Counted from the stretch's first letter, positions 1 through 64,000 are shown. The stretch: DNA of 64,000 nucleotides from Candidatus Zixiibacteriota bacterium (GCA_024278935.1 JAJRSF010000051.1:1963-65962), one strand, 5' to 3'. Program-made: numbers and translations. The notes: a model not told the origin generated them from the sequence alone.

Positions 1-1356
1 ACCGAAACAATCATGAAGCTCGAGCGGATTGTCTTAGGCTTTGATGGTATACAGCAAACGGTTGCAAAAATCGGTCGCCCCGAAGCAGGAAGTCATCCGC
101 ATCCTGTCAATACTGCTCATATTCAGATAATGCTCAAACCGCAATCTGAATGGGAAGATTACAATTCCAAAGAAGAACTAATTGAAGCCCTTAATAAAAA
201 GCTATCGGACTACCCCGGTGTACAGCTTGTTTTTTCACAACCGATACAGAGTATGTTCGATGAACTTCTTTCAGGCGTAAAAACACAATTAGCAATAAAA
301 TTGTACGGCGATGATCTTACTGTGTTACGAACGAAATCGGAAGAAATCAAAGAAGCTATCGAATCGGTTGATGGTCTGGTCGATCTCTCTACCGAACAAA
401 GTTTTGGACAACCACAAGTTCAAATCATTGCCAATCGTGAAGCATGTGCAAGGTATGGCGTCAATGTCTCCGAGATTCTCGAGGTTGTCGAACTTGCCAT
501 CGGTGGTGAAGTTATATCGCAAATATATCTAAACACCAGACGATTTGGGATTCATGTTCGATTTGATGAAAAGTTCCGAAGCGACCAAGAGTCTATCAAA
601 AATATGCTGGTACATTCATCTGATGGCATTCTCATACCGCTCTCACAAGTCGCCGAAGTGAAAACGCTGGTAGGTCCTATCCAGATTAACCGAGAAAAAA
701 ACCAACGGCGTTGGATAATTTCAGGTAATGTTCGTGGACGCGACATGGGTTCTGTTGTCACTGACATGAAAAATTTGATAAAAGCAAATGTAGAAATTCC
801 AGCCGGTTACTACGTAGAGTTTGGCGGTCAATTTGAAAATCAGGAACGTGCGATGAAACGATTGAGCATCATTGTCCCGATCACATTCCTTATGATATTT
901 TTGCTTCTCTATTTATCACTCGGAACATTCAGGTCGGCATCATTGATATTTATAAACGTACCGCTAGCACTTATCGGTGGTGTCTTCGGCTTGTACCTCA
1001 CCGGGGAATATTTATCTGTCCCGGCATCGGTTGGGTTTATCGCACTCTTCGGAATTGCGGTTCAAAACGGATTGGTACTCGCCTCCTATATCAATCAACT
1101 CAGGCAAGATGGGCTGAGCATCGTCGACGCAATCACCGAAGCATGTTTGCTTCGTCTTCGTCCGGTACTGATGACTGCCCTCACAACGATACTCGGACTT
1201 GTTCCTCTGCTCTTATCACACGGCATGGGTTCAGAAGTACAACGACCACTAGCGATAGTTGTTGTCTTTGGTCTGCTCTCATCGACATTTTTAACATTAG
1301 TGCTTATCCCTGTTCTCTATGAATGGTTCGCACCTAAGATAAAAATCAAAGAGTAA
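1..1356 (+). CDS. CusA/CzcA-family heavy-metal RND efflux permease, C-terminal part (5' end lies outside the window)
   Basis: Motifs typical of HME-RND pumps (QPIQ..FDELLSG, GGQFENQERA, GFIALFGIAVQNG, RLRPVLMTA, QRPLAIVV); frame open from window start. Confidence 0.92.
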   Translation, partial: TETIMKLERIVLGFDGIQQTVAKIGRPEAGSHPHPVNTAHIQIMLKPQSEWEDYNSKEELIEALNKKLSDYPGVQLVFSQPIQSMFDELLSGVKTQLAIKLYGDDLTVLRTKSEEIKEAIESVDGLVDLSTEQSFGQPQVQIIANREACARYGVNVSEILEVVELAIGGEVISQIYLNTRRFGIHVRFDEKFRSDQESIKNMLVHSSDGILIPLSQVAEVKTLVGPIQINREKNQRRWIISGNVRGRDMGSVVTDMKNLIKANVEIPAGYYVEFGGQFENQERAMKRLSIIVPITFLMIFLLLYLSLGTFRSASLIFINVPLALIGGVFGLYLTGEYLSVPASVGFIALFGIAVQNGLVLASYINQLRQDGLSIVDAITEACLLRLRPVLMTALTTILGLVPLLLSHGMGSEVQRPLAIVVVFGLLSSTFLTLVLIPVLYEWFAPKIKIKE

Positions 1357-1363
1357 CTATAAA

Positions 1364-1393
1364 AAAACGGGTGGATTCATATCCACCCGTTTT
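1364..1393. terminator. Bidirectional intrinsic terminator
   Basis: AAAACGGGTGGAT-TCAT-ATCCACCCGTTTT hairpin between convergent genes. Confidence 0.85.
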
Positions 1394-1428
1394 AAATTTC
1401 ACAGAGTATTCAAACAACAATTAAATTT

Positions 1429-3159
1429 TTAATGCGTAATATTGTATTCCTGCATCTTACGCCAAAGAGTCGTTCGACTCACACCAAGTTCAAAAGCAAT
1501 ACGACGACGATTTTTGGGATACAACCGAAGCAGACGTTCGATCTCATCTTTTCTAATTGATTCAGTACTCGATGATTCTTTTTTAAACGAATCATGACTT
1601 AAAAATATTTCTTCAGGCAGATCTTTTCGTTCGATCCGTTCATTTTTAGTTCTTAAAAAAGCAGATTCCAAAGCACCAAATAACTGACGGATATTTCCCG
1701 GCCAATGATATTGCTTCAGTACATTCATACCTCTGGTAGAAATCGCAGTGATATCTTTATTATATTTATCACGTAAATATTGCAGACGATAATCTATCAG
1801 CACAGAGAGATCACCAATTCGTTCTCTCAAAGGTGGGATTATGATTTTAATAACATTCAATCGATAATATAAATCTGACCTAAAAATACCTTTTTCAATT
1901 AACTCCAGCAGATTTTGATTCGATGCTGCGATAATACGTACATTCACTTTTTCAAGTCTGTTTGAACCGACCGGTTCAAATTCCTGTTCTTCAATCACAC
2001 GCAATAATTTTGATTGTAAAGCAGGCGACATATTTTCAACTTCATCTAAAAAGATTGTCCCTTTGTCAGCTTTTTTAAATTTACCGGCATAGTTTAAGAC
2101 TGCTCCGGTAAAAGCACCTTTAACATGTCCAAACAGTTCAGATTCAAGAAGTGATTCTGTTAAAGCTGAACAGTTAATTTTTACAAATGGTTTATCTCTT
2201 CTATGTGAAAGCCGTTGGATCGCTTTTGCTATCAACTCTTTCCCGGTACCTGTTTCACCTTTTATTAAAATCGGGGCATCGGTCGGAGCTGACTCTTCAA
2301 CCAGTTCTAAAATCTCTTTCATATTATCACTTTTAGTAATGATATGATGATATTCAAAAGCGTTCTCGGCTCCTTTGCGCAAGGCGACAGTTTCAGAAAC
2401 TTTGCTAATTACACCAATGACAGATTCAACTTTACCTTTTTGATTTTTAACAACCATGATAGATTTATCATAAGGAGTCATCTCTTTACCGACCATCATA
2501 CGCTGATGTGAATTGATAACATTCGTTTTATTTTTCACAGCCCATTGCAGCGGGCAATCATCACCGCATTCGTCGGAACAAAGCACATCGGCACATTTAT
2601 ATCCTATTAAATCCTGTGTTTTCTTACCGGAAAGCTTCAGAAGTTTTTCATTCACCGATGTAATAACACCCTCAGGAGTAGCAGTGTAATAGCCATCGCT
2701 GATGTCATCTAAAATATTGTGGAGCCGTTCTTTTTCCATCATCAAGGCAGCGTTGGTTTCTTCTAGAGTGCCAATATACATACCCAACTGTTTCATATTT
2801 CGATACAGTTCAAGGACTCCGATAGTCTTTCCATCTTTATCTATTATAGGCGAGGCAGAAACACAAAAAGGACCTGTTTCATGTTTTTGACAATGTAGAT
2901 TATGTTCCGAAAAATCTTCTTGATTGTTAATGATATTGCGATGCGGACAGCTTTTGTAACAATGGTCAAAACCGACAACATCGGTACATTTTTTGCCGAT
3001 AAAATCTTCGGGAGTTTTCTCATAAATATCAGCGAAACGATTATTGACATAGATAATATTAAAATCATTATCAATGGCAACCAAACCGTCATAAATAGAT
3101 TCGGCAATATTATCTAAGACATGTTGATTCTTTTTTATCTCGTTCAACTTATCTTCCAC
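1429..3159 (-). CDS. Sigma54-dependent transcriptional activator (2 PAS + AAA+ + Fis-type HTH)
   Basis: GETGTGKE Walker A, ESELFGHVKGAFTGA, FLDEV, WPGNIRQL, C-terminal LGVSRTTLWRKM; two N-terminal PAS-like repeats. Confidence 0.95.
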   Translation of the reverse strand: MEDKLNEIKKNQHVLDNIAESIYDGLVAIDNDFNIIYVNNRFADIYEKTPEDFIGKKCTDVVGFDHCYKSCPHRNIINNQEDFSEHNLHCQKHETGPFCVSASPIIDKDGKTIGVLELYRNMKQLGMYIGTLEETNAALMMEKERLHNILDDISDGYYTATPEGVITSVNEKLLKLSGKKTQDLIGYKCADVLCSDECGDDCPLQWAVKNKTNVINSHQRMMVGKEMTPYDKSIMVVKNQKGKVESVIGVISKVSETVALRKGAENAFEYHHIITKSDNMKEILELVEESAPTDAPILIKGETGTGKELIAKAIQRLSHRRDKPFVKINCSALTESLLESELFGHVKGAFTGAVLNYAGKFKKADKGTIFLDEVENMSPALQSKLLRVIEEQEFEPVGSNRLEKVNVRIIAASNQNLLELIEKGIFRSDLYYRLNVIKIIIPPLRERIGDLSVLIDYRLQYLRDKYNKDITAISTRGMNVLKQYHWPGNIRQLFGALESAFLRTKNERIERKDLPEEIFLSHDSFKKESSSTESIRKDEIERLLRLYPKNRRRIAFELGVSRTTLWRKMQEYNITH

Positions 3160-3171
3160 GGGAAAAACCCT

Positions 3172-3690
3172 TTATATTTCTTCTATCTGAACCATTGTTT
3201 CTTGTACAAGTGATGCCACTCGCAAAGCGATCATATCATCGCTTCGTTTAATAATAGCATCGGTAAAGATATTATACCACGGTTTTAGAAAAATGGTATA
3301 AAAATCTTTTGCTCCGGCTATATCATCACAAGATAATTTAAAAAGCAAAAATTCAAACAGGACTTTTAAATGATCGGGCGGATAATTTGTCGCCACTTTT
3401 TTATCCTTGGCATAATAAGAAATCAGAGCATCAAGATAATTTTCTTTCTCTCTCTTATCCGGTAAATTCTCGGTAGCCAAAGGAAAAACAGGTCGTGCGT
3501 TTTGGGAATTCACAAATAAATCCGTAATCATGACCATCGTTGCATCTGCAAAAGAAAATTCAGATTCAGACTCTTCTATCTTTCCAAGAGGAGTTTCTCC
3601 GAGCCGAATTTGTTCAATCAATTCGGCATCCGGCTCAGAGAAAAATTTTGTTAAAAACTCAAGTTTAATTTGTAATTCAGTTGTTGCCAT
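3172..3690 (-). CDS. TorD/DmsD-family molybdoenzyme maturation chaperone
   Basis: PPDHLKVLFEFL motif (E/PPDH), size and position after the molybdoenzyme operon; start reassigned to ATG at 3690 (MATTELQ). Confidence 0.8.
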   Translation of the reverse strand: MATTELQIKLEFLTKFFSEPDAELIEQIRLGETPLGKIEESESEFSFADATMVMITDLFVNSQNARPVFPLATENLPDKREKENYLDALISYYAKDKKVATNYPPDHLKVLFEFLLFKLSCDDIAGAKDFYTIFLKPWYNIFTDAIIKRSDDMIALRVASLVQETMVQIEEI

Positions 3691-3691
3691 T

Positions 3692-4642
3692 TTATGCTCC
3701 AAATGATGATGCTTGTCCTGCATATACAAATATATATCGTAATAAAAATCCACCAACTAAAACTAATATAGCACTCAAATAACCAAAAAACTTAATATGA
3801 GAGCTTTTCTGCTTTCGAGCGATTTCCGGTATCAAATCTATAGTCTCAAGAATCAATGGAATCACTAACCCTATCAAAACAAACCCGTACCAGAAAATAT
3901 TTGTATACTCACCACCTAAAATCAGATCAAGCGATGCTGACTGACTTGCGGTAGAAATTGAATTATGCAATATATACGGAATAAGAATAAACATTTCAAA
4001 AATAATTAATATAACATCGGCAGAATAAAGTAATTTTCTTTCGCGATGAAAATCTTCTTTTGATGTGTTTTTTGACATCCAGTTTGAAGCAAACAACATA
4101 ACCGCAGTCGCTGTTGAAAGAGCCGACACCAAAAAGAGCATCGCCACCATCGGCGTATTCCAAAACGGACGAGCAGGAATTGCTCCCAGTAAAACACCGG
4201 TATAAATACCAACTGCTATACCGGTTGGAAAACCGATAGCACCTAAAATTCCACGAATCTTCACACGACTTTTAGGAATTGATAACTTGAATTTCCCAAG
4301 TTTTAGTGTAGAATATTTTTCAGGTAACCAGAGTATCGCATAGAGTGATGCTATTATCGAGAAAAACATTAACAACCAACTCCCGATAGACATTGGTGAA
4401 GTCCATTGGATGGTGGTAAATAATCTCCAAAAATGTAAAGGTCTATCTAAATCAATCAGTAATAAAAACAGTCCAATAAATAATGGAAATGGTGCAAAAT
4501 ATGCTCCAAAGGCTGCGAGCTTATGAAGCTTCGGATCTCTCAAATATGCTAAAAATGCTGAGAGAATAAAAACACCGGCAGAAAGTCCACCGAAGTAAAG
4601 ATATAAAACAACGGGCATACCCCATTCAACTTCGTGCATCAT
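3692..4642 (-). CDS. psrC: NrfD/PsrC-family membrane anchor of polysulfide/thiosulfate reductase
   Basis: WGMPVVLYLYFGGLSAG, DLDRPLHFW, SPMSIGSW, YTGVLL...RPFWNTP; about 8 TM helices. Confidence 0.88.
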   Translation of the reverse strand: MMHEVEWGMPVVLYLYFGGLSAGVFILSAFLAYLRDPKLHKLAAFGAYFAPFPLFIGLFLLLIDLDRPLHFWRLFTTIQWTSPMSIGSWLLMFFSIIASLYAILWLPEKYSTLKLGKFKLSIPKSRVKIRGILGAIGFPTGIAVGIYTGVLLGAIPARPFWNTPMVAMLFLVSALSTATAVMLFASNWMSKNTSKEDFHRERKLLYSADVILIIFEMFILIPYILHNSISTASQSASLDLILGGEYTNIFWYGFVLIGLVIPLILETIDLIPEIARKQKSSHIKFFGYLSAILVLVGGFLLRYIFVYAGQASSFGA

Positions 4643-4648
4643 ATGCTC

Positions 4649-5203
4649 CTAATCTATAATGTAATATATCCGAGGCTTTGTTCCGGTCTCTGGATATTTT
4701 ACTTCAGTTCTATGGGTTGCGATTTTCAGAGAAATTTCAGACTTTGGATCATTAAGATCCCCAAAGGTCCGAACCTTACCGGGACAAGTTTCTAAACAGG
4801 CTGGCTCTCTACCTTGATAAATACGTTGAGTACAATAAGTACATTTGTCTACAATACCACGCTCTTTGTCAACATACCTGGCATCGTATGGACAAGCCAT
4901 CATACAGAAACGACAGCCGATACATTTATTATAATCAATTAATACAATTCCATCATCGTTCACAAATGTAGCACCGGTTGGGCATACTCGTTCACAATGC
5001 GGATTATCACAATGATTACATTGGTTCGGAGTAAAGTCAATTCCCAAATTCGGATATGTACCACGCACTTCGGATTCATCGATCCAATTACGATGTTTAT
5101 GAAGTGGTACATTATTTTCTGCCTGACATGCAATCATACATGCTTTACAGTTTATACATCTCGACTGCTCTATGAGCATGCCGTATTTCTTTTCCTGACT
5201 CAT
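4649..5203 (-). CDS. psrB: 4x[4Fe-4S] electron-transfer subunit (PsrB/NrfC/DmsB family)
   Basis: CINCKACMIAC, CNHCDNPHCERVCP, CIGCRFCMMACP, KCTYC...PACLETCP. Confidence 0.92.
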   Translation of the reverse strand: MSQEKKYGMLIEQSRCINCKACMIACQAENNVPLHKHRNWIDESEVRGTYPNLGIDFTPNQCNHCDNPHCERVCPTGATFVNDDGIVLIDYNKCIGCRFCMMACPYDARYVDKERGIVDKCTYCTQRIYQGREPACLETCPGKVRTFGDLNDPKSEISLKIATHRTEVKYPETGTKPRIYYIID

Positions 5204-7458
5204 CCTGTTATACCTCCGCTTTTAACTCTCGATTTCCGTCTGTCGCCCTGGACATCCTCAGTATGGAGTGTTCTTTTAGGAATTATCTGCACGAAATCTT
5301 CATGCATGGCAGCATTGCCGGTTATTTTATCATAGTAAGAACCAAGCAGATCAGAACCGCGAGCTCCTTTATTGTAAGCTATACTCAAACCTTTTGAGGT
5401 ATGACCAAATCCATGCGGCATACAAATAACATCGGCATGCACTCTGTCAGTTATATAAACAGGAAGTTCAACTTCACCATATGGTGAACGAAGAATAACA
5501 ATCTCACCCTGCACTATACCATGTTTCTCAGCAGCTATTGGATTGACATGTGCCATCGCATGCATACCAACCGCCATCAGCCATTCATTATTTTGAAGTG
5601 ACGAATGAGTATAGTTGGCACAACGAGCAGTTAATAAAATATAACTTCCGCTTGGAATATTTTTTGGTCGTTTATAAATTGGTAATGGATCATATCCTTT
5701 TTCGGCATATCGTTCTGAAAATAGTTCTATCTTCCCTGTCTTTGTTCGGAATCGATATCCTTCTTTAAGGGTCTTGCCAAAGACCTTACCTTTGTCATCA
5801 GCGTAGAACCCACGACGTTTTAATTCATCCAAATCAATCGGTAGTTCTTCAACTTGTGCTTCCAGCCATTCTTCTATTGTGAAATCAAAGTATTCACCTA
5901 AATCAAGTTTCGAGGCAAGATGTTTCATGATTTCCAAATTAGGACGAGTCTCATACATCGGTTCGATAACTTTCTGACGAAGCGCTACAGCAGGTTCTAA
6001 ACCACCAAGCGAATGAAGCGGGTCAGTGCGTTCCAAATATGTTGCTTCAGGAAGCATAACATCGGACTCCCAAGCAGTATCGTTTGGAATTATGTCGATA
6101 GAAACTATCAACTCCATCTTTTTCATCATCTCATAAGTCTTTTGAGAATTAGGTACTGACTGAAGCGGATTCTGTTTGTAGATCATCCATGCTTTTAAAG
6201 GATACGGGTCTTCTTTTAAGGCATGTTCACGAAGTGTCATATAGACACCATCTCTTCTATTAGCGAGAGGGAATTCATTTTTAACATTGTCAATACGTTC
6301 TGCTTCCGGTTCATCAGGAGGGAAAATCAACATTTCGCCTAAACCGATTTTACGTGCCGGTGCGACTCCGCCTTCACGGTCCCATGCTCCGGAGATTGCG
6401 TTGACAATTGCAATCGCTCTTCTAAATTGTGTATCATTTTCAGTCCAGCTACCTCGACGTCCTGAATAAAAGACCGAACGAGGTAAACTGCTCATAAAGT
6501 CTTTACCGACTTTATAAATTGTCTCAACAGGAATACCTGTTTCATAAGCTGCCCACTCAGGCGTATACTGTTTTACATGTTCCGCAAGTTTATCAAAACC
6601 ATGCGTATATTTTTCTACAAAAACTTTATCATACTTATTTTCTTTAATCATCATATGTATCAACGCAAGAGCAAAAGCTAAATCTGTACCCGGCTTGATA
6701 GGCACCCAAAGATTTGCTTTTGATGCGGTGACAGTAAAACGAGGATCCAAGACAACGTGATAATGACCGGAAGCTTTGCCTTCAATCATATCAACAGTGT
6801 CTGGAGTCAGTAGTGATTCGAGTCTGTTTGAGCCGGCAAAAATTACATAGTCGGCATGTTTTAAATCAAAATGTGGTACGGTTCCGAATGTATTAAACAT
6901 CGCATTGTTCACAGATGCTAAACATAAAGTAGGATGACGAACTGTATTCGGTGACCCAAATGCTTCAGCTAAACGTAAGAAATATTCTTCCTGGAATCCT
7001 TCAGTCGATGAAAACAATACTGCCTCAGGACCATGTTTTTCTTTTATTTCAGTTAATTTGTCAGCGATGTATGTAAGAGCTTCATCCCATGTTGCTCTTC
7101 TCCATTTACCTTCGCCACGTTTGCCTACACGAATCATAGGGTATTTTAAACGGTCAGGATCATAGACCGTTTGTATGCCGGCATTACCTTTGGCACATAA
7201 CATCCCTTTTGATTTAGGATGGTCTGCAATTGGATCAAGTTTTCGTATAACGCCGTTGTTCACTCGGGCAATCATACCACATTTATTTACACAGAGTCCG
7301 CAGTGGGTCCGTATGTCGCCGGAAAAATTATCCGGCAGATCTTTTATATCGGTTTCTGCAAAAGCTGAAGCAAACTTAAACTGGCTGCCTATTATTGCAC
7401 CAACAACAGAGCAACTGCCTAGTTTCATAAAACTTCTGCGACCAAATTCATATTTCAT
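5200..7458 (-). CDS. psrA: Molybdopterin oxidoreductase catalytic subunit, PsrA/PhsA type, Tat-exported
   Basis: Tat motif RRSFMK, FeS motif CGLCVNKC...CAKG, HPTLC Cys-ligand region, operon with PsrB/PsrC homologues; substrate inferred. Confidence 0.82.
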   Translation of the reverse strand: MKYEFGRRSFMKLGSCSVVGAIIGSQFKFASAFAETDIKDLPDNFSGDIRTHCGLCVNKCGMIARVNNGVIRKLDPIADHPKSKGMLCAKGNAGIQTVYDPDRLKYPMIRVGKRGEGKWRRATWDEALTYIADKLTEIKEKHGPEAVLFSSTEGFQEEYFLRLAEAFGSPNTVRHPTLCLASVNNAMFNTFGTVPHFDLKHADYVIFAGSNRLESLLTPDTVDMIEGKASGHYHVVLDPRFTVTASKANLWVPIKPGTDLAFALALIHMMIKENKYDKVFVEKYTHGFDKLAEHVKQYTPEWAAYETGIPVETIYKVGKDFMSSLPRSVFYSGRRGSWTENDTQFRRAIAIVNAISGAWDREGGVAPARKIGLGEMLIFPPDEPEAERIDNVKNEFPLANRRDGVYMTLREHALKEDPYPLKAWMIYKQNPLQSVPNSQKTYEMMKKMELIVSIDIIPNDTAWESDVMLPEATYLERTDPLHSLGGLEPAVALRQKVIEPMYETRPNLEIMKHLASKLDLGEYFDFTIEEWLEAQVEELPIDLDELKRRGFYADDKGKVFGKTLKEGYRFRTKTGKIELFSERYAEKGYDPLPIYKRPKNIPSGSYILLTARCANYTHSSLQNNEWLMAVGMHAMAHVNPIAAEKHGIVQGEIVILRSPYGEVELPVYITDRVHADVICMPHGFGHTSKGLSIAYNKGARGSDLLGSYYDKITGNAAMHEDFVQIIPKRTLHTEDVQGDRRKSRVKSGGITG

Positions 7459-7485
7459 AATATCAAGCCTTGTTTCGTTTTTAAT

Positions 7486-7512
7486 GCGGGTACCTGCCCG
7501 GCAGGTACCCGC
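7486..7512. other. GC-rich intra-operon hairpin (likely mRNA stabiliser)
   Basis: GCGGGTACCTGC-CCG-GCAGGTACCCGC perfect 12-bp stem, no U-tract on the coding strand. Confidence 0.6.
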
Positions 7513-7518
7513 GGTACA

Positions 7519-9039
7519 CTAAAAGTCTAAGTCAAACACCACATATAAGTTTGTGATTTTGTCAGGGAACGCATATCCGAGCATTGGATTGTTAGCAAGT
7601 TCAAAGTTCTCCATTGGAGCTGGAGCAATGTGCCAACCGGAGAAAGCATAGTCATAATCATATGCTTGTAAACCTACACGGATCTTAAATTTCTTTTCAA
7701 TTTTTTGAATATAGTATGCTTCAATTACAGAACCTTTTGTAGCAAGTTTACTCATCGCAATGTCATCGGCACCATTTGTATAACTGAACCAATGAGCATC
7801 ACCATGGTTATATTCAAGACCAAATTTACCATCAGTAGCTTTAACAGGGAAACGAGCACCAAGATAATATGCCATTCCGCTTTCAGATTCTAAAGGATTA
7901 CCAAGTAACCCACCAAAACCATACTGAGATACTGCTCCAATATCAGGATCAGATTTATTATATGCTATAGAACCAAACCAACTTATATCATTAATCTCCT
8001 GCTGGAAACAGGCACCAAATAAATCCATATCGCCAAGGTTTCTTGTTGATGTAACCAGTTGTTCATTTCCATCATATGGAACCGGAAAATTACGTGTATA
8101 ACCGGTAGAAATATCAGTCATGTCGATAAATCGCATATACCCAAGAGTCAATAAAGTCTTACCTGGTAATTGTGGAATTGGTGTTTCCGCACAACCACCG
8201 GCAACTTTAGAATCTTTAAGTTCAGATACAACTAGAGAAACTGGTTGTCCATTGACTGGATCAAATCCTGGAACATAAGATTTTTCTACTGCTCCACCGC
8301 CACCAAATCCAGATTCAAATCCTGTTCCATAACAGAAACGGAATACAGACCCGTCAGGTAATCCAATAGTTTCATCTAGACGCATACCAATCATAATACC
8401 ATCAATCTCAGCATCAATCATCAATCCACCAGGTGTACCTTGACGAACTCTGTCTTCACGTAATTCACGTGGAGGACCATTAGTTGCTGCTTGACGACCA
8501 GCTGTAAAAAAGAATGGTGAATTTGCTGGTGAATATGTAAATGCTGCCCGCTCGACACGAAGTGCGTTGTCAGTTGGGATATTTGTTGCGTTAGCATCAT
8601 AGGCTACTGTGTTTGGGAAACCGTTAAAAATTGGGACACCGGAACCACCATATGTTTGATGCATGACCAAACGACCGGTAAAATGAAGTTGTGGTGATGG
8701 TTTCGCATCGATTTTTAAGCGAAGTTTTAGACTCCAGTTTTCAGAATTCTTTAAATCATACGCTTCGTATGGCATATAACTCATAGGATTCGTTGGGTCT
8801 CCACCTTGATACAGAAAATGTGGTTGATAGTCAAATTTAATATTATCATACTTGACTCTGAAATCACCAAAGATAGATACTTTGTTTTTAGCTGCTTTTA
8901 ATTCAAGTGCATCAACACGGTCGAGTAGATCTTCGACATCATCGGCTACTTCGTCAGCAACAGCAAGGCTGAAACTCATTAGAACTGCCAGCATTAAAAT
9001 ACCGACTAAAATCATTGATTTGTTAAAAAAGTTTTTCAT
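7519..9039 (-). CDS. DUF3373-like outer-membrane beta-barrel protein
   Basis: Signal peptide, short coiled coil, GDFRVKYD start of barrel, VERAAF and LEYNHG...W motifs, terminal Phe. Confidence 0.7.
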   Translation of the reverse strand: MKNFFNKSMILVGILMLAVLMSFSLAVADEVADDVEDLLDRVDALELKAAKNKVSIFGDFRVKYDNIKFDYQPHFLYQGGDPTNPMSYMPYEAYDLKNSENWSLKLRLKIDAKPSPQLHFTGRLVMHQTYGGSGVPIFNGFPNTVAYDANATNIPTDNALRVERAAFTYSPANSPFFFTAGRQAATNGPPRELREDRVRQGTPGGLMIDAEIDGIMIGMRLDETIGLPDGSVFRFCYGTGFESGFGGGGAVEKSYVPGFDPVNGQPVSLVVSELKDSKVAGGCAETPIPQLPGKTLLTLGYMRFIDMTDISTGYTRNFPVPYDGNEQLVTSTRNLGDMDLFGACFQQEINDISWFGSIAYNKSDPDIGAVSQYGFGGLLGNPLESESGMAYYLGARFPVKATDGKFGLEYNHGDAHWFSYTNGADDIAMSKLATKGSVIEAYYIQKIEKKFKIRVGLQAYDYDYAFSGWHIAPAPMENFELANNPMLGYAFPDKITNLYVVFDLDF

Positions 9040-9069
9040 AATACCACCTCAATAAAATTTATTGTTTAA

Positions 9070-9471
9070 TTACCCACATGTTTCCGGTTGATCTGAATCT
9101 GCAGCATGATTGATTAAAAAATGCTTAATATGAATCAGTTGTGTTGCATCAAAATCAGTTGAATATTTTGCACCTTTGTAATGTTTATCTTTTTTAAATG
9201 CTCTTTCCCACTGTTTGATAGTTTTTGACATAGGTGTTACTTCGCCGCCTTCGCCTTTACTGCCATGACAGGATTTACATGTTTTCTTAAAGAAAAACTT
9301 ACCTTTTTTGTCGCTTGGTTTAACTTCTTTTTTGACTGTTTTTGGAGTGTCGACCTTCTTGGCATCATCACCCGCAAAGACATCATTGGAAATTGCTGTC
9401 ATAGCAACTAAAGCACAAACTGCTAAAGTTAGCAAAATGACAATTGTTTTAAAATTTCTTCTTGTTTTCAT
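9070..9471 (-). CDS. Periplasmic monoheme cytochrome c
   Basis: Signal peptide, single CKSCH heme-binding motif, C-terminal HAADSDQPETCG. Confidence 0.85.
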   Translation of the reverse strand: MKTRRNFKTIVILLTLAVCALVAMTAISNDVFAGDDAKKVDTPKTVKKEVKPSDKKGKFFFKKTCKSCHGSKGEGGEVTPMSKTIKQWERAFKKDKHYKGAKYSTDFDATQLIHIKHFLINHAADSDQPETCG

Positions 9472-9571
9472 GATACATTCCTTTTGTTACGTTTCACTAT
9501 GTTACACTACTTAACTTTTTTCTCTATGTCTTTCAACAACTTAGAATTCTTATTCATCACACATATAATAA

Positions 9572-9589
9572 TATCAAATTCCGTGCCAA
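9572..9589 (-). promoter_or_regulatory. Sigma54 (-24/-12) promoter of the cytochrome/DUF3373/psr operon
   Basis: Minus strand TTGGCACGGAATTTGAT (consensus TGGCACG-N4-TTGC, one mismatch at -12) about 100 bp before the first gene; cognate bEBP ends the operon. Confidence 0.75.
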
Positions 9590-9833
9590 TTCCCCCCAAA
9601 CCTTATACGACTATGTTTCAAGCAGTTACACACTTCATTAACGTTTCACAAGAACGGCGAAACGTTTCAAGAAATAACAAACATTTCTAATACCACCAAC
9701 TCGTTATATATACATGTTTTACATGTTCCGCTGTTAGCTTTCACTAATGTTACATAATCAGCGACGTTTCATCTTTTGGAAATGTTACAACAATTATGTT
9801 TCAATTTTGTTTAATTTTTATGAATTTTTAAAC

Positions 9834-9871
9834 AAAAAAAGACTTAACAATTCAGATAATTGTTAAGTCTT
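9834..9871 (-). terminator. Intrinsic terminator of the pst/phoU operon
   Basis: AAGACTTAACAATT/AATTGTTAAGTCTT inverted repeat followed by a T-run on the minus strand. Confidence 0.75.
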
Positions 9872-9922
9872 GTAGAATTTTGAGAGTAGTTATAATTTTA
9901 ACGAATCAAACAGAATCGTACA

Positions 9923-10585
9923 TTATAACTCGTTCACTTTATGGCGAACGATTTCACCATCGATATTATATATTACATCTTCAGCAATATTTGTTGCATG
10001 GTCGGCAATTCGCTCAAGATTACGGGAAACATTAAGCAAGCTAATATAGAGATCAATCAGTTGCGGGTCTTCCTTGATCTTCTCTTTTAAAATCGTAATC
10101 GCGTTCTTATGCAAATCATCAATCGCATCATCATCAGCACATACCTGTTTTGCCATAGCAGTATCATTTGTTATAAGAGAATTGATACTATTTTTCACCA
10201 AGTTAACAGTCAAGACAAGCATTTCAGAAAGATCAAATGGAATGATAACATTATTATGCCTTTGAATACTAATAGTCCGCTTGGCAATATTCACTGCCAA
10301 ATCACCAATACGTTCTAAGTCGTTGTTGATTTTTAGGACCGCTACAACATACCGTAAATCAGTTGCAACAGGTTGATGCAGAGCTAAAATTTTCAAACAC
10401 TCTTCTTCGACCTCAACTTCAAAAATATCAATCTGACGATCATACTCTATCACTTCTTTCGCAAGAGACATGTCAAAATCACTTACTGCTTTGACAGCTT
10501 TTTGAAGATTCCCTTCAACCATAGCAGTCAGTTGCAAAACTTTTGTCTGCAGTTTTTCTATTTCATTTATAAATCGTTTTGTCAT
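9923..10585 (-). CDS. phoU: Phosphate signalling complex protein PhoU
   Basis: QPVATDLR, DLERIGDLAVNIA, LERIADHATNIAEDV; start at ATG 10585. Confidence 0.96.
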   Translation of the reverse strand: MTKRFINEIEKLQTKVLQLTAMVEGNLQKAVKAVSDFDMSLAKEVIEYDRQIDIFEVEVEEECLKILALHQPVATDLRYVVAVLKINNDLERIGDLAVNIAKRTISIQRHNNVIIPFDLSEMLVLTVNLVKNSINSLITNDTAMAKQVCADDDAIDDLHKNAITILKEKIKEDPQLIDLYISLLNVSRNLERIADHATNIAEDVIYNIDGEIVRHKVNEL

Positions 10586-10592
10586 ACTATCT

Positions 10593-11399
10593 TCACCCAA
10601 ATCTTCCGGTTATATAATCTTCGGTTTTTTTCATTTTTGGCTTTGTGAATATCTCTTTTGTTTTACCTGACTCGATTAAAACACCTTCGTAGAAAAATGC
10701 TGTCGTCTTAGATACCCGAGCCGCCTGTTGCATATTATGTGTCACTATTATGATTGTAAATTGTTTTTTTAACTCACCAATAAGGTCTTCAATTTTCGAT
10801 GTAGATATCGGGTCTAACGCCGAAGCAGGTTCATCCATCAGGATCACTTCCGGCTGCACCGCCAAAGCCCGTGCGATACAAAGCCGTTGCTGTTGCCCGC
10901 CGGATAACAGATACGCCGACTTATCCAGCTTATCTTTTACTTCATCCCACAAGAATGCTTTTTTCAAAGTATCCTCAACCGCCTCAACAATCAATGCCTT
11001 ATCTTTGATACCATTCACTTTCAAACCATAGGCGACATTTTCAAAGATAGATTTTGGAAATGGATTCGATTTCTGAAAGACCATACCAACTTTAGTGCGA
11101 AGCATCGAAACATCTTTTATATCTTTATAAATATCAACAGAGTCCAAACAAACTTCACCGGTAAGTTTTGTACCTGTGATAGTATCGTTCATACGGTTTA
11201 ATGTTCGTAAAAATGTCGACTTGCCACACCCCGACGGACCTATCAATGCCGTCACTTCATGTTCAACTATATCCAAATCAACACTATATAATGCCTGTTG
11301 TGTTCCGTAGAAAAAATCAAGGTTCCGTGCTGACATCTTAATAGTTTTTGGAGACCCTAAAGTTTCGTTTTCTTGTAGTTTGTTTTCTTCAATCTGCAT
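10593..11399 (-). CDS. pstB: Phosphate ABC transporter ATPase
   Basis: [41 protein letters not shown]. Confidence 0.97.
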
Positions 11400-11414
11400 A
11401 CTGTCTTACTTTTC

Positions 11415-12362
11415 TTAATTACTAACTCGTTTAGCTCTTAACTTCGAGCGGATTATAATTGCACAAAAATTTAATGAAAATGTCAGAAACAAAAGCACAA
11501 GCACAGTTCCATATAAAATTGGCTTGGTCGCTTCAATATCAGGCGACTGCGTTGCCATCACATAAATATGATAACCCATTTCCATAAACTGATCATTTAG
11601 TTTTCCGGGAAGATACGGAAGATAATACGCCGCTCCGGTAAACATTATTGGAGCAACTTCACCCGCACCCCTGTTAACCGCTAATATTGCACCGGTCAAA
11701 ATCCCGGGCATTGCCTGTGGTAAAATTATTCTTCGTATTGTCTGAAGTTTGGTCGCTCCCAATGCGTATGATGCATCTTTTATTTCCGAAGGAATCGTTC
11801 GCAACGCTTCTTCAGTTGAAACAATCACAACCGGAAGCGTCAATAGTGCCAATGTCAGCGATGCCCATATAATAGCAGGTTGTCCCCAGACTGGTCTGCT
11901 TCCTTCGTAAAATATAGAATCAATCCCACTACCTACAAATGCGATAAAAAAACCGAGTCCAAAAAGTCCAAAGACAATCGACGGCACCCCGGCAAGATTA
12001 TTAATCCCAAGTCTAATCAATTTTGAAATTCTTGAAGTTGGCGATGTATACTCACTCAAATAAATTGCAGTCAACACGCCAATCGGAACAACAGCTATTG
12101 TCATAAGCAGCACCAAAGCAACGGTACCAAATATCGCAGGAAAAATCCCACCGCTTTCCATACCATTTTCAGGTGGTGATGAAACAAACTCCCCGCTTAT
12201 AACGCCAATACCACCGAAAATAATATTCCCTAAAATTATACTCAAAATAGAAACAATAATTATAACGGCAGTTAGGGTCAATCCTTTTGGAATAAGCCCC
12301 GATCTCTTCGGAGTAAATTGTGCCGAAATATTATGCAACGACGATGAGTGTAATTTGCTCAT
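11415..12362 (-). CDS. pstA: Phosphate ABC transporter permease PstA
   Basis: GGIFPAIFGT, NLAGVPSIVFGLFG, EAA-loop ASYALGATK. Confidence 0.95.
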   Translation of the reverse strand: MSKLHSSSLHNISAQFTPKRSGLIPKGLTLTAVIIIVSILSIILGNIIFGGIGVISGEFVSSPPENGMESGGIFPAIFGTVALVLLMTIAVVPIGVLTAIYLSEYTSPTSRISKLIRLGINNLAGVPSIVFGLFGLGFFIAFVGSGIDSIFYEGSRPVWGQPAIIWASLTLALLTLPVVIVSTEEALRTIPSEIKDASYALGATKLQTIRRIILPQAMPGILTGAILAVNRGAGEVAPIMFTGAAYYLPYLPGKLNDQFMEMGYHIYVMATQSPDIEATKPILYGTVLVLLFLTFSLNFCAIIIRSKLRAKRVSN

Positions 12363-12364
12363 AC

Positions 12365-13324
12365 TTATGCCCGTTTCCCTTGCATACGTTCTTTTACTTT
12401 TTCTAAAACAACATCACCGCCAAGATTTATCAAAAAGGTAAAGATAAACAAGATTGTTCCTAAAAAGAAAAGTACCGAATAATGTGCCGAGCCAAAAACA
12501 ACTTCGGCAAGTTCGGCAGCGATTGTCGCTGAGAAAGTTCTGATTGAATCAGAAAAACTGGCAGAAATTATGGCAGCATTACCCGATGCCATAAGTACAA
12601 TCATTGTCTCACCAACAGCACGCCCAAATCCTAAGACTACACCCGCCGCAATTCCGGGAATCGCCGCAGGAAGTGTCATCGTAAATGAAACTTGCCAAGG
12701 GTTTGCTCCGAGTGCCAATGCAGCATCTTTTAAAGAGTTCGGAACCGACATAAGAGCATCTTCAGAAATTGTAAAAATAATCGGAATGACAGCAATGCCT
12801 AAAGCAATCCCTGCATTAATCGAATTCAGCCGATAGGTAAACCCAAACGTATTTTGTAAAAACGACGCCAGGACAATAAGTGCAAAGAACCCTAGCACAA
12901 CCGACGGAATCCCCGAGAGCATTTCGATAACTGGTTTTATAATTTCACGCGTTCGTCTTGATGCAAACTGTGATGAATAAATCGCTCCTCCTATACCAAG
13001 TGGTATCGCAAAGAGCATAGCCACAAACGATGCTTTCACTGTTCCGATAAAAAGAGGTAACAATGAATATCGAGGATTGTCAGAATTTGGCTGCCAGGTA
13101 AATTTTGCTTCCCTCCCCTTCGCAAAAGATTGCTTAGTCAGCATCTTTTCAATCGAGGCTTCTTCTTGTATAAACTCATCATGAAAAATTGGCAGAGCTT
13201 CTTTAAAGATAAAGATGAAAATAAGTAAAATCGCAAACAACGCCACAAAGGCATTCATAGCGATAAACTTTTCACCGATATACTCACCGATTTTTGACTT
13301 TTTCTTAAACTCGTATTTTCTCAT
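12365..13324 (-). CDS. pstC: Phosphate ABC transporter permease PstC
   Basis: IPSVVLGFF, GRAVGETMIVLMASGN; operon order. Confidence 0.95.
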   Translation of the reverse strand: MRKYEFKKKSKIGEYIGEKFIAMNAFVALFAILLIFIFIFKEALPIFHDEFIQEEASIEKMLTKQSFAKGREAKFTWQPNSDNPRYSLLPLFIGTVKASFVAMLFAIPLGIGGAIYSSQFASRRTREIIKPVIEMLSGIPSVVLGFFALIVLASFLQNTFGFTYRLNSINAGIALGIAVIPIIFTISEDALMSVPNSLKDAALALGANPWQVSFTMTLPAAIPGIAAGVVLGFGRAVGETMIVLMASGNAAIISASFSDSIRTFSATIAAELAEVVFGSAHYSVLFFLGTILFIFTFLINLGGDVVLEKVKERMQGKRA

Positions 13325-13404
13325 TTTTTTCTTCTGCTAGATAAAGAGAAGAACATTACACTCTTCTCTTCATTTTATAAGTAACACAATAAATATAAGG
13401 CTTC

Positions 13405-14253
13405 TTATTTCACCATATTGGCTTCAGCTTTTTCCTTTGAAAGAGGTACATAATCTATAGACTCTGAAACTTTTTGACCTTCTGCCGACAAACACCAGTT
13501 CAGCATTTTCTTCAGCTCACCGGTTGGTTTGCCATTGAAGAACCAGTATAAATCACGCGAGATAGGATAGCTTCCGTTGGATACAGATTCAACACTTGGT
13601 TCTATCGGATTTTTGTCACCATCTTGTACTTTGGCAAACTTAACACCTTTCGCCCAGGCGATTCCACCGTAGCCGATTCCGTTTACATCATAAGAAACCG
13701 CATTAACTACCGCAGCAGTTCCCGGAAGAGTTTGACATCTGTCAGCGTAATCTTCTTTGTTCATAACTCTTTTTTTGAAAAATGCGTAGGTGCCTGAATT
13801 GTTTTCACGACCGTAAATAATAATTTGTTTGTCTGGACCGCCAACTTCTTTCCAATTGGTTATCGAACCGGTATAGATCCCTTTGAGTTGAGCAATCGTC
13901 AAAACATCAACAGGGTTATCAGTATGTAAAAAAACCGCGATACCATCAAGAGCCACAGAGACTCTATAAGGAGTGATCCCCTTTCTCTCGGCAAGCTTGT
14001 ATTCTTTTTCTTTCATGTCACGTGATGCTTCGCAAACATCAGTAGTACCATTTAACAAAGCGGCAATCCCAGTACCGGAGCCACCACCGGAAACCTGTAC
14101 GACTGTACCCGGGTTTTGCTTCATATACTCTTCTGCCCAGCGTTGTCCTAAACGAACGAGTGTGTCAGAACCTTTGATTGTGACTGACTGACCCGAGAAA
14201 ACAAACCCGGCACAAAGTGTGAGTACAAGAACTATTAAAATTATTTTTTTCAC
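13405..14253 (-). CDS. pstS: Phosphate ABC transporter substrate-binding protein
   Basis: GSDT, GGGSGTGI, GRENNSGT, YPISRDL; signal peptide. Confidence 0.95.
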   Translation of the reverse strand: MKKIILIVLVLTLCAGFVFSGQSVTIKGSDTLVRLGQRWAEEYMKQNPGTVVQVSGGGSGTGIAALLNGTTDVCEASRDMKEKEYKLAERKGITPYRVSVALDGIAVFLHTDNPVDVLTIAQLKGIYTGSITNWKEVGGPDKQIIIYGRENNSGTYAFFKKRVMNKEDYADRCQTLPGTAAVVNAVSYDVNGIGYGGIAWAKGVKFAKVQDGDKNPIEPSVESVSNGSYPISRDLYWFFNGKPTGELKKMLNWCLSAEGQKVSESIDYVPLSKEKAEANMVK

Positions 14254-14286
14254 TTTCTTATCTTTCTTTTCTATCTTCTGTTTTTC

Positions 14287-15408
14287 TTAAAATTTAAATA
14301 ATGTATTTAAGTACAATGATGATTCCGATTCTGAATCATCTTCAAAACTCGTAGAACGAATATTCAGTGATGCTTTAAATCCTTTTGTAGGCGTACATTC
14401 GATACCGACGATACACAATGACTTACCGTCATCGGCAATATCTGTATTAGGATCTAAGATATCAAAGCGACTAAAGAGGTTGAGTGTATTACCAAATGAT
14501 TTCGCATCTGTCATATCACTAAAGTACAAGGTTCCAAAAAATGACAAGCCGGATGATTTAACATCTGCAAGTTCAACACCAGATGTATCGTTGTACCCTT
14601 GACCAGTTGTTTTAAAATTAGCATCTATGCCGACATCTAATGTTTTTTTATAGCCGAGCATTCCACCGATAGAAATAATTTGGTTTTTAAACTGCGATGC
14701 ATCATTCGCAAAATTGACGATTGTTGTATCCGTGCCTGACACTGATGTATCGACGGTTGCTATCGTTGATATATTCTGAGTACCGGAATAAAACTGCGCT
14801 AACACTTTTGAACGTTTAAGTTCATCATTGTTGGCAAATGGTTTCAGTAATGTAAAAAGTGAATAATCTTTATTTTTGTTCAGCTCTTCAACATCAGAAT
14901 ATTTTGTACCGTTTAAAATCTGTAATGCGGCATACCCTGTTTTACCTTTTTCACCAAGATTAACAAAGGCAGAAAGTCCAAGGTCAGATGTTGTCAGAAA
15001 TTTGTTTTTATCTCCAACAGTTTTTTCTAAGTAACGACGACTCCAAAGTTTGTTCATATTGTCGATATACAAAGTCGGCTGTAAACCAAACCGAACCTTT
15101 AAGTTCTTGTTACCAAAACTAGGTTTCCAATCGATGTAACCATATTTCAAAATTATCGAATATCCATCAAATCCTGCCGTTGAACGAATATCGGTTGTCA
15201 TGCGTACCGATGTAAACTCAGACAGTTTTGATTTTACGGTGACATAGGCACGGTTGACATTAAAGCTGTTGGCACTTTCGGCACCATCGGACATATCAAG
15301 ATTCCAATCGGCGTATAGTCTTCCATTGACTTTTGTGTCAGCCGCATTGGCAAACGTGAACATGCCCAGTACGAGCATTGCCATAATTGTGAGAGTTAAT
15401 TTTTTCAA
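14287..15408 (-). CDS. Outer-membrane porin, probably phosphate-selective (OprO/P-like role)
   Basis: TTG start with AAGGA RBS, signal peptide ending ANA, FNVNRAY and LKYGY barrel motifs, terminal Phe; located between phoR and pstS behind a Pho box. Confidence 0.72.
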   Translation of the reverse strand: MKKLTLTIMAMLVLGMFTFANAADTKVNGRLYADWNLDMSDGAESANSFNVNRAYVTVKSKLSEFTSVRMTTDIRSTAGFDGYSIILKYGYIDWKPSFGNKNLKVRFGLQPTLYIDNMNKLWSRRYLEKTVGDKNKFLTTSDLGLSAFVNLGEKGKTGYAALQILNGTKYSDVEELNKNKDYSLFTLLKPFANNDELKRSKVLAQFYSGTQNISTIATVDTSVSGTDTTIVNFANDASQFKNQIISIGGMLGYKKTLDVGIDANFKTTGQGYNDTSGVELADVKSSGLSFFGTLYFSDMTDAKSFGNTLNLFSRFDILDPNTDIADDGKSLCIVGIECTPTKGFKASLNIRSTSFEDDSESESSLYLNTLFKF

Positions 15409-15484
15409 TTTGTTCCTTACTTTCAAAATCTTATTTTTTAATTTTATATTATTTATAATTTCTGACATAAATAAACAGATCAAT

Positions 15485-15501
15485 TGTTAGGATAATGTTA
15501 A
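15485..15501 (-). promoter_or_regulatory. Pho box (two half-sites)
   Basis: Minus strand TTAACA-N5-CTAACA, 11-bp period, upstream of porin-pstSCAB-phoU. Confidence 0.65.
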
Positions 15502-15573
15502 AGATACATTTTTTTTTGATTAACAAATATGAAGAAACAGCCGTTTTTAAGCTGTTATAACTACATTGAGATA

Positions 15574-17349
15574 TTAAAGCGGGATTTCTATTGTGAAAGT
15601 CGAACCTATGCCAAGTTCGCTTTCAACTGAAACAGCCCCCTTGTGGAGCAATGAAATATGTTTGACAATCGCCAAGCCGAGTCCTGTCCCGCCAAGTTCT
15701 CGGCTCCGAGCTTTGTCGGCTCGATAGAACCGTTCAAACAAGCGGTCATGATGTCTGCTTTCAATCCCGACCCCTTCATCGGTTACGATGACTTTAAATC
15801 TGTTGGACTCTTTTTCAAGATGCACAAAAACTGTTGAATCTTGTGAACTGTAATTTATCGCATTATCTAAAAGATTTATAACCGCTTGTTCAAAAAGTGG
15901 AATATTGGTGTCCGCTTCAATCGACTCATCACCGCTTAGCTGAATTGTAATATTTCTCTTATTTGCTTTATGTTCACAAATCTGAATAGACGATTGGATT
16001 ACAGAAAATATATTTGCTCGTTCAAAATTGATATCTTCAACATCGGAACCTTGTTCAATCCGAGAAAGCGATACCAGATCTTCAATTATGCTGGTCAACC
16101 TGTTGGCTTGTTTTGATATGATACCAAGAAATTTTTCGACATCTTCTTTATTGTCAGTTCCGCTATCAATAAGCGTTTCAACGAACCCTTTAATAGATGT
16201 TATCGGTGTCCGAAGTTCATGCGAAACATTGGCAACAAAATCCTGTCTGATATTTTCTAAAAAACGTAACCGAGTTATATCGTTAAGCACAAGTAAAATC
16301 CCAATCACACTGCCCGATGCACCTTTGAGAATAGAACTATTATAGCTTATAAATTTTTCTTTCTGAAGGCTCTGGGTAATCTCACCTTCGTGCGGTTTGT
16401 TCTCTTTAAGTGTTTTGATTACAATTTCCTGAAGCTCGGCATTCCGAATAATTTCATAAACCGACTTCCCTTGTGCATCTTCGGGGTCAACACCAAACAG
16501 TTCGCCGGCAGCCTTGTTCATATTAAGTATGTTTTCCGATTTGTCTATAGCAATTACAGATTCGACCATACTTTGTAAAATAACTTTTTGTTCATTTCTC
16601 TGTCTGGTGATAATTTTAATCCGCTCATCAAGTTCTGTCGCCATTATGTTCATCGCAATTGCAAGCTGGGCGATCTCTTCTGAATCTGAAATCGGAAGAT
16701 GATTTTCAAAATCACCTTTTGCAAATCGTTCAGCACCAACTTTTAACTCTTCAAGTGGTTGGCTGATTCTTTTGGAAATAAAATAAGCAGTTAAAGCGGC
16801 AAGTATCGCCACAATAAACAAAGCAAAAAGTATTTTAACAGAGAGTGCATTAATTGTTTTGTTAATAGATTCAATCGTCACCGACAACCGAAGTACCCCG
16901 ACAACTTCACCCTCATGCTCAAGTCGGATTGCTAAATACATCATAGAGCGTTGAAGCGTATTACTGTATCGAATCGAATTACCGGTCAGTCCTGACAATG
17001 CGTTTTGCATCTCAGCACGAGAGCTATGATTATCCATCTTCGATGGGTTCTCTTCAGAGTCAGCTATGACTATTCCATTCGGAAGCATAACGGTAATGCG
17101 AGTCTCAGATACTTTTCCAATTTCCGTACAACGTTTTTGCAAAGATAAACTATCAAGCTGGTCATCAACTAATAATGGAATTACTTGCGACTGCAGTATA
17201 TATGATTTAGATAATAAACTTTTTTGGGTCTCTTCGATATAAAACGACTTCAATGTTGAAAAAGAGAACCATGTAAGAGCCAGCAATGACAATGTAATAA
17301 TCAATGTAAACGGAATTATCAAAAGCCGTATCATTTTTTTCTTAGCCAC
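15574..17349 (-). CDS. phoR: Phosphate regulon sensor histidine kinase
   Basis: 2 TM, HAMP, PAS, FVANVSHELRTP, FERFYRADKARSRELGGTGLGLAIVKH. Confidence 0.93.
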   Translation of the reverse strand: MAKKKMIRLLIIPFTLIITLSLLALTWFSFSTLKSFYIEETQKSLLSKSYILQSQVIPLLVDDQLDSLSLQKRCTEIGKVSETRITVMLPNGIVIADSEENPSKMDNHSSRAEMQNALSGLTGNSIRYSNTLQRSMMYLAIRLEHEGEVVGVLRLSVTIESINKTINALSVKILFALFIVAILAALTAYFISKRISQPLEELKVGAERFAKGDFENHLPISDSEEIAQLAIAMNIMATELDERIKIITRQRNEQKVILQSMVESVIAIDKSENILNMNKAAGELFGVDPEDAQGKSVYEIIRNAELQEIVIKTLKENKPHEGEITQSLQKEKFISYNSSILKGASGSVIGILLVLNDITRLRFLENIRQDFVANVSHELRTPITSIKGFVETLIDSGTDNKEDVEKFLGIISKQANRLTSIIEDLVSLSRIEQGSDVEDINFERANIFSVIQSSIQICEHKANKRNITIQLSGDESIEADTNIPLFEQAVINLLDNAINYSSQDSTVFVHLEKESNRFKVIVTDEGVGIESRHHDRLFERFYRADKARSRELGGTGLGLAIVKHISLLHKGAVSVESELGIGSTFTIEIPL

Positions 17350-17351
17350 GA

Positions 17352-18038
17352 CTACTCCTTAAACCTATATCCGATTCCACGAACCGTTTCAATATTTTTA
17401 CCGGACTCACCAAGTTTTTTTCGCAGTCCGACAATTTGTACATCGATCGAACGATCGGTAATAATTGTATCTTCACCACGAATAGCATCTATAAGTTGAT
17501 CTCTTGTAAAAACCCAACCCGGTTTTTGAGCAAGATGATGCAGTATCTGAAACTCTGTCAAAGTTAATGCCACCGGTTTGCTCTGTACCAACACTTCAAA
17601 TTTAGCAGGGTCGATTGATATATCTGTCAATTTTATAATTGATTTGCTGGTGACCTCTTTTGCTTTTAACCGTCTGAACAACGACCGAATACGTGCTACT
17701 AATACTCTTGGAGAAAATGGTTTGCTCAGATAATCATCGGCACCTAACTCAAGCCCGGTCACAACATCGGACTCATCCGATTTTGCCGTTATCATAATAA
17801 TTGGAATATGTTCAGTATTTGAATCTTTTTTTAACTGACGACAAATCTCAAGCCCATCAACACCCGGAAGCATCAAATCAAGCAGAACCATATCCGGTTT
17901 TAATTCTATAACACCGGTAAGCCCTTCTTCCCCTGTTAAAAACCCGGTGACTTTATACCCTTCTTTTGAAAGGTTAAAACTTATCAATTCTTGAATATCA
18001 ACTTCATCTTCAATTATTACTATATGCTTATTAATCAT
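17352..18038 (-). CDS. phoB: Phosphate regulon response regulator (OmpR/PhoB family)
   Basis: REC domain LLDLMLP, winged helix RSIDVQI..LRKKL, IETVRGIGYRF; upstream of phoR. Confidence 0.92.
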   Translation of the reverse strand: MINKHIVIIEDEVDIQELISFNLSKEGYKVTGFLTGEEGLTGVIELKPDMVLLDLMLPGVDGLEICRQLKKDSNTEHIPIIMITAKSDESDVVTGLELGADDYLSKPFSPRVLVARIRSLFRRLKAKEVTSKSIIKLTDISIDPAKFEVLVQSKPVALTLTEFQILHHLAQKPGWVFTRDQLIDAIRGEDTIITDRSIDVQIVGLRKKLGESGKNIETVRGIGYRFKE

Positions 18039-18075
18039 ATCTTCCTCATTTCTGACAAGATAACTACATCCGTTC

Positions 18076-18103
18076 TGTTAGAAAAGTATTAAGATTATGT
18101 TAA
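18076..18103 (-). promoter_or_regulatory. Pho box (three half-sites) upstream of phoB
   Basis: Minus strand TTAACA-N5-TTAATA-N5-CTAACA, exact 11-bp period. Confidence 0.7.
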
Positions 18104-18126
18104 ATATTATAATTTCATCTAATTTG

Positions 18127-18158
18127 AAAAAAAAAGACCGGTAAATTTACCGGTCTTT
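18127..18158 (-). terminator. Intrinsic terminator after S8-PKD peptidase
   Basis: AAAGACCGGTAAA/TTTACCGGTCTTT stem followed by a T9 run on the minus strand. Confidence 0.85.
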
Positions 18159-18180
18159 AGATTACTATATTAGGAGGTGC

Positions 18181-20591
18181 TTATTTCATCAATACCATTT
18201 TCTTGGTATCTACATTGACACCGGAAGTTAAACGGTAAAAATAAATACCTGATGGCTTTGTAGTCGCATCCCATGATACTGTATGAGTACCGGCAGTTAA
18301 CGAACCTGAAACAAGCTGTTCTACTTTTTGACCATTAATATTAAATATTTCAAGAGTCACAAAAGATGCTTGTGCTAAACTGAATGAAATATCAGTAGTT
18401 GGGTTAAACGGATTTGGATAGTTTTGGTTTAATCCAAATGTTCCCGGAAGAACTAACTCTACTGCGATTCCATCATTAAAGGCATAACCACTTTCACATC
18501 CTTTAGTAACAACATTTGATGCAGGGTTGTAGCTGTTTGATGCATGAGTTACATTTGTTACTTCAAAACACCATTCAGATGTAACAGTTTTTGTTTTAGA
18601 AGTTAAGAAATCTACAGTTCCATCAGTTCCTGTAACTCCAGAATAACTTCCACCGGTAGGACCGGTAGCTGTTACATAAACAGTCGCACCTGATAAAGGC
18701 TGGTCATTACTATCAAAATTGTAACCACACCATAACCACTATAATTACGACCTGTTCTGTATTGTGATACAGCAATGTCATAAACATACATAGTTCCACC
18801 AACTGGTGGCTCTGTTACAGTAATATAATCTACAACTGTTTTAGTGTCAGAACCATATGCATTTGTAGCTGTTAATGCTACGGTATAGGTTCCTGATACA
18901 TTGTATGTATATGATGGGTTCTGAACTGTGGATGTTCCACCATCACCAAATGTCCAACTCCACGATGTTGGACCATTAGTAGATAAATCAGTGAAGTTTA
19001 CATCTAACGGATAATCACCTGAAGTAGGTGTACCACTAAAGTTTGCAACTGGAGGATCAGCTGGAGGTGTTGTAACTGTAATATACCCAACTTTAGTGTC
19101 AGCATCTGAACCAAATGCATTTGTTGCTGTAAGTGTCACGGTATAAGTACCGGCAGCATTATATATATATGATGGGTTCTGTGCGGTGGAAGTTCCACCG
19201 TCGCCAAATGTCCAGCTCCATGATGTTGGGCTGTTCACAGATAAATCAGTAAAACTTACATTTAAAGGGACGTCGCCTGACGTTGGTGTTCCTGAAAAAT
19301 TCGCAACTGGAGGATCATTACTAGGAGTAACAAGTTGTATAGCTGCGTTTGCATCAAGAAGCCCGTACCCATATTCTCGATCCCATCCTGTTGGACCTAA
19401 ATCTAAAGCAGAGTTCTGTAAAATATCTTGCACTTCGTCGGGAGTTAAAGTTCCACCTGAAGCACCGATAACTAACGCTGCAACACCTGCTACGTGAGGA
19501 GATGCCATCGATGTACCTTGATAGAAATAATAAGAAAATGCAGTATAGTTAGAACCATCATGAGTTTGCTGTAAAACGCCATCAATATATCCATCACCAT
19601 CTTGATCAACTCCTGTGTCGCCACCTGGAGCAGCAATATCTACAGAATCATTATAGGTAGAATATCCTGTAATTGTTGAATCAAGTCTGACTGCTGAAAC
19701 AGATACATAAGCTTCGTTAGCGGCAGGATACTCTAATATTAATCTACCTGAGTTACCTGCTGCACAAATAATTGTTACTCCTTGTGCTTTCGCATAATTA
19801 CAAGCATCATTCATAATAGTAGAAAAATAGGATGAACCTAAACTCATATTAATTACTTTTGCTCCATTGTCAGCAGCATAATAAATACCATTGGCAATAA
19901 CATCAGTTGCACCAGAACCTGCAGCATCTAAAACTTTTACAGGCATAATTGAACAATTATAAGCAATACCTGTCACACCTAAATTATTATTAGTAGACTG
20001 AGCTATTGTTCCTGCGACATGAGTTCCATGACCATTGTCATCATTAGGATGAGTGTCATTGTTTATGAAATCGTACCCTTGCACAAAATTTGTTTGTGCC
20101 AAATCAGGTGCTTGAGCATAAACGTCATAATCTTCGTACGCAACACCGGCATCTAAAATAGCTACAATAACACCAGTACCTGTGTTTTGATCCCATGCTT
20201 GTTCCATATTAATCATTGGCATATGCCATTGATAGCCATAATAAGGATCGTTTGGCACCATATAAGATGTATAAATATAATTTGGTTCTGCAAATAAAAC
20301 ATTTGGATCAGCAGAATATTCCGCTACCATTTCTTCAACTGTTTTATTTGAAGGAATTGCAATATACTTATACCCACCTTTGATACTTTCTTTAATCGTA
20401 GAACATCCAAAACTATTAACTGTTTTAGAACTTTCAATCGTATCTTTAAACTTGACTAAGATTTGTCCCGGTACATAGTCTTGACTTGATTGAACTGTTG
20501 TTGTTGTTTTGACTTTAAAAAGTGGAGCTGCTAAAACAATTGTTGATACTAATAATGCACTGATGAGTAAAAAGGTTAAAACTTTTTTCAT
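18181..20591 (-). CDS. Secreted S8 subtilase with two PKD domains and C-terminal FlgD/T9SS-like domain (about 803 aa; one-base frameshift at 18715-18718)
   Basis: Triad ILDAG / HGTHVAG / GTSMASPH; two PKD repeats (WSWTFGDG); adding one base to the run at 18715-18718 continues to QNYPNPFNP...SGIYFYRL...KKMVLMK* ending at 18181. Confidence 0.88.
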
Positions 20592-20724
20592 TGTGATTCC
20601 CAGGTTTTTAGTTTCCTATTCATTTTCTTTACTATCCATATGTCTTAAATGCCTTGCCACCTCCTAAGTGGTTTAATGTTATTCTATTAAAAATATCTAT
20701 ATAAAATAAATCATGTTAAGTTTC

Positions 20725-20760
20725 AGATTAAAGAGGATTTAAAGTGTTGAAAAAATACAC
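20725..20760 (-). promoter_or_regulatory. Candidate ECF-sigma promoter, copy C
   Basis: GTGTATTTTT...CTCTTTAATCT, same motif as copies A and B with spacer one base longer. Confidence 0.45.
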
Positions 20761-20934
20761 AATAGTGGAGATTAAAATACATATTGGTTTATAATTCTTA
20801 GTTAGTGCTTATTAAAAGAGATTGAATTAACGTTAGTCGCATTTCACATTGAAGATATTTACATAAAAAAAGATTGCCTCCTAGCACCATAGTTTTGGAC
20901 TATTGACTGTAGATATGTTATTTTTTATTGGTTT

Positions 20935-20970
20935 AATATTAAAGAGAATCGGGAATGCCAAAAAATACAT
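20935..20970 (-). promoter_or_regulatory. Candidate ECF-sigma promoter, copy B
   Basis: ATGTATTTTTTGGCATTCCCGATTCTCTTTAATATT; aligns without gaps to copy A. Confidence 0.55.
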
Positions 20971-20992
20971 CAAAATTGATTATATATACAAT

Positions 20993-21030
20993 AAAAGCCT
21001 CTGTTATCTTTAATAACACAGAGGCTTTTT
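20993..21030. terminator. Intrinsic terminator after S8-dockerin gene
   Basis: AAAAGCCTCTGT...ACAGAGGCTTTT inverted repeat. Confidence 0.8.
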
Positions 21031-21051
21031 ACTTACTAATTTGTATACGAT

Positions 21052-22506
21052 TTACTTAGAGTCGTCACCTGACTTATAACAAGGCTTAAACTCACGCCAT
21101 TTTATAAATAAATGATGCACCATTATTGCCACATCAGCCATATTTGCATTACCATCACAGTTGAGATCAACCATCTCATCGGTAATTATAAATCCGTTTC
21201 GAGATTTAACTTTGACAGACTTACCTTCGTTACCACCCTGAGAGATAAAATCAATCATTTTCGATAGATCAGTTATATCACGAACACCGTCGATATTAAT
21301 ATCACCGATTGAAAGTTGTACGACCGCATCCAAGCTATTAATCATACCATAGCCATACTGTTCATCCGGGACCATCACTGTTCCCCAAAGAAGTTCGCTT
21401 CTTGAAGTGTAGTGTAAGTGGTTTTGAATATCTTTTGGTGTATACTTTTGATTTAACTGTTTCATCATCGCAACAGTTCCCGAAACGATTGGTGCCGAAA
21501 ATGATGTCCCGCTCCAAGTACCCCAGTCATAATCACCTGCCAGTGAACTGTATATATTAACACCCGGTGCAACAATATCAACATAACTACCATAGTTTGA
21601 AAAACCTGCGAGTTACTCTGACATATCAACTGCTGAAACTGCAATTACATCAGGATGTGCCGCAGGATAGGATGGAATAGCAGTTCCTTCATTACCGGTA
21701 GCAGCTATCATGACAACATTCTTTGAATTGGCATCGTCGATTGCTTCACTTAAAACAGAAATCATATCTGTAGTTCCAAAACTCATATTAATAATATCAG
21801 CCCCATGCCTAACCGCCCAGTCAATTGCTTGAGCAACATTAAATTGATCACCAATACCATCACCATCAAACGCACGTAAAGGAATAATCGAAACATCAGG
21901 AGCTGTCAATAATAAAAGACCTGTCACAAATGTTCCATGACCGTAAATCGTACCGGGTTGCTCCGATGCGTCCGAACTTATTGTAATAAAATCATGACCA
22001 TCTAAAATATTTGAATTCAGCATCAATGGATGTAAATAATCTATACCATTATCAATGACCGCAATAACAACACCCTGACCTGTAGAAAGAAGTTGGGCAG
22101 AATCAATGCCTATATCATAAGTACCTTCTTGAGCATAATAATCTTGTGGGGATATTCCTTTATTGAAAATCGGTACCGATTCATCAGGGAATCCCTGACT
22201 GATTTGAAATACTTCGGGAATATCAATCGATGTGTTTATCGAAGCAAGTTCGACATCTGCGTTGCTGTTTAATTCATCAACAACTTCATCAACAGATCTA
22301 CTCTCTGAAAATGTTAATAAATATGTACTGCTTGATGGTATTGAATCAGCAACAACAGCTTGTAAATCTTCCGCAATAGAAATAATCTGTTCGTTACTTT
22401 TAACTTTTACTACAGCTTCACCTGCCCGTTTTTTTCCCGCGAAAACAAGCGAGCTGCTGAAAAGGAAAATCGAGATTATGATGGCAATCGATGTGGTTCG
22501 TCTCAT
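21052..22506 (-). CDS. Secreted S8 subtilase with C-terminal dockerin-like domain; in-frame TAA at 21613-21615
   Basis: Signal peptide, VIDNG and HGTFVTG upstream of the stop; same frame continues LAGFSNYGSYVDIVAPG...WSGTSFSAP then GDINIDG..DITD / DLNCDG..MAD dockerin repeats. Confidence 0.85.
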
Positions 22507-22537
22507 ATTTTTTCTCTATACATTTTAAAAGTTTAAA

Positions 22538-25290
22538 TTAATTCCCAATTAAAATAAATGCACCCCAATATGCCGGGTCCTCTATTTCTGTTGATATATA
22601 TTGTACTGCTTGTAAATAAGCTACTTTAATATTCTTTGTTTGAGATAGTTGTTTATAAAACTCGTTCATAAACAACATAGTTACTTTGTCATCAACTGGC
22701 CATAGCGATGCAAGGACATATCGACTGCCTGCTCGGTAAAAGGCTTTTGCCAGCGAGAAAGTATTACCATAATTTAACCCCGGAGCGGCTGTTTGGCAAC
22801 CAGAAAGTGTAACTAATTCCGCAGCAATCCCCTCGCCTATAAAATCAAATGGGAAAAGAACACCGTCGGAAAACATTATCCGTGAAAAAAGAGGGTTCTC
22901 CGATGATCGCGATGCGTGTGCTGCTATATGAATAAATCCGGTCGACTCTTTAAATTCTTTTAACAGTGCAACTCTACTTGCCTTCTCAGCTTTATAATGA
23001 CGGGATTTTTTATACTGCCCATAAATCTGCTCTCCTTCAATATCAACAAGAGGTAACGATTTATGCGAAACAGAAAATATTGAATTTCGAAGTTTGGAAA
23101 AATCTATCTTCTCAACTCTCTCTTTATATAACGAATCAGGGTCAGCAATTATTTTGACCGTATACATATCCTTTATATATTTCCCATCATCATGACACAA
23201 TGCGATAAACGGAATCTGATTAAAAACAGAATCAGGGATTATAAGAAGTGTTGTTATCTTTTTATCAAGTTCAATCGGAGCAATAAGCAGTTTGTATAAT
23301 TTTTTCAGATAGGCATTTTTATATCTAACGAAGTTGTCATGTTTGTCTTATGGATCGACTGTTCAAACAAAAATTGAATCTTCCTGATAAGTGCTTTTAA
23401 CTCATCAACAGTAATTTCCAAATCAATATACTTAATTTCATTTGCACTCTGTATGAAGACCCCAACAGTTTCACCGGAAATAAAATAATGTATCACCGCT
23501 TCATCAACTGATGGTCTGTACGATTTAAAGTCTGCCAACTTATGCTTAACATTTTGTTGCTCAACTTCAAAATACGCTCTCGACTTTTGCTCTAAGTGCC
23601 AAAGTTGTTTTTCATGCTTTAAAATATCAGCAGAACCAGTAACAACTCGTTTCCCTTTTTGGGGATACTTATATGCAACTGATAATGTCTGACGTAATGA
23701 CTTAATTTGAGATAAAATTTTATCAGGGACATTCCCCTCAAGCGATTTAGTAGAAACAAATTGTGCATTCAACAGTGACAATGCTTTCATCTGTTGCAGA
23801 TACGATTTTTCTACATCACCAAGTTGCAGTGAACATTCGACCAACCGTGAATACATCTTAAATTTATCAGCAGCAAAGAAAAACTTTATTTCATCATAAT
23901 GCAATGACTGCATCATCTTTTCTACTATCAAAATTGCTTTTTTAAATTCAGTAATTGCTATCGTAAATTTCTTCTTTGAAAAATAATATTCACCGACTAA
24001 CCCATGAACTTTTCGTTGTTGCTCTAAAGTAATTTCGCTTTGTTTTAATCTCTTTAATTTGGCGAATGCTCTCTTTTCATTTTTTGACAAAAAGAGTGCT
24101 TGTATATGAGAAAGTTCAGCATCATGTTCTCTTCTAATATCTTTACTCTTTTTATAATACTTCAACGCCAAATCAGATGCTTCTAACGCTTTTGTATATT
24201 TCTTTTGACCTATATAAAGAGAACTATAGGCAGACTGTATCATACCTAACCAGAGATTATTATTTTCTTTTTTGAATATTTTCTGAGAAGCTTTAAGTAA
24301 TTTTTTCGCTTGCTCAATATCACCTAACTCAATCTTTGCAATCGCCGCAAAATAGTATGCCTTCCCCTCTTCGTAAGGCATCTTATATTTTTTGAAAATA
24401 GGAATTATAATTTCAGCAAACATAATAGCAGAACCATACTGATTTAATTGCAAATTCAGTTCCGCTAAATCAAGTTGTGTAATAGCGGCAGTAGTTTTGT
24501 CGCCTAAAATTTCTAATGAATCGTATACTTTTTCAAACAGATTCAAAGCATCGCTGTATTTACTTTCTAAAAACAGAAGATAGGCTATCGAGTATTCGGT
24601 TTGTTGATAAGCGAGTTCCATATTGGCGTTTTTATAAAACTGCCCCGCCTCAAGATACAATTTTTTCGCTTGAACAAGCTGATTCATATTGGTATAAATA
24701 TTAGCTCTGTTAAAATCTACAATCGCACAGGCAATACCGCCATCTTTTGTAAAGATTTCTTTTGCATTGTCATAGTACAAAAGTGCCAATCGGTTTTTGT
24801 CCATACGATGATACATATTCCCGATATTAGTCATCACCTGTCCGGCTTGACTACTCAATTTTTTCCGTTTGAAATAACGCAGAGCTTCTTTACCAACTTT
24901 GAGACCTTTATCATATTTAGAAAGATACCTATACACTTCAATCATACCTTTGCGAATCATTGCAGCAGCATGAAAATCTCTTTGAGCAGTAGCATGCGAA
25001 AGAGCTTTTTTGTAAAATTTTAATGAAGTCGTATAATCGGCGTTCCACAATGCAAGCCTTGCTCGCATCGCAAATAGTTTATCCTGATATTCTTTTGGTA
25101 TAAATTTAAAACAGTCAATCACAGCTTGCAGATAATTATCGGCATCAGTTATACTGACCCGATACAAACTATTTAAGCTTCTGCTTATCTCTGCAATAAA
25201 TAATTTACAGTCATTGCTATATTCTAAATGCAATAACTGTTTTAAATCATCTCTGCTTGTAATCTGTTTTATAATCTTAATATCAATCAT
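22538..25290 (-). CDS. TPR-CHAT (caspase HetF-associated) protease, about 917 aa; one-base frameshift at 23316-23320
   Basis: Long TPR array; adding one A joins the two ORFs via KLYKLLIAPI...LLIIPDSVFNQIPFIAL; catalytic IHIAAHA and LVTLSGCQT; SLWPVDD and YWGAF. Confidence 0.9.
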
Positions 25291-25874
25291 AACGACAATT
25301 CAATAACGCCTTCTTTTTCATTTTCAAATGTAAACAACAAAGAACATTTCCCGGCATCAATTCGATCAAACCGAAACAGACCAAACTCATCAATTTCGAC
25401 AACTTGTGAAGACCTACCAGACTTGGCTTTGATTTTTATTTTTTCATTTTTATCAAAATCTTGTATCTGCCCAATAAGCTCAACAGAATCTATAGTTGTT
25501 GGATATACCGTCAACGCAACGAGCAGTTCACCAACCTGATATTTTAACTGACGAGTATCAACCGATGCAGGACGGACACCTTCGGGGAGCGGAAGAAGCG
25601 ACGAGTCAAAAACCTGCACTCCAAACTGTTTCTGTGAATTTGATTTCTCTTTGAGAAAATCTTTATACAACGTTTGAGAAAGTTTTTTCGAAGCTGCAAA
25701 CAGCTCTTGAGAGTTCTGAGGCGAAACTTGATATAGCTGTTTCAGCAAGTCATAATAATCCGACAATTCTGAGTCATTTTGAAGCTCAACTAAGAGAGTT
25801 ATTTTCTGCTCCCCCTGTAACGAACCAGCCAAAAGAGACTTAAGTCGTTCGATTTTTTCTATACTTATTCCCAT
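25287..25874 (-). CDS. Soluble putative anti-sigma factor (helical N-domain + C-terminal beta-sandwich, carboxypeptidase-regulatory-like)
   Basis: Directly after the ECF gene, overlaps CHAT start by 4 bp; FDS...LPEGVR..RQLKY and DEFGLFRFDRI motifs; no TM helix; function inferred from context. Confidence 0.55.
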   Translation of the reverse strand: MGISIEKIERLKSLLAGSLQGEQKITLLVELQNDSELSDYYDLLKQLYQVSPQNSQELFAASKKLSQTLYKDFLKEKSNSQKQFGVQVFDSSLLPLPEGVRPASVDTRQLKYQVGELLVALTVYPTTIDSVELIGQIQDFDKNEKIKIKAKSGRSSQVVEIDEFGLFRFDRIDAGKCSLLFTFENEKEGVIELSL

Positions 25875-25894
25875 TTTCCACCTCTAGATATTGG

Positions 25895-25930
25895 TATATT
25901 ATAGAGACTTATTAAATGCATAAAATACAT
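25895..25930 (-). promoter_or_regulatory. Candidate ECF-sigma promoter, copy A (drives anti-sigma/CHAT/S8 genes)
   Basis: ATGTATTTTATGCATTTAATAAGTCTCTATAATATA in the 63-bp gap between sigma and anti-sigma genes. Confidence 0.55.
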
Positions 25931-25937
25931 ATTTTCT

Positions 25938-26498
25938 TTAAAAACCTCTTCTTTTAAGTATCTTTTTCAGTTTTTTCAGAGACCGAATCCGAGTAGGACC
26001 TATCGAGGCTACCGGAATGTTCAGTTTTTGAGAGATCTCTTCATAACTTGGCTCTTCTTCATCTAAGAACAAGTACCATATTAACTTATACTCTTTTTCA
26101 GGTAGCTCAACAACCGCCTTTATCAATGATTCCAAATTTTTGGACTCATCTAAAAGCTCATCTGGTGACTTTATCCGAGTTGTAGAAATAGATTTCGTAA
26201 TTTCAGGGTCAATATTATCAAAAAGCTGTTTTCGGCGAATAACCCGCAGAATTTCCCGTCTGGTAATAGTTGACACATAGCCGATAATTTTATCCGATGA
26301 TTTCAAGTTCGGTAGATGATGCAGCAACAGATAACAAACCTGCCCAAAAATGTCCAAAGACTCATCAGGTGACAACCGCATGACTCGGCAGACCGATAAA
26401 ATTGCCGGCGTAATTTTTTCTACTAATTCAGCCCAAGCAGGTTCATCACCTAAAATACAGCGGTCTATAAGTTTTTGGTACTCTGATTTGTTCGGCAT
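25938..26498 (-). CDS. ECF-family RNA polymerase sigma factor
   Basis: Region 2 (GDEPAWAELV...DIFGQV) and region 4 (SYEEISQKLNIPVASIGPTRIRSLKKL); start at ATG 26498. Confidence 0.92.
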   Translation of the reverse strand: MPNKSEYQKLIDRCILGDEPAWAELVEKITPAILSVCRVMRLSPDESLDIFGQVCYLLLHHLPNLKSSDKIIGYVSTITRREILRVIRRKQLFDNIDPEITKSISTTRIKSPDELLDESKNLESLIKAVVELPEKEYKLIWYLFLDEEEPSYEEISQKLNIPVASIGPTRIRSLKKLKKILKRRGF

Positions 26499-26694
26499 AG
26501 TTGCTTTTGTTTTTGCTAGATTAATGTTAAAGCATATAGTACAAAGTACACGAATTATCAAAAAAGACAATAGAAAATCTCTTTTATTATTTCAAACAGA
26601 ACGCCCCACACACTCCCTCTCATTTATTGACATTCCTGTCTATCATGGCTATACTATGACATAAACAAAATACAATTATCTTCCGAGGTGAAAT

Positions 26695-27915
26695 TTGAAA
26701 AAATCTGTGCTTTCTATTATAATAGTTTCTATCGCAATTATATTGGTTATCGTCTCATGTGGTGATGATTATATCCTACAAAATACAAGCACCCAAACAT
26801 CGTTTGAAACAGTAATCGACTACACTGAATATCTCATGTTGCATGCTATCGTTGAATCTGCTGATGGCAACATCGTAGTTGGAGGACAAAAAACAATTCA
26901 GGTAATAGACTCCGCATATAGCCCGACTGATTCAACAGGTAATTATCAGGCTTTCATTGTTAAACTCAATATGGATGGCGACACTATTTGGACTTGCTCC
27001 TTTGGCGATTCTATACTTGGAGAAAGTGTGGAAAAAATAGTTCTAAATTCTGATGGAAGCTTTTTTGTTCTTGCTTCGCAATTTAGGATGAGATCTATGT
27101 CAAGTCCTGACTTGTACCTGCAAAAAATATCTGCTGATGGTGAACTCGGAAGTTATGAGATTATTGACGGTATTAGTTTCCCATATATTGAGGATATGAT
27201 CCAAACTGAAGACAATGGATATATAATTATTGGTAAAGCAAATGGCTACAGAAGAACATCCGATATGGTTGTAATAAAAGTAAACAGCTACGGATTACAA
27301 TCCTGGAATAAGATTTATGCAAGAGGTGAATTTAACTCTGTTAAACTTCTTGATGATGGGAATCTTCTCGTAGCAGGTACTAAAATAGACACTATAAGTT
27401 ATTCCAGTAATATTTACGTCATGAAATTAAATTCGGTAGGTGACTCATTAGAGGCTACCGAATTAAGTATAGGCGAACATAATTATGTCAAAGAAGTTGC
27501 TTCGGTTGACAACAACAAATTTAAAGTTTTTGGAACAACGAATAGTCCAACATCTGCGGTAGAATTCATTATGAATTTGGATAGTGCTATGTCACCAACA
27601 AACGTGAAACTGCATTATGATTTATATAGCACTACTACTCGTGATTGCAAATCTAGTTCGGACAACTCCGCTATATTTGCAGGATATAGACTAAGCCCGA
27701 CACCAGTGGCATTCTTAAATAAATACGATGCCTCAGACAATTTAGTTTGGCAACAGTTGTATGATAAAACTGGATTCAACATATTAACAAACTTTGTAAT
27801 CCCACTTTCAAACGGTGGATATGCTATGACCGGTCGTTACCAAAATACATCTACTTTAGAAAGTACAGGCTTTATTATCAAAACCGACCCCCAAGGAAAC
27901 GTAGATTTAGAATAA
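26695..27915 (+). CDS. Lipoprotein with beta-propeller-like repeats
   Basis: Lipobox IVSC, repeated D.G.I..G / K.D..G...W units; TTGACA-17-TATACT upstream. Confidence 0.65.
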   Translation: MKKSVLSIIIVSIAIILVIVSCGDDYILQNTSTQTSFETVIDYTEYLMLHAIVESADGNIVVGGQKTIQVIDSAYSPTDSTGNYQAFIVKLNMDGDTIWTCSFGDSILGESVEKIVLNSDGSFFVLASQFRMRSMSSPDLYLQKISADGELGSYEIIDGISFPYIEDMIQTEDNGYIIIGKANGYRRTSDMVVIKVNSYGLQSWNKIYARGEFNSVKLLDDGNLLVAGTKIDTISYSSNIYVMKLNSVGDSLEATELSIGEHNYVKEVASVDNNKFKVFGTTNSPTSAVEFIMNLDSAMSPTNVKLHYDLYSTTTRDCKSSSDNSAIFAGYRLSPTPVAFLNKYDASDNLVWQQLYDKTGFNILTNFVIPLSNGGYAMTGRYQNTSTLESTGFIIKTDPQGNVDLE

Positions 27916-28014
27916 ATGACAATAGAAATACGCAATTGTAGCCTTGTAATCCATAATTCATGCACCATTGCTCTTTATTCAATAAAACAGCCTTCAGGCT
28001 GCTGAAAAAACCTA

Positions 28015-28042
28015 TTGACAAATATAAAAAATAGCCTATAAT
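28015..28042 (+). promoter_or_regulatory. Sigma70 promoter of typA
   Basis: TTGACA-N16-TATAAT, both hexamers consensus. Confidence 0.7.
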
Positions 28043-28188
28043 TGTCGGACTTTAAAACTGCCCCGAATAGTTCAATAACTGTTCGGGGTTTTTCTGCCCG
28101 ATTATTCTTTTTTAAAAAATTTAATCCGCAGACGTATATGAAATATATTACTCGCAGGATTGTCTGCGTTTGAAAGGCTTTTTGCATT

Positions 28189-30099
28189 ATGATTGATGTT
28201 TCCAAAATCCGAAACCTTGCCATTGTCGCACATATTGACCACGGTAAAACTACACTGATCGATTCGATTTTCCAGGCAACCCAAACATTCCGAGACAACC
28301 AGGAAGTTGCCGAAAGACTCATGGACAACAATGTTCTCGAACGCGAACGTGGTATTACTATCCGCTCCAAACATTGCACCGTTTCATGGGACGACCACCT
28401 TATAAATATTATCGACACTCCCGGTCATGCTGATTTCTCAGGCGAAGTTGAACGTGTTCTCTCAATGGTTGATTCTGTTCTTCTGCTCGTCGATGCCAAC
28501 GAAGGACCTATGCCTCAAACTCGTTATGTTCTTATGCGTGCTCTCAAACTCGGACTCCGCCCTATCGTTATTGTAAATAAAGTCGACCGCCCAAACGCCC
28601 GTCCTGATTACGCTCTGGATAAAACTTTTGATCTCTTTTTAGAACTTGGTGCTACTGATGAACAAGCGAACTTCCCTGTCCTCTATGGTTCCGGTCTCGC
28701 CGGTTGGTTTGTCAATGATTTGGATAAAGAAGAACACAAAGGAATGGATGCGATTTTTAAAACTATCATAGATGAAGTACCTGCTCCCGATGTTGACAAA
28801 GAAGGCGACTTTTTGATGCAAGTAAGTTCTCTTGACTGGAATGATTATATCGGTCAAATCGGTTGTGGACGAGTTCTTCGTGGTACTCTTAATAAAGGCG
28901 AAGTCTTCACCCGCATGGCAACAAGTTTAAAAGATACTACTGACCCTGAAAAAGGTTGGACCTTAGATTCTACATCAAAAGCCAAAGGTGTCCACATGTG
29001 GATTTCTCGCGGCTTAACAAGAGTTGAAACCGATGAAGTCACCGCCGGTGATATTGTCTGGATTGCAGGACCACCTGAAATTGGTATCGGTGATACGTTC
29101 TCTGTAAATGAAGATACAAGCGAAGCATTAAAACCACTCGAAATAGAAGAACCTACACTCTCGATGTTTTTCCTCGTGAACAACGGACCTTTCTCAGGAC
29201 AAGATGGCACCGCTATCATGCTCCGTCAATTAAAAGACCGTCTCGAACGTGAACTTCGGGTCAACGTCGCTCTCCGTATGGAAGACCTCGGACGTTCCGA
29301 TGGTGTCAAAGTTTCAGGACGTGGCGAACTTCACTTAGCAATTCTAATTGAAGAGATGCGTCGTGAAGGACTCGAGTTCTGTATCTCAAGACCGGAAGTT
29401 ATCCTCCGCCGTGACGACAACGACAATGTCTTAGAACCTATCGAACAACTTATTATAGATGTCCCTGAAGAATACCAAGGTATCATCATTGAAAAACTTG
29501 CCAAACGTAAAGGTGAGCTTACATCGGTTGAAAACGCTGGTACAAATGTTATCCGTATAGAATTTAATATCCCAACTCGCGGACTTATCGGATACCGTTC
29601 GGAGTTCCTAACTGACACTCGTGGTCTTGGAATTATGGCTTCCCGTTTTAATGGGTACGGTGCGTGGCGTGGCGAAATTGTCGCAAGAACCAAAGGCTCT
29701 GTTATCTCTATTGAAACTGGTCCGGCAACTGCTTATTCCCTTGAAGGACTCCCAGAACGTTCTGTCAGTTTTATCGCACCAACCGAACGAATCTACACCG
29801 GTCAGATTGTTGGAGAAAATTCTCGCAACATGGATATGACCTGTAACCCAACTAAGAAAAAACAGTTGACCAACCATCGTGCTTCCAATAAAGATATTGG
29901 TGTCAAACTTGATGTCCCTCGCAAGATGACTTTAGAACAAGCGATGGAATGGATTCGTGATGATGAACTTGTTGAAGTGACTCCAAAAGCGATTCGTATT
30001 CGTAAAATAATTTTAGACATCGACGATCGCAAAAGAGCCGAGAAAAAACTGATGGCACTCGATGAGTCCGTCGCAGCACAACCTCGCCCATCCGCATAA
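28189..30099 (+). CDS. typA: Translational GTPase TypA/BipA
   Basis: IRNLAIVAHIDHGKTT, ERERGITI, DTPGHADF, GRGELHL, DELVEVTPKAIRIRK. Confidence 0.97.
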   Translation: MIDVSKIRNLAIVAHIDHGKTTLIDSIFQATQTFRDNQEVAERLMDNNVLERERGITIRSKHCTVSWDDHLINIIDTPGHADFSGEVERVLSMVDSVLLLVDANEGPMPQTRYVLMRALKLGLRPIVIVNKVDRPNARPDYALDKTFDLFLELGATDEQANFPVLYGSGLAGWFVNDLDKEEHKGMDAIFKTIIDEVPAPDVDKEGDFLMQVSSLDWNDYIGQIGCGRVLRGTLNKGEVFTRMATSLKDTTDPEKGWTLDSTSKAKGVHMWISRGLTRVETDEVTAGDIVWIAGPPEIGIGDTFSVNEDTSEALKPLEIEEPTLSMFFLVNNGPFSGQDGTAIMLRQLKDRLERELRVNVALRMEDLGRSDGVKVSGRGELHLAILIEEMRREGLEFCISRPEVILRRDDNDNVLEPIEQLIIDVPEEYQGIIIEKLAKRKGELTSVENAGTNVIRIEFNIPTRGLIGYRSEFLTDTRGLGIMASRFNGYGAWRGEIVARTKGSVISIETGPATAYSLEGLPERSVSFIAPTERIYTGQIVGENSRNMDMTCNPTKKKQLTNHRASNKDIGVKLDVPRKMTLEQAMEWIRDDELVEVTPKAIRIRKIILDIDDRKRAEKKLMALDESVAAQPRPSA

Positions 30100-30106
30100 A
30101 TATATT

Positions 30107-30133
30107 TGTCATTCCAGCGTAGGCTGGGAACCA
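30107..30133 (+). repeat. REP-like palindromic element (TGTCATTCC...GGAA family)
   Basis: TGTCATTCCAGCGTAGGCTGGGAACCA; relatives at 35231, 37273, 40687. Confidence 0.6.
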
Positions 30134-30140
30134 ATTTTTT

Positions 30141-30170
30141 AAGGGTGTTAGAAATGACACCCTTTTTTTT
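30141..30170 (+). terminator. Intrinsic terminator of typA
   Basis: AAGGGTGTTA-GAAA-TGACACCCTT followed by T-run. Confidence 0.8.
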
Positions 30171-30290
30171 ATTGCACTTTTTTAATTTCAGAAGATTAAA
30201 ATTACAAATTTCATAGCCAAAATTGTCTTGCATATAATCGCCTATAACTTACATTATAGGAAACCCACAATTACTACAACAAGGGAACCA

Positions 30291-33140
30291 ATGAAAAACA
30301 AAACTGCTATTTGGATACTCTCTCTCCTTCTGATTGTAACCGCCATTACAATTCAAGCTTCTGATTTAAAACAGGTCAGAGTCTTTCTTGACGACAAAAC
30401 AATGCTTTCCACTCTCAATGGAATGGCTCTTGACATCGTTGAGCGAGGAGATGGTTATATTGAAATCATAACCACCGCAGAAGAGTTACTAGAAATTCAG
30501 CAAACAGGATTCAGAACTTTCACAACCCACGAAGATATCGTAGCATTTTATAAAGATAGAATCGCCGCCGAAAATGCTTTGTATAAAACTGATGGCACAA
30601 AAGATATGGGCGGATATAAAACTTTATCCGACATAGATGTTGATGTCACTCTGATGCAATTTCATTATCCAAACCTTATTTCCGACCGAGTCGTCATCGG
30701 GCAAACTCTAGAAGGTCGCGATATCTGGGCTATAAAAATTTCTGACAATCCAAATGTCGACGAAGACGAACCGGAAGTATTATATCATTCCGCTATCCAT
30801 GCCCGTGAAGTTATTACGCCGATGGTTCTCTTACATTTCATGGATCACCTTCTCACTAACTATGGAACCGACCCTGAAATCACTGACATCGTTGATAACC
30901 GTGAACTTTGGTTTGTCTTAAATGTCAACCCGGATGGTTTTTATCATAATGAAATCACCAACCCAACAGGTGGTGGTATGTGGAGAAAAAATCGACGTGA
31001 CAATGGCGACGGTACTTTTGGTGTTGATTTAAATCGAAACTATGGATACAAGTGGGGACTTGACGATGATGGCTCATCACCAGCCCCAGCAAGTGAAACT
31101 TATCGTGGCACAGCAGCTTTTTCAGAACCTGAATCTCAGGCTATGCGTGACTTTATTGAAGCTCACGAATTTGTCATCACCGTTGATTATCATTCCTACT
31201 CAAATTTAGTTCTCTGGCCTTGGGGCTATGATTATTTGTACACTGATGATGAAGATGTTTTTAGCCTTATCGGTGATTCAATTTCTGCTTATAATAACTA
31301 TACCCCTGGTGCAAGTTGGATTCTTTATCTTGTAAATGGCGACACCGGCGATTGGGGCTATGGTGAACAAACAACAAAGAACAAAAACCTTGCGATTTTA
31401 TTTGAAGTTGGGAGTTATTCTGATGGATTTTGGCCTCTCCCTTCTCGCATCCCAGCTCTTGTAGCGGAAAATCTCGGACCTAATATCTATATAGCTAAAT
31501 CAGCAGGAACTATTTATCAACAAGTTGGTCCTAAAACTCCTACACTTTTTACTGATGCTTTATCCGACTCAGCAAGTTACGAAATCAACTGGACTCTCTA
31601 TGATACTTTGAACCCAGGCGTTCTGTATGAACTTGTTGAACTAGAAGGATACACTGTAAGTGTTGACCCGGCAAGTAACTTTGATAACTGGGACAATTCA
31701 GGCTTTACCCTTTCAAACTCTAGTTATTTCTCTTCACCAACATCACTTTATTCCGGTTCAGATAATAATCTGTATAATACAATAACAACGATTGTTCCGT
31801 ACACTGTTCTAGTGACCGATAGTATCAACTTTGAAACGAGATATGATATCGAAAACGACTGGGACTATGCCTATGTTGAAATTTCTACAGACGGTATAAA
31901 CTTCACATCGATTGAAGGTAATATTACCACAGCTTCTAATCCAAACGGAACAAACCTCGGGCATGGCATTACAGGTTCAACCGGCGGAAGCTGGGTAACC
32001 GCAAACTTTGATATAAGTTCTTATGTAGGACAAGAGATTTATATAAAATTGTTATATAGCACCGATGGTGCAGTTATAAATGACGGTATCAGATTTGATG
32101 ATTTCTATCCTATAGTTTCTTTTGCTACCTCAACGATAGTCTCTTCATCAATCGCTGATACAGTTTATACTTTTACCGACAAACCACTTGGATCCTACTA
32201 TTACAAAGTCCGCGGAAAAGATGCTGAGAATCAGTGGTCTGAATTTTCTGAAATAGAAAAAACAATCGTAGTTCCTTCTACTTCTTCTTGTTTTGCTGAT
32301 GGCGATGTCAACAACGACGGGTTAGGACTTTCTGTCTCTGATTTTGTTTATCTCATACGCTTCCTTTCCGGCGATATAGCCACTCTTGATGTTCCATATT
32401 TGGCTGATTTAAATGGTGACTGTGTCATCTCTCCGCTAGATTATGTTGTATACCAATGCCTTATGGATTCTGGCTTTGCAGTTTGTTTTCCTGGAGAATT
32501 TCCTGAATATCCGGTGCCAACTTGTTGTAATGTTGGCGTAGATCGTGATGGCGACGGTCTGTTTGATTCTGTTGAAGTAGCCAATGGCACCAACCAATTT
32601 AATGCTGATTCCGATGGTGATTCTGTTGACGATTTCACGGAGTTTGGGATAAATGCTGAACCGCTAGATACAGACGGTGATGGTATTATTAACGTACTCG
32701 ACGATGACGACGATGGCGATTCTATTCCGACTCTCGAAGAACTAGCCAATGGTGATACTGACTCTGACGGTATCCCAGATTATTTGGATGATGACGATGA
32801 CAACGACGGTGTACTGACTATCAATGATAACTGTCCGTTAGTTGCCAACCCATCGCAAACTGATTCCAATTCTAGCGGAATCGGTGACGCCTGTGGTGGT
32901 TGTTGTATAGGTAACCGTGGTAATACTGACAATGGTGCTGATGATGGAACTTTATTGTCTGTTGATATTTCGGATCTCGTATTTCTTGTCGACTTTATCT
33001 TTACAAGTGGACCGCCTCCTATTTGCCCTGAAGAAACAAATGTAAATGGTGATGTTGATGAAAATATTGATATCTCCGATTTAGTTTGGATGGTTGACTT
33101 TATCTTTACCGGAGGTCCTCCACCACCACTTTGTCCATAA
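30291..33140 (+). CDS. Secreted M14 zinc carboxypeptidase with TSP3-like Ca-binding repeats and two dockerin-like domains
   Basis: HARE zinc motif, WRKNR, GVDLNRN, DYHSY; DxDGDG repeats and DNCP..ANPSQTD; dockerin-like DISDLVFLVDFIF repeats; start ATG 30291. Confidence 0.88.
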   Translation: MKNKTAIWILSLLLIVTAITIQASDLKQVRVFLDDKTMLSTLNGMALDIVERGDGYIEIITTAEELLEIQQTGFRTFTTHEDIVAFYKDRIAAENALYKTDGTKDMGGYKTLSDIDVDVTLMQFHYPNLISDRVVIGQTLEGRDIWAIKISDNPNVDEDEPEVLYHSAIHAREVITPMVLLHFMDHLLTNYGTDPEITDIVDNRELWFVLNVNPDGFYHNEITNPTGGGMWRKNRRDNGDGTFGVDLNRNYGYKWGLDDDGSSPAPASETYRGTAAFSEPESQAMRDFIEAHEFVITVDYHSYSNLVLWPWGYDYLYTDDEDVFSLIGDSISAYNNYTPGASWILYLVNGDTGDWGYGEQTTKNKNLAILFEVGSYSDGFWPLPSRIPALVAENLGPNIYIAKSAGTIYQQVGPKTPTLFTDALSDSASYEINWTLYDTLNPGVLYELVELEGYTVSVDPASNFDNWDNSGFTLSNSSYFSSPTSLYSGSDNNLYNTITTIVPYTVLVTDSINFETRYDIENDWDYAYVEISTDGINFTSIEGNITTASNPNGTNLGHGITGSTGGSWVTANFDISSYVGQEIYIKLLYSTDGAVINDGIRFDDFYPIVSFATSTIVSSSIADTVYTFTDKPLGSYYYKVRGKDAENQWSEFSEIEKTIVVPSTSSCFADGDVNNDGLGLSVSDFVYLIRFLSGDIATLDVPYLADLNGDCVISPLDYVVYQCLMDSGFAVCFPGEFPEYPVPTCCNVGVDRDGDGLFDSVEVANGTNQFNADSDGDSVDDFTEFGINAEPLDTDGDGIINVLDDDDDGDSIPTLEELANGDTDSDGIPDYLDDDDDNDGVLTINDNCPLVANPSQTDSNSSGIGDACGGCCIGNRGNTDNGADDGTLLSVDISDLVFLVDFIFTSGPPPICPEETNVNGDVDENIDISDLVWMVDFIFTGGPPPPLCP

Positions 33141-33170
33141 GATAGCAAAACATATTGATTTAATTATATT

Positions 33171-33195
33171 GGGAACAGTCATACTGTTCCCTTTT
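33171..33195 (+). terminator. Intrinsic terminator
   Basis: GGGAACAGT-CAT-ACTGTTCCC followed by TTTTT. Confidence 0.8.
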
Positions 33196-33213
33196 TCTAA
33201 ATAGTTTTAATAG

Positions 33214-34899
33214 TTAATCTAAGAAGTTGAATGAATTCTCAATTTCAGCATCTATGTCAGATTCTGTTTTATTACAAGTTTCAATCTTTTGAGATTCATC
33301 CAAAATTTGACACCCTTCAAGCAGAATGTTATTTATTGGTTGATCAATATTTGGATTAGGAAATTCCTCGATAGCCATCGGATCAATATTCCAAATACCT
33401 CGCTCCCATTGAAGACCCGCAAAAATAGCTTCTTTACCTTTGCAATCATCATTTTCTGCATACATAATCTTGCCATCATGTACATAGATAGAAAGTTGTT
33501 TAGAATTCGCTGTTATATTTAGCAAGCATGTTTTACCGGAACCATTCATCGTCTGCAACAAATCTATCAGGTTCATATCTGCGAGATTCCCGTAAGTACC
33601 CATTTTTTCAAGCACATCAATCTGTTGTTGTGAACGTTCAAGTAAACGTTTTTTAGCTCTGATAATTTTAATTAGAAATGGATCTAGATCAATCTCTGAA
33701 TTGAAAATATCTTCGATACCTTTTTGTAAAAGTCCCGTCAATTCAAAAACAGATTCTCTGTTGGTAAGTATATAGGTTATGACTTTATCAAAACAAATAT
33801 CATTATCTTCAATTTTATTTACGAGATCAGAGACTTCTAAAACTGTTCCTTTTGCTTCTATCACCAAGATATCAATTTTATTTTTATTATACATATCTCT
33901 CAGTTTATCTACAGAAGAAACAAGCTCCGCATCAAAACCTAGATTCCCAAGACAACTTACAAGCATCAATTGGTCTTTGCCTAATTTACTATAAATAGCA
34001 ACATGGCAGGTGTGTGCAGTTTCTTGAATAATCTCAATAGAATCATATAACGAATTAAATAATTCTTTACCAACTTGCGGTAAAAACAAAGTACCGATAT
34101 TCGATTGAATAGTCTGATGCAACTCTTTGAATTGTTCAGCAGTAATTTTGTGAGAACAAAAGTTACTATGACAATAATAATCAGCAGCCGTGACGATATT
34201 TGCTAGTTCAAAATCTCTGGTTTGCGTCAGAACGTCATCGATATTTGTATACATCAAATCTAAAAGTGTGCATACTTCGGGAGTATAATTTATTGTTTTT
34301 AAACATTGGCTTGATAGGCGAATAATATCTTTTTCATTTTCACAAGTTGCAGCACTTTCCATTATCAGCATAGAGAAAGCATGCATATAAGCTGCTGCTA
34401 TAGCTCTGAATTTTCGTTCCTGAGATATCTGCAGACGATCACAAATAAGTTCAACATAGTTTGCAACGCTATTAAGATGTTCGACAACCTGAACTTTTTC
34501 TTCATCAAACAATGTGTTGATGAGTTTAAAAGTATCTTGGATGATCGTAAACTCGTTTGTCGATTTTGTTTTTGAAAGAAGAATTTCTTGTAGAGAATTA
34601 TAATACACAACAGAAGAAATTTGATTGAATTTTATCAACCGAGTAATAAATGACAAATGTTGAATCTTATTTTCCTCACGGATATAAATAATCTCAATTG
34701 TTCTCGATTCTAGAAGTTGTTCAATCTCATCTTCAGTTTCAAAAAGGTATACATCAAAACCGATATCTGACACGCTTTCCCAAAAACTATAATCGACCTG
34801 TTGATCGGTAACAAGAACAATTATTCCAGGCTCTTGCTTTTCATTTTCAAGCGTAGCAATATTGATATTTGTATATTCAATTGTATTAATATGCGTCAT
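33214..34899 (-). CDS. Signalling protein with degenerate HD-GYP/REC-like regions and C-terminal DUF4388
   Basis: C-terminal GNLADMNLIDLLQ...GKEAIF...W..G...NNILLEG typical of DUF4388; AAYMHAF / IVTAADYY resemble a decayed HD-GYP domain. Confidence 0.6.
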   Translation of the reverse strand: MTHINTIEYTNINIATLENEKQEPGIIVLVTDQQVDYSFWESVSDIGFDVYLFETEDEIEQLLESRTIEIIYIREENKIQHLSFITRLIKFNQISSVVYYNSLQEILLSKTKSTNEFTIIQDTFKLINTLFDEEKVQVVEHLNSVANYVELICDRLQISQERKFRAIAAAYMHAFSMLIMESAATCENEKDIIRLSSQCLKTINYTPEVCTLLDLMYTNIDDVLTQTRDFELANIVTAADYYCHSNFCSHKITAEQFKELHQTIQSNIGTLFLPQVGKELFNSLYDSIEIIQETAHTCHVAIYSKLGKDQLMLVSCLGNLGFDAELVSSVDKLRDMYNKNKIDILVIEAKGTVLEVSDLVNKIEDNDICFDKVITYILTNRESVFELTGLLQKGIEDIFNSEIDLDPFLIKIIRAKKRLLERSQQQIDVLEKMGTYGNLADMNLIDLLQTMNGSGKTCLLNITANSKQLSIYVHDGKIMYAENDDCKGKEAIFAGLQWERGIWNIDPMAIEEFPNPNIDQPINNILLEGCQILDESQKIETCNKTESDIDAEIENSFNFLD

Positions 34900-35230
34900 T
34901 ATTATTTATCTAACCCTTGTTATACTATCTTTAATAAATCGGCAATTATAGATGAACAATAACCACTTTTGCAAAGTATAAATAGGAGAATTAAAGAGAT
35001 AAGAATGGGTTTGTTTCGACAGGCTAGAGCTTGTTGTACTATCAATTATACTGTTCATAAAATGGGTTCTTTCGCATATAAAGGGAACCTAACATGTTCA
35101 TTTTTCCTGTTCTTATTCACTATAAACAAATGAGACATAGCCTCTTAGAGTGAAATGGCTTTGGTCTGAAAATGGCTTTAGAGCCATTTTGCCCTATATT
35201 ATTTGTAGCGATTTTGCCTATGTACTTCGA

Positions 35231-35258
35231 TGTCATACTGGACTTAATCCAGTATCCA
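35231..35258 (+). repeat. REP-like palindromic element
   Basis: TGTCATACTGGACTTAATCCAGTATCCA. Confidence 0.5.
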
Positions 35259-35441
35259 ACATTGTTGTTTTTACTATATTTCATCATACTAAGAGTTGTA
35301 TTGGGAATGTAGTGAGATTATGTTGAGAAAGTGGTTTTACAGACAAGAACAGATGAACCTATTTGACTTAAAATAGAATTGTTAGTATACTTATTTAAAC
35401 AGTTGATGAAACAAAACAACTTTGTCGTTTAGGGAGGCTTT

Positions 35442-37190
35442 ATGCGTTTTTCAAAACTAAGATTATTTCTTTTTCTTACAACAATTATAATTTCAACCTT
35501 ATTTATAAACTGTTCAAAAGAAGATAGTCCTACTGAACCGAATAATAATGCACCTGTTGCTACGATAAACACACCACTTGACAATGCAATTTATTTTAAG
35601 AGTGATACTATCTTATTTACAGCTACTGCTACTGACGCCGAAGATGGTGCACTTACAGATAGTTCTCTTGTCTGGTCCTCTCATATTAATGGGCAGATTG
35701 GTGTTGGTGATTCCCTTTTATATAGTTCCTTATATGAAAACACCCACCAAATATTTCTCACTGCTACAGATAGTAAAGGCGACACTGACATTGACACTAT
35801 TACTGTGACGATACAAGCGAATTTACCTATAGTGACAATCATGTCCCCTGCCGATTCTTCTACTTTCAGTTTTGGCGATACGATAACTTTTATCGGGACA
35901 GCCATTGACAGAGAAGATGGTGTACTTACCGGGGGTTCTCTTGTTTGGACATCTGATAAAGATGGTCAGATTGGAACCGGCACATCATTTAAAATTAATA
36001 CATTATCAAACGGCAGTCATGCAATAACTCTCACGGCTACTGATTCACATAGTAATGTTGGTATTAAAACGATTTCAGTGACTATACATGCCCCAATTAC
36101 TTTTGAAAAAACTTTTGGGGGAGCAACTAATAATTATGGGTCCTCTGTCTTAGAGACTTCCGATGGCAATTTCATAGGTACAGGGCTAAAATATATGGGT
36201 GGAATAAATGGTGATGATGTATACGTTTTTAAAACTGACGAAAAAGGAACTCTACTTTGGGAAAAAACATATGGAGCGACAGATATTAATTTTGGTAATT
36301 CAATAATAGAAACACCTGATGGTAATTTTCTTATTTTAGGAATGAATAGTTTTCCTAGTGACCCTAATTACATTTACCTTATTAAAATAGATGGCAACGG
36401 CTCCCTTTTGTGGGAAAAAAAATTCGGTGGTCCATCTATTTATATTGGTTTTTCTCTTTGTAATACATCTGACGGTAATTTTATAATCACTGGGAATACA
36501 TCTTTAACTTTGGGAGGAGGTCCTTCAGATGTAAGCCTACTCAAAATTGACAACAACGGAATTCTTCTTTGGCAAAAAACTTTTGGTGGGACAGGTGTTG
36601 ATGTTGGCTATTCTGTAAGTGAGGTTTCTGATGGTGGATATGTAATAACAGGTTATACTAACTCTTTCGGATTTGGAATGTCTGATGTTTATCTTATTAA
36701 AACAGACATAAATGGTACTCTCGTTTGGGAGAAGACTTTTGGTGATATAGATACAGATGAAGGATTCTCGGTTGTTGAAACATTTGATGGTGGTTTTATC
36801 ATTGCTGGAGTTACATATTCTTTTGGAGCAGGTAGTGCCGATATTTACCTTATAAAAGTTGATAATAGTGGTAATCTTGTTTGGCAAAAAACTTTTGGAG
36901 GAGCAAGTTGGGATATCGCTTATTCTGTAAAACAAATTTCGACCAGTGGGTTTATAATCACTGGAATTACAGAGTCAATTGGTGCTGGTAATTATGATTT
37001 AGATATTATAAAAACTGATAACAATGGAATTCTTATCTCGCAAAAAACTTTTGGGGGAATAAATGATGATGGGGGTATTGAAATAAGTGAAACTTCTGAT
37101 GGGGGGGTTATAATAACTGGTCATACGAGTTCAAACACAGAGAAAGATGTATACCTTGTCAAAACCGATTCCCTTGGTAATGTATATTAG
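35442..37190 (+). CDS. Lipoprotein with two Ig/PKD-like domains and a C-terminal beta-propeller
   Basis: Lipobox FINC, two D.EDG.LT..SLVW.S..GQIG repeats, about 7 WxKTFGG...DGGF/YIITG repeats. Confidence 0.75.
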   Translation: MRFSKLRLFLFLTTIIISTLFINCSKEDSPTEPNNNAPVATINTPLDNAIYFKSDTILFTATATDAEDGALTDSSLVWSSHINGQIGVGDSLLYSSLYENTHQIFLTATDSKGDTDIDTITVTIQANLPIVTIMSPADSSTFSFGDTITFIGTAIDREDGVLTGGSLVWTSDKDGQIGTGTSFKINTLSNGSHAITLTATDSHSNVGIKTISVTIHAPITFEKTFGGATNNYGSSVLETSDGNFIGTGLKYMGGINGDDVYVFKTDEKGTLLWEKTYGATDINFGNSIIETPDGNFLILGMNSFPSDPNYIYLIKIDGNGSLLWEKKFGGPSIYIGFSLCNTSDGNFIITGNTSLTLGGGPSDVSLLKIDNNGILLWQKTFGGTGVDVGYSVSEVSDGGYVITGYTNSFGFGMSDVYLIKTDINGTLVWEKTFGDIDTDEGFSVVETFDGGFIIAGVTYSFGAGSADIYLIKVDNSGNLVWQKTFGGASWDIAYSVKQISTSGFIITGITESIGAGNYDLDIIKTDNNGILISQKTFGGINDDGGIEISETSDGGVIITGHTSSNTEKDVYLVKTDSLGNVY

Positions 37191-37219
37191 TGAATAATAA
37201 AATTATCATTTATAAAGAA

Positions 37220-37266
37220 GTCGGGATCTGCATTCGCTAAAGCGAATACTTCAAACCCGACCTACA
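37220..37266 (-). repeat. GTAG-type REP element
   Basis: Minus strand GTAGGTCGGG...TTCGCTTTAGCGAA...CCCGAC nested hairpin between convergent genes. Confidence 0.55.
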
Positions 37267-37272
37267 GATTAC

Positions 37273-37299
37273 TGGATTCCCGTTTTCACGGGAATGACA
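37273..37299 (-). repeat. REP-like palindromic element
   Basis: Minus strand TGTCATTCCCGTGAAAACGGGAATCCA. Confidence 0.65.
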
Positions 37300-37309
37300 T
37301 ATTATATAA

Positions 37310-38632
37310 CTAAAGTCCGCTGAACTCGATATCTTTAAAATGCATCGATGGTCGGCGTACTGTTGAATACATATACGGGTCGTTACCCATCGCTTCCAAC
37401 TTATTCCAAAGTTCTATCAAGTTACCGGAGATATTCATTTCAGAAATAGGTTTCACAATCGCACCATTTTCAATCAGATGCCCTGCAAGTCCCCATGAGA
37501 AATCTCCCGTAGTACTATTAGTGTTCCCACCAATAAAACTTGTTACTAAAATACCTTTTGAAATTGATTTAATCATCTCTTCAAAAGATTGGTCACCATG
37601 AGCAAAAACTAAATTTGATGTAGAACCACCGGTAGGGTCCCATCCGAGTTTCCGTCCATAGTAACTATCAACAAGATACTCATTTAAGACACCATTTTCG
37701 ATAAGAGTTCTTTTGCGAGTCGAGATTCCTTCGCCATCGTAGTGACGAGAACCTAGACCACGTTTGATAAACGGGTCATCAATGACCGTAAATTTATCAG
37801 ATGCTATTTTCTCACCTTTCATACCATCAAGGAATGAACGTTTCTGTTGAATCGCTCTTGCTCCCATTGGTCCCAAGAATGGATAAATAGGTTTTCCACC
37901 GGCACGATTATGAACAAGCATATCATAGGTACCTGTTGCGATTTTTTCTTGTCCAACTTTTGCCATTGCTTTTTCAAGCACGCCACTAGAAAGTTCTTCC
38001 GCACTCGGAGTATCTTTGAGATAGCGAGTCGTTGTATAGTTCCAGTCATTAGGACGTTTTCCATCGGCACCTTCAACAGTCACTTCAACGCCTATCGAAA
38101 AGCTGGTAGACCTACGGATACCTTCAAAACCATTACTATGCACTTTGATTGATTCGGAATCATCGTCGTAGTAACCGGCTGTCGAGGAAACTATTTTGTC
38201 AGATTTTGATGCGGTTTGTGATTGTAAATCACGCGCATACTTAACCCGTGTATTTGCATCGATTGAATCATAGTCATGATCGATAATATCTAAATCGACA
38301 TCTTTGATATTTTGATAATATTTTGGATCAGGAAGCTGTCTGAATTTATCTTCTGTTAAATATTTTGTCATAGCAACAGCATCTTTGACAAATTTGCCTA
38401 ATGTATCTTTGCGTAAATCATTTGTTGAATGGCCTGAAAATTTACTATCAGCATAGATATTAATATTTAAACCATTTTGTGTGGATTCTTTTACTTTATC
38501 AAGTTGTCCATCACGATATTCTATCTCGACTCCTCGTGACTTGGCAATATCAACAGAAACTTCCGAAGCACCTTCTGCTTTGGCAACTTTGGCAACCCAA
38601 TGAGCAAGTTCTAATCTATCTTTTGTATTCAT
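37310..38632 (-). CDS. pmbA: TldE/PmbA-family protein (non-catalytic partner)
   Basis: DDPF...GSRHYDGEG, GDFSWG...IENG..VKPISEMNISGN; no HExxH. Confidence 0.88.
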   Translation of the reverse strand: MNTKDRLELAHWVAKVAKAEGASEVSVDIAKSRGVEIEYRDGQLDKVKESTQNGLNINIYADSKFSGHSTNDLRKDTLGKFVKDAVAMTKYLTEDKFRQLPDPKYYQNIKDVDLDIIDHDYDSIDANTRVKYARDLQSQTASKSDKIVSSTAGYYDDDSESIKVHSNGFEGIRRSTSFSIGVEVTVEGADGKRPNDWNYTTTRYLKDTPSAEELSSGVLEKAMAKVGQEKIATGTYDMLVHNRAGGKPIYPFLGPMGARAIQQKRSFLDGMKGEKIASDKFTVIDDPFIKRGLGSRHYDGEGISTRKRTLIENGVLNEYLVDSYYGRKLGWDPTGGSTSNLVFAHGDQSFEEMIKSISKGILVTSFIGGNTNSTTGDFSWGLAGHLIENGAIVKPISEMNISGNLIELWNKLEAMGNDPYMYSTVRRPSMHFKDIEFSGL

Positions 38633-38674
38633 ATTTTGTCCTTATTATTTACCTTTATACTTACCTCGTTAAAA

Positions 38675-40216
38675 TTAAGAAACACCACCAACAGTTATAG
38701 CAGAAACTTTAATAGTTGGAAGTCCCATAGATACCGGAACACCTTGCCCGCCCTTACCGCAGGTCCATCCACCTTCAGCCATTTTCATATCATTGGCAAC
38801 CATCGTGACTTTACTTAGCGAGTCAGGACCATTACCAATAAGATTAATATCTTTGATAGGTTTTGTAAGTTTTCCATTTTCGATTAAGTTCCCTGATTTC
38901 ACATAGAAAGTATAATCACCACCACCGATATCCACTTGTCCATTGGTAAACTGGTCAACATAGATACCATTTTTAATCGAGCTGACAATCTCTTCAACCG
39001 AGTGAGGTCCATTAGTCATATAAGTATTTCGCATACGTGGTAATGGAGCGAATCTAAATGACTGACGACGGCCGGAACCGGTTGGGTCTACGCCATAGAA
39101 CTTGGCAGAAATTTTATCATGCAGATAAGATTCCAAAATACCATTTCTGACCAAATGAGTTTCTTGACTATCGTTACCTTCATCATCAATATTGATAGAA
39201 CCACGAATATTTTTATTTTTGCCAGAATCAACAATATTGACAAAATCTTCAGCAACTTTTTTACCGATTTTATCTGAGAAGATAGAAGTGTTCTTTCTGT
39301 TGAAGTCAGCTTCCATACCATGACCGATTGCTTCATGGAGTAAAATCCCCGAAGAACCAGCTGCGAGGACAACCGGCATTTCACCGGCACTTGGTTTGAC
39401 CGCGTCAAATAAGTTCACAGTTCTTCGTACAGCTTCAGTACCAATTCGGTTGAGAGATTCGCTTGAGATAAACTCGATACCATTTCGTTCGCACAGGTTA
39501 AATCCGTTACGTTCACGTTTGCCATTATGTTCGGCGGTACATGAACCGGCAATTTGCACCATAGGTTGATAGTCACAGACAATCCGACCTTCCGATGTTG
39601 CCACTAGGATATATGACGTATTATCTGAAATCGATGCGTTGGTTTTAATCACCCGTTTATCCGCAGCATGCATCGCTTTATTTAATTGTTGAATCTTTGG
39701 AATTTTTTGGTCGATAGTAACATCTTCCCACTTTGTTTGAATCGGATAATAATCAGGTGTCGGGTAGTAACCAAGTTTAGCAATTTGACCCGGGTCGGCT
39801 GAGCGAGCAATATTGGCGGCCGTTTGGGCAGCGGTTCGCATTGCCTCTGCCGTGATTTCTTCGGTGAATGAATAGCCAGTCTGGTCACCTTTGATAACTC
39901 GGATGCCAACGCCAAAGTCGACATTGGTGTATGCTTTGTTCACAGCATCATCTTCGAGTGCGACATAGCTGTCAATTTTATGTTGAAAGAAAAGATCGCA
40001 ATAATCCCCACCTTTGGATAAAGCAGCTTCCATAGTTTTTCGAATTAAGTCCTTTGACACTGAAAAATGTTTCAGATATTCTTCGAGAACCGAATCGTTG
40101 GTAAGTCCAGGTGAGAATGCCATAGCCGGGTTGAATTTAAAAATTGCCGGTATCGTTGCCAATGCCAGCCCTTTTGCTCCCCATGAAACAAAATTTCGTC
40201 GTGAAATGTTTGCCAT
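38675..40216 (-). CDS. tldD: TldD-family metalloprotease with N-terminal twin-arginine signal
   Basis: LLHEAIGHGMEAD, PRMRNT, CGKGGQGVPV; N-terminus SRRNFV..AMA. Confidence 0.9.
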   Translation of the reverse strand: MANISRRNFVSWGAKGLALATIPAIFKFNPAMAFSPGLTNDSVLEEYLKHFSVSKDLIRKTMEAALSKGGDYCDLFFQHKIDSYVALEDDAVNKAYTNVDFGVGIRVIKGDQTGYSFTEEITAEAMRTAAQTAANIARSADPGQIAKLGYYPTPDYYPIQTKWEDVTIDQKIPKIQQLNKAMHAADKRVIKTNASISDNTSYILVATSEGRIVCDYQPMVQIAGSCTAEHNGKRERNGFNLCERNGIEFISSESLNRIGTEAVRRTVNLFDAVKPSAGEMPVVLAAGSSGILLHEAIGHGMEADFNRKNTSIFSDKIGKKVAEDFVNIVDSGKNKNIRGSINIDDEGNDSQETHLVRNGILESYLHDKISAKFYGVDPTGSGRRQSFRFAPLPRMRNTYMTNGPHSVEEIVSSIKNGIYVDQFTNGQVDIGGGDYTFYVKSGNLIENGKLTKPIKDINLIGNGPDSLSKVTMVANDMKMAEGGWTCGKGGQGVPVSMGLPTIKVSAITVGGVS

Positions 40217-40617
40217 TCTTTATTCCTTTCACATGCATATTATAAATATATTTAGATTCGTTTGTCTTCGATATTGAGTACATTGTATTAATGTACGATA
40301 AAGTTGACAAAAAGGTTCATTTGAGGAGAAAAAACTTAAAAAAACTTATTATGCGACCGCAAGAATTGCGAGTAAATAATTTTTTGTGTCACCAAAAAGT
40401 CACACACCATATTTTTATTGATTTTTCATAGATAATTGTAGTCATTGTTTCAATTTGTAAAACCACATCTACTTAAGAGATAAGTTATACTATTGGATTT
40501 TGAACAAAGTATTTGCACGCTGATCTTGATATTACTGAAGCTAGAAATAGCTGTTTGATTTTTTCGAAGATTACGCCCGCAACGATGTATTCAACTTCTC
40601 TGTGAATAAATAAAAAG

Positions 40618-40714
40618 GTCAACCTGAGCGGAGTCGAAGGGTCATCTCTAATACAATCTCAACCAATGTCATTCCCAACTCCCCAATGTCATTCCCAACT
40701 TGATTGGGAATCCA
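40618..40714 (+). repeat. Cluster of REP-like elements
   Basis: GTCAACCTGAGCGGAGTCGAAGG, an 18-bp direct repeat CCAATGTCATTCCCAACT x2, and the palindrome TGTCATTCCCAACTTGATTGGGAATCCA. Confidence 0.6.
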
Positions 40715-40932
40715 GTATAATCTTTATCTTAAAATGACAGCGGATTTATATTTTTTTTAATTTTAAGATTATCACTATAATACAAAACCTCACTACCAAT
40801 TTTTGCTTTATTAGCAGTATGTGGAAGCTCATATTCAATCTTATTATTTGACCAACTATACATATATTTTATCGGCTTAGCATTATCATAAGAAATAATC
40901 GTAGAGTTATCCACAAGAAAGGAGTGCAAAAG

Positions 40933-40960
40933 AAAAGGTCAAGAGTACAAACTCCTGACC
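40933..40960 (-). terminator. Intrinsic terminator after mddA
   Basis: Minus strand GGTCAGGAGT-TTGT-ACTCTTGACC followed by TTTTCTTTT. Confidence 0.7.
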
Positions 40961-41029
40961 TATAATTTTAACAATTGGTATATGTAACTGAACCCATTTC
41001 AAGTATTAATAATTCAGCCTTCAGGCTGT

Positions 41030-41770
41030 TTATTTATTGCCAAATTTTGTAAATGGTATCAAACTCGGAACTCTTTTTGAATATTCGGTATAGACATCAC
41101 CATAATAATCTCTTAAATCTTTTTCCTCAAAGACAAGAGTGCCTATAAAAATATATCCCGTTGTCATTCCTGCAAATAATAGATGCCCATAGGTCATAAC
41201 AGGTGTCGCCCAAAACGAAATTATAAATCCAAGCATAATAGGATGTCTGACAAATTTATAATATCCTTTATCGGTAAACGGCGGTGGCGTGAATTCTTTT
41301 TTCTGTAGGAACCGAGTAATTTGAGCTAAACCAAAAAGTTCAAAATGGTTTATCAAAAATGTCGATGTAAAGACAATCGCCCAACCAATCCAAAAGAGAA
41401 CTGTGACAATCATCCCCCCGGTAGTTCCTTCAAGGTTCCAGACAAGTTCTGTCATTGGTTGCCATTTCCAAAACATCAGAAGCAGAATGAGTGAAGTAAC
41501 AAGTACAAACGTCGACCGTTCAGCAGCCTCGGGAATAATTTTTGTCCACGCTTTTTTAAAATTCGGGCGTGCCATAATAGTATGTTGAATAGCAAACAGG
41601 CTCAACAATCCTAAGTTAATCAGAAGTGCTGTAGCAAGAGGAACTTCGACCCCCATATTAATTGATTTTGGAACGAGCAAGTTGCCAACAAAACCTATCG
41701 CATACAGAAATGCGATTAAAAAAGCGACATAACTAATCAATCCATACACAAACACAATGATACGTTTCAT
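41030..41770 (-). CDS. mddA: Methanethiol S-methyltransferase (ICMT/NnrU-like family)
   Basis: YAIGFVGNLLVPKSI, FAIQHTIMARP, AAERSTFV, INHFELFGL, VRHPIMLGF..FWATP, EEKDL. Confidence 0.82.
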   Translation of the reverse strand: MKRIIVFVYGLISYVAFLIAFLYAIGFVGNLLVPKSINMGVEVPLATALLINLGLLSLFAIQHTIMARPNFKKAWTKIIPEAAERSTFVLVTSLILLLMFWKWQPMTELVWNLEGTTGGMIVTVLFWIGWAIVFTSTFLINHFELFGLAQITRFLQKKEFTPPPFTDKGYYKFVRHPIMLGFIISFWATPVMTYGHLLFAGMTTGYIFIGTLVFEEKDLRDYYGDVYTEYSKRVPSLIPFTKFGNK

Positions 41771-41898
41771 ACATACCTCATAATTATAGGTTAAGTACTG
41801 TATTTTGCTTATCTTGGATAACGTTGATTGTTTTAGTCTATGTTATATGTGGAAACTTGTCAAGTAATTAAATATATGCAAATATGAACCAGTAATGA

Positions 41899-44800
41899 CT
41901 ATTCGTAGCTGTTCCAACTATCAATTTTGAGATCATCAATCGTATACTTGTCCATTGCCTCGGCTAAACGCTGGGCAAGCTGTACGTTTGTCAGAAGTGG
42001 TATGCCAAAATCAACAGCCGTGCGACGAATCATATAATCGTTGGTCAGCTCTTCTTCGTTGAAATCTTTTGGAATATTGATAACTAAATCAATTGCTCGA
42101 GATTTAAGCAACTCAATCGCATTGGGAGATTTTTTCTCAAGAGGCCAGTATACCAACTCGGCATCTATACCCTCTTGTTTGAGAACTTCAGCTGTGCCAC
42201 CGGTGGCGTAAAACTTTATACCTTGCTTTGCCATCAGATGCACCCCTGTTTTACAAGCAGCTTTTGATTCGATTGGTCCCGATGATAACAGCACAGATTT
42301 TATAGGTAGTTTGAATCCAACACAAATCAGAGCTTTCAAAAATGCTTCTTCAAAGTCAGCACCTAAACAGGCAACCTCTCCGGTTGATGCCATCTCTACT
42401 CCAAGTGTTGGATCGGCACCTTCTAGTCGACTAAAAGAAAACTGCGGTGCTTTGACTCCAACATAGTCTAAATCGAAAACTGATTTATCAATTTCAGGGA
42501 AAGGTCTCCCCATGATAACACGGGTAGCGATGTCGATAAAATTTTTCTTTAAAACTGTTGAGACAAACGGGAATGAACGTGATGCCCGCAAGTTGCATTC
42601 GATAACCATCACTTCATTATTGAGAGCGATAAATTGTATATTCATAGGACCGTTGATTGCCATCTCTTTTGCAATTGTCGATGTAATCGTTCGGATACGT
42701 CGCATAGTTTCAAGATAGGTTCTCTGCGGAGGAAGCACCAAAGTTGCATCGCCTGAATGCACGCCTGCATTCTCAACATGTTCCGAAACAGCGTAACAAA
42801 CAAGTTCGCCATCACGAGCGACAGCATCGATATCTATCTCTTTGGCATTCTCAATAAATTTGCTGATAACAACAGGATGGTTGGGTGAAATATCAACAGC
42901 CTTTTTTAAGTAACCCTCAAGCTCTGTATTATTCCCAGCCACAGCCATCGCTGCCCCCGAAAGAACATAAGACGGTCTGATAATAACCGGAAAGCCGACA
43001 CGTTTGGCGAAAGCAAAAGTTTCATCAAGCGATGTAAGTTCTTTCCATTCCGGTTGTGGGATATTTATTTTTCCTAGGAGCGATGAAAAGATATGACGGT
43101 TCTCTGCTCGGTCAATGTCTCTCGGCGAGGTTCCCAATACTCGCATACCTGCTTCTTTACAAGGCATAGCAAGTTTGTTTGGAATCTGACCGCCCATTGC
43201 CAAAAGGAGTCCCATCGGTTGTTCCAATTCATAAATATCGGCAACCGTTTCAAATGAAAGTTCTTCGAAAAAGAGACGGTCGCATTCATCGTAGTCAGTA
43301 CTGACAGTTTCAGGATTATGGTTGACCATCAGAGTACGGTAGCCAAGTTCCCGAAGAGTTCTTGCGGCATTAACACAACACCAATCAAACTCAACCGATG
43401 AACCAATACGATAAGCACCGGGACCTAAAATAAGTACATTGCCTTCCTGACCAAAATCAACATCATCTTCCGAACCGTTATAAGTAAGATACAAATAATT
43501 TGTAGCGGCAGGATATTCAGCGGCAAGGGTATCTATCTGTTTCACAAATGGTCTGAGCTTAAGCTCTTTTCGTTTACCGCGTATATCTTTTTCAGTGACT
43601 TCTAGAGCTTTTGAAATTTGTTTATCGGAGAAACCATATTTTTTTGCTTTGAGAAGTAACTCTTCAGAAATAGTTTCAAGCGTTGTATGGCATAGTTCTT
43701 TTTCTATCTCTACTAAATTAGCAATTTTTTCGATAAACCATTTAGTGATATGGGTAATTTCATTTATTTCATCAATAGAAATACCGGCTTTGATTGCCTC
43801 AGCTATAGCAAAGATCCGTCGTTCAGTTGGTTCGGCTAAAGATTTTTTAATATCAGCAAACCGAAATCCTTTGTTAAGCAAAACACCATCGGCACCGGTC
43901 TCCAGCATACGTAATGCTTTTTGGAGAGCTTCTTCAAACTTACGACCGATAGACATAACCTCGCCAACAGATTTCATAGCAGAACCTATTCGTTCGGAAA
44001 CACCACGGAACTTTTTGAGGTCCCACCTTGGTGCTTTAACGACAATGTAATCTAGTGAAGGTTCAAAACATGCCATCGTCACTTGAGTGACAGAGTTTTT
44101 TATTTCGGTAAGGTTTTTTACAAGAGCCAGTTTTGTTGCGACAAAGGCAAGCGGATAGCCGGTTGCTTTTGAAGCAAGAGCAGATGACCTAGAGAGTCGA
44201 GCATTAACTTCGATTACCCGATAGTCCGATGATTTGGGCGAGAAGGCATATTGAATATTGCACTCTCCGACAATTTCTAAATGCCTGACAACTTTGATTG
44301 CAATCTCACGAAGCAGATGATACTCATGGTCGTTGAGAGTTTGTGATGGAGCGACAACAATAGACTCACCGGTATGAATACCCATCGGGTCTAAGTTTTC
44401 CATGTTACAAACAGTCACACAATTATCAGCGTTGTCTCGGACAACTTCGTATTCGATCTCTTTCCAACCGGTCAGGTATTCTTCAATTAAAATTTGATTG
44501 GTATGAGCAAATGCTCGTTCTGCAGAATTTCTGAGTTCATCCTCGTTACGACAAATCCCTGAACCGAGACCACCGAGTGCAAAAGCAATTCGAACCATAA
44601 CCGGGTACTCAATTTCGGCACCAACTTTGAGGGCTTCTTCAACATTCGTTGCGGTGAGTCCTCGCGCTGTTTTTATGCCGATTTCATCGAGACGTTTTAC
44701 AAATCGTTCTCTGTCTTCGGTGTCTAAAACTGATTCAATTGGAGCGCCTAGAATTTGTATATTATATTTTTCAAAGATTCCTTGTTTGTATAACTCTACC

Positions 44801-45102
44801 CCACAGTTGAGTGCAGTTTGTCCGCCAAAGCCAAGCATGATAGAATCGGGACGTTCTTTTTGGATGACTCTTTCAACAAACTTTGGAGTGACCGGAGTAA
44901 AATAAACTTCATCGGCAAAATTTTCAGATGTTTGTATAGTCGCAACATTCGGGTTGATTAGAATCGTGCGGATGCCTTCTTCCTTGAGTGCTTTGATAGC
45001 TTGGGAACCTGAATAATCAAACTCGCCTGCTTCACCGATTTTGAGAGCGGAAGAACCTAATACTAAAACAGTTTGTGGTTGACGAAAATTCTTGTTGTTC
45101 AT
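41899..45102 (-). CDS. carB: Carbamoyl-phosphate synthase large subunit
   Basis: GEFDYSG, duplicated ATP-grasp, NHNPETVSTDYD, C-terminal MGS domain. Confidence 0.97.
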   Translation of the reverse strand: MNNKNFRQPQTVLVLGSSALKIGEAGEFDYSGSQAIKALKEEGIRTILINPNVATIQTSENFADEVYFTPVTPKFVERVIQKERPDSIMLGFGGQTALNCGVELYKQGIFEKYNIQILGAPIESVLDTEDRERFVKRLDEIGIKTARGLTATNVEEALKVGAEIEYPVMVRIAFALGGLGSGICRNEDELRNSAERAFAHTNQILIEEYLTGWKEIEYEVVRDNADNCVTVCNMENLDPMGIHTGESIVVAPSQTLNDHEYHLLREIAIKVVRHLEIVGECNIQYAFSPKSSDYRVIEVNARLSRSSALASKATGYPLAFVATKLALVKNLTEIKNSVTQVTMACFEPSLDYIVVKAPRWDLKKFRGVSERIGSAMKSVGEVMSIGRKFEEALQKALRMLETGADGVLLNKGFRFADIKKSLAEPTERRIFAIAEAIKAGISIDEINEITHITKWFIEKIANLVEIEKELCHTTLETISEELLLKAKKYGFSDKQISKALEVTEKDIRGKRKELKLRPFVKQIDTLAAEYPAATNYLYLTYNGSEDDVDFGQEGNVLILGPGAYRIGSSVEFDWCCVNAARTLRELGYRTLMVNHNPETVSTDYDECDRLFFEELSFETVADIYELEQPMGLLLAMGGQIPNKLAMPCKEAGMRVLGTSPRDIDRAENRHIFSSLLGKINIPQPEWKELTSLDETFAFAKRVGFPVIIRPSYVLSGAAMAVAGNNTELEGYLKKAVDISPNHPVVISKFIENAKEIDIDAVARDGELVCYAVSEHVENAGVHSGDATLVLPPQRTYLETMRRIRTITSTIAKEMAINGPMNIQFIALNNEVMVIECNLRASRSFPFVSTVLKKNFIDIATRVIMGRPFPEIDKSVFDLDYVGVKAPQFSFSRLEGADPTLGVEMASTGEVACLGADFEEAFLKALICVGFKLPIKSVLLSSGPIESKAACKTGVHLMAKQGIKFYATGGTAEVLKQEGIDAELVYWPLEKKSPNAIELLKSRAIDLVINIPKDFNEEELTNDYMIRRTAVDFGIPLLTNVQLAQRLAEAMDKYTIDDLKIDSWNSYE

Positions 45103-46208
45103 TTTTTCACCTGCTTTGCAAACAAATCAAAGAGCCTTGCTGTGTCTACTGGACCCGGGGTTGCTTCGGGATGAAACTGTACTGATGAGAATGGTTTTGT
45201 TTTGTGACGGATCCCCTCGACGGTTCCATCGTTGCCATTTTTAAACCAGATTTCCCAATCGGATGGTAGCCCATCTTCTCGAACAGCGTAGCCATGGTTC
45301 TGCGATGTTATCACGCAACGATTATACACAGCAGATTTGCCATTGGCAGATTGGGTAAGTTCTAGACATGGTTGGTTGTGCGAGCGATGTCCGAATTTGA
45401 GTTTGTATGTTTCAGCTCCGATTGCCTGGGCTAAAATTTGATGACCTAAGCAGATTCCAAAAATTGGTTTCCCGACAGCAAGCGAACGTTCGACATTGCG
45501 AATAGTTGTCTCATACATTTTTGGATCACCGGGTCCGTTTGAGATAAGGATACCATCAAAATCAAGATTCATAAAATAATAATCATAGGGGACCTTGGTA
45601 ACATTGAGACCACGTTTGAGGAGCGAACGGATAATATTAACTTTACATCCTGAATCTATAAGCAGAACGGTCGGAGCATCGTTTGGCTCTTTACATTTAT
45701 ATTCAATTATTTCTTTGCAGGAAACCACCGCACCCAAATCAATTGTGTTCGGGTCATGAAATTGTATCGGTTGGTTTTCAAACTGAATTTTTCCGAGCAT
45801 GCTTCCTTTGAGGCGCAATTTTTTTGTCAATGCTCTCGTGTCAATATCATAGAGAGCTGGGATGTTTTCAGATTTAAGCCATGCACTTAAAGACTGTACC
45901 GCCGATGGATGAGAGTATTTGGCAGAGTAATCTGAAACTATTAAACCTGTGATATGAATTTTTTCAGACTCAAAGCTAGTAGGAAGTCCGAGGTCATCAT
46001 TTAAAAATGCCGGGACGCCATAGTTGCCAATGAGTGGATATGTTAAAACGAGAATTTGTCCGGTGTATGATGGGTCGGTCAGTGTTTCGGTGTAGCCGAC
46101 CATGCCGGTATTAAAGACAACTTCACCCGATGCCGATTTTTCAGCACCAAAGCTTTCGCCGCAAAAAAGGGTGTTATCTTCTAATTCGAGATATGGTTTT
46201 TGTGACAA
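45099..46208 (-). CDS. carA: Carbamoyl-phosphate synthase small subunit
   Basis: GEVVFNTGMVGY, SNGPGDP, GICLGHQ, QFHPEA. Confidence 0.97.
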   Translation of the reverse strand: MSQKPYLELEDNTLFCGESFGAEKSASGEVVFNTGMVGYTETLTDPSYTGQILVLTYPLIGNYGVPAFLNDDLGLPTSFESEKIHITGLIVSDYSAKYSHPSAVQSLSAWLKSENIPALYDIDTRALTKKLRLKGSMLGKIQFENQPIQFHDPNTIDLGAVVSCKEIIEYKCKEPNDAPTVLLIDSGCKVNIIRSLLKRGLNVTKVPYDYYFMNLDFDGILISNGPGDPKMYETTIRNVERSLAVGKPIFGICLGHQILAQAIGAETYKLKFGHRSHNQPCLELTQSANGKSAVYNRCVITSQNHGYAVREDGLPSDWEIWFKNGNDGTVEGIRHKTKPFSSVQFHPEATPGPVDTARLFDLFAKQVKK

Positions 46209-46353
46209 AAAAAAATCCTTTACATTTTTGTTTTGTATAGAAACTCTTTTTTTGGCTAAGTTTTGTTTTGAATGCTATTGGTCGTGCGATGTTCATTTAC
46301 CAAGCCTGACTAATTTACATCAAGGAGTTCAGCCTGACAAGCGATTTCTGAAT

Positions 46354-46875
46354 TTAGGCAGAACTTTCTGCATATGCTGTCACACACTTTATAAAATCTT
46401 TAAAATGAGAAGCATCTCTTAGTGAAAGTTCATCAATAATTGGAAGTTCGGGTAATTCTTTTCGCACAGTAGCAGCAAATAAGCCGTCAGCTTTTTCTGA
46501 GACAAGGGTTTCGCCATCGTAAACTTTTGTAGAGTGAAGCCCGCAAGATGGTGACTTTGATTTTAAAATAAGCCCTGCGAGAGATTTGAAATCATCTTGA
46601 CAGATTCGTCGTTTGCTGAACTCTCGCATTTCGTCAGTCCAGTCTTTGTGCGACTCTTCGGCTATCATTTTCAAACTATCTAAAGAGCCGACAAGGTTCA
46701 GCCGTTCGCGAGGAATCGGCATACCGATTTCTACTTCGGGACAGATTGGAAGAAGAGTCGCTACTATTTCAAGTTTTGCTATCAGCGAATTTTCTCTTTT
46801 ACTTTTGCCGTCATAGCGAACTTTTTCCCCTAAAAGACATGATGAGATACCGATTATAAGTTTTTTCGTTTTCAT
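46354..46875 (-). CDS. DUF523 / 2-thiouracil desulfidase (TudS)-family FeS protein
   Basis: SSCLLGEKVRYDG, ICPEVEIGM..PRE, KSKSPSCG. Confidence 0.85.
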   Translation of the reverse strand: MKTKKLIIGISSCLLGEKVRYDGKSKRENSLIAKLEIVATLLPICPEVEIGMPIPRERLNLVGSLDSLKMIAEESHKDWTDEMREFSKRRICQDDFKSLAGLILKSKSPSCGLHSTKVYDGETLVSEKADGLFAATVRKELPELPIIDELSLRDASHFKDFIKCVTAYAESSA

Positions 46876-47038
46876 CTAAATCAATAATACATCCCTTTAA
46901 GTTTTATTAAAAGCAGAATCTTACCGCACTTGAATAAGTCATGACTAACTAAGAATACGCACTATTTTTGTGCGTAATAGTTGGGAGGGGAAATAGTACT
47001 TCTTCCATTATCACCTATCAATCAACAGCTTACATTGT

Positions 47039-47055
47039 TTGGCACAGAGCTTGCA
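47039..47055 (+). promoter_or_regulatory. Sigma54 (-24/-12) promoter
   Basis: TTGGCACAGAGCTTGCA, near-perfect consensus, about 46 bp before the next gene. Confidence 0.85.
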
Positions 47056-47101
47056 ATAGAGATAAGTAAGTAACGGAAAAATTATAATTCAAGGAGTTAT
47101 C

Positions 47102-47794
47102 ATGAAACAGTTATTCACTTCTCTATTTCTACTCACATTGCTCTTCGCAGTCGAGACTGCAAATGCAGGGCATTTTAATTTGGCACAAAAGTCGATGCTT
47201 GAGTTCACATTGTCTGCCCGCGATTATAGCAGTAATCTCAATGAGGTAGATTTTTCAAATCGTGATTCTTTTGACAATACGAAATTCTCAATCGGTATCA
47301 ATCATTGGACAACCGAAAATTCGGCGATGACATTTTCGATCTCAGCACTCGATGTTACCGATCAAGCATATTTTAACGACTACGGTATCGACGGAACCGA
47401 GAGTACAATAATCCCTATCTTTTTTGGAACTCGGATTTATATGAACGACAGGAATGGCGTCATGCCGGTGAAACCATATATCGCATTGTCGGGCGGTCCG
47501 ATTTTAGGCGTGAACAATTATAAAGATTTTGGTTATATTGTTTATTTTGAAGATGACGTCTACCTCACCGTTGGTGGCTATGTAGGCGGTGGTATTGATT
47601 TTATGTTTGGTAAACGAACAACAATCGGTATGCAGGGTGGATATAATTTCTATGCTGATTTTGATGAATACATTGGTGATCGGAAAAATTTCTCCGGTGC
47701 CGAAATTGGGATCTCACTCGGTTTCTTGTTTGGACATGATTACGATAACAATCAGAGAAAGAAAAAATCTAAAAAACGAGTTAGAAAGTTTTAG
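47102..47794 (+). CDS. Small outer-membrane beta-barrel protein (OmpW/OMP_b-brl-like) with basic tail
   Basis: AAGGAG RBS, signal peptide ending ANA, KPYIALSGG and GGYVGGGIDF strands. Confidence 0.65.
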   Translation: MKQLFTSLFLLTLLFAVETANAGHFNLAQKSMLEFTLSARDYSSNLNEVDFSNRDSFDNTKFSIGINHWTTENSAMTFSISALDVTDQAYFNDYGIDGTESTIIPIFFGTRIYMNDRNGVMPVKPYIALSGGPILGVNNYKDFGYIVYFEDDVYLTVGGYVGGGIDFMFGKRTTIGMQGGYNFYADFDEYIGDRKNFSGAEIGISLGFLFGHDYDNNQRKKKSKKRVRKF

Positions 47795-47825
47795 ATTTTA
47801 AAATTTTCTAACCTTTATCATAGAT

Positions 47826-47858
47826 AAAAAGGATGTATCGAGCCGGTGCATCCTTTTC
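47826..47858. terminator. Bidirectional terminator
   Basis: AAAAGGATGTATCG/CGGTGCATCCTTTT. Confidence 0.7.
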
Positions 47859-47859
47859 T

Positions 47860-48468
47860 TTATTTTCTGAATGATTTATAAGAGATAAACATCGGTACTT
47901 TCTTTTGATACTTGCGGTAAGTATTTCCAAACTCGGCGACCAGTTTTTTTTCTTCTAGTATCGTGCCAACGATAACATACAAAGTAAAAACTGAATTCAT
48001 AATCATTCTCGACATATCTAAAGTATAAAAACCTGACCATAGAATAAGAATAATTCCCAGATACCAGGGGTGTCGTGTGTATTGCAGTATGCCCGATTGG
48101 TTAAACTCACCCGACTTGCCTATCCCCCCGGATAAATCCGAATCAGAGAGTTGGGTTATACCAAGGAACTGTTTGATGTCATAGTTTTTGGTTCCCACAA
48201 CAAAAAGCAAAATTGATATGATAAAAATTAACAGTTGTAAAATTAACAGGTACCCATCAGGTTTGTATAAAAGTTCTTTTGGAAGCGTAGATGCATACCG
48301 AGAGATTGCTATAAAAGTTGCAAGAGCAAAAACATTATAGAACAGTCGGAAATATTTGTAACTACTGAGCAGTTTTCTCTTCAAGAAGTCTGTCACCAAT
48401 GGTGTTATTAAGAGAGAATGGAAAAAACACCAGAGAACCCATAGCAATGTAAGATAATAATATTTCAC
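47860..48468 (-). CDS. ICMT/NnrU-family membrane methyltransferase (MddA paralogue)
   Basis: HSLL, RLFYN, TRHPWYLG, EEKKLVAEFG..Y..YQKKVPM. Confidence 0.75.
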   Translation of the reverse strand: MKYYYLTLLWVLWCFFHSLLITPLVTDFLKRKLLSSYKYFRLFYNVFALATFIAISRYASTLPKELLYKPDGYLLILQLLIFIISILLFVVGTKNYDIKQFLGITQLSDSDLSGGIGKSGEFNQSGILQYTRHPWYLGIILILWSGFYTLDMSRMIMNSVFTLYVIVGTILEEKKLVAEFGNTYRKYQKKVPMFISYKSFRK

Positions 48469-48560
48469 GATGTCGTTTTATCTTTCAGGTTTAAGAATTC
48501 GCATAAAAGAAAGTATACGTAACAAGGTATAAATTTTTGAATAAATAAAAAACTCTCACA

Positions 48561-49241
48561 TTATATTTTTATTCGGGCAATCCATCTCAGAAGTAAAACA
48601 ACCCACGCCATCAACCGAGGTCTTGAATATCGAATCGGTTTTTTCTCTATACAATATAAAATATGATCGACTGCTTTGCCGACAGTCATCATCATTGGAA
48701 GTTTCTCCCCTTTTGCCATTTTAGATTCTACAAACCCAAACCGAACGTTAGTAATAGAAACGTTCTCTTTTTTCATAGCAAGTGCCAGACCCTCGACATA
48801 CGATGACAAACCTGCCTTTGACGCGGAGTAACTTGGCGACTCTTCTGAAACTAATTCATCGGCAATCGACGAAAGAACGATAATATGCCCGCTTTTCTTT
48901 TTGACAAGAAGCGGGAGAACTAGTTCGATAGTTTTAACAGCACCCATGAGATTTACATCGAAAACTTTTTGTTCGTATGCGATAGTTTCTATATTAAATT
49001 CTTCGCCAATGCCTGCACAATAGACAATTAAACCGGGTGTATCTTCAAGCGTTGACCGAAGTTTTGACATATAGTCATCGGCTGTTACATCAACAACCAG
49101 ATGACGATACTTATCATCTGCAATTGCAGAAGCACTTTTAGATAATCCGATAACAGACCAATCTAGTTCAAGTAACTTTTTTGTCAGAGCTAACCCGATC
49201 CCGTCGGAGTTGCCTATGATAAGTGCTGATCTGTTTAGCAT
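48561..49241 (-). CDS. Short-chain dehydrogenase/reductase
   Basis: GNSDGIG, YSASKA. Confidence 0.88.
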   Translation of the reverse strand: MLNRSALIIGNSDGIGLALTKKLLELDWSVIGLSKSASAIADDKYRHLVVDVTADDYMSKLRSTLEDTPGLIVYCAGIGEEFNIETIAYEQKVFDVNLMGAVKTIELVLPLLVKKKSGHIIVLSSIADELVSEESPSYSASKAGLSSYVEGLALAMKKENVSITNVRFGFVESKMAKGEKLPMMMTVGKAVDHILYCIEKKPIRYSRPRLMAWVVLLLRWIARIKI

Positions 49242-49262
49242 AAATATCTTTCGTTTATAAAA

Positions 49263-49597
49263 TTAGCAGGGGCGGATTACTTTGTCGGCGTTTGCCATAA
49301 TGCCAACAGTCATATCCATCGTGCCTACTTGTCCTATCAAAAGTTTATCTCTGAGGTTTAAGTGATCCAAACAGGTTCCGCAACTTGCAATCTGGGCACC
49401 TTTTCTTCCATCGCTTTTAAACTTTCTATTACATCACTTCCTTCAGTCGTGAGACTAACGACAGAATTTACAAACCCGATAACATCTATTTGTACATCAG
49501 ACTTTGCCATTTCAGATAAAAATGATTTGAGAAGTTTTTTGCCGAGGACAGGGTCACCAGAACCCATTTGGTCAGAATTGATATATAAAAATGTCAT
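49263..49597 (-). CDS. DsrE/YedF-like sulfurtransferase-family protein (about 111 aa; one-base frameshift at 49401-49404)
   Basis: MGSGDPVLGKKLLKSF; adding one A gives EEKGAQIASCGTCLDH...VGTM...ADKVIRPC*. Confidence 0.78.
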
Positions 49598-49687
49598 AAA
49601 CAGTCCTTTATAATAGATTTCAAGTAATGTAATTAGATAGATTAAATAAGCAAGAAAGGAATATATTATTTTACAATAGATATTAAA

Positions 49688-51028
49688 TTATGACCCCATG
49701 CGATGCTTAGGCAGTTGTCCATTTCTAATTTGCTCGAGGTAGATTGCGATATTTTGGACACCTTCGATAATGAGCGGACAATTTTTTTCTACAAAAGCAT
49801 CTCTTTCTGCTTGCGAAGATGGTCTCTTTTCTATCCATTTTTCATATATCTGTTGACCATCAAAATCTACAAAGCTACACCGAACCGAAAAATTGTTTTC
49901 ATCCAAAAGCAGACTGTCGCCCGGCAAGAGAGCGGTATGTTCAACGGCAATTAGGTTTTCACAAAAGTCATTACAGCTTTTGATACCAAGTTTTCTAAAA
50001 TTATCTTTGTAATCATTCAAATTAACAAAGAGATAAAACCCACCACACGGTGTAGTTGTTTGCACTCCCGGAATTTCAGACATCAACGATGCCATCTTGC
50101 TACCGACCGCACTTACAATCTCACGACAGTCTTGCATGTAGGTATCTATATTCGAGTTCTCGGCATAGGCAGTTATCGCCGCATGCTGAATCGGAGCAGC
50201 GACGCATGAGTAGGTAGAACCTGCAACTTTTAAGATTGCATCTATTAGCTCATGAGAATCTTTTGGGAAAATTGAGACTCCCAGGCGATAGCCACCGCAT
50301 GAACGATCTTTGGAAAGTCCTCCGGTAACTATAGTTCCTTCGGGATAAATCGTTGCCATACTGACAAATTGTTTTATATCAAGAGTTGTTAAGGCATATA
50401 TTTCATCGGAGATAATTATAATATTTTGTTTTTTGCATACATCAGCAATCTCTGTTAATTCCTCTACCGTATAGATACATCCTGTTGGATTGTTCGGATG
50501 ATTTAGTATAAGAATTTTTTGTTTATCTGTGTTGTCTGAAGTCGCATGTAACAGTTGCTCGGCTGTCAGTTTATAATTGTTCTCAGCAGATGTCATGATT
50601 TTTAGAATATTTTTTTTCAGAATTTTTGCCTGCGGAAGATAACTTACCCAAGCAGGTACCGGGATGATAACATCGCCCTCCAAGACAGCTAGAATAATCG
50701 AAATAATTTCTTTACTCCCCGGGCTTACAACTACCTGAGAACTGTGACAGTCAAAATGAAACTGGCGTTGGTAAAAATTTGCTATTTGCTCACGGAGTTC
50801 CACAAGCCCTGCGGTTGGAAGATAGGAATGTTGGTCGGCATTTTCTTTGAGCGATTCTACAATCAAGGGATGCGGCGAGAATGGTGATTGTCCAAAAGCA
50901 AAATGATGATATGGACGAAGACATTTATGGCTACGACAATACTCTCGGAGTTGTTTAATCTGATCATTGATTTTTAAATTCGCAGGTGATGAAATTCTAT
51001 TTAAATGTTCTTCAATTTTTATATACAT
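49688..51028 (-). CDS. PLP-dependent class I/II aminotransferase
   Basis: NHPNNPTG, ISDEIY, GGLSKDRSCGGYRLG. Confidence 0.88.
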   Translation of the reverse strand: MYIKIEEHLNRISSPANLKINDQIKQLREYCRSHKCLRPYHHFAFGQSPFSPHPLIVESLKENADQHSYLPTAGLVELREQIANFYQRQFHFDCHSSQVVVSPGSKEIISIILAVLEGDVIIPVPAWVSYLPQAKILKKNILKIMTSAENNYKLTAEQLLHATSDNTDKQKILILNHPNNPTGCIYTVEELTEIADVCKKQNIIIISDEIYALTTLDIKQFVSMATIYPEGTIVTGGLSKDRSCGGYRLGVSIFPKDSHELIDAILKVAGSTYSCVAAPIQHAAITAYAENSNIDTYMQDCREIVSAVGSKMASLMSEIPGVQTTTPCGGFYLFVNLNDYKDNFRKLGIKSCNDFCENLIAVEHTALLPGDSLLLDENNFSVRCSFVDFDGQQIYEKWIEKRPSSQAERDAFVEKNCPLIIEGVQNIAIYLEQIRNGQLPKHRMGS

Positions 51029-51297
51029 ACAGATTATCCATTACTAGAATTATTTTTGCGTTTTGTATACCTTGTGTAACATAGAATATTTAAAATTGTT
51101 CAAATAATTATAAATAACTGATTTTCAACGTTCTCATGCTATAAAAACAGACAGCTATTTTTTGAGAAAACTTATTGCAACAACGACTAAGTCAACCTAT
51201 ATTATCCTAAATTAAACAAAAATCTAATGCTTTTAAGCTAAAAATTTTCTATTAAATAGCAGAAGGCAAAAACTATTCTATCACTGGAGGTTTCAGA

Positions 51298-54200
51298 GTG
51301 ATTAATAAACTAACGAACTGTTTTAGAAATAATTTCAATGCGACATCTTTACTTTCTTCTCTCTGTCTTTTAATTGTATCTCTCATATTAGTTTCTGACA
51401 TTGCTGTAGCAGGCAACAGATTATACAACGGAGGAACAAGCACTTTTATTAACCCTACCATACGACGTATTATTCATACCGATTTCAATAAAGACGGTAA
51501 CTTGGATATGGTAGTGGTTACAATACCAGCCTTTGTTTATTTATACTTAGGAAACGGCGACGGTACTTATACAAACGCCGCTCAACGCAATGTTGGAGGT
51601 CAAGAATCTGCTATTACCGTTGGAGATGTAAACAATGACGGATACGTTGATATTATCCAAGGAACATTAGGTGCTAGTAGTACTGGCTGGGTGAATATTA
51701 TAATCAACGATCAAGCAGGTGGATTTCTTCAGAGTTACCGAGTACCTACTGCTGGACTTGTTATCGGTGTTGAGGTTGTAGACTTCGACAATCAACATGG
51801 GCTCGATATAGCTTACAGCATGTCGGGTACTGCTGGCGTTGGTGTTATTTTAAGTACAGGACTAGGTGATTCACTCACTGAAGCAAGCATTGTAGATGCT
51901 CCCCTTCCTTATGCCGGTCTGAGTTCAAGCAGTGGCATTACAGCAATTCAAGATGGATTGTCTGTTGCTGATGTTGACGGAATCAACGGCATAGATCTGA
52001 TTTCGATGGCAGTGACCTCAACTACTGGATACGCTGTTATTTGGCATAACAATGGTGACGGAACTTTCTCCACGACACCAGACACTATTGCTCTTGCTGG
52101 AAAATCAATTATTGTCATACCTGAAGATTTTGACCAAGATGGATTTGTTGATTTTTTAGCGACAGATTTTAATGGAAATGCATCAATACATTTGAATAAT
52201 AATCATAATGGTTTTCATCCCTTAATTGATATTAGAGGTGATTTAAATAACCAAGGCATAAGAGAGCTACATGTTGCTGATGTAAATTTTGATACGTATC
52301 CTGATATTATTTTCCCAACAATAGAATCTCTATCAGATTACAGAACAGATGTTTTTCTCAATGATGGAACCGGTCGGTTCGGCAATGAATCTTCATACTA
52401 TGTTGGAGGTCAGTGGATGGCGATAGGCGACCTGAATAACGATGGTTTATACGACATTACAGGTGTCACTACCTTTGCCAACTCTGTGCAAGTTTCACTT
52501 GGAGATGCACCCGGTTCATTTTTCCAACCCGGCGTTCCTATTAAAGCAACCGCTACAGCATTATCTACAGGTGATTTTAATAATGATGGTAGAGTTGACA
52601 TTGTTTCATCACATAATCGGTTTTATTTTATTATTATGCAAAACCTAGATGGTTCTTTTACTGGAACAGAGATTTTTGGTACAGGTTCATATAGGCTGAA
52701 TCAAATTAAAGTTGTTGATCTAAACAATGATAATAATAGGGATATTGTCGGTTCTTCAAGCCTCGGAAGAAGATTTGTAAATTTAGGAAATGGCGATGGT
52801 ACCTTTGGAGCCTTTACAGAATACGTTACCCCACAAACTGAATTTCCAGAAGACAATTTACTTCTCGCTGATTTTACCAATGATGGATATATCGACATGA
52901 TTACAGACAAAGGTGGTGTTGCTGTTTTATATGTGAATAATCAGGATGGTTCTTTTGCCGCTTCTGTTTCATTAGGTATTATATCTACTCCGATAAATTA
53001 TGGTGATATTAACAATGACAGTATTCCCGATTTAATCTATACAATTGGTGATACTACATTTGTAAAATTCAACGATGGTACTGGTAACTTTCCTAGTGTT
53101 GATTTACAACTTGATGGAACAGGTTTTCCATATATAACTGATTATAATAATGATAATTTACAAGACATTCTTGTTTCAACACATTTGCATTTGAACAATG
53201 GTGACTCTACCTTTACAAGCTCATCAACTTTTGGTATATCTTATTCTAACGCAGTTGGGATGCAAGACTTGGATGCTGACGGTGATAACGATTTTATCAT
53301 TAGCTCAACATCGGGTTCATTTTCTACTGCTATAAATGATGGTTCTAATTCATTTGCAACGGAAAGATATATTATGTATCGCACTCTGCAACATAGCACC
53401 GCTGCCGACATGAATAACGACGGGCTTTTGGATGTTGTTACTGGATATGGAAAACCAAATATCAATAATAATTTCTCTGAAGAGCTGATGTTTATTGCTT
53501 ACAATAACGGCAATGGTGCCTTTGCCGATACATGTATTTCATTGTTTGATTACGATTCTGATGGATACAATGATGACTGTGATAACTGTCCTACGATTGC
53601 AAACCCATCGCAAGAAGATGGCAACCTTGATGGCGTTGGTGATAGCTGTAGCTTTAGTGGGAATACCGCAATTGGTGGCGATGTAGATATTACTTTAGGA
53701 GATGTAGCTATATCATTTGATTCAGTTACAGCAGGTGGCACAACCGTTGTGAATGTTACAACAAGCGGTCCCGATGCTCCACTTGGCGTAACGCTAATTC
53801 CGTTTTCTCCAAGTAGTTATTATAATATAACTACAACCGCTTCTCACACCGATTCAATTACGGTTTGCATTTTCTACGATACTACCGGATTAAGTGCTAT
53901 CCAAGAAGAGAAATTATCCATCAATCATTTTAATGGCTCATTCTGGGAAGATATAACTGCCGCGAAAGATACGGTGAGTAACATAATCTGTGGACGTACT
54001 ACAACTCTCTCTCCATTTGCTATTGGGGTGACAAAAACCCCTACTGACATTGAAGAGATTGTCGGGCGTTTGCTTCCTACTTCTATAACCTTAGCAGACA
54101 ACTATCCGAACCCGTTTAACCCATCAACGACGATTGAATTTTCTGTGCCAACCAATAGCTTTGTAACTCTTAAAGTTTACAATGTTCTCGGTCAGGAAGT

Positions 54201-54357
54201 GAAAACACTTGTGAATCAAGATATTCCTGCCGGTTCTTTCTCTACTGTTTGGGATAGTGACAATAACTCTGGAAGACAAGTTTCATCGGGTGTTTATTTT
54301 TACAAACTCACTGTTGGTGAAAATGTCATTAGTAAAAAGATGATGCTACTCAAATAA
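51298..54357 (+). CDS. Secreted FG-GAP/VCBS-repeat protein with TSP3 motif and C-terminal FlgD/T9SS-like domain
   Basis: Many DFNxDGxxD / GNGDGTF repeats; DNCPTIANPSQED; NYPNPFNPST...SSGVYFYKL..KKMMLLK. Confidence 0.88.
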   Translation: MINKLTNCFRNNFNATSLLSSLCLLIVSLILVSDIAVAGNRLYNGGTSTFINPTIRRIIHTDFNKDGNLDMVVVTIPAFVYLYLGNGDGTYTNAAQRNVGGQESAITVGDVNNDGYVDIIQGTLGASSTGWVNIIINDQAGGFLQSYRVPTAGLVIGVEVVDFDNQHGLDIAYSMSGTAGVGVILSTGLGDSLTEASIVDAPLPYAGLSSSSGITAIQDGLSVADVDGINGIDLISMAVTSTTGYAVIWHNNGDGTFSTTPDTIALAGKSIIVIPEDFDQDGFVDFLATDFNGNASIHLNNNHNGFHPLIDIRGDLNNQGIRELHVADVNFDTYPDIIFPTIESLSDYRTDVFLNDGTGRFGNESSYYVGGQWMAIGDLNNDGLYDITGVTTFANSVQVSLGDAPGSFFQPGVPIKATATALSTGDFNNDGRVDIVSSHNRFYFIIMQNLDGSFTGTEIFGTGSYRLNQIKVVDLNNDNNRDIVGSSSLGRRFVNLGNGDGTFGAFTEYVTPQTEFPEDNLLLADFTNDGYIDMITDKGGVAVLYVNNQDGSFAASVSLGIISTPINYGDINNDSIPDLIYTIGDTTFVKFNDGTGNFPSVDLQLDGTGFPYITDYNNDNLQDILVSTHLHLNNGDSTFTSSSTFGISYSNAVGMQDLDADGDNDFIISSTSGSFSTAINDGSNSFATERYIMYRTLQHSTAADMNNDGLLDVVTGYGKPNINNNFSEELMFIAYNNGNGAFADTCISLFDYDSDGYNDDCDNCPTIANPSQEDGNLDGVGDSCSFSGNTAIGGDVDITLGDVAISFDSVTAGGTTVVNVTTSGPDAPLGVTLIPFSPSSYYNITTTASHTDSITVCIFYDTTGLSAIQEEKLSINHFNGSFWEDITAAKDTVSNIICGRTTTLSPFAIGVTKTPTDIEEIVGRLLPTSITLADNYPNPFNPSTTIEFSVPTNSFVTLKVYNVLGQEVKTLVNQDIPAGSFSTVWDSDNNSGRQVSSGVYFYKLTVGENVISKKMMLLK

Positions 54358-54395
54358 AAATATTATAAATATTATAAATATTATAAATATTATAA
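54358..54395 (+). repeat. Tandem repeat (AAATATTAT)x4
   Basis: Read directly after the FG-GAP stop codon. Confidence 0.9.
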
Positions 54396-54398
54396 CTT

Positions 54399-54434
54399 AA
54401 AAAGAGCAGGTACAAACGACCTGCTCTTTTTTTT
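54399..54434. terminator. Bidirectional terminator
   Basis: AAAAGAGCAGGT...ACCTGCTCTTTTTTTT. Confidence 0.85.
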
Positions 54435-54456
54435 ATATAAGTTTGATATTTAATTT

Positions 54457-54879
54457 CTATGAATCAACAATGTCATAGTCATTTCTTTTTTTAGGATCAT
54501 CAGAATAATATTGTATAAATTCCCAGTCATTACCTTCGGGATCATAAAAATAAATTCGTTTACGATAAGGATGTTTATTGGGAACTGTCGATTCTCGATA
54601 GCCTGCCTTAAGTAGTCGTTCTCGAATAGAATCAACATCGTCTACTTCATAGGCAAGATGATTGATACCCGGCACACCGGAATATGGAACCCATGTTGTA
54701 TCTCTCTCAGCACTTGCTTCTTGTAAAGCTATATATGTTTTATCGGTTCCTATATGCACCCACCGACGACCTTTACTATTTCCGTCATGTCTAATTATAA
54801 ATTCAGGGAAAGTCGTTTTCAAAAATCCGATCATCCGATCAATATCAGTCACACATATATTAGCATGTTCAAGTTTCAT
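54457..54879 (-). CDS. VOC/glyoxalase-family protein, copy 1
   Basis: LEHANI, INHLAYEVDD, YFYDPEGNDWEF. Confidence 0.88.
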   Translation of the reverse strand: MKLEHANICVTDIDRMIGFLKTTFPEFIIRHDGNSKGRRWVHIGTDKTYIALQEASAERDTTWVPYSGVPGINHLAYEVDDVDSIRERLLKAGYRESTVPNKHPYRKRIYFYDPEGNDWEFIQYYSDDPKKRNDYDIVDS

Positions 54880-55085
54880 CGTATTTATATCTCCTTACTT
54901 GCTTAAAATCACAATTTTCTTTCATCTTATAACCTTAAGAACACAATTTCGGACATAAAGTTTCCTAAGAAAAATATATTATTTTAAGATGTATAATATT
55001 TTTATAGAGAAGCAAAAAAGAATAATAAAATGTCATAAGTAAAAAGATGATGTTACTCAAATAATAAAATAGCTTTATGAAGCAT

Positions 55086-55130
55086 AATAAAAACGGTGAG
55101 TATCAATTCAGATTACTCACCGTTTTTATT
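55086..55130. terminator. Bidirectional terminator
   Basis: AATAAAAACGGTGAGTA...TACTCACCGTTTTTATT. Confidence 0.8.
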
Positions 55131-55149
55131 GTAAAGAATTCTAATATTA

Positions 55150-56016
55150 CTATTTAGTGCCGACTGCTACAACAAGTTCGCAGGGACCTTCAAAAGATCC
55201 ATTTGTCTGGAACTGTCCAAGCTCCTGTTCAATCTCAGCCCATGTTTCTTCTTTTTCCGACTCTGACAATCCTGCTAACATTTGGTGTAAAGCCCCAAAT
55301 GATTCTTTTTCAAAATCCAAACATTCTTTGACCGACTTCACCCGCACCGGCGCATCGATTACTTTGACTTCAATATTTTTGAGTCCACCTTTAGCAAAAA
55401 CTTCTTCTAAAACTCCTGCCCCACCAAGTGAGAATGGACCCGGTTGTTGCGGAAGTGGTGCCGGTAAATTTGCTCTTCGTCTGATAATCGAAACAGGAAT
55501 TGAAAAGAAACCATTTTTATCACCGGTAGAATATACCATCGCAGCAATTTTGCCACCCTCTTTTACAGAATGTATCATCCCCTCAAGTGCTTTTTGCTGA
55601 TCAGGAAAATAAATAAAACCAACACGAGAAATAACAGCATCAAAGGAACCTGCCTCAAGCTCGGTCAATTTTTCTCCATCAAGTTCTTGAGTCATCACAT
55701 TGCTTAGACCGGCACGCTTAGCAGACTGTGAAGCATAGTCTAAAATTGTCGGGGAAAGGTCGGTTGCCAATACCGAGCCGGTTTCTCCAACACGTTTTGC
55801 AACCGCAATTGTTTGTTCACCAGCACCCGCGGCAACATCGAGTACTCGGTGACCAGTAGTAATGCTTGCCATATCAAACATTGTTTCGGTGGCAGGTCCG
55901 AGCCATGTGTTCAGCAAACCGCCCCACTTGTGCCACGCTTCCGCAGCCGTCTCCCATTGCTCTCTTGTAGTTGTCTTATATTTTAGAGGGTCAAATACTT
56001 TTTTTGTCTCAGACAT
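55150..56016 (-). CDS. Class I SAM-dependent methyltransferase (UbiE-like)
   Basis: VLDVAAGAG motif I, FDAVISR, PGPFSLG. Confidence 0.85.
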   Translation of the reverse strand: MSETKKVFDPLKYKTTTREQWETAAEAWHKWGGLLNTWLGPATETMFDMASITTGHRVLDVAAGAGEQTIAVAKRVGETGSVLATDLSPTILDYASQSAKRAGLSNVMTQELDGEKLTELEAGSFDAVISRVGFIYFPDQQKALEGMIHSVKEGGKIAAMVYSTGDKNGFFSIPVSIIRRRANLPAPLPQQPGPFSLGGAGVLEEVFAKGGLKNIEVKVIDAPVRVKSVKECLDFEKESFGALHQMLAGLSESEKEETWAEIEQELGQFQTNGSFEGPCELVVAVGTK

Positions 56017-56170
56017 ACAACTTTCCCTTACTTGATAGATTTTTCATATTTATTATGTAGATAATATAGGTACTTGTAATCTATTATAAAAGAGTTATTT
56101 AGCAAAATATATATATTGTAACATATCAATATTTAGTTATATACTTTATAGAAATGAGAGGAGATTACAA

Positions 56171-56604
56171 ATGTACAATGTTGTTACAGGAACTGAACAT
56201 TTCACCAAAGAAGCAATACTGGAATTATATAAAAGTGTCCGTTGGACTGCATATACAGACAACCCAGAACAGCTAATGACCACAATTGAAAATTCAACTT
56301 ATGTTGTTTCGATTTCTGAAAGTGATAAAATACTTGGGCTGGTACGATCTATCTCGGATGATATTTCAATACACTATCTGCAAGATATTTTAGTTCATCC
56401 TGATTTTCAAAAAAAGGTATCGGTCGAGCACTACTTGAAAGTTGTCTCAAACGTTTCAATCATGTGCGAACTCATATGATATTAACAGACGATGAAGAAC
56501 GTCAACGTAAATTTTATGAATCTCTCAGCTACAAAAGCACAAAGAAACTCAAGAAGATTCCATTAAATTGTTTTGTTAAAATGAAAGACATTTTTCTTGA
56601 GTAA
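56171..56604 (+). CDS. GNAT acetyltransferase (about 144 aa; one-base frameshift in A7 run 56409-56415)
   Basis: YLQDILVHPDFQ; adding one A gives KKGIGRALL...FYESLSY, stop at 56604. Confidence 0.8.
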
Positions 56605-56616
56605 ATAAATTAAATT

Positions 56617-57038
56617 CTAAGAATCAGCAATTTCATAGCCGTTTCTTTTTTGAGGATCATCAGAATAATACTGAATAAATTCCCAGTCATTGCCTTCGGG
56701 ATCATAGAAATAAATTCTTTTGCGATACGGATGTTTATTGGGAACGGTCGATTCTCTATATCCGGCATCAAGCAGTCGCTTTCGAATCGCATCAACATCG
56801 TCTACTTCATAAGCTAGATGATTCACTCCCGGTGCACCGGAATATGGAACCCATGCTGTATCTTTTTCTAAGGTTGCATCCTGTAATGCTATATAGGTTT
56901 CATCGGTCCCTACATGAACCCAACGATGTCCTTGTTTTATTCCGTCGTATCTTATTTTGAATTCTGGAAATGTCGTTTTAAAAATCCAATCATTTCATCA
57001 ATATTTGTCACACATATGTTAGCATGTTCAAGTTTCAT
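56617..57038 (-). CDS. VOC/glyoxalase-family protein, copy 2 (one-base frameshift at 56976-56979)
   Basis: Colinear with 54457-54879; adding one A restores a 140-aa paralogue. Confidence 0.8.
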
Positions 57039-57253
57039 CATTTTTATATTCTCCTTAACTATCAATTTGATACATAGAGCATTCTTATTTTTTAGAACAC
57101 AATGCGGAAAATAAAGTTTCATAAGATTAAAAACATTATCTTATTACAATAACTGGAGGGAAAAGTAGAAAATAAGAATTACAACTATTTGCTCGGCAAT
57201 AAAAAAACAGACCATATAGGAATCGCAGGTTGCAATCTGTTCAAGCCCCGAGA

Positions 57254-57733
57254 TTACTGGTTAAGAATTTTATTATTTTTATTAACAAATTCTAAAGCAT
57301 AATTTTCAGATTTAAACTCATAAACTATACTGTCTTTATAGGCAGTAAGTTCAAAATATGCTGGAAAGACTAACTGCCAAATAAAAAGAGGAATCAAAGT
57401 TATCAGAATTACACCAGCAAAAATCCATTTTTTATACCAAGCAGAAATTTCACCAAACATATAGATAGATAAAAACATACCTATTGACATAAGGATAATT
57501 CCAGCAATAAACCGACCCCATTTTGGAAAGCGAAATTTATGCTTACAAAATTTACAAATCGGCACATTAGCTGAAAAAAAATTTCCAAATTTTAATAAAA
57601 ATGAATGAAGCCCTATTGTATGAGTTGTTACTTTTAAAAAATCATCTGGATTTAGATTCTCACAGTATATACATATTTTAGGAAAGACAACATTCTCAGA
57701 TTTTGAAATTTCAACAACAAAACTGTTGGCCAT
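57254..57733 (-). CDS. Hypothetical membrane protein with two CxxC motifs
   Basis: AGGAG RBS before ATG 57733; CIYC and CKFC, two TM helices. Confidence 0.6.
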   Translation of the reverse strand: MANSFVVEISKSENVVFPKICIYCENLNPDDFLKVTTHTIGLHSFLLKFGNFFSANVPICKFCKHKFRFPKWGRFIAGIILMSIGMFLSIYMFGEISAWYKKWIFAGVILITLIPLFIWQLVFPAYFELTAYKDSIVYEFKSENYALEFVNKNNKILNQ

Positions 57734-57774
57734 AATCACTCCTATTTATTTATGTAGTTGCGAATATAAAAAAA

Positions 57775-57847
57775 TACACCATATAGGAATCGAACCTATG
57801 ACCCACTGATTAAGAGTCAGTTGCTCTACCAACTGAGCTAATGGTGC
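57775..57847 (-). tRNA. tRNA-Lys (anticodon CTT), CCA not encoded
   Basis: GCACCATTAGCTCAGTTGGTAGAGCAACTGACTCTTAATCAGTGGGTCATAGGTTCGATTCCTATATGGTGTA folds as a canonical cloverleaf. Confidence 0.96.
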
Positions 57848-57962
57848 ATTTAAAAGGTACACCATCTTAACACGATTTAATCGTAAACACAATAGATTAG
57901 TAGATTATTTTGCTAAATAATTCACACCAAGAGTAGTAATGAGCAGTAAGCTATGAGATTAT

Positions 57963-60900
57963 TTACATAGCTACTGTTGTAGATTTTTCTTTTTTATCAA
58001 GTTCAGTTCTAATAGCTCTGGCAATCAAAGACTTCGTAAATGGTTTTCTCAAAAATGTTCCGACTCCCATTTTCTGTGCTTCAAAGACTCGGTCTGATTC
58101 GGAAAAACCTGAAACAATAATAGCTTTCTGATTCGGATTGATATCTAAAACTCTTTTATAAGTTTCGGTTCCATCAATACCGGGTAACATCACCATATCA
58201 AGCACAAGAATATCCTGCGGATTTTCTTTAAGAAACTCCAAAGCTTTTGCACCACTTTCAACAGAGCTTACTCTATATCCTAATTTGTTTAAAAGTCGTG
58301 ATGATACTTGGCGTTGGACATCATCGTCATCAACAATCAAAACCTTTTCAGAACCTACTTGTACTTCTATAGTTTTGCTTTCACCATGTTCATCTCTGGT
58401 TATCGGGAAATAAAGATAAAACGATGTTCCCGTACCAATTTTGCTGGACATATCAAGGTATCCGCTATGATCTTTCATCACCGCATCAACAACACTCAAA
58501 CCAAGCCCGGAGCCGGATTTTTTATCTGCTGATTTAGTCGAGAAAAATGGATCTAGAATTTTTTCTTTTATATCATCCGGAATACCACAACCGCTGTCAG
58601 CAACAGTTAGCTTAATATATTCACCCTTAGGCACCCGACCAAAAGAAATCGATGTATCATCGACATAATAGTTTTCTGTTTTGATACTTATATTACCGAT
58701 ATCATCCATTGCATCTTGAGCATTCACTAAAAGATTTGTAAGCATACGATGGATCTGTGCCGAACCACCTTTTATATTCATAATATCTTCGCATAGTTCG
58801 GTTTCACAAGTCACGGTTTTTGTCCGCGATTCCATTTCATTCACCGCATGTAAAACGATTTTATTAATATTAATTACATCTTGATTGTAATGACCTCTTC
58901 GTCCCATAGTGAGAAGGTCTTGATTTATTTCAGCAATTTTCTTGGCGGCATCTTCAATCGTATCAAGATAAACTTGTGCTTTATGATCATGTGGAAGTTC
59001 GTCACGTATGAATTCAGGATATGCCATTATCGGGGCAAGAAGATTATTAAAATCATGAGCAACTTGTCCGGCGATAGTACCTGCCATTTCAAGACGTCCG
59101 GCTCTTGATTCTAATTCTTGCAGACGTTTCGTTTCTGTAATATCATTTTTAGCAGCAACATAGTTATGATTTCTCCATGACTGTCAAAGACAGGAGATAT
59201 AGTTACATTTTCAGTATAGAAAGAACCATCCTTTTTCTTGTTAATGATTTCTCCCTGCCACTGTTTTCCATTTGATAGCGTTGCCCACATTTTTTTATAA
59301 AAATTATCTGATTGCTGACCACTTTTTAAAACTCTTGGGTTCTCGCCAATAGCATCATCTTTTGAATAACCGGAGGCTTTTTCAAATGCTGGATTAACGT
59401 ATTGTATTGTCCCTAAAGAATCTGTAATAACAATAGTTTCGTCAGCCTGTTCAATTGCCCTTGTCAGTAAAGCGTTCGTTTCTTCTGTTTCTTTACGAAG
59501 CGTTATATCTTGTACAATTCCCTGATAGTGAGTAATAGTTCCAGCAGCATCTCGTACAATACTTGTTAAATCGTCAATCCACTTAACTTCATTATCTTTT
59601 GTAATGATACGATATGGCAGATGAGTGAAATCATTAATTTTAGAATCTGCTGAGTTTTGAATAACTTCCTCAAGGACTCTGTCTAAATCTTCAGGATGAA
59701 TTAGTTTTGAGTATGATACTTCACCGGACATAAAATCGTCGACAGTATATCCACAAAGTTCTTTTATATTTTCTGAAACTAATTCTACCGGCCAGTTTTC
59801 TTCATTTCTCCAAAGGAAAGCTACCGCAGGACTTCTATTGATAATATCATAATATTTTTGTAGTAAAATTTCAAACTTCTTACGTTTGGTAATATCTTCT
59901 CCTGAGGATAGATGTCCTATGGTATTGCCTTTATAATCTTGTAGAATAGTGTTGTGCCATGCGACCATGCGTACTGCACCGGATTTTGTAATAACAGTAT
60001 TCTCCATGTAGTCTGTAGGTAGGGTTTTATTTTTTAGAAGTTTATCTGAGTAAGTTTTTATCACCGTTATTTCCTGCTTTGGCAGAAAATTATCAAACCA
60101 GTTTTTCCCAACTATTTCATCCTCAGTACACTCTAAGACTTCACAAGTTTTTTGGTTCACCAGAGTCACAATTCCATCGTTATCAATTGCAACAAACATT
60201 ACATTGGCGGTTTCAAGATACGTCTGGGCACGTTCTTGTTCTTTTTTCAGGTTGTTCTCAATTTTTTTGCGTTCTGTTATATCTCTTATCGTGCCTAATA
60301 CAAGTTCTTCGCCATCAACAGTAATAATGTTGCCAATAATTTCTGTTAAGTATTCGGTTTTATCTTTTCTCTGCAAATTTACCTGAATCGGAATACCTAT
60401 TTTCTTTTCTTTACTCTCTCTAAAACTTTCATGACTCTGATTCTCAGCTTTCATATCAAAAACTGTCTTTTGCAAAAGTTCCTCGTTAGTGTACCCGGAC
60501 ATTTTACAAAAAGCCGGATTTACAAAAACGTAGTTCCCATCTAAATCTGCAACAGTAATACCTTCTGTCGTTTGATTGGTAAATGCTTTGAATCTCTCTT
60601 CACTTGTTATTAGCGACAATTCGGCGTTCTTACGCTCAGTGATATCAGTACATATTTTGGCTATTGCGATAATCTCATCATCACGATATATCGGATAAAT
60701 TTTTTACATGAACCATGTGTCTACCCCTTGCCAATTCAATAAAGCTTCCAACTGACTTTCTTTACCGGTCTTAATAACTTTTTTAATATGGTAAAGAATA
60801 ATTTCAGCTGAATCTTTTTGTAGAAGTTCATCAGGCATTTTACCTATGATATCTTGTGGATTGATTGCATATTTTGCAGGTCCGCTATAATAGGTATACA

Positions 60901-61999
60901 TTCCAGTCAAATCATGTAAAGTGATCATATCATTTGAGTTTTCAATCAAAAGTTTAAATTTTGCTTCACTCTCTTTTAAAGCATATTCTGATTTTTTTCG
61001 TTCAGTAATATCATCTATAATACAAATTGTGCGGATGAAATCCCCATTGTTATCGGTTATAGGTGATGAACTAATATTTACATCTATAACGTTGCCGTTT
61101 TTGCAAATCATCTTATATTCACAACTAACTGTGCGACCATCTAATATGAGATTTTTAATAGTTGACTGAGCTACTTCATGGAAATCCGGATGGATAATTA
61201 AACTCATATTATGTCCTATGATTTCATCGGACGTATATCCAAGTACTTTTTTTATACTCTTATTACAATCAACAAAAGTTCCCTTTGCATCAACCGATAT
61301 AATCAGGTAAGAAGCTGTTTCAAAAGTTAATCTATATATCTCTTCACTGTTTTGCAGAGCTTTTTCAGCTTGATTACGTTTGGTTATATCACGGTTATTC
61401 CCGCGACGACCAATAAAGACACCATCATCATCAAAAACTGAAAGACACGAATGTTCAATCCAACATAAGTCCCCATTTTTTTTGGTAAGTGAAAAAACAG
61501 TTGAATGAGCCGGAGCAATTTCGTTGTTTGAATGGTCATAATGATCCGCAATTATGTCAGCATATTCAGGGCTTATAATTTCAAACAGTAATTCTGAGTT
61601 GGATAAAAATTCACTTTGAGAGTAACCTGTTATTTTTTCACAAGATGATGATAAATAAATATATTTCCCATCAGTATCTATAAGGTATTCCCAATCATTT
61701 GTATGATCGGCAAAGAGGCGGAACTTCGTTTCACTCTCTATTTTTGCTTTAAGAGATTTTTGTATAGGACGAAATAGGAAAAAATATAAAATCGGAATAA
61801 CACAGACAACTATAAGAAAAGAGTCTATTAAAATAGTTGTTAAAATATCAAGATGAGGTAAATATGACAGCATGACCATGATTAATGCTTCTGCCACAAA
61901 AACACATACTGTTGTCAATAACATAAGCCGAATTGGCGTGTTATTCTTTATTTTTTCTTTATTCATCATTTTTTGGTAATCCCTTTTGTACTTTGTCAA
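57963..61999 (-). CDS. Membrane-anchored multi-PAS hybrid histidine kinase (about 1345 aa; in-frame TAA at 60704-60706, one-base frameshift near 59164)
   Basis: 2 TM, about 7 PAS/PAC units (DITxRK), AHDFNN HisKA, GSGLGL HATPase, REC; three ORF-track pieces join by reading through the TAA (WFM*KIYP) and adding one A ([12 protein letters not shown]). Confidence 0.85.
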
Positions 62000-62465
62000 A
62001 CTAGATGCTCCCCCTTACCTAATAAACGCTCACTAACTAACGCCTTATAGAAGAACTCTTTATCTATAATATGTCGGCAGAGCAGAAAAAAACATTATAA
62101 TAAAACATAGTTGAAACTTCACAAATTGATGCAATTAGGTAACTTTGGTCACTCGTTTTAATTGCATGTCAGAAATGATGGGTGGTAATACAAAAGCTCC
62201 TGTGATTCGGCTTGAACCAACAATAGACATATTTATATTCTTGTGGGATTCTGCATAACAACCCACGAAGTGGGTTGCAATAAAAAGCTCCCTTTCCTAA
62301 ACGATTATAGAACGTACATTTCCACGCCAAATGATGATTTGGTCAAGAAATTAAATCATTATTTTAAAAAACCACTTTAATATCCAGCGATCTAAATCAA
62401 ATGACAGAGAAATATATAATTATTTCAAAATTGACAATAGTTTCAATAAACTTTAAGTTTAAAAT

Positions 62466-63221
62466 ATGAAATTATCTAGTTCAGTCACAAGAGAATTAAA
62501 GTATTATGTCTATATCTATTCTCACCCTGTTACAAAAGAAATATTTTATGTCGGCAAGGGAACGGGAAATCGCATCTTTTCACATTTGAAAGATATTAAA
62601 GAAAGTCAAAAAGTAAAATATCTAAACGATCTAAAGAAACAAGGTCTAAAGCCTAAAATTGAGATTCTAATACATGGAATTAAAGATGAAACTACAGCTT
62701 TAAGAGTTGAAGCCTCTATAATCGACCTGTTGGATGTTCATAATTTAACGAATAAACAAAGTGGTTGGAAAAGTGCCACATTCGGAAGAATGACAATTGA
62801 GCAGGTTATTTCAACTTACGAGAAAAGAAAAGTTGAAATTGTAGAGCCATCGATATTAATTAGAATTAATAAACTATTTAGATACTCAATGACTAAAACA
62901 GAATTATACGATTTTACTAGGGGGCATTGGAAATTAAATCCTGAAAGAGCCAAGTTGGCAAAGTATGCTTTTTCAATATATGAAGGTGTAATCCAAGAGG
63001 TATATATAATTCATTCTTGGTTTAAAGCAGGAACTACATTTGGTACTCAGCGTGAAAACATAGAATTTGATCAAATAACAAAAGATAGACTTACTGAAAG
63101 ATATGAATTTATTGGTAATTTTGCCGAAAAAGAAATTAGAAAAAAATACAAGTACAAATCAGTTACTCACTATTTTAAAAAAGGTAGTGCGAACCCAATT
63201 ATGTATTTCAATATTGATTAG
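62466..63221 (+). CDS. LEM-3-like GIY-YIG nuclease domain protein
   Basis: YYVYIY...IFYVGKGTGNRIFSH, ALRVEASIID, LTNKQSG. Confidence 0.78.
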   Translation: MKLSSSVTRELKYYVYIYSHPVTKEIFYVGKGTGNRIFSHLKDIKESQKVKYLNDLKKQGLKPKIEILIHGIKDETTALRVEASIIDLLDVHNLTNKQSGWKSATFGRMTIEQVISTYEKRKVEIVEPSILIRINKLFRYSMTKTELYDFTRGHWKLNPERAKLAKYAFSIYEGVIQEVYIIHSWFKAGTTFGTQRENIEFDQITKDRLTERYEFIGNFAEKEIRKKYKYKSVTHYFKKGSANPIMYFNID

Positions 63222-63250
63222 TTTATTCTATTGAAGTTACTAATGTGTGT

Positions 63251-63634
63251 TTAGTAAGAATACGAGATTGAAGTTTTATTCCAAATTATCATTGATATGA
63301 GCCCTCCTAAAGTATATACAAAGATATCAAATAAGTCATATGTCCCCTTATTCAATAAAAATGGACCAATGTATTCACATATTACGATGAATATAGTTAA
63401 CACTATAAATACTTCTAAATTTTGAGGTGACGACTTATTATCACGTAATCCTAATTTGTAACTAATAAATAATATTATAGGTGTAACGCATGGAATTAAA
63501 AAGAAATCATTGAAATAACCTGTCATAAAAGGGATGTTTAAAAGATAAGTTGTATAAGATATAAGAAATTTATTTAAACTAAAAAAGAGTATTGAAATTA
63601 AAAAAACAGGATCACCTAAGAACTTATACCTCAT
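63251..63634 (-). CDS. Small hypothetical membrane protein (about 4 TM)
   Basis: Hydrophobic segments, YFNDF and GTYDLFDIFVY motifs. Confidence 0.6.
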   Translation of the reverse strand: MRYKFLGDPVFLISILFFSLNKFLISYTTYLLNIPFMTGYFNDFFLIPCVTPIILFISYKLGLRDNKSSPQNLEVFIVLTIFIVICEYIGPFLLNKGTYDLFDIFVYTLGGLISMIIWNKTSISYSY

Positions 63635-63640
63635 TTATTA

Positions 63641-63838
63641 TCAAATTCCCAAATACATTAATATGAAAGCAAAAATAATAGCACCGACGATTAAGAAGAA
63701 TAAAGAGCATCCGCTTCTTTCACTCTTTTGCACAACGGGTTGCACAACAGGTTCCACTAATGTGTAACCGCAGTTGGGGCAAGACATTGCTTTCGTAGAG
63801 ATTTCTTTATTACATTCAGGGCAGTTTATAAGAGCCAT
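63641..63838 (-). CDS. Zinc-ribbon membrane protein
   Basis: MALINCPECNKEIS..AMSCPNCG plus C-terminal TM; GAGG RBS. Confidence 0.75.
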   Translation of the reverse strand: MALINCPECNKEISTKAMSCPNCGYTLVEPVVQPVVQKSERSGCSLFFLIVGAIIFAFILMYLGI

Positions 63839-64000
63839 ATTTTCCTCACTATATATTTCATATATTAATTGTGCTAAGTCAGTATAAGAATCAATTACTA
63901 AGTTGTCAACTATAGCTCTCCGCGGTCGTTCGATAGTATATTTTCAGGGGAATTATGAATCAAAGATTGTAACTTATTGTTATGCAATAAAAAGCTCCGG

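Follow-up and report, generated by a model that had tools for sequence, protein, structure and literature searches.

To our knowledge, experiments on TPR-CHAT proteins working with an ECF-like sigma factor cover only two settings, Craspase and DdvA/DdvS, and both serve defence. According to the available part of PMC10028731, Csx29 cleaves Csx30 in Craspase and so relieves inhibition of an ECF-like sigma factor. DdvA of Myxococcus xanthus is an anti-sigma factor fused to TPR-CHAT, with CHAT-mediated cleavage proposed as the trigger; as far as the accessible text of PMC11506125 goes, that cleavage is itself still only proposed, and reports of DdvA-like proteins are confined to Myxococcota and a single Comamonas species. 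Another protease-controlled arrangement, CalpL/CalpT/CalpS, combines a type III CRISPR SAVED-Lon protease, an anti-sigma factor and a sigma factor of the ECF-like type (available part of 10.1101/2024.05.08.593097). Finally, group ECF54 was defined in Actinobacteria (Huang et al. 2015) and re-examined by Casas-Pastor et al. 2021; the summary in PMC8999054 gives its neighbours as carboxypeptidase (or carboxypeptidase-regulatory-like), subtilase and CHAT proteins and notes a proposal of proteolytic control, and in the available portions of PMC8999054 and PMC7826278 the group is described as lacking an anti-sigma factor.

We analysed a 64,000-nt stretch of DNA from a Candidatus Zixiibacteriota metagenome-assembled genome (hereafter the window), in which five co-oriented genes at 18181-26498 on the minus strand encode an ECF sigma factor, a 195-aa protein, a TPR-CHAT protein, an S8-dockerin protein (S8a) and an S8-PKD protein (S8b). 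A first-pass annotation made from the sequence alone had placed these five genes here, and their position and common strand were confirmed. It had also pointed to a bioinformatic description of similar neighbourhoods for some actinobacterial ECF groups, correctly, as the summary of ECF54 shows (PMC8999054). The domains found next to ECF54 genes recur in the window, in 20 Zixibacteria loci and in metagenome loci, a likeness of neighbourhood; ECF54 was defined in Actinobacteria, whereas the cassette described here is in Zixibacteria. Its features, in the order of transcription, are as follows.

26499..26694, minus strand: region upstream of the sigma gene, with a TTGTCT...TACTTT block kept among same-genus copies
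25938..26498, minus strand: ECF-type sigma factor, 186 aa (TIGR02937), first in the cassette in 20/20 loci
25287..25874, minus strand: soluble anti-sigma-like protein, 195 aa, putative (alignment, profile matches, complex model)
23305..25290, minus strand: TPR part of TPR-CHAT, up to the frame break (TPR_12, 72.5 bits)
23300..23330, minus strand: 1-nt deletion near 23315 in an A-run, splitting TPR-CHAT (from sequence; frame change between 23266 and 23338)
22538..23200, minus strand: CHAT part with the His and Cys dyad (CHAT PF12770, 104.8 bits)
21052..22506, minus strand: S8a, secreted S8 subtilase with fervidolysin-like propeptide and C-terminal dockerin (Pfam)
18181..20591, minus strand: S8b, secreted S8 subtilase carrying two PKD domains plus a T9SS sorting domain (Pfam, NCBIfam)
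18133..18158, minus strand: terminator-like hairpin after S8b, an 11-pair stem followed by a T-run (from sequence)

The core order of sigma, small protein, TPR-CHAT and S8 was kept across the 20 related Zixibacteria loci. Sigma, small-protein and TPR genes were adjacent and co-oriented in all 20, while CHAT and S8a were present in 19, the twentieth contig stopping inside the TPR gene; a second S8 similar to S8b followed S8a in 8/20. Across the phylum, 72 of 285 genomes held a strong small-protein match (E ≤ 7e-17), some with up to four copies of the cassette, and among same-genus genomes the cassette lay in differing genomic contexts with no shared flanks. Distant small-protein homologues were found at 62 metagenome loci; in 41 of them a TPR/CHAT gene is the immediate downstream neighbour and in 11 the immediate upstream one, and at nine of the ten loci left over the contig had no room for such a gene. 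Upstream sigma genes were seen in 48 of these loci (9 of the other 14 lacked contig room) and downstream S8 genes in 22 (37 of the other 40 lacked it). Named relatives of the metagenome-type small proteins came from Chloroflexi, Acidobacteria and Rubrobacter. A neighbourhood survey had been suggested by the first-pass annotation, and over the 20 Zixibacteria loci and the metagenome contigs the sigma/small protein/CHAT/S8 set is a real, conserved module that extends across phyla. The same annotation had described the system as CRISPR-independent, and this was upheld: the 64,000-nt window holds no tandem array and the 95%-complete genome gave no Cas1 match. PADLOC v2 models recognised none of sigma, small protein and TPR-CHAT, and gave only generic subtilase and IetS-like matches for the S8 genes.

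By sequence, the first gene encodes an ECF (group IV) sigma factor, as earlier proposed: it has sigma-2 and sigma-4 regions only and matches the ECF superfamily model TIGR02937 (sigma70-ECF) over residues 21-181 at 60 bits (cut-off 42.9), with weak Pfam r2 and r4_2 matches under their cut-offs. Regions upstream of the sigma genes look sigma-70-like (TTG...N17...TAnnnT), with an extended -10 in one metagenome clade, and comparison of upstream sequences found no ECF-type (autoregulatory) promoter motif upstream of the sigma gene. Promoter-like sites in 26499..26694 numbered 38 against a shuffle mean of 36.8, so are not enriched. The earlier suggestion that the sigma factor induces the proteases and its own circuit is thus not borne out by the upstream sequence.

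The small protein has a maximum 19-residue Kyte-Doolittle mean of 1.34 and therefore no predicted transmembrane helix, and its stop overlaps the TPR-CHAT start (25290) by 4 nt, coupling the two genes translationally; length, solubility and overlap were all as first annotated. The window protein has no Pfam or NCBIfam match, and no sequence match among solved chains up to E 10, Csx30 included. Its layout comprises a putative anti-sigma domain at the N-terminus that lacks Zn ligands, then, at residues about 85-112, an FDS...GVRP...R segment of strong conservation (invariant residues taken from the orthologue alignment), and a C-terminal CarboxypepD_reg-like beta-sandwich. Among 19 orthologues, zf-HC2 matched weakly in four (best E 0.0028) and CarboxypepD_reg in three. 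At the profile level, the family is homologous over its full length to a distant zf-HC2-bearing family (hhalign 99.6%, E 5e-24), one member of which (P0133) scores above the Pfam zf-HC2 cut-off (29.1 versus 22.2 bits), and the N-terminal portion of the profile picks up multi-domain zf-HC2/RseA_N proteins (E 4e-27). Of 40 weaker relatives 150-230 aa long, 13 have the H-x3/4-C-x2-C motif, and a paralogous cassette in one relative has a Zn-motif protein at the small-protein position. The H-x3-C-x2-C form is absent from the window protein, from all 98 strong Zixibacteria representatives and from all 117 members of an A5-type clade; both clades have lost the motif and retained the module. An actinobacterial (Rubrobacter) member of the family is named 'Carboxypeptidase regulatory-like'.

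Complex prediction, which had been proposed with the first annotation, gave the sigma:small protein pair an ipSAE of 0.75 (three runs, 0.74-0.77), compared with 0.01 for the best control; the tool's mark for complexes is one that 58 of 80 solved complexes attain, as against 2 of 110 mismatched pairs, and part of the score may come from likeness to solved sigma/anti-sigma complexes. Runs agreed in at least 95% of contacts, with a partner pLDDT of at least 83. The modelled interface covers sigma residues 18-60 and 122-182, which supports binding of the small protein to sigma-2 and sigma-4 of its partner. Contacts from the conserved segment are made by small-protein residues 86-97 and 109-113, so the conservation of this segment may be explained by sigma binding alone. 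Because of its domain make-up and this model, we read the small protein, in agreement with the earlier soluble anti-sigma call, as a probable class-I-type anti-sigma factor that has lost here the Zn motif kept in distant relatives.

TPR-CHAT orthologues are single ORFs of 914-939 aa, and no signal peptide was found in TPR-CHAT. The motifs IHIAAHA and LSGCQT are present in the window, as the first-pass annotation had noted, and the His/Cys dyad is invariant in 18/18 orthologues and 30/30 metagenome homologues. Domain and catalytic residues mark the product as a putative CHAT (caspase/separase-type) protease, its gene being frame-shifted in the window. Its profile weakly matched chain 8rot_B, a 'CHAT domain-containing protein' (E 0.02); its 991 residues equal the DdvA length stated in the available text of PMC11506125. 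A DdvA-type fusion was rejected for the small protein, which is encoded by a separate gene and lacks a transmembrane helix, and two apparent fusions in relatives proved to be runs of N. No longer, fusion-type relatives were found, which is weak evidence.

The two S8 genes match PF00082 at 93.3 and 196.6 bits and are predicted subtilases from the triad in the Peptidase_S8 domain, although window S8a stops before the Ser. S8a has a signal-peptide-like N-terminus, and its Asp-His-Ser triad is kept in 16/16 orthologues. S8b has as its tail a type A sorting domain of the T9SS (TIGR04183, 50.3 bits versus 23; Por_Secre_tail PF18962, 43.3 bits), which would make the protein a T9SS cargo. Earlier calls for these genes stood in part. 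The exported S8-dockerin gene is there, but an in-frame TAA that had gone unnoticed breaks it; the S8-PKD call was right, whereas its FlgD assignment reflects a Pfam FlgD_ig match (31.1 bits) overlapping the T9SS tail, and a frameshift had not been mentioned.

Three of the window genes, TPR-CHAT, S8a and S8b, are thus disrupted, and sigma and small protein are intact. The TPR-CHAT frameshift, already noted in the first annotation, was corroborated by an extra base behind 23315 in related-strain contigs (90-95% alike) in 4/4 runs. In S8a, the codon at 21613-21615, upstream of that for the catalytic Ser, reads TAA where same-genus orthologues encode Leu; a frameshift was ruled out as the cause. 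The S8b frameshift falls in a T-run at about 18717, upstream of the T9SS sorting domain. Because nonsense codons and frame changes also occur elsewhere in the genome, with stops replacing Ser, Trp, Glu and Gln, these defects are probably not specific to the cassette and most likely reflect an error or mutation load seen throughout the assembly. That the cassette of this genome is instead a decaying pseudogene cluster, its disruptions being real mutations, is a possibility to which we give clearly less than even weight. All three long genes are hit where about 0.8 disruptions would be expected over 6.6 kb (an estimate from 7 flagged among 50 orthologue pairs elsewhere), and the S8a stop is a base substitution, not a homopolymer slip; against decay, two of the three defects lie in homopolymer runs, similar lesions are found genome-wide, the CHAT frame is intact in related strains, and sigma and small protein are undamaged. 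With three disruptions, the function of the window copy is therefore uncertain.

Our preferred reading, which we hold at about even confidence, is that the cassette represents, in Zixibacteria, a CRISPR-independent signalling system shared across phyla and built on a CHAT-operated anti-sigma/sigma switch. Its four core genes would supply an ECF sigma factor, a soluble anti-sigma factor dedicated to it, a TPR-CHAT protease of the cytoplasm and a secreted S8 subtilase, joined here by a second, T9SS-exported subtilase. A signal read by the TPR array of about 690 residues would activate the CHAT dyad, which would cut the anti-sigma factor, most likely in the exposed part of its inter-domain segment (residues about 95-110). 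The anti-sigma fragments would then be lost and the sigma factor freed for its targets, on the pattern of Csx29/Csx30/CASP-sigma and the proposed DdvA/DdvS model, with the secreted subtilase serving as the chief output or belonging to a feedback loop. The switch as drawn gives no account of the strict conservation of the secreted S8 in the module. The missing ECF-type autoregulatory promoter and the window copy itself, with its split CHAT and its S8a stop before Ser, speak against it, as does the published reading of the same neighbourhood, which in the available part of PMC8999054 assumed no anti-sigma factor.

Anti-sigma factors of the RsrA type carry a redox-sensitive H-x3/4-C-x2-C motif. 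An ordinary sigma/anti-sigma pair, inactivated by thiol oxidation in Zn-motif forms, by partner switching or by general proteolysis, with TPR-CHAT and the subtilases as its regulon, would fit the 13 of 40 relatives that keep this motif, and the S8 genes are plausible outputs; moreover, neighbourhoods cannot separate regulators from targets (Casas-Pastor et al., available part of PMC7826278). We nevertheless consider it unlikely: the module persists in Zixibacteria and the A5-type clade where the motif is gone (0/98 and 0/117), the small-protein gene is translationally coupled to TPR-CHAT, a cytoplasmic caspase-like protease would be an odd sole output of a sigma factor, and the protease is the regulator in the two experimentally studied TPR-CHAT/sigma systems, as described in the accessible parts of PMC10028731 and PMC11506125. 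The published suggestion for ECF54, that the proteases act on sigma directly with no anti-sigma step, appears highly improbable here, given that the 'carboxypeptidase' neighbour corresponds to the small protein, with a putative anti-sigma domain and a modelled place on sigma, and that the S8 proteins have signal peptides and therefore cannot meet a cytoplasmic sigma factor.

Two further readings concern what the TPR array perceives, for which the first-pass annotation had suggested a peptide made by the exported subtilases or a phage product. In an anti-phage or conflict system, it would recognise an invader protein, CHAT would cut the anti-sigma factor and perhaps other host proteins, and sigma would start a defence programme. 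Craspase and DdvA/DdvS both serve defence (available parts of PMC10028731 and PMC11506125), and the differing contexts of same-genus cassettes, with no shared flanks, and the up to four copies in some genomes point the same way. A defence role nonetheless seems improbable to us: sigma, small protein and TPR-CHAT all lack a PADLOC match, the invariably linked secreted subtilase would fit nutrition or surface remodelling more readily than defence inside the cell, and the cassette is widely and vertically spread in the phylum (72/285 genomes). Alternatively, proteolysis may sense proteolysis: peptides released by the subtilase from an external protein or a precursor would be imported and bind the TPR array, CHAT would cut the anti-sigma factor at the FDS...GVRP...R linker, and sigma would be freed. 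RRNPP-type receptors offer a peptide-binding precedent for a cytoplasmic TPR array. We regard this circuit as doubtful, though, if true, it would show for the first time a free-standing caspase-like protease of bacteria in charge of a sigma switch with no CRISPR part, cyclic nucleotides or membrane step.

The CHAT-operated switch, if correct, would be a third and simpler form of TPR-CHAT control, a soluble protease, a soluble anti-sigma factor and a sigma factor with no CRISPR part, that occurs in Zixibacteria, Chloroflexi, Acidobacteria and Actinobacteria. Such a neighbourhood has already been published for group ECF54; what is new is that its 'carboxypeptidase-like' neighbour, which corresponds here to the small protein, is read as the missing soluble anti-sigma factor. 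This reading would turn a vague idea of protease control into a defined three-protein question, for which an interface is predicted and a candidate segment for cleavage is at hand, and such a switch could be of use in engineering as a small, orthogonal, protease-gated transcription switch.

Among the characterised systems, Craspase shares with the cassette a TPR-CHAT protease, a soluble inhibitor of sigma and a sigma factor of ECF-like type. It consists of Cas7-11, Csx29 (TPR-CHAT), Csx30 and CASP-sigma, whereas the cassette has no array in the window and no Cas1 in the genome; with these CRISPR parts absent, its activation is therefore presumably not RNA-guided. Csx30 is also not matched by the 195-aa protein up to E 10, and a secreted S8 is a module member here, unlike in Craspase. 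DdvA/DdvS likewise joins an anti-sigma domain functionally to a His-Cys TPR-CHAT, with an ECF sigma partner, but as described in the available part of PMC11506125 DdvA is a single polypeptide that crosses the membrane, has its TPR-CHAT in the periplasm and contains a CHCC Zn domain, and RseP cleavage follows; in the cassette, the putative anti-sigma factor and TPR-CHAT are two distinct soluble proteins of the cytoplasm, and the Zn motif has been lost. CalpL/CalpT/CalpS, so far as the accessible text describes it, is similarly a tripartite set of soluble protease, soluble anti-sigma factor and ECF-like sigma factor, yet CalpL is a Lon-type protease, activated by cyclic oligoadenylate and linked to CRISPR, whereas the cassette protease is of the CHAT type. 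For RseA (DegS/RseP) and RsiW, too, a protease removes a class I anti-sigma factor and frees an ECF sigma factor (available part of PMC10028731); anti-sigma factors of this type are membrane-spanning, and the serine and metallo-proteases that cut them act in the envelope and membrane, whereas all cassette proteins except the subtilases are predicted to be cytoplasmic. Lastly, separase and securin pair a TPR-like helical scaffold and a CHAT-type caspase domain with a small bound protein that holds them in check (available part of PMC11506125); that system is eukaryotic and has no sigma factor, and the likeness of securin to the small protein would be one of analogy only.

The five co-oriented genes proposed at first pass are all present, lying head to tail on the minus strand at 18181-26498 of the window. 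They encode an ECF sigma factor, a small soluble protein, a TPR-CHAT protein whose gene is split into two open reading frames (ORFs), and two S8 subtilases, S8a and S8b:

Features of the cassette, in order of transcription
25938-26498, minus strand: sigma factor, 186 aa; NCBIfam ECF superfamily model TIGR02937 at 60 bits (cut-off 42.9)
25287-25874, minus strand: small protein, 195 aa; stop 4 nt inside the next gene
23305-25290 (TPR ORF) and 22538-23200 (CHAT ORF), minus strand: TPR-CHAT protein; CHAT at 104.8 bits
21052-22506, minus strand: S8a; signal-peptide-like start, fervidolysin-type propeptide, Peptidase_S8 and dockerin
18181-20591, minus strand: S8b; front half as in S8a, two PKD domains and a, at the C-terminus, a T9SS type A sorting domain
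18133-18158, minus strand: strong terminator-like hairpin 3' of S8b

Pfam matches to regions 2 and 4 of the sigma factor both fall under cut-off. The S8 and PKD parts of the original description of S8b hold; its 'FlgD' part is replaced by the sorting domain (TIGR04183, 50.3 bits; Por_Secre_tail, 43.3 bits), and the label arose because the Pfam FlgD_ig model also matches this tail, overlapping the sorting domain at 31.1 bits. The two PKD domains coincide with a 258-nt tandem duplication at 18850-19317 (1.8 copies, 78% matches). Past the terminator, on the same strand, lie genes for an OmpR-type response regulator (17352-18038) and a histidine kinase (15574-17349), a pair that is not kept beside the cassette in relatives. 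The reported lack of cas genes and array was borne out by a scan of the window, which found no repeat array, and by a search for Cas1 in the 95%-complete genome, which gave no match. This genome carries one copy of the cassette; neither of its two further CHAT genes lies next to a sigma or small-protein gene.

The small protein matched no family in Pfam or NCBIfam and no PDB sequence below E 0.15. As the first-pass annotation stated, it has no membrane-helix-length hydrophobic stretch (highest 19-residue Kyte-Doolittle mean, 1.34) and its gene overlaps the next start, by 4 nt. An alignment of 19 orthologues resolves three parts: a helical, poorly conserved N-terminal third; a highly conserved middle segment at residues 85-108, roughly G-V-x-V-F-D-S-x-L-L-P-L-P-E-G-V-R-P-A-x-V-D-T-R; and a C-terminal half with a beta-sandwich pattern. 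When these members were scanned singly, zf-HC2 was weakly matched in four (best E 0.0028) and CarboxypepD_reg in three (best E 0.0032). A profile run against 1.84 billion representative proteins returned 524 relatives at E ≤ 0.001 (121 at 1e-10, 98 at 1e-30); almost all measure 190-215 aa, and the weaker ones follow the same overall plan. The H-x3/4-C-x2-C zinc motif of ZAS anti-sigma factors occurs in 13 of 40 relatives of 150-230 aa and in none of the 98 close relatives or of 117 members of a second clade. Homology between the two clades spans the whole protein (hhalign 99.6%, E 5e-24), and a Chloroflexi member exceeds the Pfam zf-HC2 cut-off (29.1 against 22.2 bits). With its N-terminal part, the profile also picks up proteins built of repeated zf-HC2/RseA_N domains. 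Three representative proteins of 417-660 aa (P0099, P0109 and P0112) carry four to six tandem anti-sigma domains of this kind, an unusual architecture.

In two Zixibacteria relatives a paralogous second cassette adjoins the first (L040:10798-16092 and L037:14268-18059); its small-protein slot holds a Zn-motif protein (Cys-x2-Cys) that keeps the FDS motif and differs in its C-terminal half. Longer, fused relatives of the small protein were sought and none turned up, which is weak evidence. Two apparent fusions, of the small protein to TPR-CHAT in locus L029 and of sigma to a small protein in locus L037, were rejected, each being an open frame across a stretch of N.

Sigma and the small protein were modelled as a complex, each with its own alignment, in three runs and with three controls. 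This multimer check, proposed at first pass, predicted binding: the pair scored 0.75 (0.74-0.77 over the three runs) against 0.01 for the best control; resemblance to solved sigma/anti-sigma complexes may have added to the score of the pair. Of solved complexes, 58 of 80 attain this score mark, as do 2 of 110 mismatched pairs. From run to run at least 95% of the contacts recurred, with partner pLDDT of at least 83. Modelled contacts involve residues 18-60 and 122-182 of sigma and residues 3-8, 39-74 and 86-113 of the small protein, a layout that in the predicted complex is the geometry of a class I anti-sigma factor. Pairing of the two proteins is supported by domain evidence together with the complex model.

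The genome of the window is a MAG of 3.40 Mb in 68 contigs. Among 30 loci matched in a species-genome collection, the closest were labelled Candidatus Zixiibacteriota or candidate division Zixibacteria, as were 16 in all; 11 were labelled uncultured Ignavibacteriales or Ignavibacteriaceae and three otherwise. The small protein is found in 23 of 61 relatives, including all four other genomes of the genus. Across the phylum its profile matched 105 of 285 genomes (E ≤ 0.001), with up to four matches in some; by our tally, 72 of these match strongly and over the full length (E ≤ 7e-17), and the remaining 33 match weakly and in part, to proteins that are paralogous or otherwise anti-sigma-like.

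The neighbourhood survey called for at first pass covered 20 Zixibacteria loci around small-protein matches, in genomes drawn from three families of the order. In all 20, sigma is followed by the small protein and then by TPR, with the three on the same strand, and 19 continue with CHAT and S8a; the contig of the twentieth stops within the TPR gene. In most of the 20 the stop of the small gene overlaps the TPR-CHAT start. Relatives encode TPR-CHAT as a single ORF of 914-939 aa and S8a as a single ORF, mostly of 470-510 aa. A second, larger S8 follows in only 8 of 20 loci, and S8b is therefore considered accessory. The CHAT His and Cys, described as intact from the sequence, are present in 18 of 18 Zixibacteria orthologues, and the S8a triad is complete in 16 of 16 proteins. 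Outside the cassette, the window has nothing in common with the fetched same-genus contigs, and the genes that flank the cassette there find their orthologues elsewhere in the window's genome, on other contigs; the cassette thus stays together while its surroundings change. Five of the 20 loci (L029, L034, L037, L038 and L043) have two extra secreted-protein genes 5' of sigma on the same strand, one with a T9SS sorting tail and the other with FG-GAP repeats, which may form an optional extension of the cassette.

The module also surrounds distant homologues of the small protein, whose named members come from Anaerolineae, Ardenticatenales, Blastocatellia and Rubrobacter tropicus, the last annotated 'Carboxypeptidase regulatory-like'. 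A metagenome scan with this distant clade yielded 66 loci, 62 of them with a strong match:

Neighbours of the small gene at the 62 metagenome loci
TPR/CHAT directly downstream: 41 of 62
TPR/CHAT directly upstream (order sigma, TPR-CHAT, small, S8): 11 of 62
TPR/CHAT on either side: 52 of 62; absent in 10, 9 of them with <700 nt of contig downstream
Sigma gene upstream: 48 of 62; absent in 14, with no room in 9
S8 gene downstream: 22 of 62; absent in 40, with no room in 37

Two gene orders therefore occur, with CHAT either after or before the small protein and S8 last in both. Nine loci of the second order (L130-L132, L135 and L137-L141) have far larger S8 ORFs, of up to ~1800 aa. The CHAT dyad of His and Cys is kept in 30 of 30 metagenome proteins; of 23 metagenome S8 proteins, all have His and Ser, and in 16 Asp aligns as well.

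Three genes of the cassette are broken in the window, one of which had been recognized at first pass. That break, the TPR-CHAT frameshift, was confirmed as the loss of one base in an A-run near 23315, where contigs from all four public sequencing runs compared (three studies) carry one extra base; at 90-95% identity these contigs represent related strains, not the source strain. The count of one did not stand. S8a has an in-frame TAA at 21613-21615, 5' of the catalytic Ser codon and at a position that is Leu in same-genus orthologues; a frameshift was excluded for this gene. S8b changes frame at ~18717, in a T-run, which cuts off the last ~178 residues, sorting domain included. The run-contig comparison bears on the TPR-CHAT break, the S8b site lying outside its coverage. 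The source strain was not contained in the public runs searched (best run, 0.22 of sampled words), and no RNA run was among the matches listed. In all four runs compared, summed contig depth is very high and loose ends are many in the T9SS-tail region of S8b (18384-18667); the depth peak fits a sorting domain common to many genes of many organisms.

Since same-genus contigs share no flanks with the window, the background defect rate was taken from orthologues elsewhere in the genome, by comparing ORFs of at least 200 aa from two such contigs with the whole MAG. In-frame stops or frame changes were flagged in 7 of 50 orthologue pairs outside the cassette (for example, at C32:5642, C56:8195 and C56:26491, on contigs of the MAG), although in two of the seven the defect sits at the extreme end of the alignment and may merely be a shifted start or stop. 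Judged from these sequences, such defects are therefore many across the MAG, a high load of sequence errors or pseudogenes. The cassette, with three defects in 6.6 kb, is somewhat above the ~0.8 that we estimate from the MAG rate. An alternative genetic code or recoding was ruled out because the in-frame stops, TAA or TAG, replace several different residues: Leu (in S8a), Ser, Trp, Glu and Gln.

We propose that sigma and the small anti-sigma protein would form an inactive pair, with the synthesis of TPR-CHAT tied to that of the anti-sigma by the gene overlap. TPR-CHAT would act as both sensor and executor, a signal leading to a cut in the anti-sigma and the cut to release of sigma. The CHAT step is proposed on the strict gene linkage, the overlapping frames, the invariant catalytic dyad and two experimental precedents, and we put even chances on CHAT cleaving the anti-sigma to free sigma. 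As a guess, the cut could fall in the part of the conserved segment that lies off sigma in the model, at around residues 95-108; the conservation of this segment might just as well reflect sigma binding. Upstream of the sigma gene, inspection by eye of 21 Zixibacteria and 24 dereplicated metagenome regions found sigma-70-like elements only and no shared ECF motif, and a consensus scan found no enrichment. Sigma-70-like elements would suit a constitutively made, post-translationally gated switch, although the evidence is weak.

An ordinary sigma/anti-sigma pair that has the proteases as its outputs is a reading that we consider improbable. We rate still lower both direct proteolysis of sigma itself and a defence role for the cassette; PADLOC models gave no match to sigma, the small protein or TPR-CHAT. 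Cleavage of the anti-sigma by CHAT, as a simple switch, leaves one finding unexplained, namely that a secreted S8 is linked to the module as tightly as the CHAT protease. The secreted S8 may be the main output or a source of peptides fed back to the TPR array.

Overall, the original observation stands with two gene breaks added, and its interpretation is supported in part. The bioinformatic report of a similar actinobacterial neighbourhood mentioned at first pass exists in print for ECF54: a review proposes proteolytic control from nearby conserved carboxypeptidase, subtilase and CHAT domain proteins, and cites Casas-Pastor et al. 2021 and Huang et al. 2015 (PMC8999054). According to Casas-Pastor et al. 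(PMC7826278), ECF54 (Actinobacteria) and ECF58 are tree neighbours with no putative anti-sigma or clear regulator. Our literature search, outside of which lay the supplementary tables of the ECF papers, found no reading of the 'carboxypeptidase' neighbour as an anti-sigma and no test of mechanism. The nearest experimental relatives in logic are Craspase, in which the TPR-CHAT protein Csx29 cuts Csx30, an inhibitor of the ECF-like CASP-sigma (PMC10028731), and DdvA, a membrane anti-sigma with a periplasmic TPR-CHAT that its authors describe as the sole characterized anti-sigma with TPR-CHAT (PMC11506125). The present TPR-CHAT is far from both in sequence: against PDB it gave TPR matches only, plus a weak one (E 0.02) to chain 8rot_B, a 'CHAT domain-containing protein' of 991 residues, the length given for DdvA (PMC11506125). 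This type of neighbourhood is thus already in print for ECF54, and the cassette follows the logic of Craspase and DdvA; the new elements are the free-standing soluble form, a previously unlisted host phylum and a newly recognized anti-sigma component.
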